Of a stretch of DNA of 60,996 bases, positions 1 to 60,996 are shown one piece after another. The position numbers and the translations under genes were made by a program. The first letter of the stretch is position 1. Each line of letters begins with the position of its first letter. A model generated the notes under the pieces. It was not told the DNA's origin, did no database searches, and saw only the letters and a program-made list of their open reading frames with translations. The DNA comes from Candidatus Omnitrophota bacterium (GTDB lineage: Bacteria > Omnitrophota > Gorgyraeia > Gygaellales > Profunditerraquicolaceae): assembly GCA_028710405.1 (NCBI GenBank), contig JAQTUD010000001.1:1-60996 (forward strand). The letters run 5' to 3'.

Positions 1-8000: not shown

Positions 8001-8612
8001 GAAATTCCATATTATTCTTTCTGCCGCTATTTTACTATCAATTACCCTACCAGAAGCCTCCTCCAGGGAGATCATTTTAATATCCATTCCGCAAGGCCGG
8101 ATCAATTCAAAATTTTTTAAGTCGTTTTTTTCTATATTAACACTTAATCCGTGAAAGGTTATCCAATTCCTTATAGCTATGCCGATAGAAGCGATCTTGC
8201 GCTGGCCTATCCAGGCGCCGGTAAATCCCACACGCTGGCGCGCCTCTACCCCGAAATCCGCCAGAAAACCTATGATCGCGCTCTCCATCTTCCTTAAGAA
8301 CCAATGTATATCTTTTTTGAGGTAACGTAGGTCAAGAACAGGATAAAGGGTCAACTGTCCCGGCCCGTGATACGTTATATCTCCTCCCCGCTCTAACGCG
8401 TATACCCTTATGCCTTTGGCCTTTAATTCTTCCGCCGAAACCAGAAGATTATTTTTATTTGCTGACCTGCCTAAGGTAACCACCGGATTATGCCGGCAGA
8501 GGATCAGGGCGCCGCAAGTTTTGCCATTTTTGACGCGGCCGAATATTTCTTTTTGGAAATCGTAGGCTTTCTGAAAATCAATTAACCCTAAATCAAATAC
8601 TTCGGGCTTCAT
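7914..8612 (-). CDS. lipB: lipoyl(octanoyl) transferase
   Basis: 232 aa. Has RGGDITYHGPGQL, RKIASIG and RPCG motifs. The last ~26 codons and the stop lie inside repeat copy A. Confidence 0.9.
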   Translation of the reverse strand: MKPEVFDLGLIDFQKAYDFQKEIFGRVKNGKTCGALILCRHNPVVTLGRSANKNNLLVSAEELKAKGIRVYALERGGDITYHGPGQLTLYPVLDLRYLKKDIHWFLRKMESAIIGFLADFGVEARQRVGFTGAWIGQRKIASIGIAIRNWITFHGLSVNIEKNDLKNFELIRPCGMDIKMISLEEASGRVIDSKIAAERIIWNFRRTLDNPVLINNRQGFNSRNNLLTLKCS

Positions 8613-8616
8613 CGGA

Positions 8617-9909
8617 TTATTTTACCGCCTCATGTATTGACTCTGATAAACTGGGGTGGGCAAAAATAGTATTGCGTAGTTGGGATAATTTCAGATTATT
8701 GGTTATGGCGACAGTAAATATAGCGATTAATTCCGTAGCTTTCGGACCGATGATAAAAGCTCCCAGGAGCGTTTCTGTCTTCTTATCAGATACAACCTTA
8801 ATAAAACCTTCGGTTTCGTCTAATATGCGCGCCATCCCTGAACCCAGGAAATCAAATTTGTTTATTTTTATATCCATTCCCCTACCCTCTGCCTCTTCCT
8901 GGATTAGCCCCACGCTGGCAATCTCCGGATCAGTAAAAATACATCCGGGGATCACCGTATTATCGGCTTTGATCGGACGATCCGGATGGATGATATTCCC
9001 GGCGGCAATTATACCCTGATAGGCGGCAAAGTGAGCGAGCATGGTCTTGCTAACGCAATCTCCGGAGGCAAAGATACCCGGAATATTGGTGCGCAGGTAT
9101 TCATCAACCAATATCCTTCCTTTCTCTAATTTTACGCCGCAGGCCTCCAGGCCTAAGCCTTCCACAAAAGGTTTTCTTCCTACGCATACTAAAACCAGTT
9201 CATGACTAGACAAAAGTTCCGGAGTAGCCCGGGTATTGGTATTTACTTTTATCCCGCGCTTCTTGAATGCCGTTTCAATCTTTTTGGCAACTTCTTTATC
9301 CATGCCAGGTAAAAGCTGCGGCATAAATTCTACTATCGTTACATGAGCGCCTAAAGCCGCGAATAGACTGGCGAATTCGCACCCGATGACCCCGCCCCCT
9401 ATGATCAACAACGTGGGAGGTATGTTTTTTAGATTCAGGATGTCATCACTGGAGATTATCTTACGGCCATCAAATTTAAAACCGGCCAGCTCCTGGGGGC
9501 CGGAACCACAAGCAATAAGGATAGACTTAGTTTTTATGAATTGTCCCCCAGCTTTTATTTCTCCGACAGAGATAATCTGCGCCTGGGCAGATAAAAAGTC
9601 CACTCCCTTAAGCGCAGATTGCATGCCGGCGCGTAGCTGACGAACTATATTATCTTTTCTTTCCTGGATCTTTAAAAAATTGGCACTGGGTAGAGATGAC
9701 TCTATGCCGAAATTAGCGGATTTTTTAAGTTGCGAGAATAATTTCGCGGATTGGATCAGGGATTTGGTAGGTATACAGCCGCGGTTAAGGCAGGTCCCGC
9801 CGATATCAGCCTTTTCGATCAGGCAGACTTTTAAGCCCGCGTCCTTGGCACGCAAGGCCGCGTTAAAACCCGCCCATCCTGCGCCGATTACAGCCAGATC
9901 ATAATCCAT
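8617..9909 (-). CDS. lpdA: dihydrolipoyl dehydrogenase (pyridine nucleotide-disulfide oxidoreductase)
   Basis: 430 aa. Has the FAD fold DLAVIGAGWAG, the redox disulfide GGTCLNRGCIPTK, and the C-terminal dimerisation motif FAHPSLSE. Confidence 0.85.
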   Translation of the reverse strand: MDYDLAVIGAGWAGFNAALRAKDAGLKVCLIEKADIGGTCLNRGCIPTKSLIQSAKLFSQLKKSANFGIESSLPSANFLKIQERKDNIVRQLRAGMQSALKGVDFLSAQAQIISVGEIKAGGQFIKTKSILIACGSGPQELAGFKFDGRKIISSDDILNLKNIPPTLLIIGGGVIGCEFASLFAALGAHVTIVEFMPQLLPGMDKEVAKKIETAFKKRGIKVNTNTRATPELLSSHELVLVCVGRKPFVEGLGLEACGVKLEKGRILVDEYLRTNIPGIFASGDCVSKTMLAHFAAYQGIIAAGNIIHPDRPIKADNTVIPGCIFTDPEIASVGLIQEEAEGRGMDIKINKFDFLGSGMARILDETEGFIKVVSDKKTETLLGAFIIGPKATELIAIFTVAITNNLKLSQLRNTIFAHPSLSESIHEAVK

Positions 9910-9914
9910 AACGG

Positions 9915-10835
9915 CTATACTGTAATGTTGCTATACTGTACCTTAAGATTGGCCGCACAGCTAAGTAAAGCTTCGCTTTCATCCTTTTGTAAGGATATTT
10001 CAATAATCTTCTCAATTCCCTGCCTGCCTATGCTGCAGAGGGTTCCTATGCAAACATCTTTGATCCCATATTCGCCATTAAGATAAGCGGATACCCCTAT
10101 AGTGCGTTTCTGGTCTTTAGTGATCGCCTGCACAATATCGGATATGGCTGCTGAGGGCGCGAAATAAGCGCTGCCGCTGCCTAACAGGGATACGATTTCC
10201 GCGCCTCGGTTTATGGTCTTCTTGACCAAGCCCTCTATTTTTCCTTTATCCAGTTTTTCTTCCAGGGAAACGCCTTTAATATTAGTAACCCGCGCCAGAG
10301 GGAGCATGCCTTCGCCATGGCTGCCAATCACAAAGGCCTCTACGTCTGTTACCGGGACATTCAGTTCAGCGGCGATAAGATTGGCAAACCTTGCGGCATC
10401 CAGGCTCACACCCATACCTAATACCCTGGAAGGGCTAAAGCCGGTAGCCTTTAAAACAAATCGGGTCATCAAATCTAAAGGATTGGTTACTTCTATCAGG
10501 ATAGATTGAGGGGCGAGTTTCTTTATATTCAGGCAAATCTCTTTTAAGATACCGGCGTTCTTATTTAATAATTCTTCACGGGTCATCCCGGGCTTGCGCG
10601 CCAGGCCGGCGGTAATGACTATCAGGTCCGAATCTTTTATTCTGGAGATATCATCCGTGCCTTCTAGGCGATAATTATTCTGCAGAGGGTAACGGGCATC
10701 CTCCAGGTCAAAGGCTTTGCCTTGGGCTAACCCCTTGACGATATCTACTAATAGAATATCCCCCGCCCCATCCTGGGCCAGGCGCAGGGCAGTAAGGCTT
10801 CCGACATTACCAGCTCCAATCACACTTATTTTCAT
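9915..10835 (-). CDS. mdh: malate dehydrogenase (LDH-like family)
   Basis: 306 aa. Has MKISVIGAGNVG. The loop AGLARKPGMTREEL carries Arg at the substrate-discriminating position, as in MDH rather than LDH. Confidence 0.85.
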   Translation of the reverse strand: MKISVIGAGNVGSLTALRLAQDGAGDILLVDIVKGLAQGKAFDLEDARYPLQNNYRLEGTDDISRIKDSDLIVITAGLARKPGMTREELLNKNAGILKEICLNIKKLAPQSILIEVTNPLDLMTRFVLKATGFSPSRVLGMGVSLDAARFANLIAAELNVPVTDVEAFVIGSHGEGMLPLARVTNIKGVSLEEKLDKGKIEGLVKKTINRGAEIVSLLGSGSAYFAPSAAISDIVQAITKDQKRTIGVSAYLNGEYGIKDVCIGTLCSIGRQGIEKIIEISLQKDESEALLSCAANLKVQYSNITV

Positions 10836-10836
10836 C

Positions 10837-11922
10837 TTATTTTTTTATCTTTTTAATGATGGCATCCGCCATCTCGCGCGTGCCTACTGCAGACGGATCT
10901 TTGGGGTCAGGTTTTAAATCGTAGGTTACGAATCGGCCTTGGGCAATCACATCTTTGACCGCGTTCTCTAGTCTGGAGGCGGCCTCTGTTTCATTGATAT
11001 ATCTAAGCATGAGCATCCCGGAGAGTATCATCGCTACCGGATTAACCTTATTCAGCCCTTTATATTTCGGGGCTGCTCCATGCACCGCTTCAAAAACAGC
11101 CATATCACGGCCGATATTCGCCCCCGGGGCCACCCCTAAACCTCCGACTAAGCCCGCGCAGAGGTCCGAAAGAATATCCCCGTAAAGATTAGGCAAGAGC
11201 AGAACATCATAATTCTTCGGCTTCTGCACTAGCTGCATACACATATTATCAACCAGGGCTTCTTCAAAGGCGACTTTCCCCGCGTATTCCGCGGCTACTT
11301 TTCGGGCAGACTGCAGGAATAGCCCGTCGGTAAATTTCATAATATTGGACTTCTGCACCGCGGTAACTTTCTTGCGTCCGGATTTAACGGCATATTCAAA
11401 GGCAAAACGCGCGATACGCTCAGAGGCGTATTTTGATATGGGTTTTATGGAAATTCCAGAATCCTGGCGAATATCTTTGGAGGTATATTTTTTGATCTGA
11501 TTAATAATATCTCTGGTCTCGGGTTTCCCCTCTTCAAACTCAATGCCGGCATAAAGGTCTTCGCTATTTTCCCTGATTACCACCAGGTCAATATCTTTAT
11601 AAAGGCTCTTTACTCCCGGATAGGTCTTTGCCGGCCGCACGCAGGCATACAAATCCAGGGCGTGTCTTAATGCCACGTTTACCGAACGAAAACCTCCCCC
11701 GATAGGAGTAGTGATCGGCCCTTTAAGGGCAACTTTATTTTTCTTTATTGATTCTACAACCGCATCCGGCAAGAGGGAACCGGTCTTTTCCAGTGCGTCG
11801 GCTCCGGCGTTTAATTCCTCCCACTCTATCTTTACCCCTGTGGCCTCGATACATCTTTTTGCCGCTTCAGCCACATCCGGGCCAATACCGTCACCAGGGA
11901 TCAAGGTTATCTTGCGCGCCAT
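10837..11922 (-). CDS. icd: isocitrate dehydrogenase (short beta-decarboxylating dehydrogenase type)
   Basis: 361 aa. [31 protein letters not shown]...[16 protein letters not shown] closely parallels the E. coli Icd substrate loop (GGGIRSLNVALR), more than it parallels LeuB. Confidence 0.8.
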
Positions 11923-11924
11923 AC

Positions 11925-12431
11925 TTACTCCACTTGCGGTAATTTTTTATATTTTTTTACGTAATTGATTACCCCGCCCTCTTTTAATAATTCCTGCATG
12001 AACGCGGGGATGGGATTTATCTTAAACTCAATGTTGGCGGTAGTATTTTTGACTATACCTTTATCCAGGTCTAGTTCCAGGGAATCGGTCTCTCTAATCT
12101 TATCCGTGTCTATCTCCACCAGCGGCAGCCCGATATTAAAACTGTTCCGGTAAAAGATACGCGCGAAAGACTTGGCCAGGACCGCGGTGATCCCGGATTC
12201 CTTGATTACCAGAGGCGCCTGCTCCCGTGATGAGCCCATCCCGAAATTCTTACCCGCTACTATCATGGAATTACCCGGTTTGATCTTAGCGGAAAATCCG
12301 GGATCAATGTCTTCCATAATATGCTTGGATAATTCCTTGATATCGGTGATGGCGAATTTATAACGGCCGGAGATAATAAAATCCGTATTTATATTATCCC
12401 CTAATTTTAATGCCTGGCCGGACAACTTCAT
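11925..12431 (-). CDS. aconitase-family dehydratase small subunit (LeuD/HacB-like)
   Basis: 168 aa, archaeal-type length. Has [14 protein letters not shown] and [11 protein letters not shown] motifs. The specificity loop reads SGRYKFAI. Confidence 0.85.
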
Positions 12432-13474
12432 AGTTGTTTGAACTCGTCCATATTCTTAACCTTGGATAACGCCATATCCATACTGATCCTTCCGATTTTA
12501 ACCAGTTCTTTTAATGACTTATCCATAGTCCTCATCCCGTATTGAGAACCGGTCTGCATTAACGTGGGTATCTGCTCGATCTGGTGTTCGCGGATAAGAT
12601 TCCTGACCCCTGCCGTGCCGATCATAACTTCGGTGGCCAGGACCCTGCCGGTGCCAGAAGAATGCTCCAGTAATAACTGCGAAACTACCCCCTGAAGGGA
12701 ATCCGCTAATTGTAACTTTACCTGCTGCTGCTGGTAAGGTGGAAAAACGTCTATGATCCTTTCTATGGTCTGCGGGGCGTCAGCAGTATGTAGTGTCGCC
12801 AGGACCAAATGCCCGGTCTCAGCGGCAGTCAGGGCTGTAGAGATAGTCTCTAAATCGCGCATTTCGCCTACAACGATAACATTAGGGTCCTGCCTCAAGG
12901 CATGTCTTAGGGCAGCGGCAAAAGAAAGGGTGTCAGAATGCACTTCCCTCTGTTTGATTATACTTTTTTTGTTGGTAAAGATAAACTCAATGGGATCTTC
13001 AATGGAAACGATCATAGCGTCTCTTTCATTGTTAATCACTTCTATCATCGCCGCCAGGGTAGTAGTCTTCCCCATCCCTGTCGGTCCGGTAACCAAGACC
13101 AGGCCGTTAGGCCGGCGGGCAAGCTCCAAGATCACGTCGGGCAATCCCAATTCATCCATAGTAGGTATAATTAGCGGCACGCGCCTGAAAGCGGCCTCTA
13201 CGGAACCTCTTTGTATATGCACATTGACACGAAAACGTTCCAGATCCGGCAGGGCCAAAGAAAAATCTAACTCCAGGTCGCGTTCAAACTTTTCTTTCTG
13301 GGGGTTAGTCATGATGCTATATATCATGATCTTCAGGTCATGCTTGTTGAAGATAGGAAAATCCAGGCGTTGCAGTTTACCATCTACGCGTAGGAGCGGA
13401 GGTTCTTTCTCGGTGATATGTAAATCGGAAGCCTTTTTTTTAATGCAGAGCAACAAAAGATCTTTTATCTCCAT
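12428..13474 (-). CDS. pilT: type IV pilus retraction ATPase PilT
   Basis: 348 aa. Has Walker [11 protein letters not shown], Walker B/Asp box VIVVGEMRD, and [14 protein letters not shown]. Its stop overlaps the LeuD-like start (ATGA). Confidence 0.9.
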
Positions 13475-13488
13475 CTTTAGCCTCCTGA

Positions 13489-14742
13489 TTATAGGTATTT
13501 CTTTGGATCAACGATCCTGCCTTCTATCGCCGAAGCGACCACAGTCGCCGGAGAAGCAAGATATATGAAGGCAGATGGATTACCCATCCTGCCTTTGAAA
13601 TTCCTGTTGGCGCTGGAGATGACTACTTCTTTATCCGCGGGTATCCCATTGTGCGTGCCCACGCATGGCCCGCAGCCGCAGGCAACGATCACCGCCCCGG
13701 CATTAATAAATATATCCACCAGTCCCAGCTTCAGGGCCTCCAGGAATACACTGCGCGAACTGGGGGCAATAATGAATTTTACCCCGGGATGCACCTTCCT
13801 TGATTTTAGCATCATTGCCGCTATTTTCAAGTCTTCTATTCTACCATTAGTGCAGGTGCCCAAGAACGCTTCATCTATCTTTGTATCTTTTAATTCTTGC
13901 GCCGGTAAGACATTATCCACGCTATGCGGAAGAGATACCTGAGGCTTTAGTTTAGAAACATCAAACTCTAAGACTTTTTCGTAATTGGCGTCTTTATCCG
14001 CGGCCACCGGATTGATCTTTTTGCCTTTGGGAAGTCGCGTTTTTAACCAGGCGATTGTTTTTTTATCTACCGGCATAAAACCGCATTTGGCCCCCATCTC
14101 TACCACCATATTGCACATAGTAAACCTACCGTCCATATCCAGCTCGTCTATAACCGGGCCGGAGAATTCCACGGCTTTATAGGTGGCTCCGTCAGCCTTG
14201 ATATTATCAATAATATGCAAGATGATATCCTTGGCAAATACCTCCCTGGCGAGCTTTCCTTTTACGATTATTTTCAGTGTCTCGGGGACTTTAAACCAAT
14301 TGTAACCGGTGGCCAGGGCAACTGCCAGGTCAGTTGAGCCTACTCCCGTGGAAAAAATCCCCAAGGCCCCGTAAGTGCAGGTGTGCGAATCCGCCCCCAG
14401 GACCAGCTCGCCAGGGAGGATCTTCCCTGATTCCGGGATGACCTGATGACAGACGCCGCAACCGATATCAAAGAAGGCGGTATTATATTCTTGGCTAAAA
14501 TCGCGCATCTTCTTATGTACCCGCGAAACCCCTTCGCTGGGAGACGGGGCACTATGATCAATGACCATGCAGAATTCTGTATTTAAAGTCTTTAAGCCTA
14601 GATCCCTGACCCGGTCAATGATAATGGAAGATGTCCCGTCCTGGCCGAAAGCAAAGTCAATTTTACAAAGCGCTAATTCGCCGGACCTTAAGCTTCTGCC
14701 CGCGTGATTACTTAATATTTTTTCCGCGATTGTCTTGCCCAT
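13489..14742 (-). CDS. aconitase-family dehydratase large subunit (LeuC/HacA-like)
   Basis: 417 aa. Fe-S ligand contexts are GADSHTC, GTCTNGR and CGCGPCVG. Confidence 0.85.
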   Translation of the reverse strand: MGKTIAEKILSNHAGRSLRSGELALCKIDFAFGQDGTSSIIIDRVRDLGLKTLNTEFCMVIDHSAPSPSEGVSRVHKKMRDFSQEYNTAFFDIGCGVCHQVIPESGKILPGELVLGADSHTCTYGALGIFSTGVGSTDLAVALATGYNWFKVPETLKIIVKGKLAREVFAKDIILHIIDNIKADGATYKAVEFSGPVIDELDMDGRFTMCNMVVEMGAKCGFMPVDKKTIAWLKTRLPKGKKINPVAADKDANYEKVLEFDVSKLKPQVSLPHSVDNVLPAQELKDTKIDEAFLGTCTNGRIEDLKIAAMMLKSRKVHPGVKFIIAPSSRSVFLEALKLGLVDIFINAGAVIVACGCGPCVGTHNGIPADKEVVISSANRNFKGRMGNPSAFIYLASPATVVASAIEGRIVDPKKYL

Positions 14743-14748
14743 ATTTAT

Positions 14749-15927
14749 TTAAGTATTCTTACTTAACCATGCGGCTATTCTATCCACGCCTTTTTCTATC
14801 TGTGTAGTGCTAGTGGCAAAACTCAGGCGCACATAGTCGTTTCTGCCGAAACCATCGCCCGGGATTATGCTTACAAAAGTTTCTTCCAGCAGACGGCTGG
14901 CAAAAGTCAGGGAATCAAGGCGGGTCTGGGAGATATCGCAGAATATATAGAACGCTCCTCCAGGAAGGACATATTTTATTTTCTTGATTTTATTAAGACG
15001 GGAGGCCATATAGTCGCGCCTGGCCTGGAATTCCTTACAGATCTTCTGTGAAAAATCATCCGGGGCGCTTAAGGCTGCGACTGCCGCTTTTTGGGAGATT
15101 GAAACCGGGCATGAGGTGGAATGATCCTGTAAATTAGAGATAGCGCTGACTACGTCTTTGGGCCCTCCCAGGTATCCTATCCTCCATCCGGTCATAGAAT
15201 AACTCTTGGAAAGGCCGTTAATAGTAATAGTCAGGTCATAGATATCTTTATTGAATCCGGCGATGGAAATATGTTTCTGCCCGTCGTAAATAAGCTTTTC
15301 GTATATTTCGTCACTGGCGACAAAGATCTTTCTGGCTACGCAGATTCTGGCTATCTCCTCTAATTCTTTGCGGCTATAGACGCATCCGGTAGGGTTAGAT
15401 GGAGTATTTAATATCAGCAGCTTGGTCTTATTGCTTAGCTGTTTCTCTAATTCTTCCGTAGTTAATTTAAAATTATTTTCGGGCAGGGTTTTGACAAAGC
15501 GCGGGGATCCTTCACAGATATTTACCATTTCAGGGTAGCTTACCCAGTAAGGAGAAGGGATGATCACCTCGTCCTGCGGGTTAACCAAGGCCAGCAGGGT
15601 ATTAAATATGCTGTGTTTTGCCCCGCTTGATACGGCTATCTGTTCGGGGGCGTATTCAATCTGGTTTTCTTTTTTGAATTTCTCGCAGATGAGTTTTTTT
15701 AGTTCCGGGATGCCGGTGGAAGGGGTATATTTGGTGAACCCGCCTTTAATGGCGGATATGGCCTGGTCTTTAATGAAATCCGGGGTGTCAAAATCCGGTT
15801 CTCCGGCGGCAAAATTCACGATATCCTTGCCTTCGGATATTAGCTTTTTAGCCCGTGAAGTTATGGCAAGAGTCGAAGAAGGGTTTATCTTCTTTACGCG
15901 TTCGGCAAGCCTTGTATCTATGCGCAT
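14749..15927 (-). CDS. class I pyridoxal-phosphate aminotransferase (aspartate aminotransferase-like)
   Basis: 392 aa. The PLP-lysine motif is SKSYSMTGWRIGY, with NPSNPTG upstream. Confidence 0.85.
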   Translation of the reverse strand: MRIDTRLAERVKKINPSSTLAITSRAKKLISEGKDIVNFAAGEPDFDTPDFIKDQAISAIKGGFTKYTPSTGIPELKKLICEKFKKENQIEYAPEQIAVSSGAKHSIFNTLLALVNPQDEVIIPSPYWVSYPEMVNICEGSPRFVKTLPENNFKLTTEELEKQLSNKTKLLILNTPSNPTGCVYSRKELEEIARICVARKIFVASDEIYEKLIYDGQKHISIAGFNKDIYDLTITINGLSKSYSMTGWRIGYLGGPKDVVSAISNLQDHSTSCPVSISQKAAVAALSAPDDFSQKICKEFQARRDYMASRLNKIKKIKYVLPGGAFYIFCDISQTRLDSLTFASRLLEETFVSIIPGDGFGRNDYVRLSFATSTTQIEKGVDRIAAWLSKNT

Positions 15928-15936
15928 ATACGCTTT

Positions 15937-16503
15937 TTATAAAGAATCTCTTTCTTTTTTGAAAATATTCTTTAATCCGCCTAAGAATTTCTTAGCGGGC
16001 CTCTTGGTTACCGGCGGCCTCTCTTGGACTGCTGTCTTAGTTTCGGTTTTTTTCTCCTGGACAGGCTTATCTCCAGCAGCTTCCGAGACATGCTCCTGAT
16101 GCGCCGCAGCCTCCATTTTCTTCTTTGGCTTCTTGACTTCTTTTCTTTTGATCTCGGTAAGTTCCATAATGACTACTTTGGCATCATCCCCTCTCCTTAC
16201 GCCTAAATTGATTATACGCGTAAAGCCGCTTACTCTTTTAGTAAAACGCGGGCCGATCTCTTTAAAGAGCAGGCTGACAACTTTGTGGTCGCCAAGTATC
16301 TTAAAGGCATAGCGCCGGGCAGCCAGGGTATCTTGCTTAGCCAACAAGACCAGTTTTTCAGCCAGCGGCCTTAAGGCCTTGGCTTTGGTCAAAGTAGTCC
16401 TCATGCTCTGTTGCAGCAATAAATTCCTGGCCATGCTCCTCAACGTCGCCTTATGCCAACTGCTAAAACGGTTTAATTGCAGCCTCTTTTTTCTATGCCT
16501 CAT
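15937..16503 (-). CDS. rplQ: 50S ribosomal protein L17 with a ~70-aa Lys/Glu-rich C-terminal extension
   Basis: 188 aa. The N-terminus MRHRKKRLQLNRFSSWHKATLRSMARNLL is typical L17. It is the last gene of the alpha operon. Confidence 0.95.
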   Translation of the reverse strand: MRHRKKRLQLNRFSSWHKATLRSMARNLLLQQSMRTTLTKAKALRPLAEKLVLLAKQDTLAARRYAFKILGDHKVVSLLFKEIGPRFTKRVSGFTRIINLGVRRGDDAKVVIMELTEIKRKEVKKPKKKMEAAAHQEHVSEAAGDKPVQEKKTETKTAVQERPPVTKRPAKKFLGGLKNIFKKERDSL

Positions 16504-16531
16504 TTAGTCGGTCCCTCTTGTTTAATCCCCG

Positions 16532-17524
16532 TTAATTTTTCTTTAATTTCTTGGGATCTATCTGTATGCCTAAAGTCAGCCCCATACCCGCCAGTAATTC
16601 CTTTATTTCATTCAAAGACTTTTTGCCGAAGTTCTTGAAACCCAGCATTTCGTCTTCATTCTTTCTGACCAGGTCGGCGATGATCTTGATGTTTGCTTCC
16701 CGAAGGCAGTTGGAACTTCTTACCGATAATTCCAGCTCGGAAATAGGCAGCCTTAACTTTTCGTATAAGGCCATCTCTTCCCGGGTCATCTCAGGCTCAT
16801 CCTCGGCAATATCCTCAGGCAGTTGTCCGAAATTCACAAAAATATCCAAGTGCCTTTGCAGGATATTGGAGGCATAAAGAAGAGCGTCCTTAGGGCTGAT
16901 AGCTCCGTTAGTCAAGACTTCCAGGATCAGCTTATCATAATCCGTGCGTTGGCCGACACGAGTATTCTCCACATAGTAATTTACTTTCCTTACGGGCGAA
17001 AATACCGAGTCTACCGGAATCACGCCGATGACCTTATCTTCTTTTTTGTTCTGTTCCGCCAGGACATAGCCCCGGCCGCGGGACACTTCCATCTCAACAT
17101 GAAATTTGGTATCCTTGGTTAAGGTGGCAATGTGTAATTCGGGATTGATTATCTCTATGGTCTCATCAACCTCTATATCCTTCGCCTTGATAGAACCCTT
17201 AGTATCTTTCTTTATGTATATTGTCTTAGGTATCTTGGAATGGGAATTCAATACCAGGCTTTTTATATTTAAAATTATCTCCGGAACATCTTCTAATACC
17301 CCGGGGATAACTGAAAATTCGTGAGATGCCCCATGGATCTTGACTGAGGTCACGGCACTTCCCTCAATAGAAGAAAGCAGGACTCTCCTTAAAGAATTAC
17401 CCAGGGTTACCCCATATCCTCTTTCAAAAGGCGCCGCGGAGAATTTCCCATAAGTGTTAGTGTAACTGGATTCATCGCAGTCTAATCTCTTTGGCAGTTG
17501 AAAATCTCTCCATTTTATACCCAT
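16532..17524 (-). CDS. rpoA: DNA-directed RNA polymerase alpha subunit
   Basis: 330 aa, recognised by sequence and by its S4-RpoA-L17 position. Confidence 0.97.
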   Translation of the reverse strand: MGIKWRDFQLPKRLDCDESSYTNTYGKFSAAPFERGYGVTLGNSLRRVLLSSIEGSAVTSVKIHGASHEFSVIPGVLEDVPEIILNIKSLVLNSHSKIPKTIYIKKDTKGSIKAKDIEVDETIEIINPELHIATLTKDTKFHVEMEVSRGRGYVLAEQNKKEDKVIGVIPVDSVFSPVRKVNYYVENTRVGQRTDYDKLILEVLTNGAISPKDALLYASNILQRHLDIFVNFGQLPEDIAEDEPEMTREEMALYEKLRLPISELELSVRSSNCLREANIKIIADLVRKNEDEMLGFKNFGKKSLNEIKELLAGMGLTLGIQIDPKKLKKN

Positions 17525-17577
17525 TCATTCCTCCTCGTAAGATATATGCGAGTTAACTCAAAAAACTTAAGATTAGT

Positions 17578-18213
17578 TTACTTAGAATACAATTCTACGA
17601 TCAGCTGCTCCTGGATCATCTGCTGGATATCTTCTTTCTCGGGCAGCCGTAATACTTTGGCGCTTAAAGAATCGGCGGTAAATTCAAGCCAGGAAGGAAC
17701 GGTCCTCTCTTTGGAAACTTCCATGTTCTCTTTTATCCTTTTTACTGCGCCTTCCTTGGCCTTGACCTGTACAATGTCATCTTTTTTTACCAGATATGAC
17801 GGTATGTTCACCCGCGTATCATTCACTAATATCTGGTTATGGCGGACGATTTGCCTGGAACCGGACCTGGAATTCGCCATACCCATACGAAAGACTACAT
17901 TATCCAGCCTTCTTTCCAGTAGCTGTAAAAGGATCTTTCCGGTTACGCCTTTGGTCTGGGAAGCCATATCAAAATACTTCCTGAATTGCCTTTCCAGGAC
18001 TCCGTAGATCCTTTTTACCTTTTGTTTTTCCCTTAACTGTAAACCGTAGTTGGAAAGCTTAGTGATCCTGGCTTTTGTCTGGCCGTGCTGCCCGGGGGCA
18101 TAAGCGCGCCTGGTAATGGGGCATTTTTCCGTGGAACACTTGGCGCCTTTTAAAAATAATTTTTCTCCCTGCCTGCGGCACAATCTGCAAACTGCGTCGG
18201 TATATCTAGCCAT
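17578..18213 (-). CDS. rpsD: 30S ribosomal protein S4
   Basis: 211 aa. Starts MARYTDAVCRLCRR. Confidence 0.97.
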   Translation of the reverse strand: MARYTDAVCRLCRRQGEKLFLKGAKCSTEKCPITRRAYAPGQHGQTKARITKLSNYGLQLREKQKVKRIYGVLERQFRKYFDMASQTKGVTGKILLQLLERRLDNVVFRMGMANSRSGSRQIVRHNQILVNDTRVNIPSYLVKKDDIVQVKAKEGAVKRIKENMEVSKERTVPSWLEFTADSLSAKVLRLPEKEDIQQMIQEQLIVELYSK

Positions 18214-18216
18214 CTA

Positions 18217-18606
18217 TTAAACTCTCCTTTTCTTCTTCGGACGGCAACCGTTATGAGGTATGGGTGTTACGTCTTTAATGGAAGTTATGATCAGGCCTGC
18301 CGCCTGCAATGCCCGGATAGCGGATTCCCGGCCAAATCCCGGCCCCTTTACGCGTACTTCCACTTCTTTTAGCCCTACGTCTTTTGCCTTTTTGGCCGCG
18401 TCGCCGGCGGCAATCTGGGCGGCAAAAGGCGTGGATTTTTTTGAACCGCTATAACCGACAATACCCGGGGCCGACCAAACCAAAACATTCCCCTGTTTAT
18501 CGGTAATAGTAATTATGGTATTATTAAAACTGGCTTGTATATGCGCGATCCCCGCGGTAACGCCCCGGGCGATCTTCTTCTTCTTCGCTTTTTCTTTGAC
18601 CGTCAT
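18217..18606 (-). CDS. rpsK: 30S ribosomal protein S11
   Basis: 129 aa. Ends ...[15 protein letters not shown]. Confidence 0.97.
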
Positions 18607-18620
18607 TAAAGGTTATCCTC

Positions 18621-19040
18621 CTACTTTCCCTTAGCTGCGGGTGCTGCTGCGGGTTTCTTAGTTTCAGCCTTTACGATAATCGCCATACCGCCTTTTTTCG
18701 GCCCTTTGCGCGTCCTGGCATTGGTGCGCGTGCGCTGTCCGCGTACAGGGAGGCCTCTTTTATGGCGCATCCCTCTCCAGGAACCGATATCCATCAATCT
18801 CTTGATATTCTGGGAGATTTCCCTGCGCAGGTCACCTTCCATTTTATAGCCGCTCTTTTGAATGCTGGCGGTGATACGCGAAACCTCTTCTTCCGTCAGG
18901 TCTTTGGCGCGCTTAGCAGGGTCAACCTGGGCGTCTTTTAGCATCTTCACGGATAAAAACCTGCCCACCCCATACAAATAGGTCAACGCGATATCAATTC
19001 TTTTCTCCTTGGGTAAATCTACCCCTAATATCCTTGGCAC
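18621..19040 (-). CDS. rpsM: 30S ribosomal protein S13
   Basis: 139 aa. Starts [15 protein letters not shown]. Has a short Ala/Lys-rich C-terminal tail. Confidence 0.97.
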
Positions 19041-19055
19041 GACTTCACTCCTTTG

Positions 19056-19169
19056 TTATCCCTGCCGCTGTTTATGCTTGGGAGTAGTACAGATCACCCG
19101 GACTACACCCCTTCTTTTAATAATCTTACACCTGTCACAAATTTTTTTTACGGAGGCCTTTACTTTCAT
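19056..19169 (-). CDS. rpmJ: 50S ribosomal protein L36 (zinc-binding form)
   Basis: Not in the ORF track because it is too short. Hand translation gives [37 protein letters not shown] with a stop at 19056-19058. It sits in the canonical infA-rpmJ-rpsM position. Confidence 0.93.
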
Positions 19170-19190
19170 CCCGCACCTTCTGCTTTCTTC

Positions 19191-19409
19191 TTATCTTACC
19201 CTAAAGGTTATCCTTCCCCTAGTCAAATCATATGGTGAAAGTTCCAACTTTACTTTATCTCCCGGAAGTATGCGGATAAAATTCATACGCATCTTCCCGG
19301 ATACATGCGCCAATACCTGATGGCCATTTTCTAATTCTACCCTAAACATCGCGTTAGGAAGCGCTTCAACTATTTTCCCTTCGGTCTCGATCAGTTCTTC
19401 TTTTGCCAT
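19191..19409 (-). CDS. infA: translation initiation factor IF-1
   Basis: 72 aa S1-like OB fold. Contains ...[21 protein letters not shown]. Confidence 0.97.
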
Positions 19410-19410
19410 T

Positions 19411-20154
19411 TTAAATAGTCAGGACCTCCGGTCCTTTCTCTGTTATGGCTACCGTATGTTCAAAATGCGCGGAAAGGCTGCCATCTTTGGTTACGGCAGT
19501 CCAACCGTTATCAAGGATCATGGCTTCCCAAGTGCCCATATTTACCATCGGCTCAATAGCCAGGACCATTCCCGCTTTTAATACCGGCCCAACTCCCGGC
19601 CTGCCAAAATTGGGGATCTCCGGCTCTTCGTGTAAATTGTTACCTATGCCGTGCCCCACGAACTGCCTGACCACCGAGAATCCGTTATCTTCCACGTAGT
19701 TCTGGACTGCCCAGGAGATATCTGATAAATGATTCCCTACCTTGGCTTTATTTATGCCCTCAAAGAGCGCGCCCCTTGTAACTTCAACTAATTTCTTTAC
19801 TTTCTCTGGCACCCTTCCGATTATCATGGTAGCCGCGGTATCTGAGAAATAACCCTGGTAATTTATCCCTATATCCAGGCTTAAAATATCCCCCTCGCGC
19901 ATCTTCCTTTGGTCGGGTATGCCGTGCACAATCTCTTCATTTAAGGAAGCGCATATGGTCGCCGGAAACCCCTTATACCCCTTAAAAGCCGGCAGGGCAT
20001 TCTCTTTTAATACTAACTCTTCCGCCAGATGATCTATCTCTTTAGTAGAGATACCCGGCTTGACGGCCTCCAGCACCTGTTTTGTTATGCCGGATAAAAT
20101 CTTGCCTGCCGAGCGCAACATCTGAAGGTCTTTCTCGGACTTTATGGGGATCAT
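19411..20154 (-). CDS. map: type I methionine aminopeptidase
   Basis: 247 aa. Metal-ligand contexts are present, such as HGIPD and FVGHGIG. Sits in the spc-operon position. Confidence 0.93.
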
Positions 20155-20801
20155 CCCTTGGCCTGGGCCAATTTTATGATATTATCCAGGACTATGTCCT
20201 TATCCTCGTCGGCGGATAAACGGGATAACTTCTTTTGGTCCTGATAATATTTGATCAGCGCGGAGGCTTCTTGGCGATAAACCTGCAGCCTCTTCTTTAC
20301 TGTTTCTTCCTTATCATCGCTGCGCTGATAAAGCTTACCGCCGCAATTGTCGCATATCCCATCTAGCTTCGGAGGCATATTCTTGATATGGAAGATCATC
20401 CCGCACTTACTGCATACCAGCCGGCCGCTGAGGCGTTGTATTATTATCTCCTCGGCAGAATCAAGATAAACCACCAGGTCTATATCCAGGCCCAACTGCT
20501 TAAGCAACCCCTCCAGCACCTTGGCCTGGCTGATATTCCTGGGATAACCGTCCAGGATAAAACCTTTTTTTACGTCGGGATTACTAAACCTGTCAATGAG
20601 CATCTTCGACATTAATTCGTCAGGCACCAGCAACCCACGCTCCATATAACTCTTGGCTTCTTTGCCTAACTGCGTGCCTTCTTTTGCGTTCTGACGCAGG
20701 ATATCCCCGGTGGAAATATGCGGCAGGGATAATTTTTCCGCTAATCTTTTTGCCTGCGTGCCTTTACCCGCTCCCGGAGGCCCTAATAAAACGATGTTCA
20801 T
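20151..20801 (-). CDS. adk: adenylate kinase (Cys4 zinc lid)
   Basis: 216 aa. Has the P-loop GPPGAGKGT. The lid is CSKCG...CDNCG. Confidence 0.95.
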   Translation of the reverse strand: MNIVLLGPPGAGKGTQAKRLAEKLSLPHISTGDILRQNAKEGTQLGKEAKSYMERGLLVPDELMSKMLIDRFSNPDVKKGFILDGYPRNISQAKVLEGLLKQLGLDIDLVVYLDSAEEIIIQRLSGRLVCSKCGMIFHIKNMPPKLDGICDNCGGKLYQRSDDKEETVKKRLQVYRQEASALIKYYQDQKKLSRLSADEDKDIVLDNIIKLAQAKG

Positions 20802-22147
20802 TACCTTCTCCCCTTGATCGCCCCCGCCTTGATAAAGCCTTCGTAATGATGGGTCAATAGATGCGATTCGATCTGTTTTAAGGTATCCAGCATTACTCCG
20901 ACGGTGATCAGGATGCCGGTCCCGCCGAAAAACGAGGCCACCAGGTACGGGATCTTCAGCCAGGCCATAATAAAATCCGGAAATATGGCGATAACAGCGA
21001 TAAATATGGCCCCCGCCAGTGTGATCCGGGTCATTACAAAATCTAAAAACTCCGCGGTAGAAATCCCGGGGCGGATCCCCGGAATAAAACCGCCGAATTT
21101 CTTCATATTCTCTGCCAGCTCGGTAGGATTAAAAACAATCGCCGTGTAAAAATAGCAGAAGAAGATTATCAACAACGCGTACATCACCGTATAAAGCAGG
21201 TGCCCGCGGATAAAACTCTGCGCCAGATTCTGGAACGCGGGATTCGGAATAAATGAAGCTAATGTAGCCGGAAAAAGAATCAATGACTGGGCAAAGATAA
21301 TCGCGATGACCCCGGAGGTATCTACTTTAAGGGGGATATAAGTAGACTGTCCGCCATAGATCTTTCTGCCGACTATCCTGCGGGCGTATTGCACCGGGAT
21401 CTTTCTCTGGCCCTGCGTGATCATGATCACGGAGAATACTACCGCCACCAGGAAGAAGGCCATGATCAATAAAGTGAACGGCTGTATCTGCCGGCGAGCG
21501 GAATTAAATGGTGACATGAGGACGAATAGCTGATGTCCTGCCGCCGGGATCCTGGAGATAATGCCTGCGGTGATAACCAGCGATATACCGTTACCTATTC
21601 CCCTCTCCTGTATCTGTTCGCCCAGCCACATGATAAATATGGTGCCGGTGGTAAGCGTCAAAACGGTAAGTAGCCGAAAACCTAATCCCGGATGCAGAAC
21701 TATCTTGAGGCCCTCAAAACGCGCCGGATTCTCCAGCCACAGGGCGATGAAAAAAGACTGCACTATAGAAAGAACGACTGTCCCGTAACGGGTATACTGA
21801 TTTATCTTTTCGTGCCCTGTCCTGCCCTCTTTAGCGATCTTCTCCAGGGCCGGGATAACGGCAGTCAGAAGTTGTAAAATAATAGAAGCTGAAATATAAG
21901 GCATTATCCCCAGCGCGAAAATCGTCAACCTCTCCATCGCGCCGCCGGAGAACATATTGATAATGCCAAAGAGCGTTCCCCCTTGCGTCTTGGCTATCCG
22001 GTTAAAAAACTCAGCCAACGCCGTTCCGTCAATGCCAGGGGTCGGGATATAGCAGCCGACGCGGTAAATAAAGATTAAGAAGGCGGTAACTATAAGCCTT
22101 TTTTTTAAATCGGGTATCCTGAATGCGTTCAGGAGGGCGCTAAACAT
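20801..22147 (-). CDS. secY: preprotein translocase subunit SecY
   Basis: 448 aa polytopic membrane protein in the canonical position after rplO. Confidence 0.96.
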   Translation of the reverse strand: MFSALLNAFRIPDLKKRLIVTAFLIFIYRVGCYIPTPGIDGTALAEFFNRIAKTQGGTLFGIINMFSGGAMERLTIFALGIMPYISASIILQLLTAVIPALEKIAKEGRTGHEKINQYTRYGTVVLSIVQSFFIALWLENPARFEGLKIVLHPGLGFRLLTVLTLTTGTIFIMWLGEQIQERGIGNGISLVITAGIISRIPAAGHQLFVLMSPFNSARRQIQPFTLLIMAFFLVAVVFSVIMITQGQRKIPVQYARRIVGRKIYGGQSTYIPLKVDTSGVIAIIFAQSLILFPATLASFIPNPAFQNLAQSFIRGHLLYTVMYALLIIFFCYFYTAIVFNPTELAENMKKFGGFIPGIRPGISTAEFLDFVMTRITLAGAIFIAVIAIFPDFIMAWLKIPYLVASFFGGTGILITVGVMLDTLKQIESHLLTHHYEGFIKAGAIKGRR

Positions 22148-22676
22148 TGATGATCTCTGCCTTGCCTCCGGCGCTCTGGATATTCTCCATTGCCTTTTTA
22201 GAGAAAGCGTGGGCCGTAATGTTTATGGGGTTCTTCAGTTGGCCATCGCCAAGGATCTTCACCAATTTACTCTTATCTTTGATTAAACCGCTTGTCTTGA
22301 GTACATCCAGGGTAATGGTTGTTTCTTTTACCCTGCTTAAATCTCTTAAATTAACTATCTGATAGGACGTCCTGAATTTACTGGTAAAGCCCCTCTTGGG
22401 CATCCTGCGGATCAAAGGAGACTGGCCGCCTTCAAACCCTAAGTAAAAATGTCTGCCGGCACGGGAGGTCTGTCCTTTACTTCCACGGGTGGAAGTTTTA
22501 CCATGGCCGGAACCAGGACCCCGGCCAAGCAGCTTCTTCTTTTTATGCGCGCCCCGAGGCACGGATAACTTATACAAAGCTACCGTCTCTTCCAGCAAAA
22601 CCTTTTTTGCCGGTTTTTTAGCGGCAGCCTTAACCGGCCGGATTATTTTCTTGTTCTTTAATTCTTTCTTTTCCAT
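22140..22676 (-). CDS. rplO: 50S ribosomal protein L15 with a ~30-aa Lys/Ala-rich N-terminal extension
   Basis: 178 aa. The core GRGPGSGHGKTSTRG.KGQ is typical L15. It follows rpsE directly, with no rpmD between them. Confidence 0.93.
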   Translation of the reverse strand: MEKKELKNKKIIRPVKAAAKKPAKKVLLEETVALYKLSVPRGAHKKKKLLGRGPGSGHGKTSTRGSKGQTSRAGRHFYLGFEGGQSPLIRRMPKRGFTSKFRTSYQIVNLRDLSRVKETTITLDVLKTSGLIKDKSKLVKILGDGQLKNPINITAHAFSKKAMENIQSAGGKAEIINV

Positions 22677-22679
22677 GAA

Positions 22680-23132
22680 TTACGCCTTTAAGTTCTGTAG
22701 ACCTTCAACTGTGGCTTTGATAACATTTACCGGATTATTAGATCTCAGGCATTTAGTCAGGATATCTTTTATGCCGCAGGCCTCGCAGATAGCCCTTACC
22801 GGCCCGGCAGCGATTACACCCGTTCCTTCAGAAGCCGGCTTAAGCAGCACGCGCGCCGCCCCGTATGAACCAATTATTTCATGAGGGATAGTGGAACCTT
22901 CCAGGGTAACATTAAAAAGGCTCTTCTTTGCCTTGGCCAACGCCTTACGAATAGCATCAGCCACTTCATTTGCCTTCTCCTGGGCAAAACCCACGCGCCC
23001 CTTAGTATCCCCCACCACAACCAAGGCGCTGAAATGCAATTTCTTGCCTCCCTTGGTTACTTTTGTTACGCGGTTAATGGTAATAATCTTCTCTATTAAA
23101 TCCGATTGTTGTGCAATATTTAATGGGCGCAT
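22680..23132 (-). CDS. rpsE: 30S ribosomal protein S5
   Basis: 150 aa. Contains ...[24 protein letters not shown]. Confidence 0.97.
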
Positions 23133-23135
23133 AAT

Positions 23136-23495
23136 CTAAAAGACCAGCCCTCCTTTTCTGGCGGCATCGGCAAAGGCTTTTATCCTGCCGTGATATAAAT
23201 AACCCGCGCGGTCAAAAATAACTTTACTAATGCCTTTTTCTTTGGCTCTCTTGGCGAATTCCTGGCCAAAAAGTTCTGCCGCCTTGACGTTGCCGCCTCC
23301 GGGCAGCTTTTGCCTGATCTCCTTGCTCAACGAAGAGAGAGAAAGAAGGATTTGGCCCGCGGCGTCATCTATGACCTGGGCGGAAAAGTGTTTCAGGCTT
23401 CTATGCACGACCAGGCGCGGCTTTTGAGCATTGCCCTGCATCCTTAATCTCGTGCTTCTACGCCTCTTTAACCTTAATTGTTCTTTCTTATTCAT
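23136..23495 (-). CDS. rplR: 50S ribosomal protein L18
   Basis: 119 aa. Ends ...FDRAGYLYHGRIKAFADAARKGGLVF. Confidence 0.97.
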   Translation of the reverse strand: MNKKEQLRLKRRRSTRLRMQGNAQKPRLVVHRSLKHFSAQVIDDAAGQILLSLSSLSKEIRQKLPGGGNVKAAELFGQEFAKRAKEKGISKVIFDRAGYLYHGRIKAFADAARKGGLVF

Positions 23496-23505
23496 AGTTT
23501 TTTCC

Positions 23506-23540
23506 TGGTCTATAGTCTATGGACTATTGACTATGGACTA
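23506..23540. repeat. five tandem heptamers in the rplF-rplR spacer
   Basis: Minus strand reads TAGTCCA TAGTCAA TAGTCCA TAGACTA TAGACCA. The first TAG is the rplF stop codon. Confidence 0.8.
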
Positions 23541-24083
23541 TTTTGTGGTGGCCTGGGCCTTACCGACCTTCTTCTTTATATATTCTCCCGCGAAGCGTAT
23601 ACCCTTGCCCTTATATGGCTCAGGCGGGCATATGGCGCGGATCTCAGTAGCAAGCCTACCCACCCTCTCCTTGTCTATGCCCCTGATTACGATCTGGGTG
23701 AGTTTAGGTGTCTCTATCTTAATACCTTCAGGTGACGGGATATTCACCGGATGCGAGAAACCTAATTGCAAATTCAGATTATTACCCTGCATCTGGGCCT
23801 TAAAACCTACGCCTATTATTTCTAATTCCTTAGTATAACCCTGGGTGACCCCTTTTATCATATTTGATATAAGAGACCGGTAAAGCCCATGAAACGCCCT
23901 ATCCTGCTTTGTATCCTGTAGTCTTTTTACCGTGACCTTTGCGTCTTTTACCTCAACGCTGATCCTGGGAGAAAAAGACTGGGTCAATTTTCCCTTTGGC
24001 CCTTCTACGTAGACAGAATTATCTTTTACTTCTATCAAGACGTCTTTAGGTATATCTAATGGTTTTTTTCCTATTCTTGACAT
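23538..24083 (-). CDS. rplF: 50S ribosomal protein L6
   Basis: 181 aa. Starts MSRIGKKPLDIPKDV. Confidence 0.97.
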   Translation of the reverse strand: MSRIGKKPLDIPKDVLIEVKDNSVYVEGPKGKLTQSFSPRISVEVKDAKVTVKRLQDTKQDRAFHGLYRSLISNMIKGVTQGYTKELEIIGVGFKAQMQGNNLNLQLGFSHPVNIPSPEGIKIETPKLTQIVIRGIDKERVGRLATEIRAICPPEPYKGKGIRFAGEYIKKKVGKAQATTK

Positions 24084-24105
24084 TGAACGAGCCCTCTTAT
24101 CTCCC

Positions 24106-24501
24106 TTACCAAATATTGGCGATAACTTCTCCGCCGATACCCAGCTCCCTGGCTTGTTTATCCGTCATTACCCCGGCAGATGTAGAGATAATCGCTACCC
24201 CCCTGCCTCTCAATATCGGAATAACTTCCTTGCACGTGGCATAGACACGCAGCCCCGGCTTAGAGATCCTTTTTATATTCCTGATCGCCGGTTTTTTCGC
24301 TATATACTTTAAATAAATCCTGACTAAACCCTGCTTTTTATCCTCAATAAACTTAAAATCCTCAATATAGCCTTCATTCTTAAGGATCTCCAGAATAGAC
24401 CTCATAATCCCTGAAGCGGGAACATCCACATTCTCTTTGTGTGCCATGATGGCATTGCGCATCATGGTAAAATTATCCGCGATTAAATCAGTCCTGGACA
24501 T
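24106..24501 (-). CDS. rpsH: 30S ribosomal protein S8
   Basis: 131 aa. Contains ...DLIADNFTMMRNA. Confidence 0.97.
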   Translation of the reverse strand: MSRTDLIADNFTMMRNAIMAHKENVDVPASGIMRSILEILKNEGYIEDFKFIEDKKQGLVRIYLKYIAKKPAIRNIKRISKPGLRVYATCKEVIPILRGRGVAIISTSAGVMTDKQARELGIGGEVIANIW

Positions 24502-24548
24502 AATTTAAATATCTCCTCACTAGTATGCTTTCTTACTTTCCTACTTTT

Positions 24549-24731
24549 TTACCAGCTGGCCTTCTTGACCCCGGGTATCAACCCCTGCCAGACCAGTTCC
24601 CTAAAACATAGACGGCAAAGCTGGAATCTACGTAAATATCCGCCGCTCCTGCCGCAAATACTACAACGGTTATATTTACGCGTGGAGAATTTCGGCCTCT
24701 TCCATCTTGCTAACTGTGAATTTTTCGCCAT
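24549..24731 (-). CDS. rpsN: 30S ribosomal protein S14, short zinc-binding (type Z) form
   Basis: 60 aa. The Cys4 motif is [23 protein letters not shown]. Confidence 0.96.
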
Positions 24732-24736
24732 ATTAT

Positions 24737-25291
24737 TTATTGTTCCTTGGTTTTAAAAGGCATACCGAATAACTTCAGCAATTCCCTTGACTGCTCTTTA
24801 GATTTAGAACCGCTTATGCAAAAGGTAATATCCATCCCCTGGGGCCGCCCTATCCGATCGATCTCTAATTCCGGGAATATCCCCTGCTCATTTAAACCCA
24901 ACGAATAGTTCCCTTGCTGATCAAAGGCATCCGCCGATACTCCTCTGAAGTCGCGGATACGCGGCAAGGCAACATTTAAAAGCCTGTCCATAAATTCATA
25001 CATCATCGCACTCCTGAGGGTAACCTTGCAGCCTATCGGAAGGTTCTCTCTGATCTTAAAATTAGAGATGGCCTTCTTTGCCCGGCGTATCACCGGCTTC
25101 TGCCCGGTGATCAACCCCAGCTCTTCGGCGGATTTATCCAGGTTCTTAATATCCAGGATTGCTTCTCCGACCCCCATGTTCACCACTATCTTCTTGATGC
25201 GCGGGACAGCATGCTTATTTTTCAGGTTAAAAGCCTGCATCATCGCAGGAACGATCTCGTTTTTATATTTTTCTGATAATCTGGGTACCAT
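24737..25291 (-). CDS. rplE: 50S ribosomal protein L5
   Basis: 184 aa, recognised by sequence and spc-operon order. Confidence 0.97.
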
Positions 25292-25301
25292 ATTGCCTCA
25301 C

Positions 25302-25613
25302 TTATATTGCTTGTTTACAAACCTTGCAGATCCTGGATTTAGTCCCGTCTTTAAGCAGTAAAAAGCCTGTGCGCACCGGACGGTTACAATTCTTGCATAA
25401 TAGGCTCAAGTTGGATAAGCTTATGGGGGCCTCAATGGAAATAATGCCTCCCTGCTGATCCTGGCGGGTACGGCGGGAATGCTTTTTTACCATATTTATG
25501 CCTTCCACGATAGCGCGCTTTTTATCAGGAATGACTATCATGACCTTGCCTTTTTTACCGCTATCCCTGCCTTTCACAACTTCTATCTGGTCGCCTTTTT
25601 TTATCTTTTGCAT
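25302..25613 (-). CDS. rplX: 50S ribosomal protein L24 (with a CxxC...CxxC segment)
   Basis: 103 aa. Has the KOW motif KKGDQIEVVKGRDSGKKGKV. Also carries CKNC...CKVC. Confidence 0.96.
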   Translation of the reverse strand: MQKIKKGDQIEVVKGRDSGKKGKVMIVIPDKKRAIVEGINMVKKHSRRTRQDQQGGIISIEAPISLSNLSLLCKNCNRPVRTGFLLLKDGTKSRICKVCKQAI

Positions 25614-25623
25614 TTTTAAATTC

Positions 25624-25992
25624 CTATATTACTTCCGGGGCCAGGGAGATGATCTTGGTAAAATTCATCTCTCTCAATTCCCTGGCTACGGGCCCAAAGA
25701 CACGCGTGCCCCGCGGATTAAGTTGAGGGTCTATGAACACTACGGCGTTGCGGTCAAAACGCAAAAGCGAACCATCGCTCCTTCTGATGGCGGCCCTGGT
25801 CCTTACTACAACCGCCTTGCCGACCTCTCCCTTTTTCACTACGGCATCCGGAGAAGATTCTTTTACATTGACATTAATGATATCGCCGATATTGGCGATC
25901 ATGGCGTTCTTCTTGCCCAGGACACCGATCATGGCGACTCTTTTTGCCCCTGTATTATCCGCCACATCTAAAATACTGCGTAATTGAATCAT
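25624..25992 (-). CDS. rplN: 50S ribosomal protein L14
   Basis: 122 aa. Starts [17 protein letters not shown]. Confidence 0.97.
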
Positions 25993-26270
25993 ACTACTTC
26001 CTCTTTCAACTGCACCTTGAGCACCTGAGCACTTTTTATGACTTTAGCGATCCGGAAATACTTATCCTTGGATAAAGGCCGGGTCTCAATGATCTGCACG
26101 GTATCCCCGATATGCGTGGCATTCTTCTCGTCGTGCGCCTTAAATTTATTGTATTTTTTTAAAACCCTGCCGTATTTAGGATGCTTGGCCAGGCGCAAAA
26201 TGCTTACCACGCGGGTCTTCTGCATCTTATCGCTCACTACGGTGCCTATAAATGTCTTCCTCTTACCCAT
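25989..26270 (-). CDS. rpsQ: 30S ribosomal protein S17
   Basis: 93 aa, recognised by sequence and operon order. Confidence 0.96.
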
Positions 26271-26286
26271 TCCTTTTTACTCCTTT

Positions 26287-26490
26287 TCAAGCCTGCAGAC
26301 TAGATTTTCTCTTGGCGTTCATAATAGTACGGATACGCGCGATATCCTTCTTTAAGAGAGAAAACATATGCGGCTTCTCAACCGCGCCGGTATAACGCTG
26401 CGTATTCAACTTGAATAGCTCTTCCTTCAATGCCCCTTCCTTCTGCGAGAGCTCTTCCTTGGAAAGGCCTTCTAAATCTTTTGTCTTCAC
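26287..26490 (-). CDS. rpmC: 50S ribosomal protein L29 (GTG start)
   Basis: 67 aa. Its start codon is GTG, preceded by GAGGAGATATTTAAA. Confidence 0.94.
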   Translation of the reverse strand: MKTKDLEGLSKEELSQKEGALKEELFKLNTQRYTGAVEKPHMFSLLKKDIARIRTIMNAKRKSSLQA

Positions 26491-26505
26491 TTTAAATATC
26501 TCCTC

Positions 26506-26925
26506 TTACTTCTTATGCAGGCGCGAGACAAACTTTGCCTTCATCGGCAGCTTATAAGCCACCAGCCTGAAACATTGTAACGCGTATTCTTCGGGTATGC
26601 CGCCTAATTCAAAAAGGATCTTTCCTCTTTTTACTACCGCCACCCAATGGCTTAAGTCGCCCTTGCCTTTACCCATACGCACTTCTGCCTGTTTCTTGGT
26701 TATGGATTTATCCGGAAAAATCCTGATCCAGAGCTTTCCGCCTTTATGCAACTGCCTGGCCAAGATAACCCGCACCGCTTCAATTTGCGTATTCTTGATC
26801 CACCCGTTCTCCATAGCCTTTAAACCAAATTCGCCAAAGGCAAGCTCAAAACCGGTAGTAGCTATGCCTCTACGGGTCCCTTTTTGTAATTTGCGGTACT
26901 TTACTCTCTTAGGCATTAAAGCCAT
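26506..26925 (-). CDS. rplP: 50S ribosomal protein L16
   Basis: 139 aa. Starts [12 protein letters not shown]. Confidence 0.97.
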
Positions 26926-26937
26926 ATTTTTTCCCTT

Positions 26938-27651
26938 TTATTGTTTTCCCGGCCTAGAGGCGACTTGTTCAACGGATGCCTTCTGCTGCGGGGCCTCAAG
27001 CTTCGCTGCCCTGGAGCCCTTAGCAGTCAAAATATCTCCTTTATAAATCCAGACTTTTATTCCGACAAGCCCATATGTAGTCAGGGCTTCGGCCAGGCCA
27101 TAATCTATATCCGCGCGCAGAGTCTGCAATGGCACCTTACCCTGCTTATAAGTCTCAGTACGGGCAAGTTCGGCGCCATTAAGCCTGCCGGCGCAACATA
27201 CCCTTATCCCTTTTGCTCCCGAGTTCATTGATTGTTCCATGGCGCGTTTTACCGCCCTGCGAAAAGCCACTCTTCTTTCTATCTGCAACGCTATATTCTG
27301 CCCCACTAATTGCGCGTCTAAATTCGGGGCCTTAACTTCTTCTATATCAATGGATACTTCACTCTTGACCAAATCATTCAAATGCTGGCGTAATTGCTCA
27401 ATATCGGCGCCGTGACGGCCGATAATGATCCCTGGCCGGGCGGTAAGTATGCGTATCTTAAGCCGCTGCGCCAATCTTTCAATAATGATCTGAGAAACGG
27501 CCGCCTGCTTGAATTTTTCCCGGATGAATTTTCTTATCTGGTAATCCTGCTTGATATAAAGAGGGAATTCCTTAGTCTTGGCAAACCAGCGGCTGTGCCA
27601 GGTCCTTAAAAACCCGACCCTTAATATGAACGGATGAACCTTTTGTCCCAT
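26938..27651 (-). CDS. rpsC: 30S ribosomal protein S3
   Basis: 237 aa. Starts MGQKVHPFILRVG. Confidence 0.97.
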   Translation of the reverse strand: MGQKVHPFILRVGFLRTWHSRWFAKTKEFPLYIKQDYQIRKFIREKFKQAAVSQIIIERLAQRLKIRILTARPGIIIGRHGADIEQLRQHLNDLVKSEVSIDIEEVKAPNLDAQLVGQNIALQIERRVAFRRAVKRAMEQSMNSGAKGIRVCCAGRLNGAELARTETYKQGKVPLQTLRADIDYGLAEALTTYGLVGIKVWIYKGDILTAKGSRAAKLEAPQQKASVEQVASRPGKQ

Positions 27652-28053
27652 TTATTTTAGCTCCTTTATGCCCGCCTTTACTTTTTGCTTTTTTTTGCTT
27701 TCCGCCTTCTGTTCTGGGCCTTTTGTTTCCATGTCTAACTCTATCCTGATATGCGAAGTCCTTTTTTCAATTGGCGAAGCCCTGCCAAAAGCGGCCGCCT
27801 TAAACCTTTTCCAGGTCGGGCCGGGATTAGCGACTATCTTAGAAATATAAAGCTGGTTTTCACTAAAACCCTTGACCTTGGCATTAGCGACCGCGGATTT
27901 CAATATCTTGGAAACATATTCTTTGGCGCGCTTATTTAAAAAACGCAATATACTCTGTGCCTCCACTACACTCTTTCTTCTCAAGAGCGTAATAACTTGT
28001 CCAGCCTTAGAGGGTGATATGCGTAAGAATTTTCCTTCTGCCTTAGCGATCAT
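27652..28053 (-). CDS. rplV: 50S ribosomal protein L22
   Basis: 133 aa, with a Lys-rich C-terminal tail. Confidence 0.96.
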   Translation of the reverse strand: MIAKAEGKFLRISPSKAGQVITLLRRKSVVEAQSILRFLNKRAKEYVSKILKSAVANAKVKGFSENQLYISKIVANPGPTWKRFKAAAFGRASPIEKRTSHIRIELDMETKGPEQKAESKKKQKVKAGIKELK

Positions 28054-28054
28054 T

Positions 28055-28342
28055 TTAGGTTAGCTCCACGGATTTCTTGGCCTTGACGCCGCCATGTTTC
28101 CTGAAGATCCTGGAAGGGGAAAACTCCCCTAATTTATGCCCGACCATATTCTCGGTAACATATACCGGGATATGCTTCCTTCCATCATAGACCGCGAAAG
28201 TCAAACCTACAAAATCCGGGATGATGGTGGAGCGGCGCGACCAGGTCTTTATCGCCTGGCGTATCCCGGCCTTGCGGGCCCTCTCCGCTTTTTTTAATAA
28301 TTTCTCTTCAACAAACGGGCCTTTTTTAAGTGAACGCGGCAT
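28055..28342 (-). CDS. rpsS: 30S ribosomal protein S19
   Basis: 95 aa. Starts [11 protein letters not shown]. Confidence 0.97.
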
Positions 28343-28344
28343 CT

Positions 28345-29181
28345 TTATGTCCTTCTCTTTACAATAAATGGGTTAGAATATCTTTTATCTTTCCTGGTCC
28401 TGTAACCTTTAGTGGGTTTTCCCCAGGGAGTTACCGGGTGAGGATTACCCTGTCCGGATTTCCCTTCGCCGCCTCCGTGCGGATGGTCCACCGGGTTCAT
28501 CGCCAGGCCGCGCACTGTCGGCCTTATGCCCATCCAACGCTTTCTTCCTGCCTTACCTATAGAAATAGCCTCGTGTTCAATATTACCCATCTGACCGATG
28601 GTGGCGTGGCAATCCAGGCTTATCTTTCTGACTTCCCCTGAAGGCATCCTGATATGGGCAAAATCATTCTCTTTGGCCATGATCTGCGCGCTTGATCCGG
28701 CACTCCTGACGATCTGTCCGCCCTGGCCTTTATTCATTTCCAGATTATGTATCAGGGTCCCGGAAGGTATAAACCTTAACAATAGGCAATTTCCGGTCTT
28801 GATCTCCGCGTCCTTCTGATTGGAGGATATAATCGAATCCCCCACTTTTAATTCCGCCGGGGCCAGGATATACTTTTTCTGTTTATCAGGATATTCTATT
28901 AAAGCCAGCCTTGCCGAACGGTTCGGGTCATATTCAATGCTTAAGACCTTGGCAGGCACATCATAGATATCCCGCTTAAAATCAACAATGCGCAACATCT
29001 GTTTATGACCGCCGCCGATATGGCGGGTCGTAATACGGCCGTGCACATTCCTGCCGCCGGTTTTTTTGAGCGGAAGAAGCAAGGATTTCTCCGGCTCCTT
29101 ATGTTTAGTAAGTTCCGCGAAATCCGCGCCGCTCATCCCGCGCCTTGAAGGTGTTGTCGGCCTAAAGTTTCTTATTCCCAT
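28345..29181 (-). CDS. rplB: 50S ribosomal protein L2
   Basis: 278 aa. Contains ...[14 protein letters not shown]. Confidence 0.98.
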
Positions 29182-29182
29182 A

Positions 29183-29467
29183 TTATGGCGTAGCCTCGGT
29201 TATCTTCTGGCCTTCTTTTAAAGTAACTATCGCTTTCTTGGTATCCGGGGTCTTGCCTAATTGATGCCTGACCCTCTTTAATTTGCCGCCCGAAACGAAG
29301 GTATTCACATCCCGGACCTTTACCTTATACCTGTATTCTACCGCCTGTTTGATCTGGATCTTATTAGCGGAGTTATGCACCAGAAAAAGGTATTTACCTT
29401 TCGGTTCGTATATGCTTGCTTTTTCAGTACGTATTAAAGCTTTAATAATATTAAAATTAATACTCAT
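29183..29467 (-). CDS. rplW: 50S ribosomal protein L23
   Basis: 94 aa, recognised by sequence and S10-operon order. Confidence 0.95.
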
Positions 29468-30114
29468 TTCTTTAACCGCTCCACTAAGTCGTTTAAACCG
29501 GCCTTGGTAATTACCACCTTGCGGTGCGCCAGGACTTCATAGGCGTGCGTATCCCTGGCCTGATTCAGATCAACGCCGGCGATATTACGCACGGCCAGCT
29601 TTAAATTCTTATCCGGCTTATTCGCTAAAAACAGTATGCTGGTCTTTTTACCTTTATCAGGGAACGCCTTGAGTAAAGAAAATATCTTCTGCGCTTCTTT
29701 TGTCTTGGGGCTCTGAAGTTTTATTTCGTCTAAAATAACCAAGTTATTCACGCCCACCTTGGCGTTAAGGCATGATTTTAAAGCCAGCGATTTTATTTTT
29801 TCCGGCAGGGTGTAAGAGAAATCCCTGGGATGCGGCCCAAATACCACGCCGCCATGGCGCCATAAGGGATTACGCGAAGAACCGACCCTGGCGCGCCCTG
29901 TCCCTTTCTGCCTCCAAGGTTTCTTCCCGCCTCCGGAAACCTCCCCGCGGGTCTTGGTAGCGGCCAGGCCCTTCCTCTGGTTGGCGCGGAATACGCTTAC
30001 CGCCTGGTATATCGCGGCGGTATTCACCTTGCCGTCAAAGACGGAAGTATTAAGCTTGATCGTGTCTATCTCTTTGCCTTCGCTGTTATATATAGGTAAG
30101 GTAATCGCTTCCAT
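29464..30114 (-). CDS. rplD: 50S ribosomal protein L4
   Basis: 216 aa. Contains ...GGGKKPWRQKGTGRAR. Confidence 0.97.
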   Translation of the reverse strand: MEAITLPIYNSEGKEIDTIKLNTSVFDGKVNTAAIYQAVSVFRANQRKGLAATKTRGEVSGGGKKPWRQKGTGRARVGSSRNPLWRHGGVVFGPHPRDFSYTLPEKIKSLALKSCLNAKVGVNNLVILDEIKLQSPKTKEAQKIFSLLKAFPDKGKKTSILFLANKPDKNLKLAVRNIAGVDLNQARDTHAYEVLAHRKVVITKAGLNDLVERLKK

Positions 30115-30116
30115 GT

Positions 30117-30797
30117 CTATTTTTTGGCCCTGACCGCGGCCTTAGGCGCTGCTTTTTGCTCTTTTGGCGCGGCGGATACTTTCGCCGCTTTCTTCTTTTT
30201 GGCGGTCCTGACGATAAGATAACTATTCTTATTCCCCGGGACAGCGCCCTCTACCAATAAGATGTTATTTTCCAAATCTACTTTCACTACCTTAAGATTC
30301 TGCACGGTAACCTGCTGGGCGCCCATATGCCCGGGAAGGTGATGCCCTTTAAAGACCCTGCCGGGGCTGGTGGTGGAACCAATAGAGCCGATCCTGCGAT
30401 GGGAGGTTGAGCCGTGTGTCTGGGGCCCGCCGTGCCAATTCCAACGCTTCATACCACCCTGGAATCCTTTGCCCTTGGAGACCCCGGTGACATCCACAAA
30501 ATCCCCGGTATTAAATAGGTCTACTTTCAATTCCTCGCCTACTTTATACTCCTTATTAGGGTCTTTAAATAGTTCCCTGATGAAAGTACGGGGTGAAATA
30601 TTGATCTTCTTAAAGAACCCGGCCAGGGGTTTCTTCAGACTCTTCTCTTTAGCTAAAGCAAAACCCACCTGGATGCTTTTCTCCTTAATCCCCAGCACGG
30701 GACAAGGGCCCGCCTCTATCGCTGTAACGTTAACCAATATTCCGTCACTGGCGAAAATCTGGGTCATTCCTAATTTTTTACCCAATAACCCTGCCAT
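30117..30797 (-). CDS. rplC: 50S ribosomal protein L3
   Basis: 226 aa. Has a Lys/Ala-rich C-terminal tail. Confidence 0.97.
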   Translation of the reverse strand: MAGLLGKKLGMTQIFASDGILVNVTAIEAGPCPVLGIKEKSIQVGFALAKEKSLKKPLAGFFKKINISPRTFIRELFKDPNKEYKVGEELKVDLFNTGDFVDVTGVSKGKGFQGGMKRWNWHGGPQTHGSTSHRRIGSIGSTTSPGRVFKGHHLPGHMGAQQVTVQNLKVVKVDLENNILLVEGAVPGNKNSYLIVRTAKKKKAAKVSAAPKEQKAAPKAAVRAKK

Positions 30798-30802
30798 CTT
30801 CG

Positions 30803-31102
30803 TTATTTTATCTCCACGTCTACCCCTGCGGGCAGATTAAGTTTTCTTAAGGCATCCACCGTTTTTGCCGTTGGCTCATAAATATCAATAAGGCGCTTAT
30901 GAGTAGCCAGCATGAATTGCTCGCGCGACTTCTTATCTACTACCGGCGAACGTAGGACCGTATAAATCTCCCGCTTGGTCGGCAACGGCACCGGCCCGCA
31001 TATATTGGCGCCGGTGCGCTTGACTGTATCCACGATCTCTATCACTGCCTGATCCAGCAGGCGATGGTCGTATGCCTTAAGTTTTATTCTTATTTTTTGC
31101 AT
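30803..31102 (-). CDS. rpsJ: 30S ribosomal protein S10
   Basis: 99 aa. Starts [17 protein letters not shown]. Confidence 0.97.
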
Positions 31103-31127
31103 CTTCGCTCAGTTCGTTAAACTCGTT

Positions 31128-32333
31128 TTAAGCAATCACTTCTGTGACTACTCCAGCGCCTACCGTATGCCCTCCCTCACGGATGGCAAAACGCGATTCC
31201 TTCTCCATGGCGATAGGCGTAATTAACTCTACGTCTAAACCAACGTTATCACCGGGCATAACCATCTCCGCGCCGGCCGGTAATGTCACCGAGCCGGTAA
31301 CATCAGTAGTCCTGAAATAGAACTGCGGACGATAACCCTTAAAGAAAGGCGTATGCCTTCCGCCTTCTTCCTTGTTCAGGATATATACCTGAGCCTTAAA
31401 CTTGGTATGGGGCGTGATTGATTTCGGAGCGGCAATGACCATCCCGCGTTCAATATCATTCTTATCCACGCCTCTTAACAACAGGCCTACGTTGTCTCCC
31501 GCCTGTCCTTCGTCTAATAGCTTCCTGAACATTTCTATTCCGGTGACAACCGTCTTCTTTACTTCCGGCCTTAAACCCACGAGTTCGACTTCCTCGTTGA
31601 TCTTGACCTTACCTCTTTCTATCCTGCCTGTGCCGACGGTACCTCTACCTTCAATGCTGAATACGTCTTCTACGGCCATCAGTAACGGCTTATCCATATC
31701 CCTTACAGGAATGGGGATAGCCTCATCGCAGGCCTTGACCAGGTCAAGTATAGGCTTACAATCCGGGCTATTGGGATCCCCGCCTGCCAGTATGGCTTTC
31801 TGCGCGCTACCCCTGATCACAGGAATCTTGTCTCCGGGATAACCGTATTTAGTCAGCAGCTCCCTGACTTCCATCTCTACCAGGTCAATTAATTCTTTAT
31901 CTTCTACCGTATCTATTTTGTTTAAGAACACTACCATTGCCGGAACGTTGACCTGTCTGGCCAGAAGGATATGCTCTCTGGTCTGAGGCATTGGGCCGTC
32001 CGCGGCGGAAACTACCAGTATTGCCCCATCCATCTGGGCGGCACCGGTGATCATGTTCTTGATATAGTCAGCGTGTCCCGGGCAGTCGATGTGCGCGTAA
32101 TGACGGGTGTCGCTTTCGTATTCAACGTGCGCCACTGAAATAGTCAGGATCTTTGTTTCATCCCTGACCGCCCCGCCCTTTGCGATGTCGGCATATTCCT
32201 TAAACGTCGCTCTTCCTAATTTTGACAATACCAGGGTGATCGCGGAGGTCAAACTAGTCTTTCCGTGGTCAATGTGCCCGATCGTCCCGATATTTACGTG
32301 CGGTTTAGACCTGACAAATTTTTCTTTAGCCAT
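31128..32333 (-). CDS. tuf: translation elongation factor Tu
   Basis: 401 aa. Has [13 protein letters not shown] and NKID motifs. Confidence 0.98.
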
Positions 32334-32358
32334 TTTAACATACCTCCTGTTTTATATT

Positions 32359-34458
32359 TTAGAAACTTTTTCTAGTAGCTCCTGCGCTATTAAAACCGGC
32401 AATTATTTTGTCTGCTATATGTGAAGGCACTTCGGAGTAAAACGAAGGCTCCATTGTATAGGATGCACGGCCTTGTGTCAATGATCTTATTGAGTTGGCA
32501 TAATTAAACACTTCCGATAGAGGAACATAAGCCCTGATGGACCTGATGTTTGCTTTGGTGTTCAGCGATACAATCTTTGCCCGCCGGGAATTTAAATCAC
32601 CGATCACAGCGCCCATGTGCTCCTCGGGCATCACTACTTCTATATCCATGATCGGCTCAAGCAGAATACAGTCGCCTTTTCTTAAAGCGTCATTCAACGC
32701 TATGGACGCGGCCATCTTAAAAGCCATCTCTGAAGAATCTACCTCGTGAAAAGAACCATCCACCAGAGTAACCTTGATATCCGTAACCGGATAGCCTGAC
32801 AATACGCCGCTGCGCGCGGCACCCAGGATACCTTCTCTTACCGAAGGAATAAACTCGCGGGGGATAGACCCGCTCTTGATCTTGTCTATAAATTCAATAC
32901 CTTTACCCGGCATTTCCTGGGGCTCCGCTTCAATGACTACGTGGCCGTATTGGCCGTGCCCGCCTGACTGCTGGATGAATTTTCCAACGGCGTCAACTTT
33001 CTTGGTGAGTGTTTCCCTATATGCTACCTGCGGCATGCCAACTTGGGCCTCCACATTAAACTCGCGCATCATCCGGTCAATAATAATCTCAAGATGCAAC
33101 TGCCCCATCCCGGAAATGATTGTCTCTCCGGTTTCGTTATTATAATGCACTCGAAATGACGGGTCTTCTTCGGTCAATTTATGCAGGGCCATCCCCAGTT
33201 TCTCCTGGTCAAATTTTGTTTTTGGTTCAATAGCCTGCTGTATGACCGGTTCGGGGAAACGCATCGCCTCAATTAAAATAGGGTTATTTTCCGTGCAGAG
33301 GGTATCGCCGGTCTTGGTAGACTTCAACCCAACTACCGCGGCTATATCCCCGGTATGGATAAAATCAATGATCTCTTGACGGTTGGCGTGCATACGTACA
33401 AGCTTAGCCACTTTCTCCCTGGTCTTGCGTGAGGCATTATAGACTTCCGTCCCAGATTTTAAAGTTCCGGAATAAACCCGCACATAATGAATCTTACCGA
33501 CGTAAGGGTCGGTCATGATCTTAAAGCATAACCCGCAAAAAGGCGCCTTATCGGAGCCGGCGATCTCTTCATATTCCTCTGTTTCAGGATTTATGCCTTT
33601 GATCGGAGGCAGATCCTGGGGAGAAGGAAGATAATCGCAGACCGCGTCCAATAATAGTTGTATACCTTTATTCTTTAAAGATGAACCGCAAAGCACAGGC
33701 ACGAACTTATTTTTAACACAGGCGCGGCGAATAGCCGCCTTCATTTCATCTGTGCTTAACGGCTGGTTGTGCACGAATTTGTCCATTGCCAAGTCGTCGG
33801 CTTCCGCTAATTTTTCCAAAAGCATATCCCTATATTTATTTACCTCCGGCATCTGGTCCTGGGGGACCTCCTGGACTTTCGGCTCCAGGCTGGCATCTTC
33901 ACTATAGGTGATTAATTTCTTATCCAGGATATCAATGATCCCGATAAACCCTTCCGCGGTAAAATACGGCATCTGGATTGCCGCGGCGTTGGCGCCTAAT
34001 CTTTTATGCATCTGGTCCAGGGTATCCAGAAAATTCGCGCCTACCCGGTCTAATTTATTCACAAAGGCAATACGCGGAACATTATAACGGTCCGCCTGCC
34101 TCCAGACTGTCTCTGACTGCGGTTCTACCCCGCCTACCCCGCAGAAGACTACTACCGCCCCATCCAAGACCTTCAACGACCTCTCTACCTCGACGGTAAA
34201 ATCTACGTGTCCCGGGGTATCAATGATATTAATATGAGTATCGCGCCAAATGCTTGTAGTGCAGGCAGCGGTAATAGTAATACCCCTCTCCTGCTCCTGG
34301 ACCATCCAGTCCATTACTGCCGTACCTTCATCTACGGTGCCGATCTTGTAAGTCTTTCCCGTATAATAAAGGATGCGCTCGGAAGTCGTGGTCTTTCCGG
34401 CGTCTATATGGGCGATTACCCCGATATTCCTGATTTTGTCTAACGGTACTTTTCGCAT
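32359..34458 (-). CDS. fusA: translation elongation factor G
   Basis: AHIDAGKTT and DTPGH motifs. The start was set at ATG 34458 ([13 protein letters not shown]...). The ORF-track start at 34470 adds MCSF, which is encoded by the conserved end of repeat copy B. The choice of start is uncertain. Confidence 0.95.
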
Positions 34459-34582
34459 AAATGAGCACATAACTTACGAACACGAAGTGTGAGTAAGTTA
34501 TTGTGCGAATTAATCCCGAAGCCTGCGGCAAAAGTTTCTTTAATCTTGTTTCTGAAGCTTTTGCCGTGCTTAGGCAAGGGAT
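34459..34582. repeat. intergenic structured repeat, copy B (rpsG-fusA spacer)
   Basis: AAATGAGCAC, hairpin 34465-34508, TGCGAATTAATCCCG, then a long imperfect hairpin closed by ATCCC/GGGAT. About 110 of 125 positions are identical to copy C by hand alignment. Confidence 0.85.
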
Positions 34583-34591
34583 GCGTTTATT

Positions 34592-35065
34592 TTACCAACG
34601 GAAATGCGCAAAGGCCTTATTAGCCTCGGCCATCTTATGTGTGTCGTCTCTTTTCTTTATCGCGGAACCCTCTGCTTTATAAGCGGCGATGATCTCATCC
34701 GCCAGTTTGCTATCCATGGGCTTGCCTTTTTTGATCCTGGCAAAATCCCTTATCCAACGCAGCGCGATAGATGTCCCGCGCTCCTGGCGTACTTCTATCG
34801 GCACCTGGTATGTAGCCCCGCCCACGCGCCTGGGCTTTACTTCCAGCCTCGGCCGGGCGTTATCTATAGCTTTGTAGAAGACCTTTAAAGCATCGGGCTC
34901 ATTGGTCTGTTTTTTGACTATCTCTAAGGCCCCGTAAACTATTTTTTCAGCGGTGGCCTTCTTGCCTTCATTCATCACCATATTGATAAACTTCCCCACT
35001 ACCGGACTGTTGTATATCGGATCCGCTGGAGTTTCTTTTGCCTTTTTTCTTCTTATCCTTCTCAT
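34592..35065 (-). CDS. rpsG: 30S ribosomal protein S7
   Basis: 157 aa, recognised by sequence and str-operon order. Confidence 0.97.
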
Positions 35066-35107
35066 TCTTTCTTATCGCTCCTGATTGCGCAATTTAAAAA
35101 GCCCGCG

Positions 35108-35479
35108 TTATTTAGGCCTCTTGGCTCCATATTTAGAGCGCGATTTCTTGCGCTGATTAACCCCGGCGGTATCCAGCGTACCCCTGACGATATGATACCT
35201 TACTCCCGGCAGGTCTTTTACGCGTCCGCCCCTGACTAAAACTATGGAATGTTCCTGTAAATTATGCCCTTCTCCAGGGATATAAGAAGTGACTTCTATG
35301 CCGGTAGTAAGCCTCACCCTGGCGATCTTTCTTAAGGCTGAATTCGGTTTCTTCGGCGTCATCGTGCGTACCTGAAGACAGACTCCCCTTCTCTGGGGGC
35401 ATCCTTTTAAAGCCGGCGACTTTGACTTCTTGGTTTTGGAAATCCTGCCTGATCTGATCAGCTGGGTAATGGTAGGCAT
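35108..35479 (-). CDS. rpsL: 30S ribosomal protein S12
   Basis: 123 aa. Contains MPTITQLIR...[10 protein letters not shown]. Confidence 0.98.
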
Positions 35480-35482
35480 ATT

Positions 35483-38400
35483 TTATTCTTTTTTCTCCTC
35501 TGCTATTTTTGTCACGGTGATATTCTGATGCTGCCTGAAACCTGTCCCGGCGGGAATCAGATGCCCGACAATAACGTTCTCTTTTAATCCGAACAGGTCA
35601 TCGCGCCTTCCGGAGGTAGCCGCTTCCGTAAGCACGCGGGTGGTTTCCTGGAAACTGGCCGCGGAGATAAAGCTCTCCGTGCTCAAAGAGGCCTTGGTTA
35701 TACCCAATAACAGCGGAGTTGCCTGCGCGGGTTTTTCGCCCTTCTTGAGCACGCGTGAATTCTCTTTCTGGAATACCAGCTTATCTACCTGTTGGGTCAC
35801 CAGAAATTCCGTATCACCCGGGTCCTCAATCCTGACCTTCTTCAGCATCTGCCTGATGATCAACTCAATATGCTTGTCGTTTATGTGCACGCCCTGCAGG
35901 CGATAAACTTCCTGTACTTCATTCACCAGGTATTCCTGCAATACCTTGTCTCCGCAGACCCGCAGGATATCCTGTAAAACTACCGGCCCGTCGGTTAACT
36001 GTTGCCCGGCAGCCACCTTATCGCCCTTATAAACATTAGGGTGTTTACCATGAGGGATAACATATTCTCCCTGCATGCCGGTGGGGGATTTTATAATAAT
36101 GACGCGCTGGCCTTTTTTAGTCTCGCCAAACTCCACAAAACCGTCGATCTCGCTGATTACTGCCGGGTCTTTCGGCCGCCTGGCCTCGAATAATTCGGCC
36201 ACGCGCGGAAGGCCTCCGGTAATATCCCTGGTCTTGACTACCAAACGGGGAATCTTAGCCAGAAGGTCTCCTGCGGGTATCTTCTGGCCGTCTTTAACCA
36301 ATATATGCGCCCCGATAGGAATGGGATAAATCCCCAGGACTTCCTTACTCTCATCCAGGATAACGATCTGGGGATGGTATTCCTGTTTATGCTCTACTAC
36401 CACCCTCTCCGTAAGTTTGGTGACCGGATTTAACTCTTCGCGAATAGTCAAATCTTCACGCAGGTCTTCATATTTAACCTGGCCGCCTACTTCGGTGAGG
36501 ATAGGTAAGGTATACGGATCCCAGCGCACGAAGACTATTCCCTGCGTTATTTCCTGGCCATCGGCTATACTGATGAAAGCGCCCTGCGGCACCGTATAGC
36601 GTTCCAACTCGCGCCCCTGCTTATCGTTAACACTTATGGAGCCGTTGCGATTTAAAACAACGAACTCCTTATTCTTGGCGGTGACGCGGATGCTATGGTA
36701 TTTAACAGTACCTTTATTCTTGGATTTGATAAATGACTGCTCTACGATCCTGGAAGCGGTACCGCCGATATGAAAAGTCCTCATGGTCAGCTGTGTGCCC
36801 GGCTCACCGATACTCTGGGCGGCAATCACGCCTACCGCTTCTCCCAGCTCTATCATTCTACCCGTGCCTAAATTCCTGCCGTAGCACTTGGTACAGACCC
36901 CCTTACCGGCTTCACAGGTAAGCACACTGCGGATACGGATCTTTTCAATGCCTAACTTCTCAATCATATCCGCCTTCTGTTCGTCAATCTCGCTGCCGGC
37001 CTCAACAATAACTTCGTCGGTAATAATATCCACGATATTATCCAGCGCCGTCCTGCCTACTATACGGTCCTTGAGGCTGACCACTACTTCATCGCCTTCA
37101 ATAATTGCCGAGACAGTAATACCGTTAAGCGTTTCACAATCTATAATGCTGACGATCACTTCCTGCGCCACATCTACTAGGCGGCGGGTCAGGTAACCGG
37201 CGTCGGCGGTCTTTAATGCCGTATCCGCCAAGCCCTTGCGCGCGCCGTGGGTAGAGATGAAATACTCCAAGACGTTTAATCCCTCCCGAAAATTAGCGGT
37301 GATGGGGCTCTCTATAATTTCGCCTGAAGGCTTAGCCATTAACCCGCGCATGCCGGCTAGCTGCCTGACCTGCAGACGGGAACCCCTGGCGCCCGAATCA
37401 GCCATCATAAAGATAGGATTAAATTGCTCCATCCCTTTAAAAAGCATATCCGAGACCTTGTCTGTGGTATGCGTCCAGATATCAATGATCTTGGATTTAC
37501 GTTCACTGTCAGTAATAATACCCTTGCGATACTGGTCTTCCACTTCCGCTACTTCTTTCCTGGCTCCGACCAGGATTTCTTTCTTTTCTTTGGGTACCTG
37601 TAGATCGTCTATGCCGATAGATATGCCGCCCTTTGTCGCCATCTCAAAACCTAAGGCTTTGACATCATCCAGCAATTTAACCGTGGCGCTATGGCCAAAC
37701 CTCTTATAACATTCGGTGACTACTAAGCCGACTTTAGTTTTATTTAATTCTTTGTTCACGAAACCAAATCCCGCCGGTAATACCTGATTAAAGATCACCC
37801 TGCCTACGGTAGTGGTAATGATCTGTTTGCCCGGTATGACCTTGGTTTCATCCAGATCAAAAACTAAATCTATTCTTAACTTTATACGGGTATGTAAGGT
37901 TACCGCCCCGTCATCATAGGCCATCAATACCTCATCGGCTCCGAAAAAGGTATTATCTTCTCCCGGAGAACCCGGCTTCTCCTTGCTCATATATGAGATC
38001 CCCAGGATGATGTCCTGGGTAGGCGTAACTATAGGACGGCCGTCGGCGGAAGAAAAGATATTGTTGATAGAAAGCATCAGGATCTTGGCCTCTAATTGCG
38101 ATTCTAAAGATAACGGCACGTGCACCGCCATCTGGTCTCCGTCAAAGTCAGCGTTAAAAGCGGTACAGACCAAAGGATGGATCTTGATAGACTTGCCTTC
38201 AATGAGGCGCGGCTGAAAAGCCTGGATACCCAAGCGATGCAGCGTGGGGGCGCGGTTTAAGAGCACGGGATGATCCTTGATTACTTCGTCCAAGATATCC
38301 CAGACTTCGATCTTTCCACGCTCCACCATCCTGCGGGCGCCTTTGATTGTGTGCACAAAGCCCCTCTCCCTTAATTTCTTGATAATGAACGGCTCGAATA

Positions 38401-39496
38401 ATTCCAGGGCCATCTGCTTAGGCAGGCCGCATTCATGCAATTTTAATTCCGGGCCGACCACGATTACCGAACGGCCGGAATAATCCACGCGCTTACCTAA
38501 AAGATTCTGGCGGAAACGCCCCTGCTTACCCTTAAGCATATCGGATAAGGACTTCAGCGGCCGGTTATTCGCCCCGTTTACCGGCTTACCGTGCCTGCCG
38601 TTATCTAAAAGCGCGTCCACAGACTCCTGGAGCATGCGTTTCTCATTACGGATGATTATATCCGGGGCATTCAATTCCAGAAGTTTATGCAGGCGGTTAT
38701 TACGGTTGATCACCCGGCGGTATAAGTCATTCAGGTCAGAGGTAGCAAACCTTCCGCCGTCCAAGGGGACTAACGGCCTTAAATCCGGAGGTATAACCGG
38801 CAAAACCTCCAAGATCATCCATTCCGGTTTATTCCCGGATTTCTTAAAATCCTCGGCGATCTTTAAATGCTTGAGTAATTTACGGTTCCCTAAAACATTC
38901 TTGGACTTTTCCAAATCACGGCGCAACTTGCGGCAGAGCGCGTCTAAATCTAACTCTTTTAAAAGATCCCTGATCGCCTCAGCGCCGATCTTGGCTTTAA
39001 AATTTGACCCGTACTTAACAAGGGCTTCCTGATATTTATCTTCGGCCAAAAGTTCTTTTTTCTTTAGAGGGGTATTGCCCGGGTCAATTACTAAGTATTC
39101 CTCATAATAGATGACCTTTTCCAGATCCCTTAAGCCTAAATCCAGTAATGCCGAGATACGGCTGGGCACGGCTTTAAAAAACCAAATATGAGTAACCGGC
39201 GCCGCTAATTCAATATTACCCATGCGCTCGCGCCTCACCGAAGAACGGTCCACGGTCACCCCGCAGCGGTCGCAGGTGATACCCTTAAATTTTATACCTT
39301 TATATTTACCGCAATTGCATTCCCAATCGCGCACCGGGCCAAAGATCTTCTCGCAGAATAAACCATCCTTTTCAGGCTTAAGCGTGCGGTAATTTATAGT
39401 TTCGGCCTTCTTTACTTCCCCCTGCGACCAGGACTTGATCACCTGCGGGGAAGCGATCTTTATAACGATACTATCAAATGAAAGTATTTCATCCAT
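35483..39496 (-). CDS. rpoC: DNA-directed RNA polymerase beta-prime subunit
   Basis: 1337 aa. Has the zinc finger [20 protein letters not shown] and the catalytic NADFDGD. Confidence 0.98.
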
Positions 39497-39497
39497 T

Positions 39498-42400
39498 TTA
39501 TTTTGCCTTCTCCGTACGGATATCCAGGCACAGTCCGTGCAATTCTTTTATCAATACATTGAATGATTCCGGTGTCCCGTGCGTTAAACGCTGTTCCCCT
39601 TTGACGATGGCTTCATATATGCGCGTGCGGCCGGCGACATCGTCACTCTTAACAGTAAGCATCTCCTGAAGGGTAAAAGCCGCCCCATATGCCTCCAGCG
39701 CCCATACTTCCATCTCCCCTAATCTCTGGCCTCCGAACTGTGCCTTTCCTCCCAATGGCTGTTGCGTGACCAGGGAATATGGCCCGATAGAACGGGCGTG
39801 TATCTTCTCATCAACCAGATGGATCAACTTCATTATATATAGGTAACCTACGGTGACTTTCTGGTCAAAGGCCGCTCCGGTATGCCCGTCATAAAGAATA
39901 GTCTTGCCATCCTCGGAGAGCCCGGCTTTCTTAAGCATGTCTTTAATCTCTTCTTCGGTAGCGCCGTCAAATACCGGACAGCTTACCTGCAGCCCTAAAG
40001 CCTTGGCCGCCCAGCCTAAATGGCATTCCAAGATCTGCCCTACGTTCATACGTGAAGGCACGCCTAAAGGATTAAGGACCACTTCCACGGGGGTGCCATC
40101 CGGCATATAAGGCATATCTTCCTGCGGGATGATCCTGGCGACGACACCTTTATTCCCGTGTCTTCCGGCTAACTTATCTCCCTCGGAGAGCCTGCGCTTT
40201 GTGGCGATATAAACTACCGCCCTCTTTAGAACCCCGGCAGGTAATTCATCTCCGCGCCTGACTTTCTCGATCTCCTGCTCTTCTTCGGCAATCAACTCCT
40301 GGACCTGCTCCTGGAAAGAAGCGGACAATATCTTGGCTTCCTCGTTATTGCTAAGATCCATCTTCTCCAGTTTTTTCTTATCTACTCCCAGAAGCTGGCT
40401 TAAACGCAATACCTTCTCAGCCTCTACGAATTCTATCTCTTGTTTATAATAAGCCTTTAACTCCTTGATCTTGGCCAATTCTTTACTTTTTTCTTCCTTG
40501 GATTTTCTGCCCCTGTCCTTACGCTGAAAAACATGCACATCTATTACCACGCCCTCAACCCCGGGAGGGACCACCAAAGACGTATCCCTGACATCTCCGG
40601 CTTTCTCGCCGAATATCGCGCGCAAAAGCCTCTCTTCGGGAGAAGGCTCTGAATCAGTCTTAGGGGTAATCTTACCTACCAGGATATCTCCGGGGGTAAC
40701 TTCAGCCCCGATACGGATCACTCCGGTCTCATCCAGGTTTCTTAAGGCCTCTTCGCTGACATTGGGTATATCACGGGTCACTTCTTCATTGCCCAGGCGG
40801 GTTTCGGTGGCCTCTGTCTCAAACTCTTCCACGTGTATGGAAGTAAAAGCGTCTTCCTTTACCAGCTTTTCGCTGATCAGTATGGCATCTTCAAAATTAT
40901 ACCCGCGCCACGGAAGAAAAGCACATAACACATTCTTGCCCAGGGCGAGTTCCCCGGACTTGGTGGCAATTCCGTCAGCGATCACTTCTCCGGCATCCAC
41001 ATGCTGGCCCAGCTTGACTAAAGGCCGCTGGTTCAGGCAGGTGTCGGCGTTAGTACGTAAGAATTTACGCAGGTGATAGATCTTTTTGCCTATGGTAATA
41101 GAAGAAGAATCCACGTTAGTCACTTTCCCGCTGGATTCAGAGATCACCACGGTCCCGGAATCCCGCGCCACCTTACCCTCCATCTCTGTCCCCACCAGCG
41201 GAGGATCAGTGATCATCAGGGGAACGGCTTGCCTCTGCATGTTTGAACCCATAAGCGCGCGGTTGGCGTCATCATGCTCCAAAAACGGGATAAGCGAAGC
41301 GGCTACCGAAATAAGCTGCTTGGGAGAAACATCCATATACTCAACTTGCTTACCTGGGACTTTGGGGAAATCATTCTTATAACGGCAGGAGACTTCGCGT
41401 TCAGCGAAATAACCCTCTTCATTTAAAGGCACGCTGGCCTGGGCAATGACTTTATCTTCTTCAATATCAGCGGTGAGATAGTCAATCTTTTTAGTTACCC
41501 TTCCGTCTTCAACCTTGCGATACGGGGTCTCCAATAAACCCAGCGGATTTACCCGCGCGAATGAACTCAAAGACGCGATCAAACCGATATTCGGGCCTTC
41601 AGGAGTTTCTATGGGGCAGACCCTGCCATAATGAGAAGGATGGATATCCCTGACCTCAAATCCGGCGCGTTCGCGCGATAATCCTCCGGGGCCAAGGGCG
41701 CTTAACCTTCTCTTATGCGTCATTTCCGCTAAAGGATTGACCTGGTCCATAAATTGAGAAAGTTGGCTCCTGGCAAAGAAATCACGTATCTGGTTAGAAA
41801 GTAACTTTGAATTTATCAGATAATGGACATTAAAAGCGTCGGTATCGCCTAGTATGCTTAATCTTTCCCTGATAGAGCGCTCTACCCTGGCTAAACCTAT
41901 ACGCACCTGGTTCTGCACCAACTCCCCTACGGTCTTGATACGCCTGTTGCCTAAATGGTCTATATCGTCAATCTTGCCAATCCCCTTCTTAAGGTTGATC
42001 AGGTATTCCATTACCTTAATTACGGTATCGGAATCAAGGATCCTCTTATCCAGGGAAACATCCATCCCTAATTTTCTATTAAGGATAAACCTGCCGGCTC
42101 TTTCTAAATCATACCTGGCCGGGTCAAAGAATAATCTATAGAATAAGCCTTCAGCCGCGTCTTTGGTTACCGGCTCGGTGGGGCGCATCTTACGGTAGAA
42201 ATCCAGGTATGCCTCTTCCTTGCTGGTTGTATAGTCTTTCTTCAGGGTGTTGGTTATCTCAGGATGCTCAGTGCCAAAGGCGGTGATGATATCCTGATTA
42301 GTGGAGAATCCCAGGATCCTCAAGATCTGGGTCGCCGGGAAATTCCTGCGCCTGTCCACGTAGGCGATAATGGTCTCGGAAAGGTCATATTTAAACTCAA

Positions 42401-42902
42401 GCCAGGTCCCGCGGTAAGGGATGATCCGTCCGTAAAATATCTCTTTTCCGGTAGGGTGCGCTTCCTCTTCAAATGAAACGCCGGGGGAACGCTGTAATTG
42501 GCTTACCACTACACGCTCGTCACCGTTAATAATAAAAGTACCAGTGGCAGTCATTAGCGGCATATCGCCGAAATAAGCGTCCTGCTCTTTGGCCTCGCGG
42601 GGAGTAGTCAACCTGAATTTCAGCTTCAGGGGAGCGGCATAACTTAGCGCCCGCCTCACACATTCGTCGATATTGAACCTGGGTTTCCCCAGGGAATAAC
42701 TAATAAATTCTAACTTTATAGAACTATTGTTATTCTCTATAGGGAATAATTCAGCGAAGACTTCCTGTAGCCCCTGGTTCTTGCGTTCTGAAACAGGAAT
42801 ATCCATCTGCAGAAATTCGCGGTAGGACTCCAGCTGCACATCCAGAAGGTTAGGCAGGTCGTAAACTTCCTTTATCTTGGCAAAATTTTTACGTTTAATC
42901 AT
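39498..42902 (-). CDS. rpoB: DNA-directed RNA polymerase beta subunit
   Basis: 1134 aa. Its stop is 1 nt before the rpoC start. Confidence 0.98.
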
Positions 42903-42924
42903 AATTTATAATGTTAGAAATGTG

Positions 42925-42976
42925 ATTGCTTCACCCTTGACACAAGTGTCAAGGGTTCGCAATGACGACCCTTGAG
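42925..42976 (-). promoter_or_regulatory. rplL-rpoB intercistronic hairpin with an alternative upstream pairing partner
   Basis: Hairpin ATTGC-TTC-ACCCTTGAC-loop-GTCAAGGGT-TC-GCAAT spans 42925-42963. A third segment, ACCCTTGA at 42968-42975, can pair with the same GTCAAGGGT. Confidence 0.55.
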
Positions 42977-42982
42977 ACGCCG

Positions 42983-43369
42983 TTATTTTAACTCTACGGT
43001 CGCTCCGGCTGCTTCCAGCTTCTTCTTCATCTCTTCGGCTTCTTCTTTGGTAGCGCCTTCTTTTACCGGTTTAGGGGCTCCATCTACTAAGTCCTTGGCT
43101 TCTTTCAGACCTAAGCTGGTCATGCCCCTTACTTCCTTGATCACGGAGATCTTATTCGCTCCGGCGCTCGTCAGGACTACGGTAAAGGTGCTTTTCTCTT
43201 CGGCTGCGGGAGCGGCTGCTCCGGCTCCGGCACCACCCATAGGGACGGCCATCATCGGGGCATTGGCTTTCACGTCAAACTTCACCTCTAAGGCCTTCAC
43301 CAAGTCGGAGAGCTCTAAAACCGTCATCTCTTCAATACTCTTGATCAATTCTTCCATTTTTGCTGCCAT
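42983..43369 (-). CDS. rplL: 50S ribosomal protein L7/L12
   Basis: 128 aa. Has the Ala/Gly hinge, and the C-terminal domain ends ...[17 protein letters not shown]. Confidence 0.97.
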
Positions 43370-43379
43370 CTCTTCCTCC

Positions 43380-43907
43380 TTATTTCTCTCTCTTCATTTT
43401 TATCTGATCTATACAATAAACAAACTTCGCCAATACCTGGTTTAATGTCACTACTAAACCTGATATCGGCGAACTTAATGCCATCACTACCTGGGCCCTT
43501 AAGACTTCCTTGCTGGGGAGCTTGGCCATTGCCTGTATGTCGCTGGCAGCCAGGAGCTTTTCTTCTAACAGGCCGGCTTCTATTTTTAGTTGCTCATGGC
43601 CTTTAGAAAAATTACAGAGCGCGCGAGAAGTATTTACCGGCTCGTCCTTGACAAAGATAACCCCACAGGGGCCTTCTATTGATTTGACCAAGGATTCCAA
43701 TCCCGCGTCCTTGAGGGCGCGCCTGGCTACGGCATTCTTTATCACAAATAAAGATGCCCGGGAATCTTTTAAGGACTGCCTTAGCGAAGTCATGTCCGGG
43801 CTGGATAAACCGGAATATTTTACGATGAAGACAGCGTTGGAATCTTTTAGATTATCCTTTATGCGGTCCTGCGATGCCTCTTTTACTATTACGCCCAGTT
43901 TTTTCAT
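43380..43907 (-). CDS. rplJ: 50S ribosomal protein L10
   Basis: 175 aa. Its start overlaps the rplA stop (ATGA). Confidence 0.95.
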
Positions 43908-44584
43908 AAGGCCAACCTCATCCCAGGATTCATAGAACTGGATAAAAACAGGCTCTCCACAAATTTGCCCTTCACTGAAGCGGGTTTTGCCTCATTCAAG
44001 GCGGTGATAACGCAGGAGGCATTATCATATAACTTATCTTCTTCAAAAGAAACCTTGCCTACGGAAAGATGCACGCCACCCTGTTTATCTACGCGGAATT
44101 CTACCTTACCCCTGCGGACATCTTCAATCGCCTTTTTAATATCATTGGTAACCGTGCCTGTCTTGGGGCTAGGCATCAGGCCGCGGGGGCCCAGGACCTT
44201 CCCAAGCTTACTTAGATCTTTCATCATCTCCGGAGTGGCAATGGCGCAATCAAAATCCATTAGGCCGGCGGCTACCTTATCAATGAGTTCATTGCCGCCT
44301 ACCAGGTCAGCCTGCGCTTCCCTGGCTATTTTTTCGTGCTCGCCGCGGCAGAAGACCGCGACCTTAATCTTTTTTCCCGTCCCATGGGGTAATACGACCG
44401 TGCCACGCACCATCTGATCGGACTTCTTTGAATCTATATTTAAAGAGAAATGCAGGTCCACGGAACTATCAAATTTAGGAGCAGGCATTTTCTTTAATAA
44501 CGCAACCGCCTCTCTTAATTGATAAGTCTTGGCCGGGTCGCTGAGTTTTGCCGATTCCTTATATCTTTTACTGCGCGTCTTCAT
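43904..44584 (-). CDS. rplA: 50S ribosomal protein L1
   Basis: 226 aa, recognised by sequence and operon order. Confidence 0.97.
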   Translation of the reverse strand: MKTRSKRYKESAKLSDPAKTYQLREAVALLKKMPAPKFDSSVDLHFSLNIDSKKSDQMVRGTVVLPHGTGKKIKVAVFCRGEHEKIAREAQADLVGGNELIDKVAAGLMDFDCAIATPEMMKDLSKLGKVLGPRGLMPSPKTGTVTNDIKKAIEDVRRGKVEFRVDKQGGVHLSVGKVSFEEDKLYDNASCVITALNEAKPASVKGKFVESLFLSSSMNPGMRLAL

Positions 44585-44590
44585 TAGAAC

Positions 44591-45016
44591 TTACCCCTCA
44601 ATCACAATACCCATGCTTCTGGCGGTCCCCTCTACGATCTTTAACGCCTTGGTTAAATCAGTGCTGTTTAAATCCTGCATCTTCTGCTTGGCGATCTCTT
44701 CTGCCTGCTTACGGGTAACCTTTCCGATTGTCTCTTTGCCGGCTGTCCCCGATGCCTTTGCCAGATTGGCCGCGCGCTTTAAGAGCACTGAAGAAGGCGG
44801 ACTCTTAATAATAAAGGTAAAGGTCCTATCTTCGTATACGCTAATAACCGCCGGCAGGATAAGGCCGTCACGGTCCTTGGTCTGATCGTTAAATTGCTTG
44901 CAGAACTGCATGATGTTAACGCCATGCTGGCCTAATGCCGGCCCTACCGGAGGCGCCGGGTTTGCCTGGCCTGCCGGGACATGAAGCTTGATTTGCGCGG
45001 TGATCTTCTTAGCCAT
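44591..45016 (-). CDS. rplK: 50S ribosomal protein L11
   Basis: 141 aa. Contains ...[23 protein letters not shown]. Confidence 0.98.
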
Positions 45017-45544
45017 CTATACTTTCTCCACTTGCCAATATTCCAGCTCTACCGGGGTGGCCCGGCCAAATATAGAAACGCTTACCTTGACCTTGCCCTT
45101 TTCAGGATGCAACTCCTCCACGGTACCGTTAAAATTCAGGAACGGGCCTTCCGTCACCCTGACCTGCTCGCCTTTCTCAAAGATTATCTTGGGGCTGGGC
45201 TTGGCCTGGGTCTCCTGCGTCCTCTTTAAGATGTTATCTACTTCGCCCTGCGGCAGAGGGACGGGTTTCTTGCCTAAACCGATAAAACCGGTCACCCCGG
45301 GAGTATTCTTTACAAAAAGATAGGTTTCTTCATTTAATTCCATCTCCACCAGAAGATAACCTGGGAAGAACTTTCTCTGCGAGATCTTTTTTTTACCGGA
45401 ACGCACCTCGGAGATCTGCTCCGTGGGGATGATCACCTTAGAAATCAATTCCTCCATATGCATAGAGGTAACCCTGTTACCCAGGGTCTTGCGAACTTTC
45501 TCCTCGGAACCCGTTTGTGCGTGGACTACATACCAGTTCTTCAT
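45017..45544 (-). CDS. nusG: transcription termination/antitermination factor NusG
   Basis: 175 aa. The N-terminal NGN domain starts MKNWYVVHAQTGSEEKV, and there is a C-terminal KOW domain. Confidence 0.96.
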   Translation of the reverse strand: MKNWYVVHAQTGSEEKVRKTLGNRVTSMHMEELISKVIIPTEQISEVRSGKKKISQRKFFPGYLLVEMELNEETYLFVKNTPGVTGFIGLGKKPVPLPQGEVDNILKRTQETQAKPSPKIIFEKGEQVRVTEGPFLNFNGTVEELHPEKGKVKVSVSIFGRATPVELEYWQVEKV

Positions 45545-45804
45545 TTAAACAATAGGCTCAATATCTTGGAAAGCGCCAAGTCCACCGCGCCGATAAAAAC
45601 GGCCACGATCAATGTAGATACTATAACCACAGCCGTAGAACCCATTAATTCCTTGCGCGTTGACCATGCGACCTTTCCTAATTCCTGCTTTACTTCAATA
45701 ATAAACGTCTTTATTTTCTGGTAATATTTGATAGCCGCGCCGATTAATATCGCGGCAGTAACAGCTAAAATGATATTCTTGATGTTATTTGCCAAAAACT
45801 CCAT
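45541..45804 (-). CDS. secE: preprotein translocase subunit SecE
   Basis: 87 aa. The C-terminal part has the conserved E.KKV.WP..-type motif (ELGKVAWSTRKEL) followed by a TM helix. Confidence 0.9.
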   Translation of the reverse strand: MEFLANNIKNIILAVTAAILIGAAIKYYQKIKTFIIEVKQELGKVAWSTRKELMGSTAVVIVSTLIVAVFIGAVDLALSKILSLLFK

Positions 45805-45844
45805 TCTTTGCCTCTTTTTTAGTCCAAGTCCTTTTTTAATTCTA

Positions 45845-45915
45845 CAGGAGCGGCAGGACTTGAACCTGCAGTCACGGTTTTGGAGACCGTTGGTTTGCCA
45901 TTAACCGACGCCCCT
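45845..45915 (-). tRNA. tRNA-Trp (anticodon CCA)
   Basis: Hand-folded cloverleaf. Acceptor AGGGGCG/CGCTCCT, anticodon loop CUCCAAA, T-loop TTCAAGT. No encoded CCA. Confidence 0.9.
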
Positions 45916-45926
45916 ATTACTATAGA

Positions 45927-46076
45927 CTATTTAATTTCTTTATGGGGGGTGTGTTTATGACAATACTTGCAAAACTTACCCAGTTCTAACCTGTCCTGGT
46001 GCTTTTTTTTATTCTTCTTAGTAGTATAATTCCTGTTTTTACAGACCGTGCATTCTAATGTAATGATTTCGCGCAT
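45927..46076 (-). CDS. rpmG: 50S ribosomal protein L33 (Cys4 zinc form)
   Basis: Not in the ORF track. Hand translation gives [49 protein letters not shown] followed by a stop. Confidence 0.92.
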
Positions 46077-46099
46077 ATGGCTTTGATTTCTTTAAACTA

Positions 46100-46172
46100 A
46101 GCTGGAGACGAGAATTGAACTCGTGACCCCGTCCTTACCAAGGACGTGCTCTGCCGACTGAGCTACTCCAGC
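46100..46172 (-). tRNA. tRNA-Thr (anticodon GGU)
   Basis: Hand-folded cloverleaf. Acceptor GCTGGAG/CTCCAGC, D-arm GCTC-AGTCGGCA-GAGC, anticodon loop UUGGUAA, T-loop TTCAATT. Confidence 0.9.
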
Positions 46173-46297
46173 AATTTTGGACTTGCCCGTCGACTAAATA
46201 AAAAAAAACACCCTAAGAATTTTTAGTAAAAATTCTTTTTTAAATCTTTTATGTCCCTAATATAAACTGATTATTCGGGATTTTTGCAGAGATAAGA

Positions 46298-46326
46298 AGT
46301 ATATATTAAAATTCCTGCTTTGTCAA
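46298..46326 (-). promoter_or_regulatory. sigma70-like promoter upstream of tRNA-Thr/rpmG/tRNA-Trp/secE
   Basis: Minus strand reads TTGACA (46326-46321), a 17-nt spacer, then TATACT (46303-46298). Confidence 0.5.
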
Positions 46327-46337
46327 TCTTTTTTTAC

Positions 46338-46380
46338 TGTAAAACAAGGGCCCGGTTCCGGTTAGGATAGCCGGGCCCTT
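46338..46380 (-). terminator. intrinsic terminator after the cold-shock gene
   Basis: Minus-strand RNA reads AAGGGCCCGG, a 15-nt loop, CCGGGCCCUU, then GUUUU. It starts 11 nt after the stop at 46392. Confidence 0.75.
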
Positions 46381-46391
46381 ACCTTCATCAA

Positions 46392-46592
46392 TTAGAGCTT
46401 TACAACTTTAGTAGCTTGTTCGCCTTTGGGACCTTTTTCAATCTCAAACTCTACTTCCTGTCCCTCATCTAAAGTCTTATATCCCTCACCCTGAATTGCG
46501 CTATGATGCACAAACACATCATTGCCAGACTCAGGAGTAATGAATCCGTAGCCTTTTTGATTGGAGAACCACTTTACTTTACCTTTTGCCAT
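46392..46592 (-). CDS. cold-shock domain protein (CspA family)
   Basis: Start trimmed to ATG 46592 ([18 protein letters not shown]...VFVHHSAI), which follows GGAAGGTGG. The RNP1/RNP2 motifs KGYGFI and VFVHHS are present. Confidence 0.93.
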
Positions 46593-46637
46593 TCTAATCC
46601 ACCTTCCTTTCTTGAAAAAATTGTAGCGTACTGCATA

Positions 46638-46677
46638 AACAAAAAACCGCAAGGCAGTCATCCCTCATGCCTTACGG
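46638..46677 (-). promoter_or_regulatory. terminator-like hairpin inside the csp 5' leader (candidate attenuator)
   Basis: Minus-strand RNA reads CCGUAAGGCA, an 11-nt loop, UGCCUUGCGG, then UUUUUUGUUU. The one non-Watson-Crick pair is G-U on the minus strand and C-A on the plus strand. Confidence 0.5.
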
Positions 46678-46714
46678 CTTTCGAGTACCACTTCCTTCAT
46701 TTACTACGTAAAGG

Positions 46715-46742
46715 AGTATACACTATTTTTCTGCCTTGTCAA
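46715..46742 (-). promoter_or_regulatory. sigma70-like promoter for the cold-shock gene
   Basis: Minus strand reads TTGACA (46742-46737), a 16-nt spacer, then TATACT (46720-46715). This implies a leader of about 115 nt. Confidence 0.5.
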
Positions 46743-46777
46743 GAAAATATTCCAATTCTTTCGCGTGTGTCTTGTCT

Positions 46778-46852
46778 GGGTTTCTCGGGAACGCTCGCCC
46801 CGCCCCAGCGTGGCGGGGCTTCGCTCGGTTCGGCTGCGTCGCTCTCCCGCAT
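46778..46852. repeat. left arm of an imperfect ~75-nt inverted repeat, containing hairpin GCCCCGCC-CCAGCGT-GGCGGGGC
   Basis: Homologous, in inverted orientation, to 47076-47152. The shared blocks are CGCT.G, CCCCAGCGTGG, CTTCGCTC and TCGCTCTC. The hairpin stem differs but stays complementary. Confidence 0.7.
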
Positions 46853-47011
46853 CCGGGCCCTAGATAAAATATTTTTTTAATTTAGGAGCCGGCTGCGGGA
46901 ACCTTGCCCGCTCCTTGCCTCCACGTCCCTCGAAATCCCAGCCAATCCATCCGCTAAGACTTCCAAAAGCCACAATCTTATTGAAACTATCCCATATCTT
47001 TTTGCGGGGGA

Positions 47012-47157
47012 CGGGCGGGTTTTGAGCGGCACGTAAGGAAGCCTGAGCGGGCATGGTTCGCCCTCTGTTTGCGAAGTCTGCGAGAGCGAGGGCTTCCGTC
47101 AGAGCGAAGATTTTCCACGCTGGGGAAAATCAAGCGGTGACGCGAAGAACCCGCCCG
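47012..47157. other. candidate structured RNA domain (multi-helix junction closed by a 10-bp stem)
   Basis: CGGGCGGGTT (47012-47021) pairs with AACCCGCCCG (47148-47157). Inside are GGAAGCC/GGCTTCC (47037-47043 with 47091-47097) and hairpin 47109-47131. Local GC is clearly above the flanking genes. There is no credible ORF. Confidence 0.35.
47076..47152. repeat. right arm of the inverted repeat, containing hairpin GATTTTCC-ACGCTGG-GGAAAATC
   Basis: This is the reverse-complement homologue of 46778-46852. The loop sequence is conserved and the stem has changed in a compensatory way (CCCCG/CGGGG versus ATTTT/AAAAT). Confidence 0.7.
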
Positions 47158-47173
47158 GCAACCGTAAAACCGA

Positions 47174-47959
47174 TTATGAGACGATATTTGAGAGATTGGC
47201 GAAATCTAGAAGGGAGAGTTTTTCCGGGCGGGTGTTCGGGTCTATCTTTTGGGCCTTAAAAAAATCATTGAGCCTATCCGCCGGGATCAACTCGGAGAGG
47301 CTGTTACGCAGGGTCTTTCTTCTCTGGCCAAAGGCGGCGCGGATGAGCTTAAAAAATAATTTTTCGTCCTTAGGGTTTACCGCCGGATGCGGCCTGACAA
47401 CAAGCTTTAACAAAGAAGAATCTACTTTTGGCACTGGAGAAAAAGAATTCTTTTTGATATCAAAGACTATTTCCGGTTCCAGATAATACTGCACAAAACA
47501 ACTAAACGCCCCGTATTCCTTGCCCCCGGGCGGAGAAACTACTCTCCGAGCGAACTCCTTCTGCACGGTAATAAAGATATCCTGGATCACCGCCCGATGT
47601 TCAATAAGATGCTCTAAAATGGGGCTGGAGATGTAATAAGGAATGTTTCCCACTACTCTTATTCTCTTACCCGCGAAATAACGCTTCAAGTCTAATTTTA
47701 ATATATCCTTATTTATTACCTCTATATTAAGGAAGGCTTTCAGATTATCTTTTAAGATAGGACAGAGTGAGCTGTCAATCTCCAGGGCATAGACCTGGCC
47801 GGCCTTCTCGGCGATTAAAACGGTAATTTCCCCTCTGCCGGCCCCTATCTCCAATACGGCATCTTTTCCATCCAGAGAAAGAGAATCAATGATCTTTGTC
47901 CGGATATTCTTATCAATAAGGAAATTTTGCCCTAGGCTTTTTTTAGGTTTAAGGCGCAT
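47174..47959 (-). CDS. rsmA: 16S rRNA (adenine1518/1519-N6)-dimethyltransferase
   Basis: 261 aa. Has KKSLGQNFL and the SAM motif VLEIGAGRGEIT. Confidence 0.93.
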   Translation of the reverse strand: MRLKPKKSLGQNFLIDKNIRTKIIDSLSLDGKDAVLEIGAGRGEITVLIAEKAGQVYALEIDSSLCPILKDNLKAFLNIEVINKDILKLDLKRYFAGKRIRVVGNIPYYISSPILEHLIEHRAVIQDIFITVQKEFARRVVSPPGGKEYGAFSCFVQYYLEPEIVFDIKKNSFSPVPKVDSSLLKLVVRPHPAVNPKDEKLFFKLIRAAFGQRRKTLRNSLSELIPADRLNDFFKAQKIDPNTRPEKLSLLDFANLSNIVS

Positions 47960-48909
47960 TTTACCGCTAACTTGATTGCTTCAATAAGAGAATTGGGATC
48001 GGCGCGGCGCGGCGTGGCAGCAATATCAAAAGCCGTGCCGTGCAAAGGCGAGGTTCTGACAAAGGGGAGCCCGACGGTGAGGTTTACAGAATGGTCAAAT
48101 CCCGATAATTTCAGGGGGATCAACGCCTGGTCATGATAAGGAGTTATTATACAGTCATATTCCCGCCTGTTTGCTTTATAAATAGCCGCATCAGCCGAAA
48201 GCGGGCCGTCAATATACAATTTAAATTTATCCCGCAATATTGCTAACGCCGGCTTAATCACCTCGTTCTCCTCACAACCTATGACCCCGTTATCTGAGGC
48301 ATGAGGGTTCAGGCCGCAAAATACTATCCGCGGATGCCCTATTTTAAACATCTCCCTTAAGGCGCGGTAGGCCATGAAGGCGTTGATAATTATCAAATCG
48401 TTACTGATACTGCCTGAGACTTTAGCCAAAGGGATATGGCGCGTAAGCAGGCTAAACTTAAGCCTCCTGTTTAAAAGCATCATAATGAAATCACTTGTAT
48501 CCGTACGGCTGGCCAGGTATTCAGTGTGGCCCAGAAAACCCTTAAGGCCGGCCAGATTTACCGCCTCTTTAGATATAGGGCAGGTCACCAGGCAATCTAT
48601 CTGTTTTTCGGTAATCAATTCCAGGGCTTTATCCAGATATTCAACAGAGGCCTTACCGTATTCCGCCCTGATCTGCCCGAAAGAAAAACTATCCTGTGAT
48701 ACGTTATTTAGACCTACAAACCTCTTACTCGATCCTAGATGCTGGATACTCGATACCTTATCCAATACCCCTTTATCTCCGATAACCACGAATTCAGCAA
48801 ACCCCTTTAATTTCTTGAGCGCTTTCAAGGTAATCGCCGGGCCGATACCGCTGGGATCGCCTATAGTAATACCAACCTTAATCTTGGATGATCTTGATAT
48901 AGGATTCAT
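47932..48909 (-). CDS. pdxA: 4-hydroxythreonine-4-phosphate dehydrogenase
   Basis: 325 aa. Has ITIGDPSGIGP, GHTE and LNPHA..NG contexts. Sits in the classic surA-pdxA-rsmA order. Confidence 0.9.
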   Translation of the reverse strand: MNPISRSSKIKVGITIGDPSGIGPAITLKALKKLKGFAEFVVIGDKGVLDKVSSIQHLGSSKRFVGLNNVSQDSFSFGQIRAEYGKASVEYLDKALELITEKQIDCLVTCPISKEAVNLAGLKGFLGHTEYLASRTDTSDFIMMLLNRRLKFSLLTRHIPLAKVSGSISNDLIIINAFMAYRALREMFKIGHPRIVFCGLNPHASDNGVIGCEENEVIKPALAILRDKFKLYIDGPLSADAAIYKANRREYDCIITPYHDQALIPLKLSGFDHSVNLTVGLPFVRTSPLHGTAFDIAATPRRADPNSLIEAIKLAVKCALNLKKA

Positions 48910-49795
48910 TCTTTAAGGTATCCAGCCATTTCTTCAATTCTTCCTGGAACTTCGCCTCGGTTAGAAGGTCGTTTATCTTATCCTGAACCTCGAAAAGAGT
49001 AAGCTGCACAGAAGCGCTGATATTATCCAACCTAAAAATATAGTATTTCCCGTCGATCCTGACCGGAGCAGATACCCCTGCGACTTTTAGGCCAAAGACC
49101 GTGCGGCTTATTTCTTTCCTTAATTCCTCGTCTTCTGAAACGTCCAGGCGGTTAGGCTGCACGGAGTACTTAGATGCCAATTCCTCTATGCCCTGGCCTT
49201 TCTTTAATTCGTTAAAAAATGCCCTGGCAGAACCCTCGTCTTCCAGCGTTACCACTTCCAGCTGGAACTCCCGCGGGCTCATAAATTTATCCTTATGCGT
49301 ATCGTAAAATGCCGTGACTTCCTCCGGCCTGACTATAATCTTGCTGCGCACCTTCTGCTCTATCAGGTAATACATTAAAAGCTGCTCTCTGATCCTGGCC
49401 TCAATATCCGCCTGGACTAGCCCTTGGGCGGCTATTGCCTTCTGGAATTCCGCCTCAGAACTATAACGGCCTTTTATCTCCTTAAGGCGCCCCTCTATCC
49501 TGGCCTGCTCCACCTTAATCTCGCTCTTCTTTGCCTCCTGCAGGATCAAACGGTCTTCAATTAATTTATTACGCAGGTCCGGCAGCATCGCGCGGATCTT
49601 TTCTTCTAACTGCTGGCCTGAATTCTCTTGCGATAACTGCATACGCATAAAATGCATAAAATCATTCAGGTCTTTCTGGGTAATAATGTCATTATTGACG
49701 ATAGCGATAATTTTATCCTGCGCGTAAAGACACGCACCAGGACGTAAGATACAGAGCGTGGATAAAAAAACTAAAGCCAGGATCATCTTTTTCAT
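48878..49795 (-). CDS. surA: periplasmic SurA-like chaperone / parvulin-type peptidyl-prolyl isomerase
   Basis: Start trimmed to ATG 49795 (MKKMILALVFLSTLCIL... signal peptide), which overlaps the mfd stop (ATGA). Lies in the surA-pdxA-rsmA context. Confidence 0.8.
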   Translation of the reverse strand: MKKMILALVFLSTLCILRPGACLYAQDKIIAIVNNDIITQKDLNDFMHFMRMQLSQENSGQQLEEKIRAMLPDLRNKLIEDRLILQEAKKSEIKVEQARIEGRLKEIKGRYSSEAEFQKAIAAQGLVQADIEARIREQLLMYYLIEQKVRSKIIVRPEEVTAFYDTHKDKFMSPREFQLEVVTLEDEGSARAFFNELKKGQGIEELASKYSVQPNRLDVSEDEELRKEISRTVFGLKVAGVSAPVRIDGKYYIFRLDNISASVQLTLFEVQDKINDLLTEAKFQEELKKWLDTLKNESYIKIIQD

Positions 49796-51723
49796 GAGAA
49801 TACTCCGGTTTTCTGAAACGTACCGACTGCCTCTCTTAAAAGGCGGCAATAAAGATCAAAACCAACGGCCGCGATAAAACCGTGCTGCTCTATCCCCAGC
49901 AGGTTCCCCGCGCCCCGGATCTCCAGGTCCTCCATGGCGATATGAAACCCCGCCCCCAGGTGCGCGTATTCACAGATCGCATCCAACCTCTTCCTGGCGT
50001 CCTTCTCCAGTACTACACTCTTAGGGACCAGAAAATATGCATAGGCCGGCCGGTCAAATCTGCCTACCCTCCCCCTTAACTGGTGCATGTCGGCCAAGCC
50101 GAACATATGCGCGTTATTGACGATAATAGTGTTGGCATTAGGTATATCAATGCCGCTTTCTATGATCATCGTGCAGAGCAGACAGTCGATCTTGCCCTCC
50201 AGAAACTCCGACATTATCTTTTCCAGGAGCCTGGCAGGCATCTGGCCGTGGGCGATCTCTAACCTGGCGCCAGCCGGCAGTATCCCAGCTAACATATCCC
50301 TGATCTTGTCAATATCTTGCACCCGGTTATGCAGAAAAAATACCTGGCCATGACGGTTTATCTCTTTTAGCACCGCCTGCCGGATAAGATCTTCATCATA
50401 TTCTATCACAACCGTCTTCACAGGCAACCTATTTTGCGGCGCGGTGTTGATCACCGACAGGTCGCGCGCCCCCATCAGGCTCATATACAGGGTCCGGGGT
50501 ATAGGCGTAGCAGTCAGGGTGAGCACATCCGTAGTTAGCCGCATTTTCTTCAGTTTCTCTTTAGCCAATACCCCAAAACGCTGCTCTTCATCTATGATCA
50601 CCAGGCCCAGGTCTTTAAATAGCACATCATCGGAGAGCAAGCGGTGCGTCCCGATGACGATATCTGCCGTCCCGGAAGCAATATCTTTGATTATCTTCTT
50701 CTGCTCGGCGTCAGTCCGGAAACGGCAGAGTAACTGGATATTCACCGGAAAATCCTTGATCCGCCGGTTGAAATTAATATAATGCTGCTCGGCCAGGATA
50801 GTGGTCGGCACCAGGTAAGCCACCTGCTTATTATTCATTACCGCCTTGAAGGCGGCGCGCATAGCCACCTCGGTCTTGCCGTAACCCACATCTCCGCAGA
50901 GCAGCCTGTCCATAGGCTTGCCGCTCTCCATATCCAGTTTTACCTGGCGTGATGCCTCTAACTGGTCCGGGGTCTCCTTATAAGGAAAAGTCTTCTCAAA
51001 ATCAGCCTGCCACTGCGTGTCCTTGTCATAAACAAACCCCTGGGCGCTGGCGCGCATCGCCTGAAGCGTAAGAAGGTCCCAGGCCATCTTCTGTATCCCT
51101 TTTCTCGCCCGATCCTTGACCCGCTGCCACTCTTTTGTCCCCAACCGGTAGAGCTTGGGCCTTCTGGCCTGAAAAGCGATATATTTCTGCACCAGGTGCA
51201 TCTGGTCAACCGGAACAAAGAGTTTCTCCTGACGGTCGTATTCAATCACCAGGTGATCCAGATGTTTATCCCGGGATTTTATCTTCTGGATACCCAAAAA
51301 CCTGCCGATGCCATACTGATTATGCACCACAAAATCCCCGATATCCAGGTCCACGAAATTAGATAAAGGGAACTCTTCGGTGAAAATGGCGGTCTTTGCT
51401 GCGGGGATTTTCTTGATCGGAAGGATAATTACTGTCTTATGGTCCCAGAGGGGTTTACCGGTAGAGGGATCAAAGGTCCTGATGCAGGATACCTTATCAT
51501 TCTCCCACTCCAGGCGTATCGGTAGTTCAAAGGAGAAAGGGAATATATCTATGATCCCGCCGCGGCGGGAAAAATCCCCTTCCTCCTGCGTATTCTCCTG
51601 CCTGCGATAACCAAAATCCACCAGGCTGTTGGTAATATCTCCTAAATCAATACCTGATCCTGTATATATTTTTAGGGATTTAAACACGCTCTTAAACTCT
51701 GGCTCTACTGCCTGACCAGGCAA
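49792..51723 (-). CDS. mfd: compact transcription-repair coupling factor (Mfd-like)
   Basis: 643 aa. Has a CarD-like RNAP-interaction motif (GDFVVHNQYGIGRFLGIQ) and SF2 helicase motifs GDVGYGKTE, DEEQRFG and TATPIPRT. The TRG region ends ...RGAGNLLGIEQHGF. Confidence 0.85.
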   Translation of the reverse strand: MPGQAVEPEFKSVFKSLKIYTGSGIDLGDITNSLVDFGYRRQENTQEEGDFSRRGGIIDIFPFSFELPIRLEWENDKVSCIRTFDPSTGKPLWDHKTVIILPIKKIPAAKTAIFTEEFPLSNFVDLDIGDFVVHNQYGIGRFLGIQKIKSRDKHLDHLVIEYDRQEKLFVPVDQMHLVQKYIAFQARRPKLYRLGTKEWQRVKDRARKGIQKMAWDLLTLQAMRASAQGFVYDKDTQWQADFEKTFPYKETPDQLEASRQVKLDMESGKPMDRLLCGDVGYGKTEVAMRAAFKAVMNNKQVAYLVPTTILAEQHYINFNRRIKDFPVNIQLLCRFRTDAEQKKIIKDIASGTADIVIGTHRLLSDDVLFKDLGLVIIDEEQRFGVLAKEKLKKMRLTTDVLTLTATPIPRTLYMSLMGARDLSVINTAPQNRLPVKTVVIEYDEDLIRQAVLKEINRHGQVFFLHNRVQDIDKIRDMLAGILPAGARLEIAHGQMPARLLEKIMSEFLEGKIDCLLCTMIIESGIDIPNANTIIVNNAHMFGLADMHQLRGRVGRFDRPAYAYFLVPKSVVLEKDARKRLDAICEYAHLGAGFHIAMEDLEIRGAGNLLGIEQHGFIAAVGFDLYCRLLREAVGTFQKTGVFS

Positions 51724-53899
51724 GCACCAGGGGTGAAGCGATAAAAACCGTAGAATATACGCCGGCGATAAAACCTACCAGCAGGGCAAAGGCAAAATTA
51801 CCCAAGACCTCCCCGCCATAGAGAAAGATAGCCAGTACTACCAACAGGGTAACTCCGGAGGTCAAAATAGTCCTGCTTAACGTCTGGTTTACACTTAAGT
51901 TTATCAGCTCCTTAAGGCTGAGTTTCCTGTATAGGCGGTTATTCTCCCGCACCCGATCATAAATAACAATGGTGTCATTAATAGAATAACCGGCGATAGT
52001 CAGGAAAGCGGTAATACTTAAAAGATCTATCTGGCGTCCGGTCATCGCTAAAGCCCCCAGGGTGACCAAGACGTCATGGAAAAGCGCGATTACGCCTGCG
52101 ATAGCGAAATTAAAATGCTTGAACCTGATGGCTACATACACCAATATACCTATCATGGACCAAAGAAGCGCGTAGATGGCTTTATCCTGTAGGTGTTTTC
52201 CCGCTATCGGCCCGACACGTTCAATGCGTAATATCTGAATATCCTGGTCGGCAAAAGTGCTCTTTAATTTCTCCGTCAATTCCTTGCTCTTATCCTCCAG
52301 CGTCCTGATCAAAACCACCCGTGGATTATCTTTATATTGCTGTATGATGGCATCCGAAAGGTTTAATTCTTTCAAGGTCTGACGTACCTTATCAATATTG
52401 GCAGGATCCTTAAAGCTATATTCTTGTAATTGCCCGCCTGCAAAATCAATACCGTAGGCGTCTTTGCCTTTTTTAAAATAGAAGAAAAGCCCAGTAATGA
52501 TCACGATCAAAGAAATAGCATAAAAGATTTTTCTCTTACCGATAAAATCAATTTTTGTCTCCTTGATCAACCGCATCATAGGGAGGGAATTTTTCAAGAT
52601 CCCCAGGCCCAAAAGGATCTCAAAGATAGTGCGGGTGACCACGATAGCGGTAAACATACTGGCGATCAAACCGATAGTCAGAGTCACCGCGAAACCCCTA
52701 ATTGAACCAGTGCCAAACTGAAAAAGTAATAACGCGGCAATAAGGGTAGTCACGTTTGAATCAAAGATAGCGCTGAACGCCCGGCCGTAACCGCTGGATA
52801 TAGCGCTGCGCAGGTTCTTCCCCGCGTTTAATTCTTCTCTAATGCGCTCATTGATCAGAACGTTGGCATCCACTGCCATACCTAAAGATAATACGATACC
52901 AGCGATACCCGGAAGGGTCAGGGTAGCGGACACTCCGGGAAATAACATCGGCAACATTCCTAATCCGCCTAAGATCATCAATAAGTTTAACAATAACGCG
53001 ATATCAGCGACCACTCCGGCCAAAAGATAATAAACAGCCATAAATATGATTACTAACGCGCTACCTACAAGGCTGGCCTTAATACCTTTGTTTATGGAAT
53101 CCTGCCCTAAGAGCGGACCGACAGTCCTCTCCTCTTCAACATGCATCGGAGCCGGTAAAGCGCCTACTCTTAATACCAGGGCCAGATCCTGGGCTTCTTC
53201 TATCGCAAAGCGACCGGTAATAACCGCCTCTCCAGTAGGGATGGGTTCTCTGATGCGTGGGGCAGACTGCACCTTGCCATCCAAGAGTATCGCCAGCCTC
53301 TTGCCGACATTATTGGTGGTAATCTCCGCGAATTTCTTGGCGCCTTCGGGATTAAACTTCAATGCCACCACCGGCTCATTAAATTCGCTCTGGCTAAAAG
53401 TTACCGAGGCATTGGTCAGGGCGTCACCGGCAAGCACCGTATTTTTCTCCAGGAGCACCGGTTCATTATCCTCCTGTGTATATTTTAATTCAAAGCCCTC
53501 GGGGATGGTCCCGGCTATTGCCTGGCTTAACTTATCAGTATCTGTAGAAACCAACTTAAACTCTAACTGTGCGGTTTTACCGATGACATCAATCGCCCGC
53601 TGCCTATCTGTAACCCCCGGCAACTGCACTACGATCTCATCTTCCCCCTGCCTTTGGATAGAAGGCTCGCGTACGCCGAACTCATCAATACGGTTGCGGA
53701 TAACCTCGGCGGCGCGATCAGCGGCATCTATCTTTGCCTCCGGGGTAAGATTAGTTGTATCAACCTTGAGCAAGAGATGCATCCCGCCTTTTAAATCCAG
53801 ACCGAGGTTGATCCTCTTCTCTAAGGGAAAAGCAAAATAAATGCAAGTCCCCACTAACGCTAAAATAAAAATCGCCTTATAAATAGTTCTCTTTTCCAT
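51692..53899 (-). CDS. secDF: fused protein-export membrane protein SecDF
   Basis: 735 aa with two 6-TM halves. Follows yajC as in the canonical yajC-secD-secF order. Confidence 0.92.
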   Translation of the reverse strand: MEKRTIYKAIFILALVGTCIYFAFPLEKRINLGLDLKGGMHLLLKVDTTNLTPEAKIDAADRAAEVIRNRIDEFGVREPSIQRQGEDEIVVQLPGVTDRQRAIDVIGKTAQLEFKLVSTDTDKLSQAIAGTIPEGFELKYTQEDNEPVLLEKNTVLAGDALTNASVTFSQSEFNEPVVALKFNPEGAKKFAEITTNNVGKRLAILLDGKVQSAPRIREPIPTGEAVITGRFAIEEAQDLALVLRVGALPAPMHVEEERTVGPLLGQDSINKGIKASLVGSALVIIFMAVYYLLAGVVADIALLLNLLMILGGLGMLPMLFPGVSATLTLPGIAGIVLSLGMAVDANVLINERIREELNAGKNLRSAISSGYGRAFSAIFDSNVTTLIAALLLFQFGTGSIRGFAVTLTIGLIASMFTAIVVTRTIFEILLGLGILKNSLPMMRLIKETKIDFIGKRKIFYAISLIVIITGLFFYFKKGKDAYGIDFAGGQLQEYSFKDPANIDKVRQTLKELNLSDAIIQQYKDNPRVVLIRTLEDKSKELTEKLKSTFADQDIQILRIERVGPIAGKHLQDKAIYALLWSMIGILVYVAIRFKHFNFAIAGVIALFHDVLVTLGALAMTGRQIDLLSITAFLTIAGYSINDTIVIYDRVRENNRLYRKLSLKELINLSVNQTLSRTILTSGVTLLVVLAIFLYGGEVLGNFAFALLVGFIAGVYSTVFIASPLVLAWSGSRARV

Positions 53900-53911
53900 T
53901 TGCTTTCCTTT

Positions 53912-54202
53912 TTAAGCGGATGGGCTTTGCGGTTTCTGCAGATAAGCCACGCAGCTCTTCTCTATTTCTATCTTCACGTTGTCATCTATCCTCAAAAGCA
54001 CGGTCTTTTCTTTGACCCCGACTATCGTGCCGTGGATCCCGCCTGTAGTGATTATTTCATCATTCTTATTTAGGCCGGTGAGCATCTTCTGATGCTCCTT
54101 CTCTTTCTGTTTCTGCGGACGGATAAGCAGAAAGTAGAAAATAATAAAGATCAGGATTAAAGGAAACATATTTATCAATGGATTAACCGCTTGTTGTGGC
54201 AT
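53912..54202 (-). CDS. yajC: preprotein translocase subunit YajC
   Basis: 96 aa, with one TM helix followed by ...KMLTGLNKNDEIITTGGIHGTIV. Confidence 0.9.
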   Translation of the reverse strand: MPQQAVNPLINMFPLILIFIIFYFLLIRPQKQKEKEHQKMLTGLNKNDEIITTGGIHGTIVGVKEKTVLLRIDDNVKIEIEKSCVAYLQKPQSPSA

Positions 54203-54213
54203 TTTGACCTCCT

Positions 54214-54339
54214 AAATGAGCACTTGACTTACGAACACGATAGTGTGAGTAAGTCAATGTGCGAATTTATCCCGCAGCCTTTCGGTAAAAGTTCCTTTAA
54301 TCTTGTTTATGGAACTTTTGCCGTGTTTAGGCAAGGGAC
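54214..54339. repeat. intergenic structured repeat, copy C (rpsP-yajC spacer)
   Basis: AAATGAGCAC, hairpin GCACTTGACTTAC..GTAAGTCAATGTGC, TGCGAATTTATCCCG, then a long hairpin closed by TCCC/GGGA. It lies immediately 5' of the yajC Shine-Dalgarno sequence on the coding strand. Confidence 0.85.
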
Positions 54340-54349
54340 TACCTTTAAC

Positions 54350-54598
54350 TTACTTGCCTGCTTTTGTCGCCTTTTTAATCAAGCTTTTAACGGTCAGCGA
54401 AGGCTGGGCGCCGTTTTTGATCCAATACTGGATCCTCTCTATTTTGAGTTTTGCCTCTCCGGTAATCGGAGAATAAAATCCCAATTCCTCAATAAACCTG
54501 CCATCCCTGCCGCGGCGTTCATCAAAAACCGTGACTCGGAAATGGGGTTTACCCTTAGGATTCTTCCCGATCCTTCTTAAACGTATGTGCACTGCCAT
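54350..54598 (-). CDS. rpsP: 30S ribosomal protein S16
   Basis: 82 aa. Starts [22 protein letters not shown]. Confidence 0.96.
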
Positions 54599-54648
54599 TT
54601 TTAAGCCTCTCCTTTTCTGTTGTTTTTTAATTCTTTACTGTTTTTACT

Positions 54649-56130
54649 TTACGATAACGCCTCAATTAAAGCCATTGCCTTATTTACCGTCTCCACGTAC
54701 TCCCTGGCCGGCACTGAATCCGCTACGATACCGGCGCCTGCCTGGATATATGCGTATCCTTTATGTGCTACGATAGTCCTGATAGTAATACAGGTATCCA
54801 TATTATGTGAAAAACTGAAATACCCCACGCAACCCGCGTATGGCCCGCGCCGGATATTTTCCAGTTCTTCAATGATCTCCATGGCCCGCACCTTGGGGCT
54901 GCCGGTTACCGTTCCGGCGGGGAATGCGGCCCGGAGCACATCATAAATATCATATTTTTTTCGGTCAAGTTCGGCCCTGACTTCGCTGACGATATGCATA
55001 ATATGGGAATATTTTTCCACGTTCATGAATTCACTGACCCTGACCTTCCCGGGCTTACTTACCCTTCCTAAGTCATTCCTGCCTAAATCTACCAGCATAA
55101 TATGTTCGGCTTTTTCTTTTTTATCATTAAGCAGTTCCATAGCAAGCCCGGCGTCCTCTTGTTGGTTTCGGCCGCGCGGCCTGCTACCGGCTATCGGCCG
55201 GGTCTGGATAATGCCGTCCTCGCAGCGCACCAGCATCTCCGGAGAGGAACCTATTAATACGGTGTCTTTTAGTTTTAAAAAATACATATACGGTGAAGGA
55301 TTGAGGCTTCTTAATTTACGATACACCTCAAACGCCGGCTTATTCATCTTCATCTTAAAACGCTGGGAGGGGACCGCCTGAATAACATCACCTTTGGTTA
55401 TATAAGCCTTGATTTTACACACAACATCCTGGAACTGGGCCTTGCTGAAATTAGAAGTTACCGATATTTTCCGGCAGCCTCCGGTTGTTTTCTCCAAGTG
55501 GGGGTGATCTTTAATCATATCCTTGTGCATCGCCTCAATATTCCGTAACGCCCGCGAATAAATATCCTCCTTCTCTTTGCTGGAAAGTTTCCCGACAGGC
55601 AGGATAATGTTAAAGACGATCTTTATGGTGTGGTTGACGTGATCAAAGATTAGTATCTTATCGGTCAAGAAAAGTATGGCGTCGGCAAGGCGCAGGTCAT
55701 CGGGATTCTTCTCCGGCAGCTCCTCAAAGAACCTCACCATATCGTAGCCGATATAACCCACCAGGCCGCCGTAAAAACGCGGCAGGCCCTTTACGGCTAC
55801 CGCACGATAGTCCCGCATGATCTTTTTTATTTCATCCAGAGGAGACCCTTGCGCTGTAAACCTGCGCGTTTTCTTTTGCGCCGGATAATTAATCTCAATA
55901 TTTCTACCCTTACTCTTAAATACTAAAGCCGGATCGCTCCCCAAAAAGGAGTAACGCGCGATCTTCTCCTGGCCTTCCACGGATTCCAAGAGAAATGAAT
56001 AATCGCCCTTCTCTACTTTTAAAAAGGCGGAGACCGGCGTATCCAGGTCAGCGTTGATCTCTTTATAGACCGGGATGACATTGCCTTTTTGGGCCAGCTT
56101 TAGAAATTCCTTTAACGAAGGATTATACAT
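54649..56130 (-). CDS. trpE: chorismate-utilising enzyme, anthranilate synthase component I-like
   Basis: 493 aa. Has LLESVEG, GLVGYIGYD, NPSPYMYF and GAGIVADS motifs. No glutamine amidotransferase partner is adjacent. Confidence 0.85.
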   Translation of the reverse strand: MYNPSLKEFLKLAQKGNVIPVYKEINADLDTPVSAFLKVEKGDYSFLLESVEGQEKIARYSFLGSDPALVFKSKGRNIEINYPAQKKTRRFTAQGSPLDEIKKIMRDYRAVAVKGLPRFYGGLVGYIGYDMVRFFEELPEKNPDDLRLADAILFLTDKILIFDHVNHTIKIVFNIILPVGKLSSKEKEDIYSRALRNIEAMHKDMIKDHPHLEKTTGGCRKISVTSNFSKAQFQDVVCKIKAYITKGDVIQAVPSQRFKMKMNKPAFEVYRKLRSLNPSPYMYFLKLKDTVLIGSSPEMLVRCEDGIIQTRPIAGSRPRGRNQQEDAGLAMELLNDKKEKAEHIMLVDLGRNDLGRVSKPGKVRVSEFMNVEKYSHIMHIVSEVRAELDRKKYDIYDVLRAAFPAGTVTGSPKVRAMEIIEELENIRRGPYAGCVGYFSFSHNMDTCITIRTIVAHKGYAYIQAGAGIVADSVPAREYVETVNKAMALIEALS

Positions 56131-56155
56131 CTCTTGTACGCTTTCTTACTGTTTT

Positions 56156-56506
56156 TTACTTTCCTACTCTCTTACTTTCTATTCTTCTATAAAAACAACT
56201 CCTGTTGCCGGTATGGCAAGCCGCTCCTATCTGGCGCACTTTTACCAAAAGCGCGTCCAGATCGCAATCATAGGCTACTGACTTGACATATTGAAAACAT
56301 CCGGAAGTCATGCCTTTTACCCAGTATTCTTTACGGGAGCGCGACCAGAAACAAGTCTTCCCTAATTTCAGGGTCCTCCGTAAAGACTCCTTATTCATAT
56401 AGGCCATCATCAGCACTTCCCCATCCTTATAATCCTGGATTATCGCCGGGATCAGGCCCTTGCTGTCAAATTTTAGGTTTTTTAAATTAAATTTTGTCTT
56501 TTTCAT
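56156..56506 (-). CDS. hisI: phosphoribosyl-AMP cyclohydrolase
   Basis: 116 aa. Contains ...[25 protein letters not shown]...WSRSR...CDLDALL. No fused HisE domain. Confidence 0.92.
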
Positions 56507-56516
56507 AGTGATTGTT

Positions 56517-57293
56517 TTAATTCCTTACTGGTATACCTTTTTCTTTTAGATAACTCTTTACCTGAGCCACCGAATATTCCTGATAATGAAAAATAGAGGC
56601 TGCCAGGCCGGCATCAGCGCCGCCATCTTTGAAGACCGCGTAAAAATCCTCGGGCCTACCGGCGCCTCCGGAGGCAATCACCGGAATATTTACCGAGCGC
56701 GTGACTGCCCGGGTCAGGGGTATATCAAAACCATCCTTTGTCCCATCATAATCCATACTGGTCAAAAGTATCTCCCCGGCGCCTAACTCTGCCGCCTTTT
56801 TCGCCCAATCCAAGGCATCCAACTCAGTAATAGTCCTTCCCCCGTTTATATAGACTTCCCTCTGGTGACTTGGCGATTTGGTGACTTGGTGACTCTTCTT
56901 AGCGTCGATAGCCACCACAATACACTGACTACCGAATTTACTGGAGGCTTCCGAGATAATCTCCGGATATTTGACCGCCGTAGTGTTCAAAGAGACCTTA
57001 TCCGCACCGGCGTTAAGGAGTTCCCTGATGTCGTCAATATCCCTGATCCCGCCCCCTACGGTAAAAGGCATATAGATATTCTCGGCGATACCGGCGACCA
57101 GGTCCACCAGGGTCTTTCTATTTTCAAAGCTGGCAGTAATATCTAAAAAGACCAGCTCATCCGCCTGCTGACGGTCGTAAATCTTGGCTACCTCAATAGG
57201 GTCTCCGGCGTCTCTTAAACCCAAAAATTTTACGCCCTTTACCACCCGGTTATCTTTGATATCCAGGCAGGGTATTATACGCTTAGTTAACAT
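56517..57293 (-). CDS. hisF: imidazole glycerol phosphate synthase cyclase subunit
   Basis: 258 aa. Starts [14 protein letters not shown]. Also has VIASGGAG. Confidence 0.96.
56863..56894. repeat. four tandem octamers inside hisF
   Basis: Plus strand reads TGGTGACT TGGCGATT TGGTGACT TGGTGACT. They encode [12 protein letters not shown], which looks like an extra loop segment compared with the Thermotoga HisF as I recall it. Confidence 0.8.
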
Positions 57294-57304
57294 ATAGTTT
57301 GCAG

Positions 57305-57754
57305 CTATTTTAGTTTCTTATACAAATATTCCTTTAACAGAATCCAAGTCCTCTTGCCTACTTTTCCATCTGCCTGCAGGCCATTCGCGGACTGAAAAGA
57401 CTTGATCGCATCTCTGGTCTGCTTCCCCATCTTACCGTCAATATGCCCGGGGTTATAGCCGGCATTATTTAAAGCCATCTGTATCTCTTTTACCTTAGGG
57501 CGGGATTTTGTCTCCGCGATCACCTTCTTGCGGGCGTGACGGACAGGTTGCGCCATCGCCTCTTCCTGGGGCTTGGACATGTTACTCTTTAGGCTATTTA
57601 TCTCTTCATCTTTAGCCTGAATCTGCGTCTCTAGGACAGAAATCTGATTCCTTAAACCCTGAACCTCTAAATCATTTTTCTTACGCGCGCTTGCGCATCC
57701 GGTAAGGGAAAACACAAAAATCACCAGGACAGATAAAGCCACCCATTTTTTCAT
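57305..57754 (-). CDS. lipoprotein with a coiled-coil segment and a C-terminal peptidoglycan-binding (PG_binding_1-like) domain
   Basis: 149 aa. Has the lipobox LTGC. The C-terminal region is [43 protein letters not shown]. Confidence 0.8.
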
Positions 57755-57767
57755 TATCCCCTCCTTT

Positions 57768-57908
57768 AAATGAGCAGACCCTTTACATTGGGGATACCCA
57801 ATGTAAAGGGTAGCCCCGCAGGGGCGTCTGCGAATTTATCCCGAGCCTGCGTAAGTTCCTTGCTTTATTAAACAAAGCGGCAATGGAACAAGCGCTTAGG
57901 CGAGGGAT
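57768..57908. repeat. intergenic structured repeat, copy D (hisA-lipoprotein spacer; same framework, different hairpin cargo)
   Basis: AAATGAGCAG, outer stem GCAGAC/GTCTGC enclosing two unrelated hairpins, TGCGAATTTATCCCG, then a long hairpin closed by ATCCC/GGGAT, with CTTAGGCGAGGGAT at the end. Confidence 0.8.
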
Positions 57909-57914
57909 TACTTG

Positions 57915-58634
57915 TTAAGCTAACTTCAAGGCCTCTTTTAAGGTAAACTTACCTTCATAAAGGGCCTTACCAATAATTACGCCGTTTACTCCGTCCTTCT
58001 CTATTTTTTTTAATTTACGGATATCATTTAAACTTGCTATCCCTCCGGAGGCGATTACCTTCAGGTCCGTCTCCTTCAGGAGTTTTTTTATCCCTTTGAT
58101 ATTTGGCCCGGTGAGAGTTCCATCCTTGAGGGTGTCGGTATAAATCACCTCTGTAAAACCCATATCTTTTAACGCGCGCGCGAAAGATATAATATCAATC
58201 TTCTTTTGAGCACTGCGCCATCCTTTAATTAAAACCTCATCCTGTTTCCCATCTATGCTGACGATTATTTTATCTTTGAATTTTTTACGGGCATTAGTCA
58301 GAAAAACCTTATCCTGGACGGCCTTGGTCCCCAGGATCACCCGCGCCACTCCCGCGTCAACCAGCGCCTTAATAGATCCCATACTGCGCAGGCCGCCGCC
58401 GACCTCTACCGGCACACTCACACCCTGCGCTATCTCTTTGACTATCGCCAGGTTCTTCTGCGCCCCGGAGAATGCCCCATCCAGGTCCACGATATGCAGT
58501 AACTTCGCCCCCTGGCTTATCCAATGCCTGGCAGCCTTAAGCGGGGAATGAGAATACACCTTCATATCCTTCTTCCCCTGGACAAACCTGACTACGCAGC
58601 CATCCTTTAAATCTATCGCCGGAATGATTAACAT
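57915..58634 (-). CDS. hisA: ProFAR isomerase
   Basis: 239 aa. Starts MLIIPAIDLKDGCVVR. Also has ASGGI. Confidence 0.95.
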   Translation of the reverse strand: MLIIPAIDLKDGCVVRFVQGKKDMKVYSHSPLKAARHWISQGAKLLHIVDLDGAFSGAQKNLAIVKEIAQGVSVPVEVGGGLRSMGSIKALVDAGVARVILGTKAVQDKVFLTNARKKFKDKIIVSIDGKQDEVLIKGWRSAQKKIDIISFARALKDMGFTEVIYTDTLKDGTLTGPNIKGIKKLLKETDLKVIASGGIASLNDIRKLKKIEKDGVNGVIIGKALYEGKFTLKEALKLA

Positions 58635-59239
58635 AATTTTACAAAGTTCTCCAATATCTTTAAACCTACTGATTGACTCTTCTCCGGATGGAACTGCGCG
58701 CCAAAAAGATTATCTTTCCAGATGATAGCGGAAAAATTTACCCCATAATCACAGGTAGCGGCAACCACGGATTTATCTTTGGGCTGCGGATAATAAGAAT
58801 GACAGAAGTAGACGTAAGAACTATCCGGTATATCTTTCAATAAAGGACACTCAGCGGTAGCTTTTTTTAACTGGTTCCAGCCTATATGCGGGACCTTTAG
58901 GCCCAATTTAGCCGGAAACTTCTTTACTACGCCTTTGACAGCCCCTAAGCCCAACTCTCTTTTTGCCTCCTGGCTCTTTGGAAAGAGAAGCTGCATCCCT
59001 AAACAAATACCTAAAAAGGGTTTTTTGCTATTGATGCTCTCCAGGATAGCGGGTACCAATCCCTGCCTTTTTAACTCCTGCATCGCGTCATCAAAAGCGC
59101 CTACTCCCGGTAAAACTACCTTCTCTGCCGCCTGGATATCCGCCGGCTTATTAGTAACTAAAGTCTTGGCGCCTAAATTCTGCAGGGCTTTATTCACGCT
59201 GTGGATATTGCCCATTCCATAATCAATGATAGCGATCAT
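58628..59239 (-). CDS. hisH: imidazole glycerol phosphate synthase glutamine amidotransferase subunit
   Basis: 203 aa. The nucleophile context is GICLGMQ, and the C-terminal region has FHPEKS. Confidence 0.95.
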   Translation of the reverse strand: MIAIIDYGMGNIHSVNKALQNLGAKTLVTNKPADIQAAEKVVLPGVGAFDDAMQELKRQGLVPAILESINSKKPFLGICLGMQLLFPKSQEAKRELGLGAVKGVVKKFPAKLGLKVPHIGWNQLKKATAECPLLKDIPDSSYVYFCHSYYPQPKDKSVVAATCDYGVNFSAIIWKDNLFGAQFHPEKSQSVGLKILENFVKLC

Positions 59240-59851
59240 CTAATCAATCACACCTTTAGTTGAGGGAATGCCTTTACGGCGCGGGTCGATCTGGATGGCG
59301 AGGGATAATGCCTTGCCTAAGGCTTTAAATGCCGGTTCTAATGTAGTGTGGATATCCTTAACCATCGGCTGAATAGTTATACTCAAATCCATGCCAAAAT
59401 GTTTGGCGAATGCTTCAAAAAAATGTTCCGCATCTTTTAACGCGTATCCTTCTTGAGGATCGGGTTCTCCTTCAAAAACTGGTTCCGGCCTTCTCAAGCT
59501 AAATTTACCTCGACCGCTAATGTCTAAAGCAACAGTAGCCAAAACCTCCTCCATCGGCCAGGAAAAATTCCCCGCCCGAGTAATCCCTTTTTTGTCACCT
59601 AATGCTTCCTTAAACGCGTCTCCTAACACGATGCCGACGTCCTCATTAGTGTGATGTATATCTACTTTCAGGTCGCCCTTGGCGCTTATCTCAATGTCAA
59701 ATAGACCGTGGAAAGCAAATAATTCCAACATGTGATCCAGGAATCCTAAACCGGTATTGATCTTGGTCTTTCCTGAACCATCAATATCTAATTTTACCGT
59801 TATATCGGTTTCTTTGGTTTTTCTCTTAACGGTTGCTGTTCTCTTCTTCAT
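59240..59851 (-). CDS. hisB: imidazoleglycerol-phosphate dehydratase
   Basis: 203 aa. Has the DIHHTNED metal-binding motifs. Confidence 0.95.
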   Translation of the reverse strand: MKKRTATVKRKTKETDITVKLDIDGSGKTKINTGLGFLDHMLELFAFHGLFDIEISAKGDLKVDIHHTNEDVGIVLGDAFKEALGDKKGITRAGNFSWPMEEVLATVALDISGRGKFSLRRPEPVFEGEPDPQEGYALKDAEHFFEAFAKHFGMDLSITIQPMVKDIHTTLEPAFKALGKALSLAIQIDPRRKGIPSTKGVID

Positions 59852-59859
59852 TTTTTCTC

Positions 59860-60996
59860 CTATACGAAACGCGCTTTTACCGAATCCAAATGCTTACTCA
59901 AGCCTTCAATACAGGCAATCTTCTCTAAAGGCTCCCTGATTTTTTCCAGGGCTTTTTTAGGATAACTGATGATATGGTTGCTCTTTGTAAAATCAGAAAC
60001 GGATAACCCTGAGAAGAAACGCGCCGTGCCTTGCGTAGGCAAGACGTGACTTGGGCCGGCCACATAATCCCCCACTGCCGCCGGACTATAAGGGCCTAAG
60101 AATATCGCCCCGGCGTTTCTTATCTGACGCATCAGCTTACGAGGATTATTCACCAATATCTCCAAGTGCTCGGGAGCGATCTTATTGGCAATATCAGCGG
60201 CCTCGCTCAAGTTCTTGGTCAGGATGATCAGGCCGTTTACTCCATCTAATTCTGAATTCACCTGGCGCGCCAGGCTCTTGGAATTCGTGATCAAGATTGC
60301 CAGTCCCTTGGCGTGCTCTGCCTGGGCCTTAAGGTCGGCGACAATAAAACGCGGGTCGCTGGAACGATTGGCAATGATCACCAGTTCCGTGGGGCCGGCG
60401 ACCATATCAATATCCACCACCCCAAAGACCTGCCTCTTGGCCTCGCTGACATAAATATTCCCCGGACCAACGATCTTGTCCACGCCGGCAATGGTCTTTG
60501 TGCCGTATGCCAGGGCGGCAATTCCTTGGGCCCCGCCCACACGATAAATCTCATCTACCTTCAATAAATCTGCCACTACCAATATATGCGGATTAATAAA
60601 CCCATTTTTATCCGGCGGGCTGATCAATACGATCTTCTTGACTCCGGCGATCTTTGCCGGCAGCACAGTCATATAAACCGTAGAAACCAAAGGCGCTGTC
60701 CCGGCAGGTATATAAACACCTACTCTTTCTAAAGGGGTATAGTTTTCTCCCAGTACCGCCCCGTCCGGATCCTTGATCCTCCAGGATTTCTTTACTGTCT
60801 TACGATAGAACCTGTTTACGTTTTCGATCACTACCTTGAGGCTAGAGACAAAATTCGGGCTGATACTCTGGTATGCCCCGCTTATTTCTATCTCTGAAAC
60901 CTTCAATTGCCGAAGCGGTAGTTTCACCTTGTCAAATTTCCTGGTATATTTCAGCAACGCTTCATCACCAAAGGCGCGCACATCCTCAATAATCTT
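59860..60996 (-). CDS. hisD: histidinol dehydrogenase, N-terminus beyond the window edge
   Basis: The frame stays open to position 60996 (...KIIEDVRAFGDEAL...). The M shown in the ORF track is an internal GTG (Val). Has the HisD motifs AGPTE and QAEH. Confidence 0.93.
   Translation of the reverse strand, partial: KIIEDVRAFGDEALLKYTRKFDKVKLPLRQLKVSEIEISGAYQSISPNFVSSLKVVIENVNRFYRKTVKKSWRIKDPDGAVLGENYTPLERVGVYIPAGTAPLVSTVYMTVLPAKIAGVKKIVLISPPDKNGFINPHILVVADLLKVDEIYRVGGAQGIAALAYGTKTIAGVDKIVGPGNIYVSEAKRQVFGVVDIDMVAGPTELVIIANRSSDPRFIVADLKAQAEHAKGLAILITNSKSLARQVNSELDGVNGLIILTKNLSEAADIANKIAPEHLEILVNNPRKLMRQIRNAGAIFLGPYSPAAVGDYVAGPSHVLPTQGTARFFSGLSVSDFTKSNHIISYPKKALEKIREPLEKIACIEGLSKHLDSVKARFV

What the first reader, a model, noticed from the sequence alone, without database searches (positions are those of the whole stretch)
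46743..47173. GC-rich 430-nt non-coding block between rsmA and the csp promoter, bounded by inverted homologous hairpin elements
- The gap has no credible ORF and is visibly more GC-rich than the flanking genes. In a moderate-GC genome that is typical of structured RNA.
- Two ~75-nt segments, 46778-46852 and 47076-47152, are homologous in inverted orientation. They share the blocks CGCT.G, CCCCAGCGTGG, CTTCGCTC and TCGCTCTC.
- Each segment contains an 8-bp hairpin with a conserved loop but a fully exchanged, still complementary stem. GCCCCGCC/GGCGGGGC on the left corresponds to GATTTTCC/GGAAAATC on the right.
- That pattern points to selection on structure.
- The pair could be the terminal inverted repeats of a decayed or miniature mobile element, two diverged copies of a small RNA gene, or arms of one large fold.
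Basis: seen in the sequence. Interest (0 to 1): 0.62.

Follow-up and report, generated by a model that had tools for sequence, protein, structure and literature searches.

The report
Inverted pair of folded mobile repeats
The GC-rich gap after rsmA holds two inverted copies of a tightly folded 170-200-base element that occurs 21 times in this genome and in many uncultivated bacterial phyla, is missing from the RNA family catalogue, and has no known function or mobilising enzyme.

Summary
The two 75-nt segments are the best-conserved parts of two complete units: unit A (46760-46959) and unit B (46999-47168), inverted and 39 nt apart.

- **Fold:** each unit forms a long terminal stem, a second stem, and a three-way junction carrying an 8-bp hairpin with an invariant 7-nt loop.
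- **Copy number:** a covariance model finds 21 full copies in this 1.16-Mb genome.
- **Distribution:** copies occur in 176 of 401 genomes of its phylum (called Omnitrophota in earlier scan notes). Multi-copy sets also occur in MAGs labelled Aminicenantes (one closed chromosome), Patescibacteria, Bipolaricaulota and others.
- **Covariation:** about 90% of cells pair, against 32-50% when partners are slid.
- **Folded strand:** mismatch spectra and folding energies point to the purine-rich strand, which is minus for A and plus for B.
- **Location:** copies are nearly all intergenic and not orthologous. None of 29 relatives has one after rsmA. Two copies lie in frame inside tgt and folC.
- **Mobiliser:** no flanking duplication, neighbouring gene or universally co-occurring transposase or reverse transcriptase was found.

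Best reading: an undescribed, structure-dependent, non-autonomous mobile repeat, here as a doublet. A dispersed functional RNA is not excluded. No RNA-seq could be consulted.

The parts
46760..46959 (-). Unit A: the long subtype of the three-way-junction element, with an extended P6 arm. The strand given is the purine-rich strand inferred to fold; covariance model R1 was built on the opposite (+) strand.
   Evidence: R1 scores 153.4 bits, E 1.3e-36. The minus strand folds at -94.1 kcal/mol, z -5.17. Five closely similar copies lie on contigs C83, C111, C61, C107 and C64.
46763..46780 (.). Unit A, terminal stem P1, first arm (GCGTGTGTCTTGTCTGGG). It pairs with 46937-46954 (CCCAGCCAATCCATCCGC).
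   Evidence: The sister copy on C83 has 18 of 18 Watson-Crick pairs. Here three positions are T.C and one is G.T, which read as G.A and A.C on the folded strand. P1 columns covary.
46797..46819 (.). Unit A, hairpin P3: 8-bp stem GCCCCGCC/GGCGGGGC with the invariant 7-nt loop (CCAGCGT on +, ACGCTGG on the folded strand).
Evidence: P3 pairs in 95.5% of cells in the own genome and 97.7% across phyla, and six or seven of its eight pairs show double changes.
46846..46899 (.). Unit A, extended P6 arm with an AT-rich tip. It is present only in the long subtype.
   Evidence: Inverted repeat I2, 25-nt arms, 80% complementary. The arm appears as a block insertion in the alignments.
46899..46913 (.). Unit A, conserved junction word GAACCTTGCCCGCTC (GAGCGGGCAAGGTTC on the folded strand).
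   Evidence: It is nearly invariant across 179 copies from many phyla.
46960..46998 (.). A 39-nt spacer between the two units. The ends that face each other are the 5' ends of the inferred folded strands.
   Evidence: Part of the spacer (TATTGAAACTATCCCATAT) recurs in the doublets on C107 and C111. Spacers on C83 and C61 are 16 and 7 nt.
46999..47168 (+). Unit B: the short subtype of the same element, inverted relative to unit A. The strand given is the inferred folded strand.
   Evidence: R1 scores 139.3 bits, E 5.3e-33. The plus strand folds at -84.9 kcal/mol, z -4.74. The sister copy is at C111:12466-12638.
47012..47021 (.). Unit B, core of terminal stem P1 (CGGGCGGGTT). It pairs with 47148-47157 (AACCCGCCCG).
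   Evidence: Ten perfect pairs lie within inverted repeat I1 and in the predicted fold.
47037..47043 (.). Unit B, stem P5 (GGAAGCC). It pairs with 47090-47096 (GGCTTCC) and encloses the P6 hairpin and the GAGCG junction words.
   Evidence: It appears in the fold. The stem sequence differs between subtypes while pairing is kept, for example GGACCC/GGGTCC and GTGTTTATG/CATAAAC.
47109..47131 (.). Unit B, hairpin P3: stem GATTTTCC/GGAAAATC with the loop ACGCTGG.
47174..47959 (-). rsmA (ksgA-type 16S rRNA dimethyltransferase). Its stop codon lies 5 nt from the end of unit B.
   Evidence: ORF. Orthologues at 43-63% identity were found in 39 of 40 relatives.
46715..46742 (-). csp promoter (TTGACA-16-TATACT), 18 nt from the end of unit A.
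   Evidence: It matches 11 of 12 consensus positions.

Best explanation
The gap holds a doublet of a non-autonomous, structure-dependent mobile repeat.

**The unit**
- Each unit is 170-200 nt and folds as a single strand. The purine-rich strand is the one inferred to fold.
- The fold is a rod of stems P1 and P2 that brings the two ends together. On top sits a three-way junction with an invariant hairpin loop and four GAGCG words, which can form tandem G.A pairs.

**Proposed mechanism (inferred)**
- This fold, rather than the stem sequences, is what a trans-acting enzyme recognises in order to copy or move the element. Only copies that keep the fold leave descendants. That would explain why stems covary while loops stay fixed over whole phyla.
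- New copies land between genes, typically a few bases beyond a stop codon. Occasionally they land in frame inside a gene.

**This lineage**
- Two units of different subtype, together with a csp paralogue cassette, came to lie directly after the rsmA stop codon. Relatives have only about 200 nt and tRNA-Thr there.

**Shown versus inferred**
- Shown: the repeat family, the fold and its covariation, the strand asymmetry, non-orthologous placement, decayed and chimeric copies, in-frame genic copies, and a multi-phylum distribution.
- Inferred: that the element moves as a single strand, that an enzyme reads the fold, and that copies are mainly selfish.
- Unknown: the enzyme.
For: **A dispersed family**
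- There are 21 full units on 15 contigs of a 1.16-Mb genome.
- Other genomes hold 1-25 copies within the phylum and up to at least 59 elsewhere.
- 176 of 401 phylum genomes and 130 of 282 genera are positive.

**Placement is not inherited**
- 29 same-family relatives have no unit within 1.5 kb of rsmA.
- Those with the neighbouring genes in view carry pdxA-rsmA, then rpmG a few hundred nt on. In the eight loci scanned for tRNAs, tRNA-Thr lies 179-359 nt after rsmA, against 1001 nt here.
- No flanking protein family recurs in more than 4 of about 50 genomes.

**Birth-and-death signs**
- Subfamilies within one genome are near-identical.
- One copy is a chimera whose P1 cannot pair (C45:6633-6801). 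One carries a 50-nt insertion (C88). One is a 49-nt fragment (C90:2596-2644). Unit A itself has four uncompensated P1 mismatches compared with its C83 sister.

**Clean in-frame insertions in genes**
- In tgt of genome G183, Pfam TGT profile positions 1-165 and 166-355 flank the insert. In folC of genome G128, the insert lies between the Mur_ligase_M and Mur_ligase_C domains.
- The own-genome orthologues lack both inserts.
- No frame-breaking genic copy was found among 139 surveyed hits.

**Structure under selection**
- In the own genome 82.7% of cells pair, against 34-46% when partners are slid.
- Across phyla 90.1% pair against 32-50%, 35 of 37 pairs show double changes, and 488 cells are double-changed against 113-144.

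**Single-strand asymmetry**
- On the model strand T.C is 316 against G.A 25, and A.C is 155 against G.T 104.
- The reverse complement folds better in 173 of 175 copies, by 11 kcal/mol on average.

**Patchy spread over unrelated phyla**
- Multi-copy sets sit on many contigs, which speaks against binning artefacts. The spread includes the closed chromosome CP070825.1.
Against: **No mobility machinery found**
- No target-site duplication is visible, and no autonomous copy was found. Widely spaced unit pairs flank ordinary, unrelated genes.
- No enzyme tracks the element. Y1 transposase genes are in 18 of 20 element-rich and 17 of 20 element-free relatives, and never near a listed unit.
- In 20 element-bearing genomes, Y1 is in 12, reverse transcriptase in 7 and TnpB in 1.

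**Features that also fit a functional RNA**
- Loop and junction words are invariant over several phyla.
- Some near-complete genomes carry one to three copies (G155, G143, G149).
- The folded strand is purine-rich.

**Other points**
- The pattern is absent from IMG/VR viral contigs, so no transfer vector is known.
- Orientation is biased. The folded strand is antisense to co-directional flanking genes in 68 of 99 cases. That does not fit the simple lagging-strand-template model of IS200/IS605-type elements (my inference).
- Alignments A3-A5 were fitted to the model, so pair counts lean towards it.
- MAG taxon labels are the submitters' own.
Confidence: 0.55

Rival explanations
1. A family of genes for a trans-acting structured RNA: the RNA subunit of an unknown ribonucleoprotein, or a ribozyme. 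The RNA would be transcribed from the purine-rich strand, and its genes would duplicate and disperse. In this reading the window carries two divergently oriented genes.
For: - Covariation is very strong while loops and junction words stay invariant across phyla.
- The strand asymmetry (more G.U than A.C, many more G.A than U.C, G above C) is typical of functional RNAs.
- The tandem-G.A three-way-junction architecture can be read directly from the sequence.
- Some genomes hold one to three copies.
- The side facing the 5' end of the folded strand usually has 200-270 nt of spacer and shared extra modules, which could hold promoters.
Against: - No promoter or terminator is conserved at the units.
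- In this genome several units fill the whole gap between two genes, or abut each other with 7-39 nt between them.
- No U-tract follows P1.
- Copy number swings from 0 to at least 59 between relatives, and 225 of 401 phylum genomes lack the element.
- Decayed, chimeric and fragmentary copies exist.
- Copies occur inside protein-coding genes.
- There is no conserved neighbouring gene.
Confidence: 0.22
2. A SINE-like retroelement derived from a retron-type or other reverse-transcriptase-associated non-coding RNA. P1 would correspond to the a1/a2 closing stem, and copies would be made in trans by a retron-like reverse transcriptase.
For: - The architecture has a closing stem formed by the two ends, one conserved hairpin and one variable long arm.
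- In the Parcubacteria-labelled genome G432, a unit lies on the same strand as, and 315 nt upstream of, a 339-aa retron-type reverse transcriptase. PADLOC gives RT_X and RT_outgroup at about 1e-39, and NCBIfam gives retron_St85_RT at 4e-36, below its cut-off.
Against: - Reverse transcriptase (PF00078) is found in only 7 of 20 element-bearing genomes. It is absent from the closed Aminicenantes chromosome with at least 15 copies, and from this genome with 21.
- Four other reverse transcriptase loci have no unit nearby.
- On the inferred folded strand the arms come in the reverse of the retron msr-then-msd order (from my own knowledge of retron architecture).
- One adjacency among eight reverse transcriptase genes is within chance for a genome with 15 copies in 0.8 Mb (my estimate).
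Confidence: 0.06
3. A cis-acting element of the local genes: a terminator, insulator or mRNA-end stabiliser between the surA-pdxA-rsmA operon and csp, or a regulator of csp.
For: - Unit B begins 5 nt after the rsmA stop codon, and unit A ends 18 nt before the csp -35 box.
- Across genomes, one end of the unit sits a median 19 nt after a stop codon.
- REP-type repeats are known to stabilise mRNA 3' ends, as reviewed in PMC3184786 and PMC3733652.
Against: - The same units flank unrelated genes in both orientations.
- Relatives manage the rsmA locus without it.
- No U-tract is present, and only a weak terminator-like site lies inside unit B.
- The stably folding strand is antisense to the neighbouring genes in two thirds of cases.
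- A local side effect such as pausing or insulation remains possible, but it would not explain the family.
Confidence: 0.05

Closest known systems
REP / BIME elements and REPIN doublets mobilised by RAYT (TnpA-REP, Y1 HUH transposases); PMC3116915, PMC8266576, PMC3733652
   Same: - Both are extragenic, multi-copy and GC-rich, and fold as single strands.
- Both occur singly and as inverted doublets with a short spacer.
- Neither makes a target-site duplication.
- In both, structure is conserved more than stem sequence.
- Both persist over long evolutionary times.
- The host phylum does carry Y1 transposase genes, one of them flanked by a classical 45-nt REP hairpin.
   Different: - The unit is 170-200 nt with five helices and a three-way junction, not a 20-40-nt hairpin.
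- A GTAG head is present in only a minority of copies.
- No Y1 gene is flanked by or near a unit.
- Y1 genes are equally common in element-free relatives, and were missing from 8 of 20 element-bearing genomes.
- The family spans several phyla.
   Same: - Both are structured repeats of roughly 100-150 nt or more, found between genes and also inserted in frame inside protein-coding genes without breaking them.
- Neither has a known transposase.
   Different: - Only 2 of 139 surveyed copies are genic here, whereas a large fraction of RPE copies are.
- There is no sequence similarity.
- This family has far wider taxonomic spread and much stronger covariation.
Structured MITE-like repeats such as bcr1 of the Bacillus cereus group and ERIC/IRU of enterobacteria (reviewed in PMC3184786)
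   Same: - Both are interspersed intergenic repeats of 125-160 nt with a stable predicted fold and some compensatory changes.
- In both, copy number is variable between relatives.
   Different: - Those elements are single imperfect palindromes confined to one genus or family, and bcr1 has a target-site duplication.
- Here there is a multi-helix junction with invariant loops, no duplication, and a multi-phylum distribution.
Retron msr-msd non-coding RNA
   Same: - The two ends pair in a closing stem.
- There is a conserved hairpin plus a variable long arm, and the length is about 170 nt.
- One copy lies upstream of a retron-type reverse transcriptase.
   Different: - Retron RNAs are single-copy and always sit next to their reverse transcriptase.
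- Here most genomes with the element have no reverse transcriptase.
- The arm order on the folded strand is reversed.
ORF-less copies of IS200/IS605-family ends (PATEs) and omega/HEARO RNAs
   Same: - Both are structured, multi-copy and strand-specific.
- Neither makes a target-site duplication.
   Different: - TnpB is found in 1 of 20 element-bearing genomes.
- There is no Rfam HEARO or IS605 motif hit.
- In this element the variable parts are paired stems, not unpaired guide segments.

Membership tests
REP/REPIN-RAYT system | The unit is a short (about 20-40 nt) imperfect palindrome. | tested here: not met
   The unit is 165-200 nt with helices P1, P2, P3, P5 and P6 and a three-way junction.
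REP/REPIN-RAYT system | The cognate RAYT (Y1 transposase) gene is flanked by its own repeats. | tested here: not met
   - Six Y1 loci scanned with R1, filters off, gave no unit.
- About 45 Y1 genes in 16 element-rich genomes share no neighbourhood with the listed units.
- The Y1 gene in locus L173 is flanked by a different 45-nt hairpin.
REP/REPIN-RAYT system | Repeat and RAYT co-occur in the same genomes. | tested here: not met
   PF01797 is found in 18 of 20 element-rich and 17 of 20 element-free relatives, and in 12 of 20 element-bearing genomes of several phyla, not including this one. The MAGs are incomplete, so absences are soft.
REP/REPIN-RAYT system | There is a conserved GTAG or CGTC head next to the stem (PMC3733652). 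| tested here: inconclusive
   On the model strand GTAGCG heads several copies (C6, C111, C61, C107, L049, L072). Most copies read TTAGCG, TTTGCG or TTCGCG instead.
Classical MITE (deletion derivative of a DDE transposon) | Terminal inverted repeats are flanked by a target-site duplication. | tested here: not met
   The ends pair (P1), but no direct repeat flanks any of the 21 copies or the two genic copies.
Classical MITE (deletion derivative of a DDE transposon) | A full-length autonomous element with the same ends exists. | tested here: not met
   - Units 1.1-7 kb apart flank cysS or unrelated genes, with no shared ORF.
- No recurrent neighbouring protein appears among 434 flanking ORFs.
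Rickettsia palindromic element-like repeats | Copies are inserted in frame in protein-coding genes and leave the host protein intact. | tested here: met
   The copies in tgt (G183) and folC (G128) are both open through the insert, and the host domains are collinear on both sides. Only 2 of 139 copies are genic.
Retron non-coding RNA | It is encoded immediately upstream of, and on the same strand as, a retron reverse transcriptase. | tested here: not met
   - One case lies 315 nt upstream.
- Four other reverse transcriptase loci have no unit.
- Reverse transcriptase is absent from 13 of 20 element-bearing genomes.
Self-splicing or processed intron | It interrupts genes irrespective of reading frame and is removed from the RNA. 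| tested here: not met
   Among 139 copies, no gene is split with a broken frame, and both genic copies are in frame and free of stop codons.
Any Rfam 15 family | It scores against a curated covariance model. | tested here: not met
   cmscan at E<=10 over 45500-48000 gave only tRNAs, a sub-threshold cspA thermoregulator hit over the csp gene, and spurious hits.
Structured single-stranded element (RNA or ssDNA) under selection for its fold | Helices show compensatory changes well beyond the controls. | tested here: met
   No shuffle out of 500 reached the observed percentage paired, double-changed cell count or covariation score, and slid controls are two to four times lower.
Structured single-stranded element (RNA or ssDNA) under selection for its fold | Non-Watson-Crick pairs are asymmetric between the strands. 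| tested here: met
   On the purine-rich strand G.A is 316 against U.C 25, and G.U is 155 against A.C 104. That strand is more stable in 173 of 175 copies.

The most novel reading that the evidence does not exclude
The three-way-junction unit could be a new class of functional nucleic-acid fold shared by several uncultivated phyla: Omnitrophota, Patescibacteria, Aminicenantes, Bipolaricaulota and others. It could be a catalytic or protein-recruiting RNA (or single-stranded DNA). Its rod would bring its own ends together so that the fold itself directs its excision, copying or integration, using no dedicated transposase or a still unrecognised one.
Probability: 0.2. Interest if true: 0.9.

Novelty: new variant of a known kind. 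Interest (0 to 1): 0.66.

Why it matters
- **Scale.** This is one of the most widespread and best-covarying structured elements without a catalogue entry. It has about 170 nt, five helices and invariant loops, reaches tens of copies per genome, and occurs in several phyla that have no cultured members and often have tiny genomes.
- **If it is selfish DNA.** It would extend the REP/REPIN idea, in which a fold rather than a sequence is the replicator's identity, to a much more complex fold. It would also imply an unknown mobilising activity that works across phyla.
- **If it is a functional RNA.** It would be a new RNA class.
- **Practical consequences.** It explains many GC-rich 'orphan' spacers in these genomes. 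It creates spurious ORFs and gene extensions, of which several are seen here. It breaks assemblies. It can add 50-aa inserts to housekeeping enzymes.

Tried and rejected
- **Rfam.** A scan at E<=10 found nothing.
- **Protein-coding remnant.** Rejected. There is no ORF of note, the region is explained by repeats, and relatives have no gene at the site.
- **Terminal repeats of one transposon.** Rejected, because units stand alone and fold on themselves.
- **Autonomous element between spaced unit pairs.** The pair on contig C45 flanks cysS, and the pairs in genome G048 flank unrelated genes.
- **Target-site duplications.** None was found.
- **Conserved neighbouring gene.** None was found.
- **Candidate mobilising enzymes.**
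  - Y1/RAYT shows no co-occurrence and no adjacency.
  - TnpB is in 1 of 20 element-bearing genomes.
  - Reverse transcriptase is in 7 of 20, with a single adjacency.
- **Intron reading.** No frame-breaking genic copies were found.
- **Search for host proteins carrying the element-encoded peptide.** Only the query itself was returned, because the 48-aa region is too short for that database.
- **Viral carriers.** There were 0 hits in IMG/VR with the exact core pattern.
- **Literature.** Nothing was found on such an element in Omnitrophota. The phylum survey PMC10066038 annotated only Rfam motifs. A 2026 ribozyme-discovery preprint does not mention these taxa.
- **My first choice of strand.** The pyrimidine-rich strand used for model R1 was overturned by the mismatch and energy asymmetries.
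Full report
**1. The observation**

The gap lies between rsmA (47174-47959, minus strand) and the csp promoter (TTGACA-16-TATACT, 46742-46715, minus strand).
- GC content is 0.52-0.57, against about 0.32-0.46 on either side.
- ORFs confined to the gap reach at most 64 aa; a 68-aa ORF (47053-47259) runs from it into rsmA.
- Rfam at E<=10 gives nothing for 46740-47180 except a spurious mammalian lncRNA hit. A sub-threshold cspA-thermoregulator hit covers the csp gene itself.

The left segment aligns with the reverse complement of the right one.

**2. What it is part of**

The 11-mer CCCCAGCGTGG alone is not significant in the window, but the genome settles the matter.
- The assembly is 1.16 Mb in 123 contigs, and the window is contig C1.
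- It holds many copies of the hairpin with at least six different stems under the same loop.
- BLAST and nhmmer show that homology extends over whole units of 165-200 nt.
- The window holds two units: A (46760-46959, the long subtype) and B (46999-47168, the short subtype). They are inverted and 39 nt apart.
- The same A-plus-partner doublet recurs on C111, C107, C61 and C83. Three of the five doublets share part of the spacer.
- Eleven further units stand alone.

**3. The fold**

- Every unit folds into a terminal stem P1 of up to 18 bp formed by its two ends. Next comes a second stem P2, then a three-way junction. The junction carries hairpin P3 (8 bp, invariant 7-nt loop) and an arm P5-P6 of variable length.
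- On 20 units of this genome, 82.7% of cells pair, against 34-46% when the partners are slid. There are 155 double-changed cells against 27-58.
- I built covariance model R1 (169 positions, 37 pairs). It finds 21 full-length copies here, at E from 4e-42 to 4e-26.

**4. Distribution**

- R1 matches 176 of 401 genomes of the same phylum, in 130 of 282 genera. Earlier notes of this scan call the phylum Omnitrophota.
- Copy number is 1-25 per genome in 24 genomes searched fully.
- An exact core pattern scanned over one genome per species returned at least 120 stretches. These came from MAGs labelled Omnitrophota, Parcu-, Uhr-, Wolfe-, Lipton-, Portnoy- and Saccharibacteria, Aminicenantes, Margulisiibacteriota, Bipolaricaulota and Firestonebacteria, among others.
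- R1 confirms full-length units there, and they are multi-copy on many contigs. The closed Aminicenantes chromosome CP070825.1 has at least 15. Other Aminicenantes MAGs have at least 31 and at least 59. A 0.8-Mb Parcubacteria MAG has 15. Bin contamination therefore cannot explain the spread.
- On 40 such copies, 90.1% of cells pair against 32-50% slid, and 35 of 37 pairs show changes on both sides. Those alignments are model-fitted, which inflates the figures somewhat.
- The pattern is absent from IMG/VR viral contigs.

**5. Which strand folds**

- Pooling 179 copies gives 6229 paired cells. On the strand I had modelled, the non-Watson-Crick cells are T.C 316 against G.A 25, and A.C 155 against G.T 104.
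- Read on the complementary strand, these become 316 G.A and 155 G.U. That is the spectrum expected of a folded single strand.
- The complement is also more stable in 173 of 175 copies, by 11 kcal/mol on average.
- On that strand the conserved junction words read GAGCG (four per unit), GAGCGGGCANGGUUC and the loop ACGCUGG. The GA dinucleotides face each other next to P2, P3 and P5, so they can form tandem G.A pairs. This is read from the sequence, and earlier scan notes describe it too.
- For the window, the folded strand is therefore minus for unit A (-94.1 kcal/mol, z -5.2) and plus for unit B (-84.9 kcal/mol, z -4.7).
- The asymmetry shows that selection acts on a single strand, either RNA or single-stranded DNA, and not on a duplex cruciform.

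**6. Context and mobility**

- Of 139 CM hits checked for a spanning ORF, all but two lie between genes.
- Neighbour orientation was tallied on 150 hits. One end of the unit, the 3' end of the folded strand, sits a median 19 nt beyond the stop codon of a neighbouring gene.
- The other side has 200-270 nt of spacer. That spacer shares further structured modules between copies: 216 similar flank pairs against 13 on the tight side.
- In co-directional gene contexts the folded strand is antisense in 68 cases and sense in 31.
- No flanking protein family recurs.
- Placement is not orthologous. In 29 relatives of the same family there is no unit within 1.5 kb of rsmA.
  - Relatives with the neighbours in view carry pdxA-rsmA followed by rpmG, and in the eight scanned for tRNAs tRNA-Thr follows rsmA after 179-359 nt.
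  - Here that gap is 1001 nt. The extra roughly 780 nt is the doublet plus a csp cassette, whose paralogue lies on contig C37.
- Decayed forms exist: a chimera whose ends cannot pair, a copy with a 50-nt insertion, a 49-nt fragment, and four uncompensated P1 mismatches in unit A itself.
- Two copies lie in frame inside genes.
  - One is in tgt of genome G183, between Pfam profile positions 165 and 166.
  - The other is in folC of genome G128, between the two Mur-ligase domains.
  - This genome's own orthologues lack both inserts.
- No copy splits a gene out of frame, which argues against an intron.

**7. Search for a mobilising enzyme**

- No target-site duplication was found, and no autonomous version.
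- Y1 (RAYT-type) transposase genes are common in the phylum. However, they are equally common in element-free relatives (17 of 20 against 18 of 20), and they are never next to a unit. One is flanked by a different, classical 45-nt REP hairpin.
- In 20 element-bearing genomes from several phyla, Y1 is present in 12, reverse transcriptase in 7 and TnpB in 1. This genome shows none of the three.
- There is one lead. In a Parcubacteria MAG a unit lies 315 nt upstream of, and co-oriented with, a retron-type reverse transcriptase. Four other reverse transcriptase loci have no unit, and the closed Aminicenantes chromosome has no reverse transcriptase at all.

**8. Interpretation**

- The most economical reading is a non-autonomous mobile repeat whose identity is its fold. 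The rod brings the ends together and the invariant loops and junction are read by some trans-acting activity. Copies that lose the fold stop propagating. This explains covariation alongside birth-and-death dynamics.
- It works like REP/REPIN elements, but it fails their membership tests on unit size, RAYT adjacency and co-occurrence.
- It shares in-frame genic insertion with Rickettsia palindromic elements.
- A dispersed functional RNA cannot be excluded. Cross-phylum invariance of the unpaired nucleotides and the RNA-like strand asymmetry speak for it.
- A purely local regulatory role for rsmA or csp is unlikely.

**9. Limits**

- Gene contexts rest on simple ORF calls.
- MAG labels are the submitters' own, and absences in incomplete MAGs are soft.
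- E-values from R1 are rough.
- Earlier agents of this scan have met the same family repeatedly. Their notes were used as leads only. The points I rely on were recomputed here.

Noticed in passing
window 46392-46745 (csp cassette) compared with loci L079-L107: None of 29 same-family relatives has a csp gene between rsmA and tRNA-Thr. Here a csp paralogue with its own strong promoter and terminator sits there, next to the repeat doublet. It is 83% identical in protein to a second csp at C37:6666-6863. The two may have arrived together.
   Followed up: partly
L053 1501-1662 (genome G183, tgt) and L061 1501-1668 (genome G128, folC): Units are inserted in frame inside housekeeping genes. They add about 50 residues at a domain boundary, in two different reading frames of the element. 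In both cases the weakly folding strand is the one in the mRNA.
   Followed up: yes
L173 1376-1420 and 1954-1996 (genome G157): A Y1 transposase gene is flanked by two copies of a perfect 45-nt hairpin (TTGGGGACGGTTCTGGG...CCCAGAACCGTCCCCAA). This is a classical REP-RAYT arrangement in this phylum and is unrelated to the three-way-junction element. GTCCCC-containing fragments also adjoin units on C45, C90 and C64 of this genome.
   Followed up: partly
L294 1447-1611 and 1926-2945 (genome G432, Parcubacteria-labelled): A unit lies 315 nt upstream of, and co-oriented with, a 339-aa retron-type reverse transcriptase. The intervening 315 nt are also strongly structured: the whole 501 nt folds with z -6.7.
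   Followed up: partly
Flanks on the side of the folded strand's 5' end, in L042, L072, L024, L184, L041 and L043: A second conserved structured module of about 200 nt adjoins the unit in several genera. It contains words such as GCAUUAGAAAAUUUU and GGUUUACUCG. The repeat is therefore modular, and other families or domains ride with it.
   Followed up: no
window 46298-46326, minus strand: A second near-consensus promoter (TTGACA-17-TATACT) lies between the csp terminator and tRNA-Thr. It is probably the ancestral promoter of the tRNA-Thr-rpmG-tRNA-Trp-secE-nusG cluster.
   Followed up: no
genome contigs C45 6736-8238, C64 3094-3660, C90 2732-3112 and window 46503-46880: Units are free of stop codons in several frames. 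They therefore generate spurious ORFs and false 5' extensions of real genes, for example a cysS start that is extended into the repeat.
   Followed up: partly
cysS loci: L003 and L019 (own genome), L047 (genome G326), L129 (genome G012): Units lie next to cysS in three genomes from different genera and families. This is either a preferred landing site or an old retained copy.
   Followed up: no

What the first reader, a model, noticed from the sequence alone, without database searches (positions are those of the whole stretch)
54214..54339. Unrecognised modular structured repeat family placed directly against ribosome-binding sites (reference copy C; other copies at 34459-34582, 57768-57908 and 7900-8000)
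- Four intergenic spacers between unrelated gene pairs carry the same framework: rpsP/yajC, rpsG/fusA, hisA/lipoprotein and lipB/lipoyl-domain.
- Read on the plus strand the framework is AAATGAGC(A/G)(C/G), hairpin 1, TGCGAATT(T/A)ATCCCG, a long imperfect hairpin 2, then (C/T)TTAGGC(A/G)AGGGA.
- Copies B and C match at roughly 110 of 125 positions by my hand alignment. That is far too similar for independent spacers.
- Several differences are compensatory. In hairpin 1, ATAA..TTAT in B becomes TTGA..TCAA in C, and GCGC..GCGC in A becomes GCAC..GTGC in B and C.
- All copies share one orientation. Each ends within 0-4 nt of the SD or start codon of the next minus-strand gene.
- I do not recognise this as any described RNA family, REP/BIME, BOX, ERIC or Correia element.
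- Candidate roles are a processing, stability or translation-control module in very long polycistronic mRNAs, a cis-antisense RNA, or a non-autonomous mobile palindromic element.
Basis: seen in the sequence. Interest (0 to 1): 0.8.

Follow-up and report, generated by a model that had tools for sequence, protein, structure and literature searches.

The report
Mobile two-hairpin repeats of Omnitrophota
The four look-alike spacers are copies of a small (about 70-210 nt) two-hairpin DNA repeat that has spread through genomes of the uncultivated phylum Omnitrophota and sits just in front of gene starts; it is an undescribed family of a familiar kind of small mobile element, not a gene-specific regulatory RNA.

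Summary
All four copies exist in one orientation (7898-7994, 34458-34582, 54213-54338, 57767-57908), and shuffles give 0 such matches.

- **Anatomy:** hairpin 1 (T-N-AAT-GA-GC...GC-GA-ATT-N'-A), a linker, then a variable hairpin 2 closed by TCCC(G)...(C)GGGA. Both hairpins show covariation.
- **Not described:** Rfam has no match. I found no paper describing it.
- **Distribution:** one DNA pattern hit at least 118 stretches in species-representative genomes, nearly all Candidatus Omnitrophota.
- **Dispersed, not syntenic:**
  - Nearest relatives have empty orthologous spacers, with the stop codon next to the Shine-Dalgarno (SD) sequence.
  - Filled/empty pairs, nested insertions, inverted doublets and tandem arrays all occur.
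  - Some copies sit in tRNA D- and T-loops.
  - 88% of copies have no flanking duplication.
- **Placement:** neighbouring genes are unrelated housekeeping genes. The "alpha" end lies 0-15 nt from the downstream SD or start codon. It is antisense to the operon in 67 cases and sense in 14.
- **Best reading:** a new REP/BIME/MITE-like non-autonomous mobile palindromic family. The mobilising enzyme is unknown.
- **Effect on mRNA:** any role in stability, processing or translation start is inferred, not shown.

The parts
54213..54338 (+). Copy C, whole element, between rpsP (S16) and yajC. As defined (AATGAGC to GGGA) it is antisense to both genes.
   Evidence: (76.4 bits).
54213..54269 (+). Copy C hairpin 1 (alpha type): TAAAT-GA-GCAC...GTGC-GA-ATTTA. 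It has a second purine-purine internal loop (ACGAAC / GTGAGT).
   Evidence: Fold. Covariation on 80 family members. Internal-loop tally.
54268..54338 (+). Copy C hairpin 2: ATCCCG...GGCAAGGGA, a long imperfect stem with a GAA/AA-type internal loop.
   Evidence: Folds. Class I hairpin 2 covariation.
54200..54213 (-). yajC Shine-Dalgarno AGGAGG (54208-54213) and start codon (54200-54202). The SD overlaps the element by 1 nt and is unpaired in the predicted mRNA fold.
34458..34582 (+). Copy B, whole element, between rpsG (S7) and fusA (EF-G). Its first base (T34458) is the complement of the A of the fusA ATG (34456-34458). No SD is present.
   Evidence: (75.5 bits). The site is empty in the nearest relative L202, which has a 17-nt spacer.
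57767..57908 (+). Copy D, whole element, between a hisA-like gene and a peptidoglycan-binding protein gene. The framework is conserved, and hairpin 1 is replaced by a branched pair of hairpins.
   Evidence: (36.7 bits). The same spacer is filled in L127, L119 and L138 and empty in at least 13 relatives.
7898..7994 (+). Copy A: alpha hairpin 1 (7898-7954) plus a different, shorter hairpin 2 (ACCCTTGAC...GTCAAGGGT). It abuts the SD (CCTCC 7892-7896) of the lipoyl-domain gene. The LipB-like ORF reads into it.
   Evidence: (68.6 bits).
45917..46099 (-). Element-free reference site: the tRNA-Thr / rpmG / tRNA-Trp spacer. It carries family members in relatives L132, L136 and L141.

Best explanation
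The four spacers carry copies of a non-autonomous, modular palindromic mobile element family confined, as far as seen, to Candidatus Omnitrophota.

**Unit and forms**
- A unit is hairpin 1, a short linker, then hairpin 2. Hairpin 1 is about 57 nt with two purine-purine internal loops and comes in an alpha type (TNAATGAGC) and a beta type (TAAGTGAGG). Hairpin 2 is 12-150 nt and closed by TCCC(G)/(C)GGGA.
- Units occur as singlets, as alpha-hairpin2-beta inverted doublets, as hairpin-1-only or hairpin-2-only forms, and as tandem arrays.

**Insertion behaviour**
- Copies insert precisely and usually without a target duplication.
- They go into short intercistronic spacers and into loops of hairpin-forming DNA such as tRNA D- and T-loops.
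- Placement is polar. The alpha end lands directly 5' of the SD or start codon of the downstream gene, so the operon mRNA carries the pyrimidine-loop strand.

**Shown:** family membership, base-paired structure, dispersal, presence/absence polymorphism, polarity, and lack of gene specificity.

**Inferred**
- Movement uses a single-strand hairpin-recognising enzyme supplied in trans (a REP/RAYT-like or IS200/IS605-like logic). No such enzyme was found.
- Once transcribed, the two stable hairpins leave the SD free. They act as passive insulators or stabilisers between cistrons and sometimes donate a stop codon or the A of an ATG.
For: **Real family with base-paired structure**
- Hairpin 1: 90.7% of cells paired against 78% in shuffles and about 30% with slid partners. 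225 double-change cells against 69 in shuffles. The base before AATGAGC covaries with N of GCGAATTNAT (UA 37, AU 21, CG 13).
- Hairpin 2 class I: 9 pairs show double changes.

**Distribution**
- At least 118 stretches in species-representative genomes, nearly all Omnitrophota.
- The model finds 172 hairpin-1 hits in those loci.
- No match in plasmids or phages. Viral contigs gave only 3 chance-like hits.

**Not syntenic**
- 18 hits in 813 kb of SecD-syntenic loci, at different spacers.
- The rpsP-yajC spacer is empty in the nearest relatives.
- The rpsG-fusA spacer is empty in L202 (RpsG 95% identical) and in the P0014 and P0021 groups. L074 (RpsG about 77% identical) is filled at the same position.

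**Filled/empty pairs and complex forms**
- Pairs: L127 against L125 at two sites, and L141 against L126 and L121.
- A 57-nt nested insert separates L197 from L122, whose flanks are 94-96% identical.
- Inverted doublets and tandem arrays.

**Flanks**
- 88% of copies have no flanking repeat.
- 12% have long repeats that end exactly at the element's 5' end, mostly at tRNA genes.

**Neighbours**
- Neighbouring genes are unrelated housekeeping genes.

**Polarity**
- Antisense 67 against sense 14.
- In roomy spacers the start side is tight in 17 cases and the stop side in 6.
- The alpha end faces the gene start in about 12 of 19 doublets, the beta end in 1-2.

**No promoter or terminator signals** in or beside copies B, C and D; copy A was not scanned.
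Against: - No transposase or any other recurrent partner gene was found in 1.69 Mb of element-bearing sequence.
- No autonomous parent element with the same ends was seen.
- The tRNA-associated copies have an odd architecture: partial gene, element, 6-18 nt more of the gene, a spacer, then the intact gene. No known transposition chemistry explains it.
- The framework is conserved in nearly all of at least 118 matching stretches from species-representative genomes of the phylum, and the alpha end has strong start-proximal polarity. Both could instead reflect selection for a host function.
- The window and L074 carry the element at exactly the same position on the fusA start codon. Their hairpin 1 sequences differ by compensatory changes, which could mean long-term maintenance.
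- Ascertainment bias: most copies were collected with a pattern that fixes AATGAGC and GCGAATT.ATCCCG. The invariance of those columns is therefore by construction.
Confidence: 0.72

Rival explanations
1. A host cis-acting RNA module. The hairpins are kept because, in polycistronic mRNA, they direct processing (RNase III, E or Y), protect the ends of cistrons, or set up translation initiation just 3' of hairpin 1. Mobility is only how the module was distributed. On this reading, cleavage after the hairpin could make short-leader or leaderless mRNAs.
For: - The alpha end is 0-15 nt from the SD or ATG even where the spacer has room elsewhere.
- Doublets are oriented alpha-to-start about 12 to 1-2.
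- The SD is unpaired in all four window folds.
- In about 8 copies the element's last A is the A of the start codon and no SD is present. Examples are window B and L074.
- The elements are tolerated inside essential ribosomal protein operons.
- The framework and the GA/GA loops are conserved across the phylum.
Against: - Orthologous spacers in close relatives are simply empty.
- There is no gene-family specificity.
- On the transcribed strand the conserved loops are U/C-U/C mismatches, and that strand folds slightly less well.
- Copies also lie in tRNA loops, in an intron and in both orientations.
- No expression data are available.
Confidence: 0.2
2. Independently transcribed small antisense RNAs. 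The purine-loop (+) strand would be the functional RNA, pairing with the RBS region of the adjacent gene.
For: - In the window the + strand folds clearly better (for example -59.4 against -47.2 kcal/mol for C).
- All internal loops are purine-purine on that strand.
- Hairpin 2 has more G-U than A-C cells on that strand, 16 against 5.
Against: - Across the family the difference is small: hairpin 1 -21.8 against -20.0 kcal/mol, hairpin 2 -24.4 against -23.2.
- Hairpin 1 wobble counts go the other way, 15 against 25.
- There is no promoter-like site upstream and no terminator downstream of copies B, C and D; copy A was not scanned.
- The element overlaps the SD by at most 1 nt, so complementarity to the RBS would need read-in transcription.
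- 14 copies lie in the sense orientation, and most tRNA-associated copies are sense to the tRNA.
Confidence: 0.04
3. A retroposed (SINE-like) element. The mRNA-sense RNA ending in GCUCAUUNA(A)n would be copied into nicked targets, giving a precise 3' junction, variable 5' ends and variable-length target duplications.
For: - The junction at the hairpin-1 end is exact, while the other end varies.
- Hairpin-1-only copies look like 5' truncations (L150, L136).
- The flanking repeats vary in length from 12 to more than 38 nt.
- The flank after the hairpin-1 end is often A-rich.
Against: - 88% of copies have no flanking repeat.
- Where repeats exist, the element sits inside the first repeat copy rather than between the two.
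- Hairpin-2-only copies exist.
- Symmetric inverted doublets are common.
- No reverse transcriptase was seen among the neighbours that were annotated; no dedicated search was made.
Confidence: 0.04

Closest known systems
REP / BIME elements of enterobacteria and pseudomonads (REP-associated tyrosine transposase system; PMC3733652, PMC3116915)
   Same: - High-copy imperfect palindromes in intergenic, co-transcribed spacers.
- Two related unit types (here alpha and beta) occur in alternating orientation joined by linker modules, like the Y/Z units and linkers of BIMEs.
- Singlets and inverted doublets both occur, as with REPINs.
- No target duplication.
   Different: - Units are larger: about 57 nt for hairpin 1 and 70-213 nt for the whole element, against 20-40 nt.
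- There is no GTAG or CGTC tag.
- Placement is mainly just upstream of gene starts, not downstream of coding regions.
- The sequence framework is shared across a phylum rather than a species or genus.
- No RAYT gene was found.
ERIC/IRU and Correia (NEMIS) elements (from my own knowledge of De Gregorio, Di Nocera and colleagues' work; not re-read here)
   Same: - Imperfect palindromes of about 100-150 bp.
- Inserted in transcribed intergenic regions, often very close to start codons.
- They fold in the mRNA and can change stability or processing in an orientation-dependent way.
   Different: - ERIC and Correia elements have terminal inverted repeats and duplicate a TA target. This family shows no TA duplication and no fixed-length duplication.
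- The taxa are unrelated.
- No sequence comparison with ERIC or Correia was run here.
IS200/IS605-derived palindrome-associated elements (PATEs) and their single-strand 'peel and paste' transposition (PMC10055086 for the family)
   Same: - Subterminal imperfect hairpins.
- No target duplication.
- Strand and orientation bias.
- Precise junctions.
   Different: - No conserved tetra- or pentanucleotide flanks one end.
- The two hairpins are unlike each other.
- No TnpA, TnpB or omega-RNA-like match was seen.
- The biased strand is the opposite of what lagging-template insertion would predict, if the purine-loop strand is the active one.
Very small nested hairpin repeats of cyanobacteria (SDRs, Elhai et al. 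2008; recalled from memory and only cited in PMC3116915, not read here)
   Same: - Small hairpin elements with no known transposase.
- They insert into loops of other hairpins and nest in one another.
   Different: - SDRs are about 21-27 nt.
- The present units are larger and composite, and they have a conserved framework.

Membership tests
Any Rfam 15 RNA family | Covariance-model score at or above the family's gathering score | tested here: not met
   Only two tRNAs pass in the whole window. On copies C and D at E<=10 the best hits are 16-20 bits against gathering scores of 70-100, and they are microRNA or snoRNA noise.
Tagged REP (GTAG/CGTC super-families, PMC3733652) | A 20-40 bp palindromic unit | tested here: not met
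   Hairpin 1 is about 57 nt. Whole elements are 70-213 nt with a median of 114.
Tagged REP (GTAG/CGTC super-families, PMC3733652) | An unpaired GTAG or CGTC motif at one end | tested here: not met
   Each tag, or its complement, occurs in at most 7 of 124 copies within 10 nt of either end, and never in the linker.
REPIN / RAYT system (PMC3116915) | Two inverted repeat units separated by a short spacer | tested here: met
   17 or more alpha-hairpin2-beta inverted doublets of 130-257 nt. Most copies, however, are singlets that carry hairpin 2.
REPIN / RAYT system (PMC3116915) | A RAYT (Y1 HUH transposase) gene in the genome, typically flanked by the repeats | tested here: inconclusive
   There is no tblastn or HUH...Y motif hit in the 1.69 Mb held.
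MITE (IS-derived miniature inverted-repeat element) | Terminal inverted repeats | tested here: inconclusive
   Doublets end in inverted alpha/beta hairpin-1 units. Singlets, the commonest form, have unlike ends.
MITE (IS-derived miniature inverted-repeat element) | A short target-site duplication of fixed length | tested here: not met
   88% of copies have no flanking repeat above control level. The remainder have repeats of 12 to more than 38 nt with variable length. Filled/empty pairs show no clean duplication.
MITE (IS-derived miniature inverted-repeat element) | A parent insertion sequence with the same ends and a transposase gene | tested here: not met
   No alpha...beta pair encloses a transposase-like ORF. 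The only widely spaced pairs enclose ABC-transporter or ribosomal protein genes.
IS200/IS605-type PATE | Insertion 3' of a conserved tetra- or pentanucleotide, with no duplication | tested here: inconclusive
   The lack of duplication is met. The bases before the element vary (CAATT, GGATAG, TAGCT, GATTT, CCTCCT and others).
Kink-turn RNA motif | A 3-nt bulge followed by tandem sheared G.A/A.G pairs | tested here: not met
   Tandem GA/GA is present, in all 80 aligned copies by construction, and also in beta and variant copies. The loop is symmetric and has no 3-nt bulge.
Gene-specific cis-regulatory leader (riboswitch or ribosomal-protein leader) | Conserved association with one gene family or pathway | tested here: not met
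   Downstream genes include YajC, EF-G, DnaK, Rho, PFK, RRF, S9, L11, S8, L22, MiaB-like and others.

The most novel reading that the evidence does not exclude
The family may be more than selfish DNA: a phylum-wide portable cistron boundary.

- Its alpha hairpin would be placed directionally right at translation starts. A conserved Omnitrophota protein or RNase would recognise it through the tandem mismatch loops.
- Cleavage after the hairpin would yield short-leader or leaderless mRNAs. This would fit copies such as fusA, where the element supplies the A of the ATG and no SD exists.
- Alternatively, or in addition, it may move by an undescribed mechanism that targets loops of hairpin-forming DNA. 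That mechanism would leave a partial duplicate of the interrupted gene.
Probability: 0.2. Interest if true: 0.75.

Novelty: new member of a known kind. Interest (0 to 1): 0.45.

Why it matters
- Omnitrophota are uncultivated, often ultra-small bacteria with compact genomes and long operons. A repeat present at roughly one copy per 15-45 kb, sitting inside ribosomal protein operons and tRNA genes, affects gene calling. It creates false start and stop codons and extended ORFs, and it can break assemblies.
- The family offers a phylum-specific marker sequence.
- It gives a tractable case for asking how small hairpin elements choose sites next to ribosome-binding sites, and whether hosts co-opt them to segment polycistronic mRNAs.
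- The tRNA-loop insertions with partial gene duplication hint at an insertion or repair pathway that has not been described.

Tried and rejected
- **Known RNA family.** Rfam was searched at gathering scores on the whole window and at E<=10 on copies C and D. Nothing matched.
- **Strand from folding.** The window copies suggested the + strand. Across 107-128 copies the difference is only 1-2 kcal/mol, and wobble counts cancel out (hairpin 1: 15 against 25; hairpin 2: 16 against 5).
- **Partner gene.**
  - All-against-all clustering of 781 neighbouring ORFs, followed by Pfam, found only large housekeeping families.
  - tblastn with RayT- and IS200-like queries plus an HUH...Y regex found nothing.
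  - The element-dense loci L081, L115 and L055 turned out to be ribosomal or ordinary operons.
- **Promoter or terminator function.** No consensus sites lie in or beside copies B, C and D; copy A was not scanned.
- **Plasmid, phage or viral origin.** No blastn hits in plasmids or phages. Three viral-contig pattern hits lack the hairpin.
- **Simple target-site duplication.** Rejected.
- **IS91-like GTTC/CTTG targets.** These fit only the T-loop cases (inspection of the sequences).
- **TA or TTAA duplication.** Rejected because the terminal T-N...N'-A bases are inverted complements, not direct repeats.
- **Exact-protein look-ups** for the window's own YajC, S12 and S16 found nothing on record.
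- **RNAalifold** on mixed hairpin-2 classes gave no consensus. Class I alone, with a structure I wrote by hand, did show covariation.
- **Literature searches** found no description of the family.
Full report

Yes. The framework AATGAGC-N34-62-GCGAATTNANCCC occurs four times in the window, all on the + strand. It occurred in none of 100 dinucleotide-preserving shuffles.

A covariance model of hairpin 1, built from relatives and run with filters off, finds the same four sites and nothing else (76.4, 75.5, 68.6 and 36.7 bits).

Copies B and C share 111 of 127 aligned positions. Copy A shares hairpin 1 with them but has another hairpin 2. Copy D keeps the framework motifs around a different, branched hairpin 1.

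All genes in the window are on the minus strand. Pfam confirms the flanking pairs as S16/YajC and S7/EF-G. It also confirms a His_biosynth protein next to a peptidoglycan-binding protein, and a LipB-like ligase next to a lipoyl-domain protein.

Each copy touches the translation start of the downstream minus-strand gene:
- In C the element overlaps AGGAGG by one base.
- In A and D it ends 1-2 nt from the SD.
- In B its last base, in mRNA sense, is the A of the fusA ATG, and there is no SD.

**2. Anatomy**

I collected 132 pattern matches and aligned 80 hairpin-1 sequences of standard length. Read on the window's + strand, the element has three parts:
- **Hairpin 1:** T-N-A-A-T / G-A / G-C-N-N / 8-9 bp A+T-rich stem / purine-rich internal loop / 3-4 bp apical stem. 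It returns through a 1-3 nt 3' bulge to N-N-G-C / G-A / A-T-T-N'-A.
- **Linker:** a short stretch overlapping ATCCC.
- **Hairpin 2:** closed by TCCC(G)...(C)GGGA(T).

Covariation for hairpin 1 is strong:
- 90.7% of cells are paired, against 78% in column shuffles and about 30% when partners are slid.
- There are 225 double-change cells, against 69 in shuffles.
- The base just before AATGAGC covaries with N of GCGAATTNAT (UA 37, AU 21, CG 13).

Hairpin 2 is 12-148 nt long with a median of 53. Its commonest class also shows covariation, with 9 pairs carrying double changes.

All unpaired positions inside the helices are purines on this strand: GA/GA, GGA/GAC or GAA/TGA, and GAA/AA.

A second hairpin-1 type (beta, TAAGTGAGGAC...GTCCGAACTTA) keeps the GA/GA loop while the neighbouring pair changes from A-T to G-C.

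Caveat: my collecting pattern fixes AATGAGC and GCGAATT.ATCCCG, so the invariance of those columns is partly by construction. Variants found by other routes (L150, L131, L136) keep GA/GA as well.

**3. Where else it occurs**

- Nearly all are labelled Candidatus Omnitrophota or Omnitrophica. Some carry 'uncultured Planctomycetia' labels on metagenome-assembled bins. Three loci with other taxon labels (L049, L076, L113) are chance matches without the hairpin; the fourth excluded locus, L101 (labelled Omnitrophota), matched by accident within a degraded copy.
- The model finds 172 hairpin-1 copies in those loci.
- Plasmid and phage collections have nothing. Viral contigs gave three matches that lack the structure.
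- Rfam has no family for it, and I found no paper describing it.

**4. It is dispersed and has moved**

- *Not syntenic.* I fetched 80 metagenome loci syntenic with the window's secD region, with SecD 43-83% identical. Only 18 hairpin-1 copies occur in 813 kb, at differing spacers.
- *rpsP-yajC spacer (copy C).* It is empty in the nearest relatives, where the stop codon runs straight into AAAGGAGG (L119, L125, L127, L129, L146).
- *hisA-downstream spacer (copy D).* It is filled in L127, L119 and L138, with different forms, and empty in at least 13 others.
- *rpsG-fusA spacer (copy B).*
  - Empty in L202, whose RpsG is 95% identical and whose spacer is 17 nt. Also empty in two further lineages.
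  - Occupied by an unrelated palindrome in a fourth lineage.
  - Filled at exactly the same position in the distant L074.
- *Filled/empty pairs.* L127 against L125 gives inserts of 129 and 92 nt. L141 against L126 and L121 gives a 114-nt beta element between rpmG and tRNA-Trp, which supplies a new TGA stop for rpmG.
- *Nesting.* L197 differs from L122, whose flanks are 94-96% identical, by a 57-nt double hairpin nested inside hairpin 1.
- *Forms.* Elements occur as singlets, as hairpin-1-only and hairpin-2-only forms, as alpha-hairpin2-beta inverted doublets, and as tandem arrays (L102, L012, L033, L044, L078).
- *Neighbours.* Neighbouring genes are unrelated housekeeping genes. In L081 three doublets sit between cistrons of the S10/spc ribosomal operon.

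**5. Flanks**

- 88% of copies have no flanking direct repeat above control level.
- 12% have repeats of 12 to more than 38 nt whose upstream copy ends exactly at the element's first base. Controls gave 0% at that score.
- Ten of these repeat-flanked copies lie at tRNA genes. The insertion point is in the D-loop when the element is sense to the tRNA, and in the T-loop when it is antisense.
- The layout at tRNA genes is: a partial tRNA gene, the element, the next 6-18 nt of the tRNA, an unrelated spacer of 11-35 nt, then the intact tRNA.
- This is not a classical target-site duplication, and I could not explain it.
- Among all copies flanked by protein genes, 67 are antisense and 14 sense. At tRNA genes 7 of 10 copies are sense. 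This suggests the orientation bias is not simply set by the direction of replication.

**6. Placement and polarity**

- *Orientation.* Relative to flanking ORFs (a crude greedy ORF call), the element as defined is antisense on both sides in 67 cases and sense in 14.
- *What follows the element.* In mRNA sense the element ends in GCUCAUUNA. It is then followed by:
  - an SD within 8 nt in 49 of 127 copies;
  - often by A-rich sequence and an ATG with no SD;
  - in about 8 copies by TG, so that the element's last A completes the start codon.
- *Roomy spacers.* In spacers with at least 60 nt to spare, the start side is tight (20 nt or less) in 17 cases, the stop side in 6, and neither in 15 (binomial p = 0.03).
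- *Doublets.* The alpha end faces the downstream gene start in about 12 of 19, and the beta end in 1-2.
- *Interpretation.* Filling a short spacer does not fully explain the contact with ribosome-binding sites. Either insertion is directional towards purine-rich, start-proximal sequence, or other placements are selected against.
- *Fold.* In the predicted mRNA fold the SD stays unpaired.

**7. Which strand matters?**

- In the window the + strand folds much better.
- Across the family the gap is small: hairpin 1 averages -21.8 against -20.0 kcal/mol, and hairpin 2 -24.4 against -23.2.
- Wobble evidence cancels. Hairpin 1 has 15 G-U-type cells against 25 A-C-type. Hairpin 2 class I has 16 against 5.
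- The one consistent asymmetry is that mismatches are purine-purine on the + strand.
- The sigma-70 and terminator scans found no sites in or beside copies B, C and D; copy A was not scanned.
- GC skew shows the minus strand is the G-rich strand. This fits genes running co-directionally with replication, but coding-strand purine bias confounds it.

**8. What moves it?**

Unknown.
- No recurrent neighbour gene was found.
- No Y1 transposase appeared in the 1.69 Mb held.
- No alpha...beta pair encloses a transposase.

**9. Best explanation and rivals**

*Best (0.72).* A non-autonomous, modular palindromic mobile element family, in kind like REP/BIME, REPIN or MITE.
- Shown: precise insertion, usually without duplication; a preference for start-proximal intercistronic positions and hairpin loops; dispersal across Omnitrophota.
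- Inferred: a hairpin-recognising single-strand enzyme acting in trans, and passive effects on mRNA. Those effects would be two stable hairpins that insulate cistrons, with occasional donation of stop codons or the A of an ATG.

*Rivals.*
- A host-selected RNA module for processing, stability or initiation (0.2; not exclusive with mobility).
- Antisense small RNAs (0.04).
- A retroposed SINE-like element (0.04).

**10. Comparison with known systems**

- **REP/BIME.** The family behaves most like BIMEs: two unit types in alternating orientation with linker modules, plus singlets and inverted doublets. It fails REP membership on size and on the GTAG/CGTC tag (definitions in PMC3733652). It also sits upstream of starts, not downstream of genes.
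- **MITE.** It fails on fixed-length target duplication and on the existence of a parent insertion sequence.
- **ERIC and Correia.** It resembles them in sitting next to RBSs within transcripts but lacks their TA duplication. This comparison rests on my own knowledge.
- **IS200/IS605-derived elements.** It shares the lack of duplication and the hairpin ends, but no conserved flanking tetranucleotide or TnpA was seen.
- **Kink-turn.** It is not one, because the GA/GA loop is symmetric.

**11. Verdict**

In kind, however, it is a new member of the well-known class of small palindromic intergenic repeats.

Three features lift it above the ordinary:
- a sequence framework shared across the phylum;
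- strict alpha-end polarity towards translation starts, including copies that complete a start codon;
- unexplained insertions into tRNA loops with a partial duplication of the gene.

Interest 0.45.

Noticed in passing
window 7914-8612 (-): The catalytic domain of the LipB-like ORF ends at residue 202 of 232. The last 30 or so codons read through hairpin 2 of copy A, and the stop codon (7914-7916) lies inside hairpin 1. The element therefore seems to have replaced the native C-terminus and stop. The ORF finder's start for the downstream lipoyl-domain gene (7908-7910) is also inside the element. The real start is probably 7884-7886.
   Followed up: partly
window 34456-34470 (-); L074 5250-5260: The fusA start codon is formed by the element's terminal A plus TG, with no Shine-Dalgarno sequence. 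This holds in the window and in the distant relative L074. The nearest relative, L202, has no element and one extra codon (MNRKV against MRKV).
   Followed up: partly
window 45917-46099 (-): A short rpmG (L33) gene lies between tRNA-Thr and tRNA-Trp. It is under 60 aa and so missing from the ORF list. Its flanks are element-free here but carry family members in L132, L136 and L141. In L141 the element supplies the rpmG stop codon.
   Followed up: yes
L035 113-445 (-): A tRNA gene is interrupted in its anticodon loop by a group I intron (RF00028, 68.5 bits). A hairpin-1-like module sits at the intron's 5' side, in the sense orientation. A second element with a partial tRNA copy lies just upstream.
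   Followed up: partly
L005, L012, L036, L068, L086, L089, L093, L097, L100 (tRNA genes): These elements are inserted in D-loops or T-loops of a partial pseudo-copy of the tRNA gene. The next 6-18 nt of the tRNA follow, then an unrelated spacer, then the intact tRNA. This is not a simple target-site duplication, and the mechanism is unexplained.
   Followed up: partly
L197 8761-8815 against L122 and L065: A 57-nt double hairpin (TCCTACGC...GGATCTCG) is nested in hairpin 1 between AATTCG and CAC. It is absent from L122, whose flanks are 94-96% identical (L065 is the same sequence as L122), and TCG is repeated at the junctions. It belongs to a second, smaller hairpin element family that is evidently recently active.
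   Followed up: no
L197/L122 about 5900-6000; L086 and L034 flanks; L210-L217 rpsG-fusA spacer: Other unrelated palindromic repeat families occupy the same kinds of spacers in relatives. Examples are GGGACGGTTCTC...GAGAACCGTCCC, GTCCCTCG...CGAGGGAC and GGGACTCTCCCC...GGGGACTGTCCC.
   Followed up: no
L081 1-8000; L055 300-2600: Ribosomal protein operons carry several elements between cistrons without obvious disruption. L081 is the S10/spc operon. L055 carries them at the nusG-rplK and rplA-rplJ junctions.
   Followed up: partly
window 1-60996: Every called gene, including both tRNAs, is on the minus strand. GC skew of the + strand is uniformly negative (-0.09 to -0.14).
   Followed up: no
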